This document shows, in pieces, positions 1 through 33,650 of a stretch of 33,650 bases of DNA. Each line of letters begins with the position of its first letter. Position 1 is the stretch's first letter. The DNA comes from a virus (lineage: Duplodnaviria > Caudoviricetes). The translations under genes and the position numbers were made by a program. Under the pieces are notes generated by a model. That model saw nothing but the letters and a program-made list of their open reading frames with translations, did not search any database and was not told where the DNA came from. The stretch is from positions 1 through 33,650 of the IMG/VR virus record IMGVR_UViG_3300032155_000027; one strand, given 5' to 3'.

Positions 1-1035
1 CTATTTGATGGCGCGGAGAAGGCCTTTGAGATCCACGGCGAAGTCGACGCGGGAGGCCTCGTCGTCGAGGTATCCGGGCACGAGGGTGGCGTAGTGGTCC
101 TGGGTTGTGCCGAAGTCGGCGTGGCCGAGCATGCGCTGCAGCACGGTGAGGCTTCCTCCGGCCGAGAGGTAGCGCGCAGCGAAGGAAACGCGCAGGCCAT
201 GGAGCGAAACGCGCGGGTAGCCAGCGGAGACAAGGTGCTCCTTGATCCTGTGGCTCATGGTGTCCGGGTGCATGCGGGGAAGGAGGTAGCCCTCTGGAAA
301 CGGGGACATGGCCTCGAAGGCGGCAAGGGCTGCAGGAGTCATGGGATACCAGCCTTCGGACTCGTCGGTCTTGGAGCGATCCACGCAATACCGGCGGCGA
401 TCCATGTCCACCATGTCCGACTCCAGGTAGAGCAGCTCCTGGCGGCGGCGGCCGGTGGCGCAGTAGAGGGCGACGATGCGCCTCCAGATGAGATCCTCGA
501 TGCTGGCCAGGAAGCGCTCGATCTCCTCGGGTGGGATGTGGGGGCGGACCTTCGGTTTGCGGCGCGGGATCTTCACCTGGCCGAGGGGATTTTCCTTGAT
601 GATCTCCCAGTCCGCGGCCTTGCCCAGGGCTGCCTTGAGATGCCGCGTGTAGGTGTCGATGCTCCTGTCGGAGAGGCCGCGCTTGCGCCAGGTGGCCACC
701 AGCGTGTCGAGGTGCTTGCGGGACACTCTGTCGAGCCGCGTAGAGCCCCCTGCCGCGTCGATGAGCATATCCATGACCATGCGGTTCATCCTGGACGTGG
801 CGTGTGTTTGTCCGCCGTTCTCGGCCCACTCCACGAACTCGTCACGGAACTCCTTGAGCGTCTTGGTCGTGCCACGCTCCATCACCACGAGCTTGCCCAT
901 GGCGATCTCGCGCTGGAGGAGCTTGAAGCGGCGTTCCGCTTCCGCGCGGTCCTTGGTGCGGAGGCTGCGCTTCTTTCCGCGCTCGAACTCCACGTACCAA
1001 GTCCCGCCCTTTTCGTGGCGGCAGACGAGGCGCAT
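1..1035 (-). CDS. int: Tyrosine recombinase (phage integrase)
   Basis: Catalytic motifs TGRRRQEL (R), SKT (K), HGLR (HxxR), LGH and TTQDHY (Y), with an N-terminal arm-binding-like segment. ATG at 1035 chosen because it lies just after the xis stop. Confidence 0.93.
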   Translation of the reverse strand: MRLVCRHEKGGTWYVEFERGKKRSLRTKDRAEAERRFKLLQREIAMGKLVVMERGTTKTLKEFRDEFVEWAENGGQTHATSRMNRMVMDMLIDAAGGSTRLDRVSRKHLDTLVATWRKRGLSDRSIDTYTRHLKAALGKAADWEIIKENPLGQVKIPRRKPKVRPHIPPEEIERFLASIEDLIWRRIVALYCATGRRRQELLYLESDMVDMDRRRYCVDRSKTDESEGWYPMTPAALAAFEAMSPFPEGYLLPRMHPDTMSHRIKEHLVSAGYPRVSLHGLRVSFAARYLSAGGSLTVLQRMLGHADFGTTQDHYATLVPGYLDDEASRVDFAVDLKGLLRAIK

Positions 1036-1042
1036 GGATATC

Positions 1043-1300
1043 TTAATTGCCCAGTCCGCGCGCGATTTCAAGGGCCACCTGTTGGTCTGCGTCGGTCATG
1101 CTGAGGAGAGATTCGCGGTCGATGCGGCGATGTCCGCCTGGCGTCCGCTGCGAGACGACGTGCCCCGCGTCCGCCCAGGCGCGCATGGTGTTCTCGCATA
1201 CCCCGGCGAAGAGCGCGGCCGCGGCGACAGGAATCCAGCGGCTGGATTCATAGCGCTGCGCCGTGCGGCGCGCTGTTTCCGGGGTGGGGGCGCGGGACAT
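1043..1300 (-). CDS. xis: Excisionase-like MerR/HTH_17 DNA-binding protein
   Basis: VAAAALFAGVCENTMRAWADAG..RTPGGHRRI is a typical excisionase wHTH. It lies directly upstream of int, with a TAATG stop/start overlap at 1298-1302. Confidence 0.8.
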   Translation of the reverse strand: MSRAPTPETARRTAQRYESSRWIPVAAAALFAGVCENTMRAWADAGHVVSQRTPGGHRRIDRESLLSMTDADQQVALEIARGLGN

Positions 1301-1497
1301 TACGCCCTCGGCCTCGCGCACGGCTTGGCAGGCGCTCCGATGCGGAAGCCGCGCTCAAGGTACATGGGGCATTCCGGGCCGTAGATGCGCCAGTAGTCCA
1401 GCCATTGCAGGATTTCGTCGGCCGGGGCGTTTCCCCTGGCGCATGAGCTGCTGCGCTTGCAGGCCCCGAGAGAGGAGCAATAGGTCATCCCGCTCAT
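1300..1497 (-). CDS. Small Cys-rich hypothetical protein (65 aa)
   Basis: AAGGAGG RBS, ATGA overlap with the upstream ORF and TAATG overlap with xis. Confidence 0.6.
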   Translation of the reverse strand: MSGMTYCSSLGACKRSSSCARGNAPADEILQWLDYWRIYGPECPMYLERGFRIGAPAKPCARPRA

Positions 1498-1721
1498 GCG
1501 TGCGCCCTCCTTATTCCGTTGCGCCGCTGGACAAGGGAGAGAGCGCGGCGACAGGTGGTCTCCTGTGAGAGGCGGCATGCGTCCTCGTCGGGGCAGGCTG
1601 CGCAGAAGCCGGGCAGGATGCTCTCGCGGGGAGCTCTAGGGGAGTCGTCAACGAACTCCTGCCCGGCGGATGCGTTCGAGCCTGCATGCCTTGAGGAGAA
1701 TTGGTGCTGCTTCGCACTCAT
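1494..1721 (-). CDS. Small hypothetical protein with CxxC-x5-C-x7-C motif (75 aa)
   Basis: ATGA overlaps at both ends, AGGAGG RBS, CAACPDEDACRLSQETTC. Confidence 0.55.
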   Translation of the reverse strand: MSAKQHQFSSRHAGSNASAGQEFVDDSPRAPRESILPGFCAACPDEDACRLSQETTCRRALSLVQRRNGIRRAHA

Positions 1722-1939
1722 TCCGTTCCTCCTGTTTCTCGCGCGGGACACGTGCCCGGAAGAGCTTCGTAGCGGCATTCTTTGCCAAGCAGGCAGGATG
1801 CGCCGTGGATGTCGAAGTCGAGATGCCTACAGCTAGGACAGTCGCCGCGTGTTGGCGGGATGCGATAAAACACGGTCCTGTCGCCGCCAGCGCCGATGTC
1901 CATGGCGTAAAAGATTTTTGCGGAGCTTGTGTTGCTCAT
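1718..1939 (-). CDS. Small Cys-rich hypothetical protein (73 aa)
   Basis: 3' part of ORF 1718..2422 from the ATG at 1939 (ATGA overlap with 1936..2136). Contains CPSC...C...C...C. Confidence 0.55.
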   Translation of the reverse strand: MSNTSSAKIFYAMDIGAGGDRTVFYRIPPTRGDCPSCRHLDFDIHGASCLLGKECRYEALPGTCPARETGGTE

Positions 1940-2136
1940 TCCGCAGTGCTCTTGATACCTGGCAGGAACGGGCGTGTTTGGTGGACAGCCTCGACCGGCA
2001 CGACGACCTCGCGGCCGGGGCTCCCGTCTTTTCGGATCACGCGGCCAAGGATGACCTTGCTCCCGGAGACGTCCACGAGGATCTCTCCGCTGCGGTGGTG
2101 GAGGGAAAAGATGCGGTCGCCGGCGATGTATGGCAT
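1936..2136 (-). CDS. Small hypothetical protein (66 aa)
   Basis: GGAGG RBS; coupled to the downstream gene; beta-rich sequence. Confidence 0.6.
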   Translation of the reverse strand: MPYIAGDRIFSLHHRSGEILVDVSGSKVILGRVIRKDGSPGREVVVPVEAVHQTRPFLPGIKSTAE

Positions 2137-2150
2137 GGCGTCCTCCTTCC

Positions 2151-2744
2151 TCAGTCCGGCGTCCCGCGCGAGCGCAGGAACTCGCGGAACATGCTTTCTT
2201 TGTTGGCCATATCACGCACCTTTCCGCGGGCTTCGACCAGGCTGCCCTCCTCTCTGATGCGCATGGCCACACAGGCGACCTGCAGCGCCTCCTTGTTGAC
2301 TTCCTCGCGTGGCCGTCCACTGATTGCTGCCCCGCAAAGCTCACAGACTTCTTCGAGCAGCGCCTCGTAGAGTAGAGCGTTTTTCGGGTGCTTGGCCCGC
2401 GCTCGGCAGACCTCCAGGTCAAGCTCCGCCACGGACGTAATGGTCAGCCCGAGGATAGATGTCGGGGGGAGCTTGCCGAGGAGGGAGACTATGTCGTCTA
2501 GGCAGTGGTTAAGTTCCTTATACCCATAGTGCGTGGGGATTATCTCTCCGCGCGTAGCAGACAGTCTGGCTTCCAAGACATTCGCAGAGAAATAGATAAC
2601 CTCTCGCTCCCTTATCAGCTTGTCGCGTTCAACCTCGATGGCCTCAAGCTCTGTTGCCATATCGAGCACGGCCCCGGCGAGATCATGCCACCAGACGTCT
2701 TGTTGGGAAGTCCTCGCCCACATGAAGAGTTCTTCTCTTGTCAT
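2151..2744 (-). CDS. Hypothetical protein with C-terminal MazG-like NTP pyrophosphohydrolase motif
   Basis: ATG at 2744 after a GAGGAG RBS. LLEEVCEL...EEVNKEALQVACVAMR fits the all-alpha NTP-PPase pattern (EExxE...ExxQV). Confidence 0.55.
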   Translation of the reverse strand: MTREELFMWARTSQQDVWWHDLAGAVLDMATELEAIEVERDKLIREREVIYFSANVLEARLSATRGEIIPTHYGYKELNHCLDDIVSLLGKLPPTSILGLTITSVAELDLEVCRARAKHPKNALLYEALLEEVCELCGAAISGRPREEVNKEALQVACVAMRIREEGSLVEARGKVRDMANKESMFREFLRSRGTPD

Positions 2745-2758
2745 GTCCGATCTCCTCG

Positions 2759-5458
2759 CTACTTCCGCTGGAACACCCAGCACTTGATGGACTTCTCCAG
2801 GAGGCAGGACCACACCGTGCGGTTCGCGTCCAGGAGCTTGTATTTCTTGCCGTGAGGCAGAAGCTTCTTGAGTTGCTGCATGTCGATGAGGGGCTGGCCT
2901 TTGGCTTGGGCGGCCTCGCGCACGTGGTTGAGGTTGATGGCCACGATGCCGGGCTCCTTTGAGTGGTTGAGGGTGTTGACCTCTTCCCTGTTCCGTTCGT
3001 TGGCCAGGTACTCGAACATCTCCCAAAACTGCTCCAGCAGGGGATGGTCAGCAGCGAGGCGCTGCTCGCGCACCTTGGCCCGGATGCGCAGGTACTCGGT
3101 GAGCCCTTCCGTGAGCTTTCCCTTCATGTCCGGGAAGACGACGGCCAGGGCCTCTCCGCATGCGGCGACCTGCGCGTGGTTCTTGATGATGCGCTCGTTC
3201 TTGAGGGACTCGTGCGCGGCGTACTGCGCCTCAAGGCGCTCGAAGGCCGCGGCGTAGGTGTCCAGGATCTTCCGTTCGTTGGCCAGGGCGACGGCCAGGA
3301 AGCCGCCCACGTCCGAGCTCGTCTGGCGCTCGAACCAGCGCGCCAATTCGCGCGTCCCTGCCTTGTGGTGGGCCTTGTCCGCGTGGCAGTGCACGATGCG
3401 CTGCAGGAGCGCTTCGGAGCCGTCCACCTCCGCGTTCTGTGAGATGAGGAGCGATCCCTGGAAGAGGTGCTCCTCGACGTCGTTGCTGCGCCTGGCCACG
3501 CCTAGGGTTCCCGTGCCGCGTCCGTTGAAAAACGGCTTGACCTCGTCGAAGCCGAACTGCCGTTGCTTCGCCCCCTGGTCCCCGTTGTCGCGGTCGGACT
3601 CGATGATGACCACGGGCAGGTTGGACACCTGGCTGAAAGCGCGGCGGCGTCCGGCTGGCGAGGACTTGAGAAGGTCAAAGCCCTCGTAGTCCTCGCGGCC
3701 GACGAGCTTCCAGAGGAACTCAAGGATGGTGGACTTGCCCGCGCCGGGCTCGCCGGTAAGCTCCAGGAAGGGGAAGGTCTTGTGCATGGCGCGGATCTGC
3801 TGGACGAAGAGGGAGCCGAACCAGAAGGCGAGCGTGGCCAGGCCCTGCCAGTGAAACGCCTTGGCGAAATTCACTATCCAGTCCTGGGAGAACTTGCCGT
3901 CGGTGTTGATGTAGACGCCGTTCAGGACGGTCTTGATGCCCACGCGGTTGATGTCGAAGTATCCGTTTTCGTTGACGGCTATTCGGCGGCCGTTGTGCCA
4001 CGCGTGCTGCTGGAAGATGTAGGCGGCCGTGTCCCGGTCGTAGCCCACGAATGGCAGGGCCTGTACCGTGGTCATGCGCTTGTTGAGCCAGCGGTCGCGC
4101 AGGATCTTGAGCTGTTGCATGTTTCCGTCGAATGTTCCGCCGCGGGAGCGGTTCAGGAGGGCCTTGTGGAACGCGTCCGGGCTGGTGATGGCCGTGCCTT
4201 CCAGCGCGATGATGTCGTCCGGCTGCTCGTTTGAGTAGGAGATGCCGAAGACGTAGCGCTGCTCGTCGACCAGGACGTCGCGCTCCATGTAGAGGAAGCG
4301 GGGGTGGATGTTCGAGATTTGGAGGATGTCGCAATGCTGCTTGAAGAGGTCGCGCCCGTCCTTGGACTTCAACGCGCCCTCGATAGGATTCTCTCCCGCG
4401 ACGGCCTCTCCGGACTCAGCCTTCGCCGCGCAGTAGGCCCCGGCCGCAACGGCGAGATCCTTCTCGAAGGCGGAGGGCAGGGTGATGGAGTAGATGGCGT
4501 TGCGGAAGTCGATGAGGAAGGACATGCGCCTGTTGCGCACGTAGTAGTGGTACGCCTTCTCCTCGACCGTCTCGGCCATGTAGAGGCGGCCGTGGTAGAG
4601 GCGCTCGGAGATGAAGGCGTCGTTGATCTTCTGCTCGCGCCAGAGATCGTCCCAGTCCTTGCCGTCCGGTAGGAGCAGCACCGTGGCCAGCTCGCCCATT
4701 TCCTTGAGGCGCTTGTGGTGGGCGCGGGCGTACTTCTTCCCGGCCGCGTCCGCGTCCAGGGCGATGACCCACCGAATGCCCTTGCCCTTGTGCAAGGCGA
4801 CGAAGGCCTCGGGGAAGTGGTTGCAGGAAAAGGCCGCCGCCGCCTTCTGCCCGGCGTGATTGAGGGCGATGGCGTGGAAGATGCCCTCCACGAGGAAGCA
4901 GCGGTCGCCCTGCTCCAGGGCCTGGTCAGGGGGCGACCACACGTCGCCGCGGAAGAGCGTCCCGTCGTCCTTGCGCGTCCCGCCGAAATGGGCTTTCTGC
5001 CCGTCCTTCTTGGTGCGCCCGATGAGGCGCTCCCAGTAGCGGGTGCGGGCTTCGTCCAGATAGAAGCGGATCGTGGGCACGTGCTCCGACGTGCCGGGCA
5101 CGGCCCAGGCCGCCTGCTCATACCAGCCGCGGATGCGCGAAAGATCGAAGCCGCGGTCGAGCCCGAGGTAGGCGTCTGCCGTGGCGTGGCGGTTCTCTTC
5201 GGTCGGTGGGTAGCGGTTGGCGAAGTCGGCGAAGATGTCGGGCAGGGCCTCGCGCACGGACTCCTCAAAGCCGCACTTGTTGAGCCTCTCGCAGCGTAGC
5301 ACCCAGGGCTGCTGCTTCCCGATGTAGAGGGTGCGCTTGCCGCAGCCGGGGCACTTCCCCTTGCGCAGGTAGTCCGTGGTGTCCTGAAATCCGAAGCCTG
5401 GATCGTCGCGCAGGGCGCGGATGATCTCTTCCGGGGAAATGTCCCTACGCGGTTGCAT
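2759..5458 (-). CDS. Zn-finger/TOPRIM primase-helicase (P4 alpha-like architecture), 899 aa
   Basis: N-terminal CPGC...CERLNKC, TOPRIM LVEGIFHA and ALDADAAG (DxD), Walker A GEPGAGKST, Walker B VVIIESD, and a C-terminal ~95-aa domain ending KCWVF. Start MQPRRDIS at 5458. Confidence 0.88.
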   Translation of the reverse strand: MQPRRDISPEEIIRALRDDPGFGFQDTTDYLRKGKCPGCGKRTLYIGKQQPWVLRCERLNKCGFEESVREALPDIFADFANRYPPTEENRHATADAYLGLDRGFDLSRIRGWYEQAAWAVPGTSEHVPTIRFYLDEARTRYWERLIGRTKKDGQKAHFGGTRKDDGTLFRGDVWSPPDQALEQGDRCFLVEGIFHAIALNHAGQKAAAAFSCNHFPEAFVALHKGKGIRWVIALDADAAGKKYARAHHKRLKEMGELATVLLLPDGKDWDDLWREQKINDAFISERLYHGRLYMAETVEEKAYHYYVRNRRMSFLIDFRNAIYSITLPSAFEKDLAVAAGAYCAAKAESGEAVAGENPIEGALKSKDGRDLFKQHCDILQISNIHPRFLYMERDVLVDEQRYVFGISYSNEQPDDIIALEGTAITSPDAFHKALLNRSRGGTFDGNMQQLKILRDRWLNKRMTTVQALPFVGYDRDTAAYIFQQHAWHNGRRIAVNENGYFDINRVGIKTVLNGVYINTDGKFSQDWIVNFAKAFHWQGLATLAFWFGSLFVQQIRAMHKTFPFLELTGEPGAGKSTILEFLWKLVGREDYEGFDLLKSSPAGRRRAFSQVSNLPVVIIESDRDNGDQGAKQRQFGFDEVKPFFNGRGTGTLGVARRSNDVEEHLFQGSLLISQNAEVDGSEALLQRIVHCHADKAHHKAGTRELARWFERQTSSDVGGFLAVALANERKILDTYAAAFERLEAQYAAHESLKNERIIKNHAQVAACGEALAVVFPDMKGKLTEGLTEYLRIRAKVREQRLAADHPLLEQFWEMFEYLANERNREEVNTLNHSKEPGIVAINLNHVREAAQAKGQPLIDMQQLKKLLPHGKKYKLLDANRTVWSCLLEKSIKCWVFQRK

Positions 5459-5636
5459 GCATCCCCCAGGGACACTTCCCGCAAAGGGAGCGGTTGACCC
5501 ACTGCATGGAGCCGCGCTGGCCGCGAACCTGCGGACATGGCCGGAGGTTCGGGTACGTGGCGGCCAAGCCCTTGAGCATGTCGATGGACGTTGCCCCGGC
5601 CTCTTCCGGTGTACGCGGGCAGCAGGGGCTAGGCAT
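5445..5636 (-). CDS. Small Cys-containing hypothetical protein (63 aa)
   Basis: Fills the gap between the CII-like gene and the primase, overlapping both. Confidence 0.45.
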   Translation of the reverse strand: MPSPCCPRTPEEAGATSIDMLKGLAATYPNLRPCPQVRGQRGSMQWVNRSLCGKCPWGMHATA

Positions 5637-6099
5637 TGTCGCGCTCCAGAAGGCGGAGGTCGGAAATCAGGGACATGCCGCGTTCGAGCACGTCGGATAT
5701 CTCGCGGATGAGTTTCCGGCATTCTTGCGGCTCGATCACGTTGTTCTTGATGGCCTCGCGGGCTTCTGTGGCCACGTCCCCGAGCTCGGCAAAGAGGTCG
5801 TTCACGCGACGCAGCAACTCGGAGCAATCAATGTCTTGGTGCTGCTCGTCGACGCCGTAGAATGTCGCCCTGGCGATGAGCCACTGCAGGACAACCTGAT
5901 TCCCAAGGACTGAGCAAAACCGGGGGATGTCGGCCAGGGAGGGAAAAAACTTATCCGTGCTGAACACGCGCCGCATGAATGATTCGGACCAGCCCATCTC
6001 CACGGCAATCTCTGGCAGCGGCTTGCCGCTTTGCTCGATGGCCAGCTTGAAGGCGTCGACGGCGTCCAGGTGGTGCAAGGGGGGGAAATCAGACGTCAT
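5629..6099 (-). CDS. Phage regulatory CII-family protein (186/HP1 CII-like)
   Basis: N-terminal HTH (LPEIAVEMGWSESFMRRVFS) and helical C-terminus ELGDVA...IEPQE. AGAGGA RBS before the ATG at 6099. Position follows the cro-like gene. Confidence 0.7.
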   Translation of the reverse strand: MTSDFPPLHHLDAVDAFKLAIEQSGKPLPEIAVEMGWSESFMRRVFSTDKFFPSLADIPRFCSVLGNQVVLQWLIARATFYGVDEQHQDIDCSELLRRVNDLFAELGDVATEAREAIKNNVIEPQECRKLIREISDVLERGMSLISDLRLLERDNA

Positions 6100-6144
6100 G
6101 TGACCGATCCTCTTTTTAGACACGGATGTGGCAGAAGGTTGGCG

Positions 6145-6423
6145 CTATGAGGTAGGGTCTTTTGCCAAGGGCTGCTTGCCCCAGGCTTCCTTGATCTGTG
6201 CCGGGGTGATGGCCCCGGACTTGCGGAGGTGGCGGAGGAGTTGGCGGAGCGCGAGGAGCTTGCCAGCGAGTACAAGCACCCGCTTGGTAGGAGGGTTCAT
6301 GGCGTCCTTGTTCCGGTTCCGGCGCAGATTGCGCGGGTCCAGTCCCAGGGCGCGGGCAACGCGGTTCCAGGAACCGTACTGCCGGACAAGCCGATTGAGG
6401 TGGTGGGCGATTGCAGTTTTCAT
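6145..6423 (-). CDS. Cro/Cox/Apl-like HTH regulator
   Basis: HTH SWNRVARALGLDPRNLRR; first gene of the early operon, divergent from the repressor. Confidence 0.65.
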   Translation of the reverse strand: MKTAIAHHLNRLVRQYGSWNRVARALGLDPRNLRRNRNKDAMNPPTKRVLVLAGKLLALRQLLRHLRKSGAITPAQIKEAWGKQPLAKDPTS

Positions 6424-6435
6424 GGTGTTAGGGTG

Positions 6436-6495
6436 GGGCAAAATGCCCTAGCATGTCAAGGGCATTTTGTCAGATTTTCGTGGGGCAAAATATCC
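6436..6495. promoter_or_regulatory. Three putative repressor operators in the divergent cro/cI switch
   Basis: GGGCAAAATGCCC (6436-6448), GGGCATTTTGTCA (6460-6472) and GGGCAAAATATCC (6483-6495). TTGACA on the minus strand at 6454-6459 lies between the first two. Confidence 0.75.
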
Positions 6496-6509
6496 CGTAG
6501 GACTAAGTC

Positions 6510-6806
6510 ATGGAAAACAAAGATAATTTTGAACAGGTGTTCATTAAATTGGTGGCGGAACGTGTTGAAGACGCAGGACTTTCCCACTCCGCATTCGGCA
6601 AGCGCGTGTTCGGGGAGGCCTCCGGCGTCCGTCTGTGGCGGGCCTGCCGCGACATGGAGAAGCGCCGCCGCAAATTAACCCTGGATGAGGCGTACAGAAT
6701 GGCGGAGGCCCTAGGGACGGACTTCCCGACCATGGTCTGGAATATCGCGCAGGCGGCGAGGTCGCGGGGGATGATCAGCGACGACCAAAATAAATTGCTG
6801 AAATAG
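6510..6806 (+). CDS. Short XRE-family immunity repressor (no S24 peptidase domain)
   Basis: GLSHSAFGKRVFG...RKLTLDEAYRMAEALG XRE-type HTH, 98 aa, divergent from the early operon and flanked by operators. Confidence 0.72.
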   Translation: MENKDNFEQVFIKLVAERVEDAGLSHSAFGKRVFGEASGVRLWRACRDMEKRRRKLTLDEAYRMAEALGTDFPTMVWNIAQAARSRGMISDDQNKLLK

Positions 6807-6854
6807 GGCAAATTGTCCCCATAGACCATTCCAAATAGGGGCAATTTGCCCTAT
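6803..6854. promoter_or_regulatory. Two further operators downstream of the repressor
   Basis: GGGCAAATTGTCC (6806-6818) and GGGCAATTTGCCC (6839-6851), together forming a ~20-bp imperfect inverted repeat upstream of ORF 6877. Confidence 0.72.
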
Positions 6855-6876
6855 GTATAGGGCGAGGAGATTGCCC

Positions 6877-7371
6877 ATGCAGATAAACATCAGCTCCGCC
6901 CACTATCATCATTGCCCGATGACCAGACTGTCTGAGGCCCTGGCCTGGCGCGACGTCATCACTACGTCGGTCGTTCCCGTCGCCCTGATTCACCCAGCGT
7001 CACCCGCGGCAATCCTCGGCCAAGCGCTTGATGGGATTGAAGTCGCTGCCGTCGCCGCGGCCATGTCCTGGGTAGGCGTGACCACGCGCATGATTCAGGA
7101 TGAGATGCGCGTCGGGCTCGGAATCAGCGAGGCCGTTGCAGTGCTCCTGGAGGCCACGGCCATGCGCATCCCCAGCATCAGCCGGGCCATCTTCGCCCGC
7201 TTCCTGGTTCCCCGCCGCAGAGTGCGCAGCGCCTACGGGACCGCTGGCTATCACTCCGGTCTGGTGTTCGGCTGCGACCTGCAGGACGCGATGGCCAGGA
7301 TGGAGAGAGAGGCGATGCGGCTGACCGGGGCTGACGCCCTGCCCCATGGCTATCACGTGCTTGCCGATTGA
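6877..7371 (+). CDS. Hypothetical protein (164 aa)
   Basis: GAGGAG RBS before the ATG at 6877; followed by a strong hairpin. No family recognised. Confidence 0.6.
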   Translation: MQINISSAHYHHCPMTRLSEALAWRDVITTSVVPVALIHPASPAAILGQALDGIEVAAVAAAMSWVGVTTRMIQDEMRVGLGISEAVAVLLEATAMRIPSISRAIFARFLVPRRRVRSAYGTAGYHSGLVFGCDLQDAMARMEREAMRLTGADALPHGYHVLAD

Positions 7372-7427
7372 TTTTTAAAAACAAGCGAAGCCGGGGTGTT
7401 ACGGTCGTTCGCCCCGGCTTCGCTTGT
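7372..7427. terminator. Probable intrinsic, possibly bidirectional, terminator
   Basis: Perfect 16-bp stem ACAAGCGAAGCCGGGG (7381-7396) / CCCCGGCTTCGCTTGT (7412-7427), followed by a T-run on the minus strand. It sits between convergent transcription units. Confidence 0.65.
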
Positions 7428-7431
7428 GCCA

Positions 7432-7759
7432 AATCCTTGCGCCTCCTTGCGCCCCGTTGCACTCCTCGCAAAAGCAGCCCTCCCCGTCGCGCCGCCCGCG
7501 CCGCCTAATCGCTCCCCCTTTGCCCCCCGCCCCGGCGTTGCAAAAATCGTCAAAAAAACGCCGAAGGTTTGGGGCGGAGGAGTGATTTTTTTCCGGGGGA
7601 GGCGCTCTTTCTTCTGGAGGAGGCATGCGGGTGGGCGTCGAGGCTGGCAGAAGCCCGAGAGCGCGCTGTACGGGCGCGGAAAAGGGAAACGGCCGGAGAT
7701 TTCTCTCCGGCCGCGGCGCTTTCTGTCCTGCCCTCGCTTCGCAAGGGAGCGCAAGGATT
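7432..7759. other. Non-coding cis element bounded by ~20-bp inverted repeats; contains a cos-like 19-mer (candidate cos and/or ori)
   Basis: AATCCTTGCGCCTCCTTGCG (7432-7451) matches the reverse complement of 7740-7759 at 18/20. Minus-strand 7475-7493 GGCGCGACGGGGAGGGCTG matches the P2 cohesive end at 13/19. Internal A/T tracts. Confidence 0.5.
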
Positions 7760-8492
7760 AGGTGGCCATGACGCCCCGCAGTCTGGCGGCGGCCAGGTCT
7801 GCATACTCGGGCGAGATCTCGATGCCCACATACCTCCTCCCGGTTCGCAGGCAGGCCTCCCCGGTGCTGCCGCTCCCGGCGAACGGATCGAGGACGATAC
7901 CGCCCGGCCGCGTCGTGGCCAGCAAATCTTCAAGGAGGGGGACGGGCTTCTCGGTCAGGTGAATCTTCCGCCCAGCGTTGACGCTGTGCCTATGGACGCC
8001 GGGGAAGCACGTGCGGCTATAGGTTCCCGGCTTGCCCTTGCTCCCGCAGATGACGAACTCCGCGTCCCGCTTGAAATCGCCCAGGGTGGGCCTGGCGCTC
8101 GGCTTGTGCCAGACGACGATGCCGCGCCACATCCACCCGGCTGCCTGGACGGCGTCGGTCATGGCCGGGAGCTGCCGCCAGTCCGTGAAGACCATGAGTC
8201 GCGCCCCGTCGTTGGAGATGCGCCAGCACTCCGCGAGCCACAGGGAGGCCCACAGGGTGAACGACCGCTGGTCGCGGTTGTCTCCCAACATGGCAGGGTA
8301 TGTCTTCTTCGTGTTGGACTGCTGGTACTTCTTCGCCGGGTCAGCCTGCCGCGCCCCGATGGTCATGCCGCCGGTCGAATAGGGCGGATCTGTGAGGATG
8401 GCGTCGGCCGTTCCGGCGGGCATGTCCCGCAGGATGGCCAGCGAGTCTCCGTGGTGCAGTTCAGCGCGTTCGGTCGAAAGGACAATGGACAT
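7758..8492 (-). CDS. N6-adenine/N4-cytosine DNA methyltransferase (beta class)
   Basis: Motif IV TDPPY precedes HLTEKP and motif I VLDPFAGSGST. AAGGAG RBS before the ATG at 8492. Confidence 0.92.
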   Translation of the reverse strand: MSIVLSTERAELHHGDSLAILRDMPAGTADAILTDPPYSTGGMTIGARQADPAKKYQQSNTKKTYPAMLGDNRDQRSFTLWASLWLAECWRISNDGARLMVFTDWRQLPAMTDAVQAAGWMWRGIVVWHKPSARPTLGDFKRDAEFVICGSKGKPGTYSRTCFPGVHRHSVNAGRKIHLTEKPVPLLEDLLATTRPGGIVLDPFAGSGSTGEACLRTGRRYVGIEISPEYADLAAARLRGVMAT

Positions 8493-8658
8493 GCGAGTCT
8501 CCTTCCCGAGGCTCATGGCCTTCTAGGTTGGGACTCGTGGCCCTCAGATAGGTGAACGCCCCGCAGCGGGGGCAGCGGATTTCAAGGTCGACCACGACGC
8601 CGCGGGCGAGCAGCTTGGCGCAGTTCCCGCAGCGGATCTCGGGGAGCGTGGAGCGCAT
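8461..8658 (-). CDS. com: Mu Com-family zinc-finger regulator
   Basis: EIRCGNCAKLLA...EIRCPRCG; its 3' end overlaps the start of the MTase, as in Mu com-mom. Confidence 0.85.
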   Translation of the reverse strand: MRSTLPEIRCGNCAKLLARGVVVDLEIRCPRCGAFTYLRATSPNLEGHEPREGDSHVHCPFDRTR

Positions 8659-9783
8659 CTAGGACGTCGCGCTCCCGATGTTGCCGAGATGCCCGTCGAG
8701 CGACGTCACCTCGGCCGACACGGCCCCGCCCTGCTCGATGACCAGGGTATCGGGGTGGGTGTGCCCGGCCAGGATGGCGAGCGCGTCCCGGATGTCCTGC
8801 AGGGCTGCCAGGATCTCGCCGAACAGGTTCACCCCGCCGTTTGCTGCCGTGCAGGTGAACGTCCCGCGCGCCGCGAACAAAATATCCCCTGCGGTGATGC
8901 TCTTGTCGCCCTCCACCTCCTCGGTGCTCGATCCGCCGACCTCCTCGCTCTTGCTCCCCCCGACGCTCTCGGTGTCGCCCCCCGTGACCGTGGTCGTTTT
9001 TTCTCCGGAAACGACCAGGCTGCGCCCAGCGCCCACGGTCACGGACTGCCCGCCCTTGACCGTGCAGGCCTGGTCCCCGCCGACCGTCTCGGTGGCGTTC
9101 CCCGCGGTGGTGTGCGTCGAGTCGCCTCCGGCCGTCAGGTTGAGCGCCCCGAGCGTCCCGAGGTCCGCGCGCAGCCCGGCAAGCATGGTCAGGACCGTGC
9201 CCACCTCCACGGTGCGCATGCCCTCCACTTCGATGGTCGAGTGCTCGGAGATCCGCACGATCTCGCGCGCCAGCTCGCGCACGCTCTCCACGGCCTTGAC
9301 CAGCCTGGTCATCGAGTCGTCCTCGATGGCCGCGTCCGTGCGCCGCGTCCAGTTGCCGCTCGCATCCGCGCGCTGCATCACGGTCGGGGACTGCTGCAGC
9401 AGGATCTCCTTGGGGGCCACGGCGGGAAGCGAGACGCCCATGGGGTAGATCTGCCGGATAATCGGATGGTCGGGCCTGCCGTAGGCGAAGCCGACGACCA
9501 CGAGCGCCCCCGGCTCGGGGAACGCGAACGTGCCGCACTCCTGCCCTGCCCCGGTCGCCACGGGAAGGGGTACGGCGGTGTACGTCGGGAAATTCTCGTC
9601 CGGCTCCATGTCCGGCGTCAGAATCTCGATGTCGACCGCATAGCGCGGCCGGAAGCGCTCGCAGGTCACGCCCTCGCCCGGCTGGTCGGCCAGGGCCACG
9701 ACGCGGGCGTAGCGGTCCAGGTGCAGCCCTCCGGACAACTCAGGGAAGAGTTTCAGGACTGCGGACTTTACTGCGTCTTGCAT
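8659..9783 (-). CDS. Baseplate central spike (gpV/gp5-like)
   Basis: OB-fold-like N-terminus (FAFPEPGALVVVGFAYGRPDHP), 8-residue V-x-G beta-helix repeats and a C-terminal HTH (HxH) metal site. Confidence 0.78.
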   Translation of the reverse strand: MQDAVKSAVLKLFPELSGGLHLDRYARVVALADQPGEGVTCERFRPRYAVDIEILTPDMEPDENFPTYTAVPLPVATGAGQECGTFAFPEPGALVVVGFAYGRPDHPIIRQIYPMGVSLPAVAPKEILLQQSPTVMQRADASGNWTRRTDAAIEDDSMTRLVKAVESVRELAREIVRISEHSTIEVEGMRTVEVGTVLTMLAGLRADLGTLGALNLTAGGDSTHTTAGNATETVGGDQACTVKGGQSVTVGAGRSLVVSGEKTTTVTGGDTESVGGSKSEEVGGSSTEEVEGDKSITAGDILFAARGTFTCTAANGGVNLFGEILAALQDIRDALAILAGHTHPDTLVIEQGGAVSAEVTSLDGHLGNIGSATS

Positions 9784-10454
9784 TTGACCTCCATCTCGTG
9801 CCCGGAAAGTCGCACGCTCAGTACGCGCTTGCCGTTGAGCACGGCCCCAGGCCGCAGTCCGGGGATGCAGGTCACGGTCTGCGCGGAGGCAGTGACCTTG
9901 CTGAAAAATTCCTGCGAAAGCTCCACGGGCGCGTTCGGCCAGCGCGAGTCAGCCCATGAGCCGACGAAGACCTTGCCGTCGCCCTGCGTCAGCCAGACGT
10001 AGTCCTCGATGCCGAAGCAGTCCCCGAGGCTGGCCAGGCCGTGAAAACCGGAGCCCAGACCGTAGAATGCCGAGATCCTTGTCGAGGCGTAGGGCCTGTC
10101 GGGAACGATGAAGCCCAGGCCCGTCCGCTCCGCATAGGCGGCGATGACCTCGCGCAGCGTAGGATGGCGCAGCGCAAGCGGATGCTGCGTGTCCATCCTG
10201 GCGGAGATCTCGCGGCAGAACATACGCTGCTGCCCGGCGTCGACCGCCGTGCTCTTCTCCACCTCTCCGGTGAAGAACAGCGTGAGGGCGTCCTCGAAAT
10301 GCCATCCGAGGGCGAAGGTGACCTCTCCCGAGAGCGCTTCCTCGGACCGCACCTGGAAGACGGCCCGGCCTGGACGGTCGTGGTCCAGGCGGACGTCCTC
10401 GGACACGAGCGGCAGCTCCTGCCCTGCGACCGTGAGACGCTTGATGAGGCGCAC
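9768..10454 (-). CDS. Baseplate hub-like tail protein
   Basis: Lies directly before the spike in an HP1-type gene order; coupled start and stop codons. Confidence 0.6.
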   Translation of the reverse strand: MRLIKRLTVAGQELPLVSEDVRLDHDRPGRAVFQVRSEEALSGEVTFALGWHFEDALTLFFTGEVEKSTAVDAGQQRMFCREISARMDTQHPLALRHPTLREVIAAYAERTGLGFIVPDRPYASTRISAFYGLGSGFHGLASLGDCFGIEDYVWLTQGDGKVFVGSWADSRWPNAPVELSQEFFSKVTASAQTVTCIPGLRPGAVLNGKRVLSVRLSGHEMEVKCKTQ

Positions 10455-10996
10455 TACTTACTCCCCTCGTCATAGTCGCCCAGGGCGGAGTTGGCCGCCT
10501 TGAGCTGCTTCTCGAACCAGGAAAGCTCCTCTTTCTTCTCTTCCACGGGAGCCGAGACGGCCTCGCCGTTGTTCTGCTGCGCCGCGGCCTCCTTGGGCGT
10601 CTCCCTGGACTCCGCGCGCTCGGGGACGGAAATGTGTTCCGCCAGGGAGAAGGACACCAGCCAGCAGCGCTTGCCCTCCTGCTCGTCGGCTTTGAAGTCT
10701 CCGGAGAATCGCCCTTGGCGCATCCCCGCCACGTTGGCCGTGGCGTTGGTGATGGCGTAGACCTTGTTGTCTCCCCCGCTCGTCTGCTCGGCCACCCGCG
10801 TCAGGTTGCGCAGATCAGCCTCGTCCTTGAAGCGGATGTAGATCTTGCAGTCGAGCTGCTTGCCTTTGGTCCCCTTCTTGGCCTTGGCGGTCGAGGACGT
10901 CTCTCCCGAGGCGTCTTCGTCCTTGAATTTGTGGGTGATGCCGACCTGCAGGCCGTAGCCGGGCACGGTGAAGTCATCGAGCATCAAAAAGCTCAC
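10454..10996 (-). CDS. Conserved HP1-type tail/baseplate protein
   Basis: GTG at 10996 overlapping the upstream TGA; DASGETSST...KGTKGK motif; tail-operon context. Confidence 0.55.
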   Translation of the reverse strand: MSFLMLDDFTVPGYGLQVGITHKFKDEDASGETSSTAKAKKGTKGKQLDCKIYIRFKDEADLRNLTRVAEQTSGGDNKVYAITNATANVAGMRQGRFSGDFKADEQEGKRCWLVSFSLAEHISVPERAESRETPKEAAAQQNNGEAVSAPVEEKKEELSWFEKQLKAANSALGDYDEGSK

Positions 10997-11931
10997 AGGA
11001 TGCCCTCCAGCGGGTTTTGCAGGCCGAAGGCCTCTTTGTAGTACGAGACCTGGCTTTTCGTGCCGTACCAGCACACAGCCGCGCAGCACTTGAACGATGC
11101 GTCAAGAGGCGGCGCGAAGCGCGCCAGCAGGGGGGCCATTTCGGCCACCAAGCCTTCGAGGTAGACCCCGAACCAGGCGTCGTTCTGACCAGACATGGAC
11201 GCGGAGAGATCGTCCATGGCCTGCTGCCGCTCCTGCGCGGCCGCGGTGCGCTTTTGCCGGAACGCTGCCAGCCTGCCCGTGGGGGATGCCTGCGCGGCCT
11301 CCATGCCTTCGGCCACGGCGATCTGCCCGCCCAGGGCGCGCGATGTCGCCCGCCCGGTTGCGCTGCGGTCAGGCGACGCGCTGCCCCAGGACGGGTATCC
11401 AGGGGCGGAGGGGACCACGAATTTATCCCGCTCGAAGGTCGAAAGGCTCTTGGCCCGGCGCTCGGCCTGCTGCAGCTCGGGTATGGGGTAGACGTCGTTG
11501 AACTCGCCAAGGGCGGATGCGAGCTGCCCTGGCTCCGCCGTGGCCATGACCAGGAGCACGAGCCCGGAGTCCAGGGACGGGATCTCTCCGGAGGCGATAG
11601 CCTCGGCCGAGGCTGCGACGAGCCGCGCTCCTATGGCCTCGATTGCCCCTTGCGGGGTCAGGTAGGAGTTCTCCCCGCGCCTCGTGCCCACGCCGTGCTG
11701 GTAGGGCGTGACCGCGATGTAGCTGGCCCGCTCGGAAAGCACCCCGGAGGCCTGCGCGCGGGCTTCGTCAGCCCCGCCGCTCTCCGGCTCTTCGTCCGGA
11801 AGGCCGAGGCCGTCGAGCGCTCCGCTCCCGGATTCCATGGCCGCCTGCGCCGCCGCGAGCACGGCCACAAGTCCTTCGGCCACGGCCAGGATAGTCTCTG
11901 GAGACTGGAACGAAACCGGCTGCCACAGCAT
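10993..11931 (-). CDS. Tail-region hypothetical protein (312 aa)
   Basis: Long ORF with operon-like spacing and typical codon usage. Confidence 0.65.
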   Translation of the reverse strand: MLWQPVSFQSPETILAVAEGLVAVLAAAQAAMESGSGALDGLGLPDEEPESGGADEARAQASGVLSERASYIAVTPYQHGVGTRRGENSYLTPQGAIEAIGARLVAASAEAIASGEIPSLDSGLVLLVMATAEPGQLASALGEFNDVYPIPELQQAERRAKSLSTFERDKFVVPSAPGYPSWGSASPDRSATGRATSRALGGQIAVAEGMEAAQASPTGRLAAFRQKRTAAAQERQQAMDDLSASMSGQNDAWFGVYLEGLVAEMAPLLARFAPPLDASFKCCAAVCWYGTKSQVSYYKEAFGLQNPLEGIL

Positions 11932-11934
11932 CGG

Positions 11935-12186
11935 CTACCTCTTCCAGAACGCCCACCCGAGCGCCCGCACGACCAGCCAGTAAGCCCAGGCCCGCACGGG
12001 CCAGCCGCGGCGGATCATGCAGTCGCGCAGCAGCGCGTCGGCCCATGCGCGCCATGCGGCCGGGCCACCTTGCTCATAGGCGAGGTCATGCTCGTTACAG
12101 CACGCTTCCCACGGCGGCGGCCCGCCTGTGAGCCAGCGCCAGAGGCGTGATATGCCGCCCGCGGCTCCGCATCCGTTGCTAGCCAC
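11935..12186 (-). CDS. Small protein with phospholipase A2-like motif
   Basis: NGCG...ACCNEHDLAY...ADALLRDC; Trp-rich amphipathic C-terminus. Confidence 0.55.
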   Translation of the reverse strand: MASNGCGAAGGISRLWRWLTGGPPPWEACCNEHDLAYEQGGPAAWRAWADALLRDCMIRRGWPVRAWAYWLVVRALGWAFWKR

Positions 12187-12188
12187 GC

Positions 12189-12830
12189 CTAGGCTCCGGG
12201 CAGGGTGTAGGCCGGGTTGATGGCTAGGATCGCGGCCACGTCGCCCGCGGCGTGGGCCGCGGTGAGTTGGTCGTGATAGCCGTTGCGCTGCCCGGCCACG
12301 CTGACGCCTGCCGCGCGCCAGGCGTCAGCATTGGCCACGATGCGCTGGGCCTGCTGCGTGACGGACAGGACCGTGCCCCCCACGGCCGCGCGCCCGGCCA
12401 CCAGGGCCGCGATGGACACGGCCTCGGCCTCGGTGATCTGCCCGGTCAGCAGCGCCCGCGCCTCGCTCTCCTGCGTGGCCCACGTCTCGCGCTCGGACAT
12501 CGGGTATTCCCGCGCGTAGGGTTCCAGGATGGCCTCGGCCAGTGCCTTGATCTCCGCTTGCTTGGTGGCAAAGATCGCGGCCAGGTCCGGGGCAGGGATC
12601 GCCTCCGCGTCGTAGGTCCGCTCGATCCGCTCGCCGGTGTCCACGTCCACGAAGGCCGACGCCCGCTGCATGCCCTCCGTGGGCGTGGTCACGTCCACGA
12701 TCCGCTTGTAGCCAGCGGCGTACAGCCCGGCGTCGGACATGCGAGCCGTGTAGCGCCGGACACCAGCCACGACGATGGTGCGCGGCAGCCGCGCGTGCTC
12801 CTTCAAATCAGGGTATTGCCAGCGGTCCAT
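12189..12830 (-). CDS. Probable tail fibre assembly/chaperone protein
   Basis: Follows the fibre genes; YPMSERETWATQESEARA...IVANADAW pattern seen in fibre-associated proteins. Confidence 0.55.
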   Translation of the reverse strand: MDRWQYPDLKEHARLPRTIVVAGVRRYTARMSDAGLYAAGYKRIVDVTTPTEGMQRASAFVDVDTGERIERTYDAEAIPAPDLAAIFATKQAEIKALAEAILEPYAREYPMSERETWATQESEARALLTGQITEAEAVSIAALVAGRAAVGGTVLSVTQQAQRIVANADAWRAAGVSVAGQRNGYHDQLTAAHAAGDVAAILAINPAYTLPGA

Positions 12831-12841
12831 CTTTCAGCCTC

Positions 12842-14221
12842 CTAGTTGATGCCTGCCAGGGCGCAACGCCAAGGGACGCGGACGACGCCCGTCCAGGGAT
12901 ACGTGGTTCCGGACACGTTGTGGGTGGTGCTGCGCAGCTTGAAGCCGTCGCAAAGGAAGTCCACAACCCCACGAGCGGAGCCGTCGTTTACATACGTGGT
13001 TCCGCCGATGGCGATGGACTCCATCTCCGCCCCGGTGATGACCCGCGCGCCGTTCGCCACCCCATTTCCGAGGTATGAACCTGCATCAATGATGGTGCCG
13101 GGATCGTCCGGGATCAGGGCCGTGTGAATGCCCGAATGGCCTTCGGGCGGAGCATAGACGAAGCCGCGCTGCCCGTATGCGTGGTCCCACACGGTGACTG
13201 TGACGTTTCCGACGCCATACGCATCGAAAAATCTTTCATTGGTCGGCGTCCACGGGAGGGTGCCAACGGGAACACCGTCGCGGAAAAATTTGACGATGCC
13301 CTCAGCAGGAGAGGGGGCAACGCCGACGACATTGCCGACGCCAAAAGTGCCGCTCAATCCGGACGTTCCTCCCTTGTTCCAAAGGGCACCGGTCACGCCG
13401 ACATGGCATGGCGTGTAGCCATAGGAGAGCATGGTAAATTCGGCGTACCACTTGCCCAGCACGGGGATAGGGACGTTCGGGGAATAGAGCATGCCGTCGG
13501 CGTTGTAAGGCCCGCTGTGCGACCGAGTGTTGGCGCGCGAGGTGTAATATCCGGACCAGCTTGGGACGTATAAGAGCCTGTCCACCACCGGGAAGTTGTC
13601 CGTGGGGGTGTCCAGGGTCCACAGGGGGGAGCCAGACGGCGTCCAGTTCCCTATCCCGGCCGCGTCCAATCCAAGCTGCGCTTGGTCCGCGAAGTCGAGG
13701 TGTGTTCCTGCCGGGCCATGCTCTCCGTCGTGTCCCATCCAAACGCAGGATTCCCCCCGCCACGCCGTGGCCGCTCCGACAACGTCCGCGCCGTCGATTA
13801 TGTGGGCGTCGGCAATGAGGCCGTCGAGGTAGGTAGACCCCGACCGCGCCCAGGGGACGTTGACCAGCGCGGTGGTAGCCAATTCGGACAGTAACAGGCG
13901 GCCGTTGACCATGAGGCCAGAGGGGCCAGCCTCGATCAGATACCAGCCGTTCGGGTCACGGAAATAGTGGGGGGTGGTCGCCCCCCAGGCGACCAGATGG
14001 TCGTTGGCATCGAAGTAGATCGTGGAGCCGAGAATCGGCTGCATGGTCCCGAGCGCGCCTCGCTTGACCGCAACCAGCACCGTCACGGTGGCGCTTGTCG
14101 TGTAGGTGCGCTCAAGGGCCTGGCCGCCATAGCACATCATCGCCGCGTCAATGAGCCGCGGATAGCGGCAACGGATGCGAGGGGCGAATCGAGGCATGGA
14201 CGGCAGGAAGGGGGCGGTCAT
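12842..14221 (-). CDS. Putative receptor-binding/tail fibre protein with ConA-like (LamG/SPRY-like) domains
   Basis: ATG at 14221 with GGAGG RBS. Motifs YLDGLIADAHIIDG, DTPTDNF, GKWYAEF, GNVVGVA and FVYAPPEG. Confidence 0.62.
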   Translation of the reverse strand: MTAPFLPSMPRFAPRIRCRYPRLIDAAMMCYGGQALERTYTTSATVTVLVAVKRGALGTMQPILGSTIYFDANDHLVAWGATTPHYFRDPNGWYLIEAGPSGLMVNGRLLLSELATTALVNVPWARSGSTYLDGLIADAHIIDGADVVGAATAWRGESCVWMGHDGEHGPAGTHLDFADQAQLGLDAAGIGNWTPSGSPLWTLDTPTDNFPVVDRLLYVPSWSGYYTSRANTRSHSGPYNADGMLYSPNVPIPVLGKWYAEFTMLSYGYTPCHVGVTGALWNKGGTSGLSGTFGVGNVVGVAPSPAEGIVKFFRDGVPVGTLPWTPTNERFFDAYGVGNVTVTVWDHAYGQRGFVYAPPEGHSGIHTALIPDDPGTIIDAGSYLGNGVANGARVITGAEMESIAIGGTTYVNDGSARGVVDFLCDGFKLRSTTHNVSGTTYPWTGVVRVPWRCALAGIN

Positions 14222-14222
14222 G

Positions 14223-15497
14223 TTACGCCACCTCCCAAATGGTCGCCTCAATCTCGCCGTCGCCATCGCCTTCCAGGTGGATGCGATAGGATTTCCCCGA
14301 CTCCAGGTCGAGGAAGGTGAGCGGGCTGTTCACGGCCTCATGCACGTGTCCGCCGAACCCCGAAAACGCCGCCGTCTCGGCCATGTCCACGCGGACCCGC
14401 AACTCGCCCCCCGGCCACGCGGCCAGACCTGCCGGGTCCGCGAAAATGGCCGAGGCGTGGTCCACCGTGACCCGCTGCCTGTTGCGCGCGGTCAGGTCGA
14501 TCTGCACCGTGCCGTCATCGTCCGTGCCGAGGGCCAGCGGCGGCATGGAGTAGGCTCCGGTGAGCACGGCCACACTGGCCAGGGGCACATACAGATCACC
14601 GTGGGCGTGTCCTGCCGGAGCAAATTTCCCCGCAAAAAGATCCACGTCTGTCGGCCGCAGGTCGGTCACTGTGCCGTCGGCCGCCACGTGGGCGACCTGG
14701 ACGCAGTAGTGCGGGGTGTGGAAGGGGGCGGCCTCGGTGTAGTCAGGAAGGCCAGCGCCCTCCGCCACGAAGGTGGGGGTGACGACGGTCACGACGTCGG
14801 AGCCCTGGGGCTGCATGCTGACGTTCAGGAAGACGTCGCAGGGCAGGGTGGGGAGCACGGCGGGAAGGTCGGCTGCGAGCGCGGCCCGGATGCCCTCGAC
14901 ATACGCCTCGCCGGGCTCGAAGTGGAAGTTCCCCTCGTCATTGACCAGGAGCCAGCCGTCGTTGAGGAAGGCCGCCCGGCCGTAAATGTCGCGGTTGGAC
15001 AGGCGCTCGCGCTCGTCGATGCCCTTGAGGCGCACGGTGAAGTCGAGTTGCCAGACCTCCGCCTCCACGGTCACCCCGAGCAGATCCTGCGCCCCGGTGA
15101 ACTGCAGCATGAAGTTGCGGGTCAGGTTGTTGCCCGGCGTGTTGGTCCCGGCGTCGTTCGCCCGCTTCTCGATGGCCGGAAGCTCGGCCACGGCGATGAG
15201 GACGCCGTGCTCGGAGCAGTAGAGCCCCTGCCAGTTGAAGGTGAAGTCGCCCACGTCCGAGCCGAGCAGGACGGAATACACGACCTGGTTCGGGTTGACG
15301 AAGGCCCGGAACTCCGGGGGGATGGTCGCGCTGTGCACGACATGCGCCACGGGAACGGCCTGCGCCCTGTCGGCCGCCTGGGTGGGGTCCAGGCCGGGCA
15401 CATTGGCGAAAATCATTTGGTCAATGACCAGGGGCAGGCCCTGAGCCTGCAGACTGGCGAGAAGGGCCTCTCCGGCCAGGGTGATAACGCTGCTCAT
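14223..15497 (-). CDS. Tail collar/fibre protein
   Basis: N-terminus ITLAGE...FANVPGLDP...VNPNQVVYSVLLGSDVGDFTFNW...GNNLTRNF is typical of HP1-type fibre N-termini. Confidence 0.8.
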   Translation of the reverse strand: MSSVITLAGEALLASLQAQGLPLVIDQMIFANVPGLDPTQAADRAQAVPVAHVVHSATIPPEFRAFVNPNQVVYSVLLGSDVGDFTFNWQGLYCSEHGVLIAVAELPAIEKRANDAGTNTPGNNLTRNFMLQFTGAQDLLGVTVEAEVWQLDFTVRLKGIDERERLSNRDIYGRAAFLNDGWLLVNDEGNFHFEPGEAYVEGIRAALAADLPAVLPTLPCDVFLNVSMQPQGSDVVTVVTPTFVAEGAGLPDYTEAAPFHTPHYCVQVAHVAADGTVTDLRPTDVDLFAGKFAPAGHAHGDLYVPLASVAVLTGAYSMPPLALGTDDDGTVQIDLTARNRQRVTVDHASAIFADPAGLAAWPGGELRVRVDMAETAAFSGFGGHVHEAVNSPLTFLDLESGKSYRIHLEGDGDGEIEATIWEVA

Positions 15498-16099
15498 GCG
15501 CAGGCCTCCATGGTGCTGTGTGCGTTCTCGAAGACGGCCAGACGCACCCCCATGGCCAGGGGCGGTATCGCCGCGCAAACTGTCATCTGGTCATGGTCAA
15601 AGCGCCCCAGCCTGGCCGTGATGGTCGACGCCTGCCTGGAAACAAGGCGGTAGCGGCGGCAGGTCCGGCCGTACTCCTCGATGATGATCTCGACCAGGCG
15701 CTGGTTTTCGGAAAGATCCTCGTCGGAGAGCACGACGCCCAGGACATCCCAGTCCTGCCCGTCCATGCGCTCCTCCATGTCCATCTCGCCGACCTCCAGG
15801 CGCTGAAAGATGCGCCCCCACCCGGCCACGCTCCCGGCATCCTTGGCGTTCGCGTAGGCGTAGGCCACGCGCAGCCTGTAGGCGCGTTCCGGCTCTCCCC
15901 TGTAGCGCGTAACCCCGCGCTGCCAGGCGATGAGGTCCAGGACGGTCGCCTGGCACGTGAGGGGGTCGAGCTGCCGCGCGGGGAGGAGCGCGACCTGCCC
16001 GAGCTTCTGGAACCAGGACTGTGCGGACGAGGCCAGCGACCCTGTTTCCGCGCCCTCCATCCAAAAGGGGAGCGCCGGGGTTTCGAGGTCGTCGCTCAC
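15494..16099 (-). CDS. Baseplate/tail protein, P2 gpI-like
   Basis: LDPLTC..VLDLIAWQRGV...YRLRV; lies between gpJ and the fibre. Confidence 0.8.
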   Translation of the reverse strand: MSDDLETPALPFWMEGAETGSLASSAQSWFQKLGQVALLPARQLDPLTCQATVLDLIAWQRGVTRYRGEPERAYRLRVAYAYANAKDAGSVAGWGRIFQRLEVGEMDMEERMDGQDWDVLGVVLSDEDLSENQRLVEIIIEEYGRTCRRYRLVSRQASTITARLGRFDHDQMTVCAAIPPLAMGVRLAVFENAHSTMEACA

Positions 16100-17292
16100 G
16101 CTTCGACCCCGCGGGTGATGGCCAGGCTGTTCAAGACAGGAAGCTGCAGGTAGGCGATCACGTCGTCGCTCCCGAACTCGATGCTGCGCAGGTCTGGAAG
16201 GTCGGCGTGCAGCTCCTCGGACAGGCGCGAGAAGCTGAACCGCTCAAGGGGCATGGCCTTGGTCACCGTGTCGAAGCTCGTGTTCTCGCGGAACGCGCAG
16301 CGGATGCGGTCTTCGACCGCCTGCAGGAGCGTCTCCACGCGGTCGTCGCTGGCCGACGTGACCGGCCAGACCTTGGGCGCGAGGTCCAGGGGCAGGCTGG
16401 CGATGGCCATGCACCGCATGTCGTCGCCGTGCCCGTGGTTCCCGGACGCCGTGATGTAGTCGTTGATGGCGTCGATGAACTCCTGCGGGGGGATGCCGCT
16501 CTCGATCATCACGTGGCAGTTGGCCGTTCCCGGACCGCGCGGTCCGTCCTTCTCGAAGAACAGGTAGTCCAGACGGATGCCGCCGTATTCCCCGATCAGG
16601 GCCTTGTAGGCCGCGTCGTGGTGGTACTGCCCCACGGCCATGAACTGGTTCCTGGCGCGCAGGCGCAGGGCGTCATCTTCTTCGACGTCCGCGCCAGGCG
16701 TGGTGAGCCAGTCGGCCGCGTTGGTCACGGACACGATGCCCGGCACGGCTTTGGCCAGGATGGAATAGTACCCAGGCCCTAGGTTGTAGGCCGCTCCGGG
16801 CTTCTCGGCCTGCACGGCGACGTCCAGGAAGAGCTGCCCCTCGGGGATGACCGCCTCGGCGGCCGTGGTCACGGAGTAGACCAGGCCGGAGAGGTCGGGC
16901 GATTCCACGACCGTTCCGGCGGGGATGGTGAGCGTCCCGGCAGCGCTCGCCCGCGTGAAGCGGACGACGCCTACGGCGCTCACGGCGGCTTTGCGCTCGA
17001 CGTCCACGGCCCAGGCGAAGACGTCCAGCCAGGCCCCGGACGCGAAGCGCAGGAACATGTTCGGCAGGGCCGTCCCCACCAGGAGCGACACCAGCCACAC
17101 GGCTGGCTTGGTGACGATGGCCGAGATGAGACGCCAGAAGGGCGACCAGGCGCTGTTGTTGGTGATGAGGCTGCCCTGCTCCGCGTTGATGGCGTCCCAC
17201 TCCGCCTGCATCTCCGACGCGGTGACCGGCATACCGGCCTCCTGCAGCATGGTGGTGAACAGCTCGTCGGAGATGCTCTTCGTGCCGGCCAT
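16096..17292 (-). CDS. Baseplate J/gp47-family protein
   Basis: ASGAWLD, GVVRFTR, IPAGT, GADVEEDDALRLR and RGPGTA motifs. Confidence 0.88.
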   Translation of the reverse strand: MAGTKSISDELFTTMLQEAGMPVTASEMQAEWDAINAEQGSLITNNSAWSPFWRLISAIVTKPAVWLVSLLVGTALPNMFLRFASGAWLDVFAWAVDVERKAAVSAVGVVRFTRASAAGTLTIPAGTVVESPDLSGLVYSVTTAAEAVIPEGQLFLDVAVQAEKPGAAYNLGPGYYSILAKAVPGIVSVTNAADWLTTPGADVEEDDALRLRARNQFMAVGQYHHDAAYKALIGEYGGIRLDYLFFEKDGPRGPGTANCHVMIESGIPPQEFIDAINDYITASGNHGHGDDMRCMAIASLPLDLAPKVWPVTSASDDRVETLLQAVEDRIRCAFRENTSFDTVTKAMPLERFSFSRLSEELHADLPDLRSIEFGSDDVIAYLQLPVLNSLAITRGVEA

Positions 17293-17616
17293 CTACGCCT
17301 CCAGCAGCAGGCTCAAAGAGCCGTATTTCACGGTCTGCGCCGTGAGCCAGTATTCGCCCGGCTTCGACTCCTCGATGACCGTCGTTCCTGGCACGATGCG
17401 CTCGTCGTCGTCGACCGCGATGGTGATTTTGATGATGTTCGCCCGCCTCATGCGCGCGTCCCGGTTGGCGATGATCTCCACCAGGAGGCCCGTCTCGCGG
17501 ATCATGTGCTTGATGTCCTGGGCGATGGAGGCGCGGCCGTCGAGCAGGACGGGGTTGCCTCCGGCGTCCAGGGTCAGATCGTCCGAGGTGATGCGGATGT
17601 CGATGTAGTCCGCCAT
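17293..17616 (-). CDS. Baseplate wedge/sheath initiator (DUF2590, gp25/W-like)
   Basis: YIDIRI...SIAQDIKHMIRETGL...DERIVPGT; lies between tape measure and gpJ. Confidence 0.75.
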   Translation of the reverse strand: MADYIDIRITSDDLTLDAGGNPVLLDGRASIAQDIKHMIRETGLLVEIIANRDARMRRANIIKITIAVDDDERIVPGTTVIEESKPGEYWLTAQTVKYGSLSLLLEA

Positions 17617-17620
17617 GCTG

Positions 17621-19423
17621 CTACCCAGCCCCCATGAGCGCCCATTCGTCGAGTTCCCCAGGCGACATGGGCTTGTCGCTGTTGATGGTCACGCTGCCGA
17701 TGTTCGTCTGGCGTGAGTTGCCCTGGTTCAGCACGGCGCTGCTCGACCGCAGGACGCCCCCGGTGGGAACTTCAGAGACGCGCGGCGCGGAGATGGACGG
17801 CAGCGTCTCGGGCGCTTCTGGCATCGTGGCCACCTGTGCGGCGGTCACAGCCTTGGCCGTGATCTCGGCCTTGCCGCCTCCGAGCCCGAACTTCTCCGAG
17901 AGCCAGTCCCAGGCGTCGCCCAGGGCGCGGAAGGGGGCGATGATGGAGTCGATGACCCCCATGATGGCCTGGCCCCAGGACGTGTCCAGGAACGCGGCCT
18001 TCAGCTTGTCGAAGTGGGTGATGGCGTAGGCCAGAACGGCGACCAGGGCGACGAACCCGAGCGCCACCCAGAAGACAGGGTTGGCCCAAAATGCGGTGTT
18101 GAGCAGCCACTGCGCGGCGGTCTGCAGGCCTGTGAGCTTGGTCAGCAGGCCGATGGCCGAGATGACCAAGCGGACGGGGCCGCCGACCGCGAGCATGGCG
18201 ATGCGCCCCACGGCCATGGAGGCCGCCATGACGCCCATGGCGGCGGCGAGCGACATGACCGCGATGGCCCCGTAGCCCACCCATCGGGCCACGTTCGGGG
18301 CAAGGTCTATCCAGCGCACAAGGGTCTTCGCCACCTCCACGCCACGGCCCACGAGGGCCTCGATAGGGGGGAGAAGCTGCTGCCCGAAGGACGCGGCGAG
18401 GACGCCAAGGACGCCAGCCCCCTTGTGCCAGATGTCGGTCATTTTGGCGGCCATTTGCCGGGCCTTGTCCATGCCCTGCACCTGGCCGATGGCGTCGATG
18501 CTTCCGGCCAGCCCCCTACTGTCGGCCATGAGCTGCTTGATGAGGCTGACCGCCTCGTCGGAGCCGAACGCCTTCTTGAGGGCGTCCGACTCGGCCACGT
18601 CGAGCGTCTCGCCGAACTTGCCCTTGATCTTGTCCAGGATCTCGACCATGCCGAGCATCTTCCCGTCCTGCCCGGTGAACTTGAGGCCGAGCGACTTCTG
18701 CGCGGTCCCCACCCCTGCGAGGAAGGCCTTGTACTTGGTCCCCGCCTCGCTGCCGCTCATGGTCGACTGCAACGTGCCCAGGATGGCGATCTGCTCGGAA
18801 GCGGCGATCCCGGCCGCCGTGGCGTTTGCACCCAGGGAGGTGAAGGCCGCGGACATCTCCTCGCCCTTGGTCTTGAACATTTGCACGGCAAGGGCTGTCT
18901 GGCCGGAGAGCTGCTCCACCCAGGCGGCCTTGCCCATGCGGTCGGCCTGGTTCTTGAAGATGCCGTACATGGTCCCCATGTAGTTGGTGATGACGCCCAC
19001 GTCGGCCTTGGTGGCCTTGGCCAGAACGCCGGAGGCCACGGTGAACGCCCCAAGCTCGTTGCCCTTGAGCCCGGCGATGGCGGACTGAATGTCGTAGGAG
19101 GCGCGCACCACGTCGGCGGCGGAACCGCCGTAGTCCATGGCGAACTGCTTGGCCGAGGCCTGCAGCCCGGCCATGGCCGAGGCGTCGACGTCGAGCGAGG
19201 CGACCTCGCCCATGGCGCGGTTGAGGTCGATGGCCGGGGCGACCATTTGGTAGACGGACACGCCAAGCGCCGCTGCTCCGGCGGCCCCCGTTCCGACGCG
19301 CAGGAACTGCTCATGCACGGTGTCGGTCGTCTGGGTGATGGACTTGCGCAGCTTGCCCATCTTCCCGGACGCCTCGTCGCGCATGCCGATGGCGAACATG
19401 AGCCGTTCCAGTCGCGTCGCCAT
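17621..19423 (-). CDS. Tail tape measure protein
   Basis: 600-aa Ala/Gly-rich helical protein with GSEAGTKYKAFL core and hydrophobic C-terminal segments; follows the tail chaperone. Confidence 0.92.
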   Translation of the reverse strand: MATRLERLMFAIGMRDEASGKMGKLRKSITQTTDTVHEQFLRVGTGAAGAAALGVSVYQMVAPAIDLNRAMGEVASLDVDASAMAGLQASAKQFAMDYGGSAADVVRASYDIQSAIAGLKGNELGAFTVASGVLAKATKADVGVITNYMGTMYGIFKNQADRMGKAAWVEQLSGQTALAVQMFKTKGEEMSAAFTSLGANATAAGIAASEQIAILGTLQSTMSGSEAGTKYKAFLAGVGTAQKSLGLKFTGQDGKMLGMVEILDKIKGKFGETLDVAESDALKKAFGSDEAVSLIKQLMADSRGLAGSIDAIGQVQGMDKARQMAAKMTDIWHKGAGVLGVLAASFGQQLLPPIEALVGRGVEVAKTLVRWIDLAPNVARWVGYGAIAVMSLAAAMGVMAASMAVGRIAMLAVGGPVRLVISAIGLLTKLTGLQTAAQWLLNTAFWANPVFWVALGFVALVAVLAYAITHFDKLKAAFLDTSWGQAIMGVIDSIIAPFRALGDAWDWLSEKFGLGGGKAEITAKAVTAAQVATMPEAPETLPSISAPRVSEVPTGGVLRSSSAVLNQGNSRQTNIGSVTINSDKPMSPGELDEWALMGAG

Positions 19424-19424
19424 G

Positions 19425-19619
19425 TTACCCCTTGAGTGCCCTGGTTATGCCGTTGCCGATGGCCACGGTCATTTTCTCCCAGTGGTCGCGTTCCAAAAAA
19501 AGCGCCTCTGCCATGCTGTCCGCGTCGACGGCGCGGCCAGGAAACCAGCGGAGGGACAGGACGACGAGCTGCGCCGTCCCGCTCTCTCCTATTGCTCCTG
19601 CCCGCGCTTCGATTCCCCC
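19425..19619 (-). CDS. -1 frameshift extension of the tail assembly chaperone (G-T/E+E' type)
   Basis: The -1 frame is open from GGGGGAA (19613-19619) to 2 nt before the tape-measure ATG. Product LRWFPG...AEALFLERDHWE..AIGNGI. Confidence 0.65.
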   Translation of the reverse strand, partial: GGIEARAGAIGESGTAQLVVLSLRWFPGRAVDADSMAEALFLERDHWEKMTVAIGNGITRALKG

Positions 19620-19876
19620 AGCTCGATCTCGATATCGGGGGTGAACTCCTCCAGGATCTTGCCGGCGAGCTGCAGCCCGGCCCCAGGCATGTCCAGGATG
19701 GCCTTGAGCGCGTCCTTGTCGTCCGGGGAGATGGTGCGCATGAGGAAGTTGTGGGCCGGGCCGACCTTGTTGGTCGGCACAAGCTCGTTCAGGTACTTGT
19801 TGTACGCCGCGAGATCCACGCGGAACGACAAGTCCTTGCCGTTGACGGTGAGTTCGATGACCCTGGTGGTGCTCAT
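19589..19876 (-). CDS. Tail assembly chaperone
   Basis: MSTTRVIELTVNGKDL...YNKYLNEL...AHNFL; GAGGAG RBS; upstream of the tape measure. Confidence 0.78.
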   Translation of the reverse strand: MSTTRVIELTVNGKDLSFRVDLAAYNKYLNELVPTNKVGPAHNFLMRTISPDDKDALKAILDMPGAGLQLAGKILEEFTPDIEIELGESKRGQEQ

Positions 19877-20202
19877 TTGCCGCTCTCCTCGTTTTTTGGC
19901 CGCGCCGTCCCCAGGACAACGTCGGCCAGGGTGCAGAGACGGGATTGCAGGGCGTCGAGCGCCGTCCCGCCGGAGTAGGCGGAGATGGAGCTGCAGGCGA
20001 CCTTGACCGTCTCGGAAATGCCGTTCAGATCCTTGATGAGCATGTGGGTCACGATGCCCGCGAAGAGGGCCACGAGCGTGCTGCAGCCCCATCCCCACAG
20101 CGAGCGGTCGCCGCACTTCGCGGCCCTGGCCAGCCCGGCCATGATGGAGAGGCCGATGACCAGCCACATGCTGCCGAGCCATTCGCGCGCGGATTCAATC
20201 AC
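19873..20202 (-). CDS. Holin
   Basis: 109 aa with 2-3 hydrophobic segments and a charged C-terminus; located in the lysis cassette. Confidence 0.7.
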   Translation of the reverse strand: MIESAREWLGSMWLVIGLSIMAGLARAAKCGDRSLWGWGCSTLVALFAGIVTHMLIKDLNGISETVKVACSSISAYSGGTALDALQSRLCTLADVVLGTARPKNEESGK

Positions 20203-20504
20203 CGATCTTTCCCCATGTCCGTGGCTCCGTTTGCGTTCTGCGGCGTGTCGGCCAGCCAGAAGCGGATGGCCGCCTTGTCCGCGTTGCACTCGCGCAGGGA
20301 GGCGCGCAGCGAGATGGCATGCTCCGCCAGGTCGCCGTTCGTCTCGCCCTTCCACTCCGGCTCCACCGTCTCGCGCAGGAGCGAGTCCGGCGGTGAGAGG
20401 CGCACGACCACGGGGACGGTGACGGCGTGCTCCTTACCGGAGCAGGCTCCGCACAGCAGCAGGCACAGGAGCAGCAGCCCAGGCGTCAGTTTGCGGATCA
20501 TCAC
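20199..20504 (-). CDS. Outer-membrane spanin lipoprotein (Rz1/LysC-like)
   Basis: Signal peptide with lipobox LCGAC, Pro-rich segment and ECNADK; overlaps the i-spanin. Confidence 0.78.
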   Translation of the reverse strand: MMIRKLTPGLLLLCLLLCGACSGKEHAVTVPVVVRLSPPDSLLRETVEPEWKGETNGDLAEHAISLRASLRECNADKAAIRFWLADTPQNANGATDMGKDR

Positions 20505-20799
20505 GCGTGGCCTCCTTCAGCGCCGCCAGGTCGGTCATGCGCCGGTTTTCGATTTCGCGGGCGAGCTTCGTCCGTTCTGCCTGGGCTCCGTCGCGCTTCG
20601 CCTTGTCCAGGCGCAGCTCGTCGATGGCGGCGTCCTTCGCCGTCGCCGCTGTTTCCAGCGCGGCGACCACTCCCGCCTTGGCGTCGAGATCCTCGTGCAG
20701 GCCGTTGATGGTCCTGTTCTGCCACCAGCAGGCGGCCAGCAGGCACAGGATGACCACGCCAGCGGCTATGCCGACGTACTTGCCGATCCCGTCGGGCAT
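20434..20799 (-). CDS. Inner-membrane spanin (Rz/LysB-like)
   Basis: N-terminal TM helix, coiled coil, C-terminal WAAAPVPAAVRSLL. Confidence 0.78.
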   Translation of the reverse strand: MPDGIGKYVGIAAGVVILCLLAACWWQNRTINGLHEDLDAKAGVVAALETAATAKDAAIDELRLDKAKRDGAQAERTKLAREIENRRMTDLAALKEATRDDPQTDAWAAAPVPAAVRSLLR

Positions 20800-21218
20800 C
20801 ACGCCACCCCCAGGGCCATCCGCGCGGCTTTGCCGTAGACCTCCGCGGGGTAGTGGTCTGCCCACCTCTTGCCGTTCTCGTGGGCCACGATGGCCCGCAT
20901 GAGCGGCTGCAGGTTGGCGGCCACGTCCATGGGCGCGTCCGGGGTGACGCCGATGCGCGCGGCAACGTGCGCGATGTAGCCCTCGGTGTCGTTCTCCATG
21001 GCCGGGGCGTAGCGCGTCAGGATACCGCGCACGGTGTTCAGGCCGTAGTCGCGGGCGTACTTGAGCAGGATCTTGCCCAGGGCGCGCAACCCATCATCCG
21101 GGGTTGCGAAGCTCTCGAAGGCGCTGTCCGCGCCCTCGACCTCGCCCTTCCAATCCGTGGCCGTCTTGCGGATGTTGCCGGGGTTGTTGTTCCGGATTCC
21201 ACGCGGGGTTTCGCTCAT
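20799..21218 (-). CDS. Putative endolysin (RGIRNNNPGNI family, often annotated 'structural protein P5')
   Basis: PRGIRNNNPGNIR...RYAP..ENDT...HENG; occupies the lysin position in the cassette. Confidence 0.7.
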   Translation of the reverse strand: MSETPRGIRNNNPGNIRKTATDWKGEVEGADSAFESFATPDDGLRALGKILLKYARDYGLNTVRGILTRYAPAMENDTEGYIAHVAARIGVTPDAPMDVAANLQPLMRAIVAHENGKRWADHYPAEVYGKAARMALGVA

Positions 21219-21412
21219 TCCTCATGCTCCTTCTGGCAGCGGACGCACAGGCGGCATCCAGGCACTGCCTTTTGCCTGGCCTCGGGTATCGACTCGCCGC
21301 ACTCCTCGCAGATCTCGCGGCTCGGGCCGCTGGCCTGGATGGCGCGCACCCTGGCCAGCGACTCTTCGCGGTGTATGGCCTCGCGTTCTGCGGCGATGTC
21401 TGCGGCGTCCAC
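21215..21412 (-). CDS. TraR/DksA C4 zinc-finger protein
   Basis: DAADIA at the N-terminus; CEECGESIPEARQKAVPGCRLCVRCQ. Confidence 0.88.
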   Translation of the reverse strand: MDAADIAAEREAIHREESLARVRAIQASGPSREICEECGESIPEARQKAVPGCRLCVRCQKEHEE

Positions 21413-21415
21413 TCG

Positions 21416-21922
21416 TTACCCGGCTGCCTGGGTGTTCTCGATGGAATCGTCGGTGCGCACGATGTCCGCCGTCTCCGAGGGCGAGAGGTAGGGCACGCCG
21501 TTGATGCGTACGAAGTCCGGGGAGCACACGTGGTACTTGATCTTGGTCAGGTGTTTCTCGCCGCCCTTCTTGTCGAGGTCGAGCAGCGAGTCGATGACCA
21601 GCTTGCAGCCGAAGGCCTCGACCTTCATCTCTTCCCCGCCCGTCTTGGCGTAGAAGAGCATGTCGAAGAGGGGCAGGTCGGAGAACGATCCGGCGGACTT
21701 AGCTGCCTCGGAGATGACGGACACGCCCAGGGCGTCGACCTCGATCTCGCCGCTGGCCTTCTTGTCTCCGGATACCCATCCGTTGGGGACGCCGTTGTCC
21801 AGGGCTGGCTCGGAGCCGTCCTCGATGGACAAGGTGGCCTTGTTGATGTTCAGGGCAAGGTCGCCGAGGTTGACGTCGAAATTCTTGCCGCTGATACGCT
21901 GGCCGTTGTTCACGGTGCTCAT
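21416..21922 (-). CDS. Tail tube protein (DUF2597/HP1-type)
   Basis: RISGKNFD, GVPNGWVSGD and SPDFVRINGVPYL motifs; follows the sheath. Confidence 0.82.
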   Translation of the reverse strand: MSTVNNGQRISGKNFDVNLGDLALNINKATLSIEDGSEPALDNGVPNGWVSGDKKASGEIEVDALGVSVISEAAKSAGSFSDLPLFDMLFYAKTGGEEMKVEAFGCKLVIDSLLDLDKKGGEKHLTKIKYHVCSPDFVRINGVPYLSPSETADIVRTDDSIENTQAAG

Positions 21923-21932
21923 ATCGTCGCTC

Positions 21933-23042
21933 CTACGCGTAGTTGGTCAGGTCCAGGAGGATGTTGCAGGTGATGCCCTTGGGGCTGTTGTACGGCCGCG
22001 CGACGAACCAGATTTCAACGGCGTACTTGCCCGGCCAGGAGAGGACCAAGTCGCCGTCCTGGGGCGGCTCGATCTCTCCGGGGAAGACGAGGCCGAGCAC
22101 CTTCCGGCTCTTGGACATCTCGCGCATGGGGCGCATGAAATAGGTCTTGGCCTGGGCCATGGACGCCGGGGTGTTGTTCAGGCGGCGGTCGGCGATCCTG
22201 GCCACGGCCAGGGGGTAGATGCGGCGCATGAGCTTCTGCACCACGCGCAGGTTCTCGATGACCTGGTAGTCGCCGCCGGGGGCGTCCAGCACGTTTCCGT
22301 CACTCCAGTAGATGCCGGGGTAGTCGGGATACCACTGCGGCACGCTCCAGCGGGCCTTGTCCAGGGCGTCGAGCACGGACATGTCCAGGATGACCCCGTC
22401 CTTGTCCTCGGGACGGTCGGACCACTCGCCCACGAGGGGGCCGGTGGCCACGCGCATGGGCGAGTCGGCCACGGTCACGGCGCGGTTGGCGAGCCGCCCG
22501 GCGTAGGTTCCGACCTCCGGCCCCCAGATGGTGGCCACGGGGTTGACCTGGTCGAGGGCAAGGCCGGTGGTGATGGCCACCAAGGCGTCCCGGAAGTCCG
22601 CCCAGGACTCGGTGTCCAGGGGGGCGCGCGAGCAGGGGATGAAGAACACGGGCCGCATGTACTTGGCCATGATGCTCTCGGCTTTGGCCTGCATGGCTTC
22701 GAGATCTGCGGCGGCATCCACGGGGTCGGTGACCACGATGGCCTCCACGGAGGTGCGCTCCATGGCGAAGTCCACGGCGTCCTGCCAGGTCGCGGCGGCG
22801 GCGAGCGGGATGACGCAGGCGAACCAATTCTGCCCCGCGTTGTTGCGCGCGGCCTCGATCTGCGTCTTGAGGTTCGAGTCGGCCTCGCCCAGGACCGCGT
22901 CAAGGTCGGTGTCTTGGGTCATGGTCACGAGCTTGCCCTCGTTCGTCCCGGCCCCGCGCCCGATGAACAGGAAATAGTTCTCGATGCTGGGCAGGGGTCC
23001 CTGGATAAGATTGAGATTGTTGACCTGTACGCTTCCGAGCAT
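21933..23042 (-). CDS. Tail sheath protein (DUF2586/HP1-type)
   Basis: GSVQVNNLNL.QG, ADSPMRVATG, WYPDYPGIYW and DYQVIENLRV motifs. Confidence 0.85.
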   Translation of the reverse strand: MLGSVQVNNLNLIQGPLPSIENYFLFIGRGAGTNEGKLVTMTQDTDLDAVLGEADSNLKTQIEAARNNAGQNWFACVIPLAAAATWQDAVDFAMERTSVEAIVVTDPVDAAADLEAMQAKAESIMAKYMRPVFFIPCSRAPLDTESWADFRDALVAITTGLALDQVNPVATIWGPEVGTYAGRLANRAVTVADSPMRVATGPLVGEWSDRPEDKDGVILDMSVLDALDKARWSVPQWYPDYPGIYWSDGNVLDAPGGDYQVIENLRVVQKLMRRIYPLAVARIADRRLNNTPASMAQAKTYFMRPMREMSKSRKVLGLVFPGEIEPPQDGDLVLSWPGKYAVEIWFVARPYNSPKGITCNILLDLTNYA

Positions 23043-23051
23043 GTGGGCTCC

Positions 23052-23741
23052 TTATTTGGGCACGCTGCCCAGCACGGTTTTGGCGATCTTCTCGCACATC
23101 TTCTCCGCCTCGCCTGGGGTCACGCCCAGGAAGGGGCGCGGCGGCACGTTGTCGCGCCACGCCTGGATTCCCTTGGCCTTCTTGGTGCGCATGAGCCGCA
23201 GGACAAGGCCCGCGTGCCCGAGTGAAAAGTGCTTCTCGATCCACCCCACGGTCACCCGCTTGGGCCTGCGGCCTCCGCCCTTCATGGGGACCATGAGGCG
23301 GTAGCCTTCGCGGATCAGGGCCTTGGCCTGGCGGCGAGTGCATTCCTTGCCGTAATCCGGGCGGCCGTAGGCCTTTTCGGCCTTGGCAGGGGTCCACTCC
23401 TCGCCAGCCCCATGCTGGTGGCGGAACGCGATCTTGGCCGTGAGGGCGTTCTTCCAGGTCACGGCCACGCCCCCCTGCGAGGGGGCGGAGATGACGACCA
23501 TGGTCCGGGCCAGGCCGGTGAGCATGGCGCGATCCACGCGGCGCTGCCTGCGCGGTGCGAAGGGTGCTCCGTCGACCTGTTCCTGGCGGCGCACGTTGCG
23601 CCTGGACTGGGTGCGCACGTAGCCCGCGATCCTGCGGGCATGCTTCATGCGGTCCCGGATCTCGCCACCCAGGGCGTCGAGCTGCGCGTCCAGGCGCGCG
23701 GACCGGCCCGTGTCCATCTCGGCCGTCAGCCTAACCTGCAC
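23052..23741 (-). CDS. Virion morphogenesis/tail completion protein (P2 gpS-like)
   Basis: QEQVDGAPFAPRR, IAFRHQHG and PPRPFLG motifs. Confidence 0.78.
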   Translation of the reverse strand: MQVRLTAEMDTGRSARLDAQLDALGGEIRDRMKHARRIAGYVRTQSRRNVRRQEQVDGAPFAPRRQRRVDRAMLTGLARTMVVISAPSQGGVAVTWKNALTAKIAFRHQHGAGEEWTPAKAEKAYGRPDYGKECTRRQAKALIREGYRLMVPMKGGGRRPKRVTVGWIEKHFSLGHAGLVLRLMRTKKAKGIQAWRDNVPPRPFLGVTPGEAEKMCEKIAKTVLGSVPK

Positions 23742-24210
23742 GGTCGTACCCCACGGACACGGACTCGGCCGCGGTGATTTCCGGCTCGTCAACACGCCAG
23801 CGCGTTCCGGCGTAGGGGATGTCTCCGGCGGGGTCTTCCACGAGCGTCAGGCGTTCCTGGAACTCGCAGGCGATCTCGATGTCGGCGGTGTCCCTGTCGT
23901 TGATTTCCGCGTCGACCTCGGGGTCGAGCAGCCCGTCGCGGTCGCCGTCGTTATCCGAAACCCAGCCAAGGATAACGGCCGCCAGAGTGGGGCCGTCACC
24001 CGCATAGCGCTCGATCTGCACGACGGCGTCGTACTTCCAGACGCCGATCTCGATCTGCCGGAGCCGCGCCCCGTCGTCATCGGGGACGATGACCCCGAGA
24101 TCCCGGCCCGTGGGCAGCAGCTCACCCTTGTCCATGTAGGCGTGGATGTGCTCGTGCGGCAGGCCGGTGACTTCGGCGAGGTGGGCGACCAGGGCTTTGA
24201 TCTTGCGCAC
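23731..24210 (-). CDS. Tail completion protein (P2 gpR-like)
   Basis: GTG at 24210 with GAGG RBS; YDAVVQIERY...WVSDND...FQERL; lies between L and S. Confidence 0.72.
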   Translation of the reverse strand: MRKIKALVAHLAEVTGLPHEHIHAYMDKGELLPTGRDLGVIVPDDDGARLRQIEIGVWKYDAVVQIERYAGDGPTLAAVILGWVSDNDGDRDGLLDPEVDAEINDRDTADIEIACEFQERLTLVEDPAGDIPYAGTRWRVDEPEITAAESVSVGYDRAG

Positions 24211-24217
24211 GGCCGCC

Positions 24218-24673
24218 TCAGATGAGCGCCACGTCGGCGCGGGAGACGCCGAGCAGATCGTTGATGGCGTAGGACGCCCAGGAGAAGAAATTGTCTGCCG
24301 TGTCCGGCCCCTCTTTGGCCTCGTTCCGCGCGGCCTCGCGCCTGTCGACCGTGGCGAACTGCCCGAGCAGCAGGGCCTTGGCGTGGGAGTACACGGCCCG
24401 CTTGTAGAGCAGCTCCGCGCCCCCATCGACGCCGGAGAAGGCCACGTCGGCCAGCTTGGCCACGCCCGCCGCCTCCTGCTCGGCCCGCCATGTGGCGAGC
24501 TGCTTCCGCGCCCACATCACGGCCAGGAGCAGATGGTCCGAAACGAGCCCCTCCGAATACTCCGCGGGCAACCTGTAGTTGCCCACGAACTCCGCGACGG
24601 GGATCTCCGGATACCAGCCGTCGCCCGCGAGGACTGCGGTCGTGGTGGCTTTTGTCAGGGCGTTGAAGCTCAT
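24218..24673 (-). CDS. Head completion/stabilisation protein (P2 gpL-like)
   Basis: DGWYPEI, YKRAVYSHAKA and AINDLLG...VALI motifs. Confidence 0.85.
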   Translation of the reverse strand: MSFNALTKATTTAVLAGDGWYPEIPVAEFVGNYRLPAEYSEGLVSDHLLLAVMWARKQLATWRAEQEAAGVAKLADVAFSGVDGGAELLYKRAVYSHAKALLLGQFATVDRREAARNEAKEGPDTADNFFSWASYAINDLLGVSRADVALI

Positions 24674-24768
24674 GTGCTATTCCCCCCGGTTGGGGTTGCC
24701 CGTGGCCTTGTGTCGCTGCGCCCCGCGCAGTGTCCGGCCCGGACAACCCCGGTCGGTGCGAGGAGTAC

Positions 24769-25548
24769 CTAGCCCCCCTGGTTCTCCGCTCCGGATTCGC
24801 CCCCGGAGGTGTCGGCGGGGGGTGTTTCCGGAGCGGAGAGGGGCGGTTGCGTCTTGGTCTTGTCCAGCCGCTTCTTCACGGCGGCGAGCGCGGTCTTGAC
24901 CTGGGCTCCCAGGTCGAGGGCGCGTTCGAGGCTCTGGACGGCCACGTCGAGTTTCCCCGCCTGCTCGGCCTGCAGGCCGACCAGGCGGAAGTACCCGGCC
25001 TTGATCTTGTCAGGCACATCCCAGGCCGCGCCGTTCAGCGAGCCATCCATGGCCCCCAGCACGGCGGACAGATAGGGGTCGTAGCTGCGCCCGGCGTTGT
25101 ACTCGGCCTCGGCCCAGGCCAGGGTCTGCGTCGCCACGAAGAGCTCCATGGGCGACTTGAACTTCTCGGGCAGCGCCTGGCCGTTTTCCAGACACCAGAA
25201 GGCGAGGCGCAGGGCCTCCTCGATGGCCCCGGCGTCAAACGCCCAGACCACGTAGTAGCCGATGAGGTCGTGGCGCTTGCCGCTGGCCATGAGCTTGGCG
25301 ATGTAATCGCGGTACTTGGGCAGCAGCGTGTCGCGCTTGATCTCGGCCTTGCGCTCCATGGACGCCACGTCGTGCAGCGCCTTGAGATCCTCCGCCAGGG
25401 AGGCGTCGAGCATGGAGGCGAGCTGCTGCCCGCCCATCATGCCCTGGGGCATGGTCCCGAGCACCCGCGCGCCGGGGGAGACGACTTCCCCGGCAGGCGC
25501 GGAGGCAGCGGCGGCCATGGACTTCTGGAACTTGCGCATGAGGCTCAT
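24769..25548 (-). CDS. Terminase small (endonuclease) subunit (P2 gpM-like)
   Basis: KRDTLLPKY...VWAFDAG...ALPEKF...GAQVKT; follows the capsid gene. Confidence 0.85.
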   Translation of the reverse strand: MSLMRKFQKSMAAAASAPAGEVVSPGARVLGTMPQGMMGGQQLASMLDASLAEDLKALHDVASMERKAEIKRDTLLPKYRDYIAKLMASGKRHDLIGYYVVWAFDAGAIEEALRLAFWCLENGQALPEKFKSPMELFVATQTLAWAEAEYNAGRSYDPYLSAVLGAMDGSLNGAAWDVPDKIKAGYFRLVGLQAEQAGKLDVAVQSLERALDLGAQVKTALAAVKKRLDKTKTQPPLSAPETPPADTSGGESGAENQGG

Positions 25549-25551
25549 GGC

Positions 25552-26580
25552 TTACTCCCAGCCACCCGCGCCATCGGGCAGGCGGACGTTGGCGAACTCC
25601 ACGGCCACGAACTTCTCCGGCGTCTCGACGACGTAGCCCTCGTTGCGGCTGGAGTAGTCCTCGACCTGGTCCTTCTTCGGGTTGTCCATGATCTGGCGAC
25701 GCCAGGAGTCGGCCTGCCGGTAGATGGAGAGGTTGTCGTAGGAGGTGATGACCAGGCCGCGGCCGGGAAAGTTGGAGGGCGTCTCCCAGGGCAGTCCGCC
25801 GAACGTGGTCATGGAGGCGGACATGGCCGCCTTCTCGGTGGGTTTGTCGCCCACGGCGGAGAAGAGCGTGGCCTTCTCGCGCGCGATGAGGTCCGCGCCG
25901 ATGAAGGCGACGAGACCCCGGCGCATGTACTCCGGGATGCCCTGCAGGAGGTCGTTGACGGACACGTCCAGGTTCGCGAAGTCGCCGCCAGCGCCGATCT
26001 TGATGACGCCACTTTCGGCCACGCCTTCGGTCAGGATGTTCGCGGTCAGGTTCTCACGCATGTACTGCATCCAACCCTTGTTCACGTCCTGCAGGAGCGG
26101 GTTGGCCACGGGGTCCGTGGTCGCGGCGGCGGACGTGCCGTACCAGCCGATCAGCTCCATGTCGGAGCCCATGCGCTGCTGCACGTAGCGGGAGTACCGC
26201 GCCTGGAAGTCGGGGAACTTCGCCCAGGCGTCCATGAGCGCGTAGCGCATGGCCACGTCCGAGTTGGTCTGCAGCAGGACGTAGCCGTACTTGCCGAGCC
26301 CCATGACGTTGCGCGGGGTGCGCTCCTGGTTGGCCACGGTGGTGTCGGTGCGTCCGGTCACGGTCGAGTTGGCGAAGCCGAGCAGGTTCTCGCCCACCAT
26401 CTCCTCGACCGGCATGATGTTGATCTTGGGCAGGAAGGTGGCCTGCTCGACGATCTTGTCGTTGAGCGACTGGGCCACGGCCGGGGCGATGGTGAACGCC
26501 TTGGCCACGGAGTCCACGCCGTAGTTCTTGGCCAGGGTGGCGAGCAGGCTGTTGAAGAGGAGAATGGTATTGGCTTTCAT
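25552..26580 (-). CDS. Major capsid protein, P2 family (gpN-like)
   Basis: TGRTDT, DAWAKFPDF, IGWYG, NPLLQDVNKGW, NLSIY and RNEGYVVE motifs. Confidence 0.95.
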   Translation of the reverse strand: MKANTILLFNSLLATLAKNYGVDSVAKAFTIAPAVAQSLNDKIVEQATFLPKINIMPVEEMVGENLLGFANSTVTGRTDTTVANQERTPRNVMGLGKYGYVLLQTNSDVAMRYALMDAWAKFPDFQARYSRYVQQRMGSDMELIGWYGTSAAATTDPVANPLLQDVNKGWMQYMRENLTANILTEGVAESGVIKIGAGGDFANLDVSVNDLLQGIPEYMRRGLVAFIGADLIAREKATLFSAVGDKPTEKAAMSASMTTFGGLPWETPSNFPGRGLVITSYDNLSIYRQADSWRRQIMDNPKKDQVEDYSSRNEGYVVETPEKFVAVEFANVRLPDGAGGWE

Positions 26581-26592
26581 CTCGTCTCGCTC

Positions 26593-27438
26593 CTACAGGA
26601 TGCCGGAGTCGACTTCGTCGGCCGGGGCGGTGGTGGCGGGGGCCTTGGTCCCGTTGGCGGCGGCCTCGAAGCGCTTGGCGATCTCGCCGAGCTGGTCGCC
26701 CAGCTTCTTCATCCCGTCGTCCAGGGCGGCGAAGCGCGCGGCGCTGTCGTCGGCCTTGGCGGCTTCCGGGGCCTTCAGATCTTCCGCGGGCTTCCCCTCG
26801 CCCTCCTTGGGCTTGGCGGCGAAGGCCTCGACCTTGGCCTTGAGGGCCGACACGTCGGTGGCCAGGGCGTCGATCTTGCCCGTCATGGCCTCAAACTGCG
26901 CTTTGTCCATGGCTTCCTCATTCTCCACTTTGGGGTTGATTTTGAATTTCTCCATGAACCGGGTGAACCACGTGGGAGCCTCCTCCTGCTCGGGCAAGGA
27001 GAAGGCCTCGCCGGGCATGAAGATGCTGTCGGGCTTGTTCCGGCGCGCGGAGAACTTGAGTTCATCGGTTCCGAGCGAGGCGGGGGAGTCGGTCACGCCA
27101 AGGCCCACGAGGTAGGTCTTGCCGGTCCCGGCAAAGTTGGGGGCCAGCTCCATGCTGAAAAAGAGGCGCTGCCCGTACTGGTTGTCCCAGGCGTAGCTCG
27201 CGTTCGGCTGCAGGCGCGCGAGCAGCGTCACCACGCCGCCCTCCTCCTCGGCCTTGAGTTCCAAGACCTTGCCGTAGTTGTTCCCGAAACGCAGATGGTC
27301 CGGCCAGATCAGGGCGGTGTACTCCTCCGGGTCGTAAGTCTCGGCAGCGTCCCGGAGCCATTGCGGGTCAATGTCGCGTCCGTCGATGGACTTGCCGGAA
27401 CGGCCGATGCGCACGAAGTCGGTGTAGAGTTTTCCCAT
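26593..27438 (-). CDS. Capsid scaffolding protein/protease (P2 gpO-like)
   Basis: SGKSIDGRDI, YTALIWPDH, FSMEL and YLVGLGVTDSPASLGT motifs. Alternative start at 27447. Confidence 0.9.
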   Translation of the reverse strand: MGKLYTDFVRIGRSGKSIDGRDIDPQWLRDAAETYDPEEYTALIWPDHLRFGNNYGKVLELKAEEEGGVVTLLARLQPNASYAWDNQYGQRLFFSMELAPNFAGTGKTYLVGLGVTDSPASLGTDELKFSARRNKPDSIFMPGEAFSLPEQEEAPTWFTRFMEKFKINPKVENEEAMDKAQFEAMTGKIDALATDVSALKAKVEAFAAKPKEGEGKPAEDLKAPEAAKADDSAARFAALDDGMKKLGDQLGEIAKRFEAAANGTKAPATTAPADEVDSGIL

Positions 27439-27484
27439 GCCCGGCATGTAGGCACATCCGGCAAGCCGTGGGCAAGGCTGCGGC

Positions 27485-27507
27485 GTCCGATTCACGCCGT
27501 ATCGGAC
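27485..27507. promoter_or_regulatory. Dyad in the divergent late promoter region (candidate Ogr-type activator site)
   Basis: GTCCGAT-N9-ATCGGAC centred at 27496, almost equidistant (58/56 nt) from the gpO and gpP start codons. Confidence 0.6.
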
Positions 27508-27551
27508 AGGCTGCGCGGGAGCGGCTCCCCCGGCCGTGCTATGGCGGCGGC

Positions 27552-29381
27552 ATGGAGAACACGGAAGGACAGGGCCAGGCGCGGGCGCGGCAGTATCCGG
27601 AAGAGGTCAAGACCGCCGCCCGCGGGCTCTACCTGCGGCGCTACACGGTGGCCGAGATCTCGGACGCGCTGAACGTGCCCAGGCGCACCGTCTATCACTG
27701 GGCGGACACGGCCGACTGGGACGCCATGCTCACGCACGAGCTGCCCGAGCAGGCCATGTCCCGCCGACTCGCCATCCTGGTCGAGCGCGACGGCAAGACC
27801 CCGCAAGACCTCAAGGAGATAGACACCCTGGTGGGGGCCTTGGAGCGCCTGCAGGCCATGCGGGCGAAGGAACTGGCCGCCAAGAGCGAGCCCGTCCGCG
27901 AGGCCTCGCGGGAGTATGCGCGCGATGACGCGCAGGGGATGGCCCAGGCCGGGGAGCGGAGCGGCCAGCCGCAGGGGAAGCGCGGCGCGAAAAAGATCAA
28001 GAACGACGTCTCGCTCCTGACGCCCTCGCTCTTCCAGGAGAAGTTCCACACCGGCTTCTTCGACTACCAGCGGGAATGGCGCGCGGCCATGACCTACCGC
28101 AACCGCATGCTGCTCAAGTCCCGTCAGATCGGGGCCACGTGGTACTTCGCGCAGGAGGCCTTCGAGAACGCCGCCCTGACCGGCGACAACCAGATCTTCC
28201 TCTCGGCCACGCGGGCGCAGTCGCAGGTGTTCAAGAACTACATCGTGCAGCTCGTCGGCGAGGCCTTCGGCATCTCCCTCATGGGCAACCCGCTTATCCT
28301 GCACACGGCCAAGGGACCGGCCGAGCTGCACTTCCTCTCGAACAATTCCAAGAGCGCGCAGTCATACCACGGCCACGTCTACATCGACGAGTTCTTCTGG
28401 ATCTCGAAGTTCAAGGAGCTTTTCAAGGTGGCCACGGGCATGGCCGCGCACAAGAAATGGCGGCGCACCCTGTTCACCACCCCCTCGGCCGTGGCGCACG
28501 AGGCCTTCCCCCTGTGGTCCGGGGCCGACTTCCAGGCCCGCTTCGCGCGGCCAAAGCCCTGGCCTGACCGTGAGGCGCACCGCGCTGGCATACTCTGCCC
28601 GGATACCTGGTGGCGGCAGATCGTGACCCTGGCCGACGCGGAGAAGGGCGGCTGCGACCTCTTCGACGTGGAGCAGCTCAGGCTCGAATACTCCCCCGAG
28701 GAGTTCCGGCAGCTCTTCTCCTGCGAGTTTGTCGACGACGCCCTGGCCGTCTTCGCCCTGGCGCTCCTGGAGCGCTGCATGGCTGACCCGGCGGACTGGG
28801 AAGACGTATCGCCGGGCGACACGCACCCCGTTGGCAACCGCCCCGTGTGGGGCGGCTACGATCCGAGCCGCACCAGGGACGACGCCAGCTTCGCCGTCAT
28901 ACTCCCCCCGCTCAAGGCGGGCGAAAAGGCGCGCGTCATCGAGCGCCACAAGTGGGTGGGCAAGTCCTATCTCTGGCAGGCCGAACGCATCCGCGAGCTG
29001 GCGGACAAGTACCGCTTCTCGCATCTCGGCATCGACACCACTGGTCCGGGCATCGGCGTCTACGAGCAGGTCAAGCAGTTTTGCCCCGTGGCCATGCCCA
29101 TCGTCTACTCGGTGGTGTCGAAGGCGACCTTGGTGCTCAAGGCCCTTGAGGTCATGGAAGAGGGCCGCCTGGAATGGGACGCGGCCGAGACGGAGATCCC
29201 CCACGCATTTCTGACCATCAAGCAGATCGTCACCGGCAGCGGGCAGATCAGCTACGCCGCTGGCCGCACGGCAACCACGGGCCACGCGGACGTGGCCTGG
29301 GCAATCATGCACGCCCTCGCGGCCGAGCCCCTCGCGCGCCGGACAGGCAGCGGAGGGTGCATGGTCGCTGTCAGCCAATAA
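27552..29381 (+). CDS. Terminase large (ATPase) subunit (P2 gpP-like)
   Basis: N-terminal HTH, LKSRQIGAT, YIDEFFW, GYDPSRTRDD and GHADVAWA motifs. Confidence 0.95.
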   Translation: MENTEGQGQARARQYPEEVKTAARGLYLRRYTVAEISDALNVPRRTVYHWADTADWDAMLTHELPEQAMSRRLAILVERDGKTPQDLKEIDTLVGALERLQAMRAKELAAKSEPVREASREYARDDAQGMAQAGERSGQPQGKRGAKKIKNDVSLLTPSLFQEKFHTGFFDYQREWRAAMTYRNRMLLKSRQIGATWYFAQEAFENAALTGDNQIFLSATRAQSQVFKNYIVQLVGEAFGISLMGNPLILHTAKGPAELHFLSNNSKSAQSYHGHVYIDEFFWISKFKELFKVATGMAAHKKWRRTLFTTPSAVAHEAFPLWSGADFQARFARPKPWPDREAHRAGILCPDTWWRQIVTLADAEKGGCDLFDVEQLRLEYSPEEFRQLFSCEFVDDALAVFALALLERCMADPADWEDVSPGDTHPVGNRPVWGGYDPSRTRDDASFAVILPPLKAGEKARVIERHKWVGKSYLWQAERIRELADKYRFSHLGIDTTGPGIGVYEQVKQFCPVAMPIVYSVVSKATLVLKALEVMEEGRLEWDAAETEIPHAFLTIKQIVTGSGQISYAAGRTATTGHADVAWAIMHALAAEPLARRTGSGGCMVAVSQ

Positions 29382-29395
29382 TCCCTGGAGGGAAC

Positions 29396-30376
29396 ATGGA
29401 CAACGCGCCCTTTCTTTTCACCTTCGGCGACCCGGAGCCGGTCCTTGCCGGGCAGATTTGCGACGGCCTCGGTTCCTGGCTCCTGGACAACGGGCAATAC
29501 TACCAGACGCCCATCCCCTGGCGCGGCCTGGCCCGCCTGCTGCGCGCCAATGCCTACCACGGCCCCATCATCGAGTTCAAAGCGAACGTGGCCATGCGCG
29601 GCTTCGTGGCCTCGCAGGCGATCTCGCGCCGCGCCATGCATGCCGTGGCCACGGATTACCACGTCTTTTTCAACGCCTACCTGCAGAAGGTGAGGAACTT
29701 CTACGGCGAGGTCATCTCCCTGCGCCACCTTCCGGCCATAAACATGCGGCGCATGAAAGAGCCCGACACGTACTGCATGCTCGACAGTACCGGTCGGGTC
29801 ACCCCGTTCCAGACCGGCGAGGTGTTGCACCTGAAAAACTACGACGTTTCGCAGGACATCTACGGCATGCCCTACTACCTCGGGGCCGTGCAAAGCATGC
29901 TGCTGAACGAGGACGCCACCCTGTTCCGGCGGCGCTACTACCGCAACGGCGCGCACATGGGGTACATCTTCTACTCCGCGAGCGCGCATCTCGACGAGGA
30001 CTCCCGCGCCCTCCTCAAAAAGACCATCGAGGGCTCCAAAGGCCTGGGCAATTTCCGCTCGATGTTCCTGCACATCCCGGACGGCCGCGAGAAGGACGTC
30101 CAGATCCTGCCCGTGGGCGACTTTTCCACCAAGGACGACCTGGAACGGATCAAGAACCTCTCGCGCGACGACATCATCGCGGCGCATCGCATCCCCCCGG
30201 CCATGGCGTCCATCATCCCCACGAACACGGCTGGCTTCGGAGACATCTCCAAGGTCGACGCGGTCTACCAGCGCAACGAGGTCCAGCCCGTGCGCGAGAT
30301 CCTGCTTGAGGTCAACGACTGCCTCCCGGCCGGGCTCCGCGTCTCCTGGCCCGTGCCAGAGGGAGTGGAAGGGTAG
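29396..30376 (+). CDS. Portal protein (PBSX family, P2 gpQ-like)
   Basis: FTFGDPEPV, IYGMPYY, ATLFRRRYYRNGAH, GLGNFRS and AAHRIPP motifs; GGAGG RBS. Confidence 0.95.
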   Translation: MDNAPFLFTFGDPEPVLAGQICDGLGSWLLDNGQYYQTPIPWRGLARLLRANAYHGPIIEFKANVAMRGFVASQAISRRAMHAVATDYHVFFNAYLQKVRNFYGEVISLRHLPAINMRRMKEPDTYCMLDSTGRVTPFQTGEVLHLKNYDVSQDIYGMPYYLGAVQSMLLNEDATLFRRRYYRNGAHMGYIFYSASAHLDEDSRALLKKTIEGSKGLGNFRSMFLHIPDGREKDVQILPVGDFSTKDDLERIKNLSRDDIIAAHRIPPAMASIIPTNTAGFGDISKVDAVYQRNEVQPVREILLEVNDCLPAGLRVSWPVPEGVEG

Positions 30377-30455
30377 CTTCTACGTACAGAAAAGTACGCT
30401 TTGACTTGACAAGTGGAGCTGCTTCCTATTGTGTCTTTTTCGGAGGTCGGACACC

Positions 30456-30698
30456 ATGCGCATCATCTGCGACAGGTGCAAGAGCAAGGCCCGGATCGAG
30501 ACGACGCGGGAGATAACCCCAGGCTTCCGCCGCCTCTACTGCGCCTGCCGCAACGTCGAATGCGGGCACACCTTCGTCATGGATCTGACCTTCTCCCACA
30601 CCCTCTCCCCTTCCGCCCTCGATCTCCCCACCGAAACGCGCGACGCCCTGCGGGATTGCTCCAGCAGGGCGCAGGCCAGGGCGCTCTTCGCAGACTAG
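30456..30698 (+). CDS. ogr: Ogr/Delta-family zinc-finger late activator
   Basis: CDRC...LYCACRNVECGHTFV...SHTLSPSA; GGAGG RBS before the ATG at 30456. Confidence 0.9.
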   Translation: MRIICDRCKSKARIETTREITPGFRRLYCACRNVECGHTFVMDLTFSHTLSPSALDLPTETRDALRDCSSRAQARALFAD

Positions 30699-31147
30699 GC
30701 CCCGGATGAGTTCTCGACCGTCACGCGGTCGATGTAGTAGCGCGCGGCCGAGGTGATGAAGCCGGAGCGGGTCATGCCCTCGGCCTTGGCGACGCGGTCG
30801 ATGCGCGCCAAGACGTGCGGGGCCAGGGAGATGTTGATGCGCACCGGAGGCTCCCCTGCTGGGGGCACGGGCACGGCCTGCAGGATGACGCCGGGGTGCA
30901 ACTCCTCCCCGTCCTCGGCCGCCGCGGCCTCGGCCTTGGCTCTGGCCTCCGCGAAATCGGACGGCGCGGGCACGGTGTCGCCGTCCGCGCGCATGACGTC
31001 CAGGAACCCATCAAGCGCCTCCTGGGCCATGGCGAAGGCCTCCGCGAAGGTGTTCCCCTGGGTTTGGCAGCCCGGCAGGTCCGGGAAGGTTACGGCGAAG
31101 GCCCCCGCCTTCTCCTCGGCCGGATGAAAGACCGCGATGTAGTGCAT
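30695..31147 (-). CDS. hicB: HicB antitoxin with C-terminal RHH
   Basis: FAVTFPDLPGCQTQG.T..EA..MAQEAL...VPAPS; VRINISL...RIDRVA...TRSGFI. Confidence 0.92.
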   Translation of the reverse strand: MHYIAVFHPAEEKAGAFAVTFPDLPGCQTQGNTFAEAFAMAQEALDGFLDVMRADGDTVPAPSDFAEARAKAEAAAAEDGEELHPGVILQAVPVPPAGEPPVRINISLAPHVLARIDRVAKAEGMTRSGFITSAARYYIDRVTVENSSGA

Positions 31148-31177
31148 GATTCCTCCCCGTCCGGGGAGTGAAGCCGC

Positions 31178-31366
31178 CTAGCGCAGCTTCACCCCAGACG
31201 CCTTCTCGATGCTCTTGACGTTCTTGATCCACAGGTCCTTGACCGGATGCTGCACAGTGACCTTTCCGGGCTTGCTCGGATGCTTGAAGTACCAATGGTC
31301 GCCGCGCGTTCCCACGTGGAACCATCCGTCCTCTTCGAGCTTCCTGATGACCGTCTTGCTGTCCAC
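31178..31366 (-). CDS. hicA: HicA mRNA interferase toxin
   Basis: LEEDGW...RGDHWYFKHPSKPGKVTVQHPVKDL; GTG start with GGAGG RBS. Confidence 0.92.
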   Translation of the reverse strand: MDSKTVIRKLEEDGWFHVGTRGDHWYFKHPSKPGKVTVQHPVKDLWIKNVKSIEKASGVKLR

Positions 31367-31389
31367 GTCGCCTCCGTTTCCTGAACTCG

Positions 31390-31441
31390 ACTATGGCGAT
31401 TTTTTGTGTAACAGTCAAGATAAATGTGTATTTTATACACA
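31390..31441 (-). promoter_or_regulatory. hicAB sigma70-type promoter and candidate HicB operator
   Basis: Minus strand TTGACT-17 bp-CATAGT (31418-31390). Palindrome TGTGTAT-TTT-ATACACA at 31425-31441 plus a half-site at 31405-31410. Confidence 0.68.
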
Positions 31442-31478
31442 AAAGAGGCCCCGGAGCCGAGAACGGCTCCGGGGCCTC
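31441..31478 (-). terminator. Intrinsic terminator ending the antirepressor operon
   Basis: 15-bp perfect stem (31445-31459/31464-31478) with a 4-nt loop, followed by TTTT on the minus strand. Confidence 0.85.
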
Positions 31479-31495
31479 CTCCCCCTCGGCAGCAG

Positions 31496-31696
31496 CTACT
31501 GCTGCTGTCCGTCCGGTTGCGGTCGGGCCTGCCACCCCTCGTCGTCGATCTGCGCGGCGAGACGCTCTATGTCGTCCGCCTGCAGGGTGAGGAGCAGAGC
31601 CAGGCCGCCCTGCTCCTCCGGAAGCCCAGCGGCCGTCGTGCGCAGCGCCTCGGCGTGTGCGAACAGCCTGACAAGAGGTTCTGCCTCAACTTCCAT
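31496..31696 (-). CDS. Small helical hypothetical protein
   Basis: AAGGAGG RBS; ends just before the terminator. Confidence 0.6.
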   Translation of the reverse strand: MEVEAEPLVRLFAHAEALRTTAAGLPEEQGGLALLLTLQADDIERLAAQIDDEGWQARPQPDGQQQ

Positions 31697-31943
31697 GGGG
31701 TTCCTCCTTCCGACGGAGCGCGGCGCGCATGCGCTCCACGTCGCCGGTCAGCCAGACGAGCTGCTGGTGCAGGTGATTGAGCGCTGTGGGCGAAAGGCGG
31801 CCCGTGCGCACGGCTTGCCGCAAGGTCACGGACGCGGCCCTGAATTCATCCGCCAGCGCCAGCAGGTCGTCGCTCATCCGCTCCATCCCGGCGACAACGG
31901 CGAAGACGTCCGTGTACTCTGGGTTCTGGTGTTCACTGCTCAT
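31686..31943 (-). CDS. Small helical hypothetical protein
   Basis: GAGGAGG RBS; ATGA overlap with the upstream gene. Confidence 0.62.
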   Translation of the reverse strand: MSSEHQNPEYTDVFAVVAGMERMSDDLLALADEFRAASVTLRQAVRTGRLSPTALNHLHQQLVWLTGDVERMRAALRRKEEPHGS

Positions 31944-32986
31944 GCCCGCGCCTCCTCGTGGGTTTCGGTTTCCGGACGCTCGCCGCGTGCGGAAGCCCCA
32001 CCCTGTACAGCATCCTCTCCATTTGCGCTAGGTGCTTCTAATATTTCAACATTTCTTGAAATGTTGATTTCTTGATTGCAGAAAAACACCCAACATTTCA
32101 GGGTCTTGCCCATATGCCCGCTGTTCATGGCCTTGTTGGCCTCCACCAGCTTGCGCGGGGTGCTGGCGCGCAGCAGCAGCCGCAGCTCCGGCGCGTCGAA
32201 GACGAAGAGCCCGCGCGCCTGCGAGGCGCGCATGAACTGCGGCAGGTTCACGGCCAGCAGCGCCGGGGTGCGCGAGTGATTGAGCCAGCCCGGTCCCTGG
32301 CCGTCCGGTCCCTTCTGGGAGTTCAGCAGGTCGAACTGCTGCCAGAAGGCCGTGACCAGGGCCGGTTCCTCCTCCTCGCCCTTGGCGAAGGCCTCGTACT
32401 GCCGCACGGCCTTGGGGCTCGCCTTGCGCCCCTTGCGGAGCAGGGCGTCGTTCTGCTCGATCACGAAGCGCGCGGCCGCGGCCACTGCCCCTCCGGGTTG
32501 CTCATTCCCCGTGAGGTGGAAACGCGAGAGCACCTGCCGGAGCAGCGCCTGGCGCGGCAGCTCCGCGAGCATGGCCCAGAGGGCCACCAGCTCGTGCAGC
32601 TCGTCCATGCTCGAATTGGACGGTCCGAGCCCGCCCAGGTTCTCCAGCACGTCCAGCACCCACTTGCGGAACTCCTTGGCCCGATCCGTCCTGGCCAGCA
32701 TGGCCAGGAGATGGCATCCGCGAGGGGAGAAGACGCGGACTTCCTGCGGCCCGCCTGCCGTCTCCACCGTGACCAGGGCGGTCATGTCCTCGCTGAACTC
32801 GTCGGCGTGTCGATCGAAGAGTCTTTTGATTGCCTTCTTCGCAAGGGGGGTGTCAGTTTGACCCCCCCCTTTGGTGTATCCGAGGGCAAGTGCGATCTGG
32901 CTAGCGCGGAGCCAAGGAACCCCTTCGCGGTCGAAGACCTGCATGGGCACGTCTTGAAAGAGGATGGCTTCCGGAAGATGGGTCAT
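31940..32986 (-). CDS. Bro-N/Ant-type antirepressor-like protein with ORF6C-like middle and a primase-C-terminal-like domain
   Basis: WLRASQIALALGY...DRHADEF...VRVFSPRGCHLLAMLART..AKEFRKWVLDVLE. The C-terminal domain aligns with the primase C-terminus. ATG at 32986 (ATGA overlap, GGAGG RBS). Confidence 0.8.
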   Translation of the reverse strand: MTHLPEAILFQDVPMQVFDREGVPWLRASQIALALGYTKGGGQTDTPLAKKAIKRLFDRHADEFSEDMTALVTVETAGGPQEVRVFSPRGCHLLAMLARTDRAKEFRKWVLDVLENLGGLGPSNSSMDELHELVALWAMLAELPRQALLRQVLSRFHLTGNEQPGGAVAAAARFVIEQNDALLRKGRKASPKAVRQYEAFAKGEEEEPALVTAFWQQFDLLNSQKGPDGQGPGWLNHSRTPALLAVNLPQFMRASQARGLFVFDAPELRLLLRASTPRKLVEANKAMNSGHMGKTLKCWVFFCNQEINISRNVEILEAPSANGEDAVQGGASARGERPETETHEEARA

Positions 32987-33438
32987 GACTGCACCTCCTG
33001 CTTCGCCAAATGATCTACAGAGGAATACCGTCTCCCGAATTTTCGGGGGACGGTCATCGAGCGGGATTCCCATGTGGAGTTTGACGAGCCGAAAGTTCGG
33101 CTCGTTGAATACACCGACGCCATACTCTTAGGGAACATCGGCCGAATTTTCCGCCGATGTCCTATCACGCGCCGCGCCTCCGGCTTCCGCGAGCGGAAGA
33201 CCAGGGAGTAGAGGCCAGACTCGGAGATGATGAGCATGTTGGGGTTGCCGCGATTTCCATCAGCAATGCTGATGGTATTCTTCTCGTCATCCTCCAATTC
33301 ACTGACGGCCTGCGATGGGTTTCCTAGGTCCAAGACGTTGCACACGTCCTTGGCCACGAACCAGGGATTACCCTCGTGGTCCGTGCGCACGCGCACCAAG
33401 GAGTCATCAAAAGCGTAAGGCACGAGGCTGGCGGTCAT
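32983..33438 (-). CDS. Bro-N family protein, domain cut short after RSRKPEARR and continued by a palindrome array
   Basis: PWFVAKDVCNVL...IISESGLYSLVFRSRKPEA is classical Bro-N. The usual final F..WV..EVLP helix is missing, but the frame stays open to a coupled stop. Confidence 0.75.
   Translation of the reverse strand: MTASLVPYAFDDSLVRVRTDHEGNPWFVAKDVCNVLDLGNPSQAVSELEDDEKNTISIADGNRGNPNMLIISESGLYSLVFRSRKPEARRVIGHRRKIRPMFPKSMASVYSTSRTFGSSNSTWESRSMTVPRKFGRRYSSVDHLAKQEVQS
33027..33160. repeat. Array of three palindromes with common core CCGAA-NN-TTC(G/C)G at 54/53-nt period
   Basis: ACCGTCTCCCGAA-TT-TTCGGGGGACGGT (33027-33054), ACGAGCCGAA-AG-TTCGGCTCGT (33084-33105) and ACATCGGCCGAA-TT-TTCCGCCGATGT (33135-33160). 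Confidence 0.9.
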
Positions 33439-33650
33439 TGCGCACCTCCAGGCGCGGCCTGGGGCGCGCCCTGGGGACCGGGGAAGGGGTGTAAGGATTG
33501 CTTACACCCTCGGCGGACGGCTGCCAGCGCGGGCAGCACGACGTGCCGCGCCGCCATCACGCGCTGCTTGCCGCGCAGCGCGCCGACCATGGCCAGGACC
33601 ACAGGGGACAGGGGATTGGCCTCGATCACGAGGCAGTAGGCGGGAACCAT
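33435..33650 (-). CDS. Hypothetical protein, possibly 5'-truncated by the window edge
   Basis: ATGA coupling to the Bro-N gene; the ORF reaches the last base of the window. Confidence 0.45.
   Translation of the reverse strand: MVPAYCLVIEANPLSPVVLAMVGALRGKQRVMAARHVVLPALAAVRRGCKQSLHPFPGPQGAPQAAPGGAQ

Follow-up and report, generated by a model that had tools for sequence, protein, structure and literature searches.

The window, as we call the whole stretch of DNA analyzed here (33,650 nucleotides), is the record of a P2-like prophage with an integrase, a CII-like gene, a primase, tail genes, a portal gene, Ogr, and HicAB. At 31940..32986, on the minus strand, lies an intact fusion gene whose 348-amino-acid product joins a Bro-N domain, a helical middle domain, and a predicted winged-helix domain, an architecture shared by relatives. 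An AGGAGG sits 7 nt ahead of the ATG. Among named proteins, the closest comes from Desulfovibrio sp. X2 and is labeled a "prophage antirepressor" (83% identity over the query region), and the window's relatives, this protein included, point to a host in the Desulfovibrionales. An assembly chimera could be ruled out for this gene, because 17 of 23 protein clusters (the window's own protein counted) combine Bro-N with the same tail; 4 of the 23 are Bro-less forms of 199 amino acids.

The Bro-N domain (residues 18 to 113; 32648..32935, minus strand) was recognized by Pfam (PF02498, 40.1 bits against a cut-off of 25.6), by PHROGs, and by alignment, and it belongs to a phrog_5060-type subfamily. 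The original prediction had called the protein Bro-N/ORF6C-like and antirepressor-like. Bro-N holds; ORF6C has no Pfam match, since a Pfam search of the middle region (32363 to 32617) at E ≤ 5 returned no family, ORF6C included; and the designation as an antirepressor comes from PHROG labels only. The unnamed helical middle domain (residues about 124 to 200; 32387..32617, minus strand), delimited by alignment of relatives, also forms the N-terminal part of Bro-less proteins of 195 to 199 amino acids whose genes directly follow the primase in relatives. It is followed by a domain that we call the spare domain (residues 210 to 301; 32084..32359, minus strand), which is a paralog of the primase C terminus and has no Pfam or NCBIfam family. 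Beyond it, an AT-rich palindromic insert in the tail (32040..32078; GC3 of 0.24) is lineage specific and missing from L001, L002, L003, and L042. As 32046 to 32075 is missing in all four relatives aligned, 32046 to 32099, which had been proposed as a binding site, is a poor candidate for one.

The head of the window's fusion appears to have been replaced. Upstream lies a second Bro-N open reading frame (ORF) (32983..33438, minus strand; Pfam Bro-N), whose residues 1 to 90 share 93% identity with residues 1 to 90 of the L001 fusion, and a blastn comparison with L001 leaves a gap at 33169 to 32611. These alignments indicate that residues 1 to 90 of the upstream ORF are the original fusion head, severed by an insert of ∼560 bp, and that the head was exchanged in frame for one of a different subfamily than that of L001, the Bro-N heads of the fusions falling into two subfamilies. 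The old head thus remains at the exchange (32611 to 33169) as an ORF of its own, its stop overlapping the new start codon. Inside the insert, three palindromes of the type CCGAA-NN-TTCGG (33035 to 33153) are spaced 54 and 53 bp apart, and the minus strand of this stretch has a folding z score of −3.6. They may serve as operators, belong to an RNA leader, or be hairpin-coded repeats; no similar stretch was present in the loci that we fetched. An Rfam search of the window gave no match. The RNA family sRNA-Xcc1 (RF02221) matched upstream of the Bro-N fusion genes of three relatives (L002, 1051 to 1133; L003, 573 to 656; L046, 4541 to 4624) and had no match in the window or L001.

The primase whose C terminus the spare domain resembles is an 899-amino-acid protein encoded at 2759..5458 on the minus strand. 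By Pfam, phrog_1139, and 34% identity to phiCTX ORF37, it belongs to the same family as that phage's primase. Its domains are, in order, a weakly matched Zn ribbon, Toprim, a Cch-like AAA+ helicase, and a winged helix (2771..3040, minus strand), which from the structural model, and from an allele that tracks a repeat in five relatives (see below), is likely the origin-reading domain. We modeled the C-terminal 503 residues (pLDDT, 91.6). The best Foldseek match of the helicase half was SCCmec Cch (5dgk; E = 2 × 10^−12, TM score of 0.60, 539 columns), whereas NrS-1 and poxviral D5/E5 matched at E values of 10^−6 to 2 × 10^−3 with TM scores of 0.30 to 0.36, and P4 alpha itself was not among the rows. 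Pfam likewise found neither D5_N nor Pox_D5 (at E ≤ 0.01 for the whole primase and E ≤ 5 for its C-terminal half), nor any match to DUF927 or HTH_56, which are present only in neighboring clusters of the structure atlas, in 14 to 22% of members. On this modeling, the primase appears to combine an AAA+ helicase with a C-terminal winged helix as the Cch and SaPI Rep initiator-helicases do. The original prediction had argued from P4 alpha; because the Cch match far exceeds those to D5-type helicases, we treat P4 alpha as an analogy and not as the family.

We then compared the spare domain with the primase C terminus. Residues 210 to 301 of the fusion protein (32359 to 32084) align with residues 807 to 896 of the primase (3040 to 2771) with 32 of 92 positions identical (35%; BLASTP E = 2 × 10^−15) and a single gap of 2 amino acids, so the nearly gapless alignment claimed at the outset is real, and the motifs quoted for it were all found in place. 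The local score of 153 compares with 24.1 ± 4.0 (maximum, 45) in 5,000 shuffles of the domain, about 32 standard deviations above, and with a maximum of 60 in 1,000 shuffles of the whole protein, which rules out chance similarity. A profile-profile comparison agreed (probability of 100%, E = 4 × 10^−40), and the spare domain matches positions 780 to 887 of the 895 in phrog_1139. Two further families, phrog_20645 and phrog_18886 (156 and 269 positions; function unannotated), end in this same winged-helix domain, a tie to the primase that is not annotated. At the DNA level, blastn found no similarity between the two regions (best E value, 0.18), and the spare copy is therefore old.

An AlphaFold2 model of the spare domain (pLDDT, 90.5) has helices at residues 10 to 23, 49 to 58, and 66 to 73 and strands at 45 to 47, 81 to 89, and 96 to 102, and thus the predicted fold is a winged helix of three helices with a C-terminal beta-hairpin wing. 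Foldseek with the lone domain gave no match at E ≤ 0.001, and no PDB sequence matched significantly in a profile search. The top rows of a wide structural search were mostly winged helices (Z scores up to 5.7), among them the C termini of SaPIbov1 Rep (Z of 5.2, root mean square deviation [RMSD] of 4.1, 90 residues aligned) and Cch (Z of 4.5, RMSD of 2.8, 71 aligned); both scores lie below the tool's trust level, and we read them as evidence of fold class only. The spare copy starts at the domain boundary and retains the conserved motifs. Net charge over helix 3 and the wing has a median of +6 in 31 spare copies and of +6 in 35 primases. Purifying selection on the copy was borne out by dN/dS values of 0.20 to 0.46 in 14 of 15 pairs, which are not independent, with one pair saturated; the helical middle domain gave 0.12 to 0.85.

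To see how widely such copies occur, we surveyed virus records and host genomes. A second copy was present in 7 of 10 near-complete virus records, nine of them chosen by primase query and two of these also by fusion query. Among 401 Desulfovibrionales genomes, 32 had a match and, among the 12 candidates scored per genome, 12 had a copy in a small ORF and 20 of the 32 had no second copy; the small-frame matches G271:C6/C9, G166:C1/C5, and G285:C33 were left out of this scoring, and some of these genomes carry the same phages as the virus records. All 12 small-ORF copies share a contig with a primase, 9 of them within 3 kb downstream, and no copy in the genomes examined lacked the primase family on its contig. 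Co-occurrence with this primase family was found in both data sets. In the Desulfovibrionales, the copies stand alone, starting at or close to the primase stop, or lie behind Bro-N; elsewhere they occur as P22AR-N fusions. Small-frame matches in G235, G269, G271:C7, and G166:C2 were rejected as spare copies because they are broken primases; broken or frameshifted primases occur in G166, G235, G269, and G271, and G166 and G271 each gave three matches.

Farther afield the copy is rarer. It was found at 3 of 76 more distant primase loci (one with Bro-N and two with P22_AR_N), whose flanks vary in length, and the 38 isolate phage records contained no copy at E ≤ 0.01. When 1.84 billion representatives were searched with a profile, 696 matched, of which the best 150 comprised 50 full primases, 56 primase fragments, 28 short or unclear proteins, and 16 proteins with other N termini, some of these probably chimeric. 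Odd fusions (to AstA, MlaD, tape measure, and sheath proteins) resembled chimeras or decay and were kept out of the trees. Atlas clusters whose heads are P22_AR_N (70 members) or Rha (64 members), at a TM score of 0.76, are leads; we sought a center outside the Desulfovibrionales and obtained none. Given its absence from 20 of 32 genomes, 73 of 76 distant loci, and 38 of 38 isolate records, we infer that the spare gene is dispensable. P0011 and P0113 are, in turn, a protein with two tandem copies of the winged helix and one with a weak FtsK-gamma-like head.

The spare copies do not share one origin. In a tree of 68 rows and 98 columns, a size at which many forks stay unresolved, they did not form one clade but required 8 changes, at least 4 of them forced by starred branches. 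Monophyly of the spare copies appeared in 0 of 200 bootstrap trees and was rejected by the AU test (P = 0.0045), which rules out a single origin and indicates that the copies arose independently several times. The window's copy falls in a group that is sister to the primases of G222, G009, and G010 (support, 90/93), and a quick tree without the L018/L019-type primases recovered the same sister grouping (SH-aLRT, 99). The window's own primase sits in another starred clade and ranks only 11th of 89 among primase C termini matching the spare domain. The idea that the phage had copied its own primase therefore stands as far as the family goes and fails for the individual gene; together with the missing DNA similarity, clade and rank rule out that the copy is a recent duplicate of the resident primase's C terminus. 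G222 differs, in that the gene directly after its primase is identical to the end of that primase at 55 of 90 positions (61%) and is nearest to it, the trace expected of a tandem duplication of the 3′ end.

We next looked for origins with a scan for opposing short repeats, which is uncalibrated and in which coding DNA of the window reached scores similar to those of weak arrays. Its top hit in phiCTX was the annotated R3 repeat region (35100 to 35390; L108, 13101 to 13391), where R3 repeats with IHF sites and GGTAAT six times in each direction have the candidate-origin layout; this region is likely the phiCTX origin. In relatives of the window, the common layout is an alternating purine-pyrimidine tract followed by inward-pointing paired 6-mers around AT-rich spacers. 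At 11 loci (L018, L019, L047, L086, L091, L024, L123, L088, L089, L090, and L122), such an array is no more than about 200 bp away from the spare gene. In L118, L116, and L080, it precedes the Bro-N fusion by 1.1 to 1.4 kb, and in L144 it lies directly upstream of the fusion; a weak array lies about 3.5 kb from the spare-domain fusion of G013. Array scores were weak in L019, L047, L088, L022, and L116, and the array of L122 was read by eye. The scan placed no array in L140, L155, G002, G003, or the window; the records of G002 and G003, like the window, stop about 1.3 kb or less upstream of the fusion gene. Most relatives with sufficient flanking sequence have the spare gene beside such an array. 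Arrays with lineage-specific words also start within about 200 bp after the primase in L132, L141, L142, L145 to L148, L152, L161, L164, L190, L198 to L200, L203, and L204, and these arrays after distant primases offer a resource for decoding how winged helices specify iterons.

The AT-rich opposing-repeat arrays are likely replication origins, which indicates likely origins for the phiCTX-ORF37 primase family. SaPI origins are described as opposing short iterons around AT-rich DNA, often directly after the gene, and SaPI Reps as reading opposing iterons with a C-terminal winged helix (PMC9371898). Integrase arm sites do not explain the arrays in general: in L019, L091, and L024, about 5 kb or more separates them from the integrase, and the repeat does not follow the integrase region. 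The arm-site reading may still apply where arrays lie near a tRNA (L116 and L118) or attP (phiCTX).

Five near-identical phages provide a natural test of what reads these repeats. The helicases of G009, G010, G017, G362, and G229 are 98 to 100% identical over 400 residues, and among them the primase winged helix has two alleles (77% identical) that track the repeats GGTTCA (G009 and G362) and GGTGTG (G010, G017, and G229); the repeats show no such link with the integrase region. Since a change of allele goes with a change of repeat, we interpret the arrays as origins read by the primase winged helix, and the pattern supports the winged helix as the origin reader, lending indirect support to the original prediction of an origin-binding-type domain. 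The spare genes of these phages fall into two families, 32 to 40% identical, that assort independently of allele and repeat. Likewise, G391 and G409 have an identical primase winged helix and the same repeat, and their spare domains are 25% identical. This independent assortment argues against a spare domain that simply reads the resident repeat by the primase's code, although it fits a role unrelated to the resident origin as well. With two repeat codes and two spare families on near-identical backgrounds, the five phages make origin recognition, copy control, and phage-phage exclusion testable.

What, then, might the spare domain do? Our best guess for the fusion protein is a regulator of copy number or replication, one of the roles that the original prediction had offered. 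More specifically, the reading that we favor, at slightly less than even confidence, is that the fusion tail is an optional, Cnr-like damper of replication initiation that works through the helicase or through loose origin contact. By this account, the spare domain would act on the surface by which the helicase docks its winged helix or dimerizes, or would bind the origin loosely, and would so lower hexamer loading and damp initiation. Tandem duplication of the primase 3′ end would have left a small gene between primase and origin, which would later have acquired Bro-N heads, the window's head having been exchanged once more. Adjacency to the origin is expected from this history alone, since a duplicated primase end lands beside the origin that follows the primase; spare gene and origin may also have traveled together as a unit. 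That the effect would be damping and not helping is taken from the analogy with Cnr.

That analogy has clear bounds. Regulation by winged-helix homo- and heterodimers of P4 alpha and Cnr was reportedly described by Yeo et al. in 2002. P4 alpha is described as a primase-helicase that binds the origin through a C-terminal winged helix (PMC4889955) and Cnr as the product of a small linked gene controlling copy number (PMC8628076), and the phages studied here would resemble P4 in both respects. Unlike P4, however, the window's helicase fits Cch better than D5/SF3, and unlike Cnr, the small gene is a plainly alignable duplicate from the primase's domain family that has arisen several times and is found downstream of the primase or fused to antirepressor heads; no cnr-named family was among the Pfam, PHROG, and family-search matches. 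With Cch and SaPI Rep the primase shares the AAA+ helicase and C-terminal winged helix, and the candidate arrays share the SaPI origin layout as given in PMC9371898, but here the helicase is fused to a Toprim primase in P2-like phages, and a free winged-helix paralog is not described in the available part of that account. Like other Bro-N, P22AR-N, and Rha antirepressors, the fusion has a Bro-N head above cut-off and belongs to a set with exchangeable heads and tails; unlike them, its tail is a replication-initiator domain. Both modular Bro-N proteins and initiators controlled through a second winged helix are kinds already known, and a full-text literature search, whose coverage excluded most subscription papers, found no paper on a fusion of Bro-N with a primase winged helix.

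Two alternatives seem unlikely to us, and about equally so. In the first, akin to the inhibitor of related phages originally suggested, the spare domain would act against related phages whose origin specificities differ, reading their repeats or poisoning their helicase, and would so block their replication while sparing that of its own phage. Such a weapon would account for a spare domain nearer to other phages' primases than to the resident one in 16 of 17 pairs, for a cassette swapped between unrelated families at one locus (the five-phage panel; G391 versus G409), and for a patchy presence like that of conflict genes. Divergence from the own primase is, however, also expected from age, the copy of G222 is the one nearest to its own primase, and no target is predicted. 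In the second, the domain would be a C-terminal module on Bro-N, P22AR-N, and Rha heads that serves transcription or antirepression and has no role in replication, its origin linkage being historical. The varied heads (two Bro-N subfamilies, P22_AR_N, and an Rha cluster in the atlas) and the sRNA-Xcc1 match upstream of the gene in three relatives agree with this, as does the modular shuffling of such heads, which is said to be well known since Iyer et al. in 2002. It sits poorly with the many headless copies directly after the primase and with the constant presence of the primase family on the contig in the genomes examined, and it leaves the repeated capture of one replication domain unexplained.

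We consider it improbable that the spare domain instead aids origin opening or helicase loading. Stand-alone copies at or near the primase stop adjoin arrays, and one SaPI Rep discriminates poorly between origins in vitro, for which its authors allow a missing specificity factor (PMC9371898), leaving room for such a helper; yet most phages with this primase have no spare copy, and the spare copy does not vary together with the resident repeat as one would expect of a helper. Least probable is a decoy for a host defense that senses the primase-helicase C terminus, since, even if the copy starts at the domain boundary with its motifs kept, we know of no host sensor of that domain, the copy keeps its basic DNA-facing surface, and a decoy would have no need of DNA-binding heads.

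Returning to the Cnr-like damper, if it is correct, the P4 Cnr idea would extend to a large type of replicon in P2-like phages that has received little study, and the use of a second winged helix to control an initiator would have evolved several times via domain duplication. A broader claim, which we hold a little more tentatively than the damper itself, is that phages with Cch-like primase-helicases have given rise to a widespread, convergent class of replication controllers, having time and again duplicated the origin-reading winged helix into an exchangeable origin-side cassette, alone or on antirepressor heads, for copy number or for shutdown of rivals whose origins carry other repeat codes.

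Other noncoding and regulatory features of the window were recorded as well. The original prediction had also named 7432 to 7759 as a binding site. This stretch lies in a conserved noncoding element (7370..7780), whose core has phased TTGC repeats and is found in the window and 12 viral loci, and which, compared by eye, has the GCGGAGG.GTG and nearby GCA-type repeats of the annotated phiCTX cosR region. The element is thus cos-like and probably not the origin. It has the immunity region on one side and the end of the tail operon on the other and, in contrast to phiCTX, is remote from the portal gene. Repeated operator-like sites of the GGGGCAAA type, which include a 20-bp inverted pair, lie at 6433 to 6491 and 6801 to 6854 around divergent genes of 98 amino acids. 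At 30429 to 31366, the Ogr activator directly follows the portal gene and is convergent with the HicAB toxin-antitoxin pair, a gene order common to the window, L001, and L002.

Follow-up and report, generated by a model that had tools for sequence, protein, structure and literature searches.

A row of three probable rha gene fragments, each centred on a palindrome, ahead of an antirepressor-like gene of a P2-like prophage

The closest described counterpart of the locus presented here comes from coliphage HK022. The regulator Roi of this phage reportedly binds within its own gene, at a site that adjoins an IHF site. To our knowledge, this is the only experimental precedent for an intragenic site of this kind. 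Roi contains a Rha-like N-terminal part and an ANT/KilAC C-terminal domain. The HK022 ORF placed between P and Q scores 113.1 bits for the ANT domain and 25.1 bits for Phage_pRha, the latter below the cut-off of 29.9. The roi gene contains an exact IHF consensus and no palindrome of 8 pairs or more. Dyad-symmetric cis sites are also known from phage lambda, where the origin iterons lie inside gene O, which encodes their binder. Antirepressor (ant) genes are themselves controlled by antisense or leader RNA in P22 (sar) and in P1/P7 (c4).

The locus reported here differs from each of these systems. HK022 has one site in the regulator's own gene, whereas in the present prophage three orphan sites, apparently derived from foreign rha genes, are placed outside any rha gene. 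The IHF consensus of roi also has no counterpart: WATCAANNNNTTR, a motif that may not be the preference of this host, is absent from 32986-33200 at up to one mismatch. The lambda iterons are identical repeats of a single gene and act in replication, whereas the units of the array differ from each other and stand outside their parent genes. As in sar and c4, structured elements are located directly upstream of an antirepressor-type gene, but those RNAs have promoters, terminators and complementary targets, none of which was found at the array. Repeats of decoy binding sites (PMC3322331, PMC8599769) titrate a transcription factor without driving a promoter. Such decoys consist of numerous copies of a single site recognized by a factor of the cell itself, whereas here the three putative sites are different and the factors presumably foreign. 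A literature search, with poor coverage of the older phage literature, returned no paper on the intragenic rha palindrome or on arrays of such sites, in agreement with an earlier note on this DNA that knew of no named system.

The array and its prophage

The window, i.e., the whole stretch of DNA that was analysed, is a complete IMG/VR provirus record of 33,650 nt. According to the PHROG matches it is a P2-like myovirus prophage with structural genes for baseplate, tail fibre, tape measure, sheath, head and terminase. The host is a relative of the sulfate reducers, of the Desulfovibrionaceae type. The accessory right end of the prophage contains an Ogr-like regulator, a HicAB-like pair and a minus-strand cluster of small genes, which closes with an ORF at 33650-33435 followed by gene 1 and gene 2 (Table 1). 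The array is sited in this accessory end and adjoins the HicAB and antirepressor-like genes.

Table 1. Position of the genes, units and palindromes of the window discussed in the text
Feature	Position	Strand	Description
Integrase	1-1071
Large primase	2759-5827
Gene 2	31940..32986	-	348 codons; Bro-N and a C-terminal domain resembling the end of the phage's own primase
Palindrome in gene 2	32843..32871		12 pairs, within the Bro-N coding part (hairpin scan)
Gene 1	33438-32983	-	151 codons; Bro-N domain
Gene 1, Bro-N-homologous part	33169..33438	-	codons 1-90 (Pfam PF02498 and alignment with 8 relatives)
Palindrome in gene 1	33255..33277		intragenic Bro-N palindrome, residues about 55-62 (hairpin scan)
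Gene 1, open tail	32983..33168	-	61 codons and stop; antisense through the rha fragments
Unit 1	33014..33067	+	probable rha fragment, F-R-L-x-N-F-x-E-T-V-x-x-R-E-N subfamily
Unit 2	33068..33121	+	probable rha fragment, E-F-N-E-x-N-F-x-x-V-E-Y-T-D-A-K-G-E-K-R-P subfamily
Unit 3	33122..33170	+	weaker rha-like fragment, in a frame other than that of units 1 and 2
Hairpin 1	33027-33054		arms 33027-33039/33042-33054; 13 nt, 92%, 12/13 pairs
Hairpin 2	33084-33105		arms 33084-33093/33096-33105; 10 nt, 100%, 10/10 pairs
Hairpin 3	33135-33160		arms 33135-33146/33149-33160; 12 nt, 92%, 11/12 pairs

Gene 1 matches the Bro-N profile with 68.8 bits (cut-off 25.6), its residues 15-90 covering positions 2-85 of 96. 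In the alignment with eight relatives the homology ceases after SRKPEARR, at residue 90 and plus-strand coordinate 33169. The relatives go on with FRKWVT.EVLP, and gene 1 is left without this last conserved Bro-N helix. The abrupt stop of the domain at about 33168, as described in the earlier note, is supported by both the Pfam match and the alignment, and the row of palindromes starts precisely at this border (33168/33169). The open tail that follows is probably not a real protein part, because it has no homologue, the 53-nt step of the array shifts its frame and its codon-position GC (0.44/0.54/0.62; 0.58/0.41/0.79 in the Bro-N part) is unlike that of coding DNA. A search of 5.8 billion protein clusters gave 686 scored candidates for gene 1, of which 676 passed E 0.001, and the relatives aligned, a subset of these, match the Bro-N part only. 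The same holds for the relatives in the viral and genome collections, where the tail is unmatched. Tblastn of the tail against phage records gave nothing better than E 2, and neither Pfam nor PHROG matches were obtained for it. A continuation of gene 1 beyond the array is absent in every frame; the array thus replaces the 3' part of the gene, and the earlier description of an insertion into a Bro-N gene has to be amended in this respect.

In the sequence ATGA, the start codon of gene 2 and the stop codon of gene 1 overlap. Gene 2 scores 40.1 bits for Bro-N in Pfam and matches PHROG anti-repressor families and positions 780-887 of phrog_1139. Its ribosome site (GGAGGTG) is located at 32993-32999, 27 nt beyond the end of the array, and the centre of unit 1 is 54 nt from the gene start. 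Homologues with 54-59% identity were found in three prophages (L144-L146), all of which have other DNA upstream of that gene, with no array and no match to the covariance model R1 described below.

The arms of each hairpin are separated by 2 nt. The centres, at 33040.5, 33094.5 and 33147.5, are separated by 54 and 53 nt, which correspond to 5.1 and 5.0 helical turns. The lone mismatch in the stem of unit 1 is a G.U on the plus strand and that of unit 3 is a C.C. The three hairpins have only CCGAA-NN-TTCGG in common. With up to one mismatch, the core CCGAANNTTCGG occurs five times in the window, three of them in the array. The number expected for the window is 1.54, and a count of 5 was attained in 1 of 100 shuffles. 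Hairpins with at least 10 pairs, up to one mismatch and a loop of up to 6 nt number 17 in the 33,650 nt, and three of these are placed within 134 nt in the array. This clustering is not a product of chance. The folding of both strands is better than that of all 200 shuffles, with z of -3.47 for the minus strand and -3.98 for the plus strand.

Tandem duplication was considered as the source of the array and rejected: TRF reports no repeat at score 30, the units have 9 invariant columns out of 54, and their mutual agreement outside the 12-nt core, 10-13 of 42 positions, is no higher than the chance level. The earlier note had described the three hairpins with their period and shared core, had dismissed a simple tandem duplication and had quoted the plus-strand peptides of the units. 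Arms, centres, core counts and peptides were all recovered from the sequence, with units 1 and 2 read in one frame and unit 3 placed by the 53-nt step in another.

Origin of the units

Most rha genes carry a palindrome inside their coding sequence, with covarying arms and centred on AAY|TTT. The analysis included 124 distinct Rha domains from 401 family genomes and IMG/VR; the domain PF09669 is present in 98 of the 401 Desulfovibrionaceae-family genomes. A palindrome of at least 8 pairs lies exactly at the Asn|Phe codon boundary in 50 of the 124 domains, compared with 0.28% among 10,380 other in-gene centres. In a second rha subfamily the palindrome is placed about 20 nt upstream, with the centre AAAATT. 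When the centre is left free, 71 of 99 distinct rha sequences score 7 or more.

The arms vary from gene to gene and their complementarity is kept. In 76 rha segments 81.4% of the cells are paired (59.7% when shuffled), and the covariation is 0.547, compared with 0.167 for shuffled segments (none of 500 reaches the observed value) and 0.06-0.15 for slid partners. Twelve of the 14 stem pairs have changed on both sides. The palindrome is kept by compensatory nucleotide changes, at the cost of amino-acid changes. The complementarity extends to synonymous positions and imposes matching pairs of codons (E with L, P with R, T with S); it is thus the nucleic acid, rather than the protein, that is under constraint. 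This conservation is apparently undescribed. The Rha alignment gave no relative with a solved structure.

The three units of the array are very probably abutting fragments of about 55 nt from three different rha (Phage_pRha) genes, each centred on the palindrome. The rha sense of the fragments is the plus strand, antisense to the local operon. A DNA search with 32987-33168 in the 401 Desulfovibrionaceae-family genomes (E up to 0.05) matched 23 genomes. Twenty of the matched loci were checked; the best four (E 1.5e-6 to 4.1e-4) fall within Rha domains, at homologous codons and in the same orientation, and the remaining 16 have no Rha domain. On PF09669, two of the ORFs matched in this way reach 104.3 and 92.5 bits. 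An nhmmer profile made from 54-nt segments of 50 natural rha genes was run on the whole window, both strands, and found only the three units (unit 2, E 5.2e-4; unit 1, E 0.0024; unit 3, E 0.012), the next best match being at E 12. A covariance model, R1, was built on the 76 natural rha segments. It recognizes unit 2 with 33.2 bits (E 7.8e-6), unit 1 with 32.0 bits (E 1.5e-5) and unit 3, over model positions 13-49, with 14.5 bits (E 0.34), and the best unrelated site in the window reaches 10.6 bits. The resemblance to Rha, which the earlier note had proposed, is therefore recovered by the DNA search, the profile and the covariance model, for unit 3 weakly.

Direct comparison with living genes points to the same origin. 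Unit 1 is identical to the rha gene in L259 at 28 of 32 positions and to that in L326 at 36 of 47. Unit 2 has 38 of 46 identical positions with L256, 31 of 35 with L257 and 33 of 39 with L258, and these three matches fall within Phage_pRha domains. When the core is left out, unit 1 matches L335 at 31 of 42 positions and unit 2 matches L256 at 32 of 42. Units 1 and 2 thus match two different rha subfamilies at 74-76% outside the core, and given these subfamily signatures they did not arise by local duplication. The read-out of unit 1 is PNFRGTVIERD (natural counterpart PNFRPTVIERENPSGGKP) and that of unit 2 is EFDEPKVRLVEYTDA (natural counterpart EFNERNFAPVEYTDAKGEKRP). Unit 3 is the weakest case for a rha origin. 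It is identical to L347 at 25 of 29 positions and matches L366 at 21 of 42 outside the core, the natural mean being 12.4 (sd 2.8). The idea that the units come from different rha lineages and are centred on a palindrome internal to these genes, already present in the earlier note, agrees with these nucleotide matches to distinct subfamilies.

The similarity to rha extends over about 33018-33066 in unit 1, 33062-33122 in unit 2 and 33128-33168 in unit 3, so that every piece represents much the same stretch of 17-20 codons surrounding the palindrome. The centre of units 1 and 3 is AAT|TTT. In unit 2 the centre reads AAAGTT, the natural AACTTT in reverse complement, so that the palindrome looks flipped. 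The motif GGGA is shared at the joint between units 1 and 2. The plus-strand frame of these two units has a coding-like codon-position GC of 0.67/0.36/0.64, and both are 74-90% identical to living rha genes.

Protein-level searches, which the earlier note had suggested as a check together with BLASTn and tBLASTn, gave no match. Five open stretches across the region, on both strands, have no match to Phage_pRha or other Pfam models at E up to 10, a test with little power since the model has 91 positions and the pieces amount to 16-18 residues. PF09669 was not matched in the six-frame translated window either, and a 28-column rha protein profile gave E values of only 0.23 to 3 on the units. PHROGs have nothing on the open stretches across the array. 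Tblastn and blastn against 50,697 phage records returned chance-level matches, none of them in rha or antirepressor genes, and the back-translated pattern of unit 2 was found in 0 stretches of the viral contigs. The metagenome contigs that match the stretch are mostly distant Bro-N genes diverging at 33169-33176, and none spans the whole array. A metagenome contig of 173 nt contains 33074-33122 with 5 differences, between unrelated flanks; its plus strand looks coding and it covers unit 2 only. Small shares of the stretch are contained in four sequencing runs, with no RNA run among them.

Roles considered for the array

Palindromes of the rha type were surveyed at other loci. In a census of 151 family genomes, 23 have an R1 match at E up to 0.01, with 36 matches in total. 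A hand comparison of coordinates places 33 of these 36 within rha genes, which indicates that orphans are uncommon in this sample. The other three lie outside rha genes and none forms an array. Two of them are identical copies of a lone orphan palindrome (L428), found 1.2 kb from a rha gene, and the third is a scrambled rha beside a Bro-N fragment (L432). Loci obtained apart from this census do contain several fragments. A truncated rha gene is joined to a second fragment at L294. At L215 a foreign rha fragment is placed upstream of a rha gene that has its own palindrome, and L112 has several rha fragments in an intergenic region. Genes of the Bro-N and rha types are often neighbours (L003, L040, L215, L432).

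A two-core pattern search of viral contigs gave 62 stretches, mostly from one unrelated coding family, together with a few low-GC phages that proved relevant later (L084, L100, L127, L129). A three-core pattern search of metagenome contigs gave 20 stretches, every one a plain tandem repeat whose units are almost identical, and none of them homologous to the array. The low-GC phage contig L100, with its kin L084 and L127, contains a non-coding row of different rha-type palindromes directly upstream of a Rha-like gene. The centres of this row are spaced by 37, 54, 74 and 54 nt, and its units read TERNFAPS, TELKFEPS and, twice, AGATGAGCCGAAATTTCGGCTCATCT. The window and L100 show that the palindromes occur in either orientation relative to the local transcription.

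The reading that we prefer, with a probability of about 40%, is that the rha fragments and their row would serve as docking or decoy sites for the Rha-type proteins of other phages, placed before an antirepressor-like gene. The palindrome would be bound as DNA by a symmetric protein, in the simplest case the product of the gene itself, and its arms would determine the binding specificity. With three sites that differ in specificity and follow each other at about five helical turns, the row would allow the regulators of co-resident or incoming phages to dock. The docking could then either alter the expression of gene 2 or soak up the regulators once the prophage replicates; a single chromosomal copy is a poor decoy. 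The pieces may have been gathered one after another, as the earlier note proposed; hairpin-prone, microhomology-mediated copying would fit the flipped centre of unit 2 and the GGGA joint.

Several observations suggest that the palindrome is a DNA site. Bro-N, an unrelated DNA-binding family, shows the same feature, and orphan copies are placed upstream of gene starts (L100, L215, L112). The spacing of the array is close to five helical turns. Mismatches of the G.U type are not favoured on the sense strand of natural rha stems (12 GT versus 29 AC), although this asymmetry is confounded by codon constraints such as GAG opposite CCC. The site that Roi of HK022 is said to have in its own gene points in the same direction. 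On the other hand, the stems are contiguous up to the centre, which is as typical of hairpins as of operators, orphan fragments are rare in the census, and the relatives with gene 2 homologues have no array. The intact stems of the array do not prove selection, since units 1 and 2 are perhaps too young to have decayed. An IHF consensus is not clearly enriched beside the palindrome in the 124 rha domains.

The main rival, which we regard as somewhat doubtful, is that the units are non-functional scars. The rha palindrome would be especially prone to template switching driven by the hairpin, or to illegitimate recombination, and rearrangements between the Bro-N gene and the rha genes of co-resident phages would have left three stubs. 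Rearranged rha genes broken next to the palindrome segment are indeed found elsewhere (L294, L432), as is the lone orphan of L428, and the frequent vicinity of Bro-N and rha genes is in line with this reading. The inverted centre of unit 2 relative to natural genes, the GGGA microhomology at the joint, the youth of the units (up to 90% identical to a living gene) and the lack of the array in the relatives examined all fit such an origin. Random decay, however, does not predict that the same segment be kept with the same orientation and nearly the same borders, in a 54/53-nt phase and from three lineages; nor does it predict like rows upstream of genes in unrelated phages.

A role as structured RNA appears unlikely. 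According to this explanation, stem-loops in the mRNA of the minus-strand operon, or in a plus-strand antisense RNA, would govern how the message of gene 2 is translated, processed or stabilized, in the manner of sar and c4 on ant genes. It is consistent with both strands folding far better than shuffled sequences, with the short distance between unit 1 and the ribosome site and with the lone mismatch of unit 1 being a G.U on the plus strand. It is weakened by the Rfam 15 search, in which the 7 matches at E up to 10 are all below threshold (the best at 14.8 bits versus 35.8), and by the array flanks, which have no promoter-like or terminator-like site. The rarity of G.U-type mismatches relative to A.C on the sense strand of natural stems, and the presence of palindromes in both orientations relative to the local transcription, also argue against it.

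A real C-terminal extension of Bro-N, carrying an 18-residue repeat (RKIRP / RTFGS / RKFGR), is very improbable. The frame is open for 61 codons and ends in the ATGA overlap with gene 2; from the base composition, 61 open codons are estimated to arise by chance about 1 time in 10. The absence of homologues, the codon-position GC and the 53-nt step, which breaks the frame of the 18-residue repeat, speak against a protein. Host palindromes of the mobile REP/MITE type, terminators or a CRISPR-like array could account for clustered GC-rich hairpins between genes, but have hardly any chance of being the explanation, as the units match rha coding sequence beyond the stems, their arms differ and the 33.6-kb record contains no further copies. 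Intrinsic terminators were rejected for lack of a T tract after any stem (0 of 3 called by the terminator scan), and a CRISPR array because the only constant part is the 12-nt core, with no constant repeats, and the flanks of each core pair together.

The docking or decoy reading may be extended to a general proposal, which is rather speculative. Regulators of the Rha and Bro-N types would have their own operator encoded within the codons for the DNA-binding domain, and mobile elements would collect the operators of rivals into arrays with a regular phase. The outcome would be a heritable address library, coupled to the prophage's own antirepressor-like gene, through which the prophage senses or soaks up the regulators of its competitors. 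If the palindromes are binding sites, the nucleotide-level symmetry in the DNA-binding-domain codons of two of the commonest phage regulator families would be explained, and each Rha or Bro-N gene would name its own target. In addition, prophages and satellites would have a route to read or blunt each other's regulators with DNA alone. If the array is only a scar, it would still mark the rha palindrome as a hot spot of recombination, with an influence on how the mosaics of rha genes are built.

Palindromes in Bro-N genes

Bro-N, the second and unrelated DNA-binding family, has a palindrome of its own at a fixed and different position, a feature that is apparently undescribed as well. At least 8 pairs are found at residues 55-61 in 97 of 147 Bro-N relatives, and the background is 0.14% of 30,369 positions. 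Gene 1 carries this intragenic palindrome, and a profile of the Bro-N palindromes matches 33243-33289 with E 1.3e-7. Gene 2 also has a palindrome within its Bro-N coding part (Table 1), which this profile does not pick up. A further palindrome, at 33487-33509, is a weakly supported candidate for an orphan site of the Bro-N type (E 0.59 with the same profile).

Gene 2 and the DNA primase

Gene 2 (31940-32986) is probably a Bro-N head joined to a copy of the primase tail. Its C-terminal half resembles the last ~100 positions of a DNA-primase PHROG (phrog_1139, positions 780-887) and likewise matches phrog_20645 and phrog_18886. The prophage's own primase, a protein of 1022 residues (2759-5827), has matches to the same PHROGs at its C-terminus.

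The three prophages that carry gene 2 homologues with 54-59% identity (L144, L145 and L146) have in common ~250 nt of conserved non-coding DNA upstream of these genes. Within it lie a box of promoter-like sequence, CTTGACAC...TAGGGCAGA, and a hairpin with a trailing T run (CCCACGCCCGTCAG...CGTGGG-TTTTTGC). The conserved stretch is not present in the window.

The intragenic palindrome of Bro-N genes

Bro-N genes, among them gene 1 of the window and those of the Bro-N loci L002-L081 and L148-L227, have a palindrome of their own, placed at a fixed position, with arms that vary from gene to gene. It reaches at least 8 pairs in 97 of the 147 distinct relatives (background: 0.14% of 30,369 other positions within genes) and at least 10 pairs in 76. 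A profile of the Bro-N palindromes matches gene 1 with an E-value of 1.3e-7. The palindrome located upstream of gene 1 resembles some of the Bro-N intragenic palindromes, such as that of L009, and the profile gives it an E-value of 0.59 only.

Rearranged rha genes

Rearranged rha genes are found at two loci, L432 (G026:C3) and L294. In L432, a new palindrome segment continues in frame after the C-terminal half of the domain (...KYIEAL|ECSVDFRKPNFGLSSY...), and the rearranged gene adjoins a Bro-N fragment. In L294, the rha gene is broken off after ...SKDGF and fused to GESNFGLSSY.

Hairpins and genes at the right end of the window

The last 1.65 kb of the window holds 7 of its 17 strong hairpins. 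The table gives the positions of individual palindromes and hairpins and of a toxin-antitoxin pair.

Palindromes, hairpins and neighbouring genes by window position
Feature	Position	Setting
HicB-like and HicA-like toxin-antitoxin pair	30698-31366	Ogr-like regulator on one side, Bro-N cluster on the other
16-pair hairpin	31443-31480	Near a promoter-like site at 31390-31418
AT-rich palindrome TCAACATTTCTTGAAATGTTGA	32046-32067	Low-GC stretch, 3' end of gene 2
Bro-N palindrome of gene 1	33255-33277	Residues 55-61 of gene 1
10-pair palindrome GGGTGTAAGGATTGCTTACACCC	33487-33509	Within the ORF preceding gene 1, 60 nt upstream of where gene 1 starts
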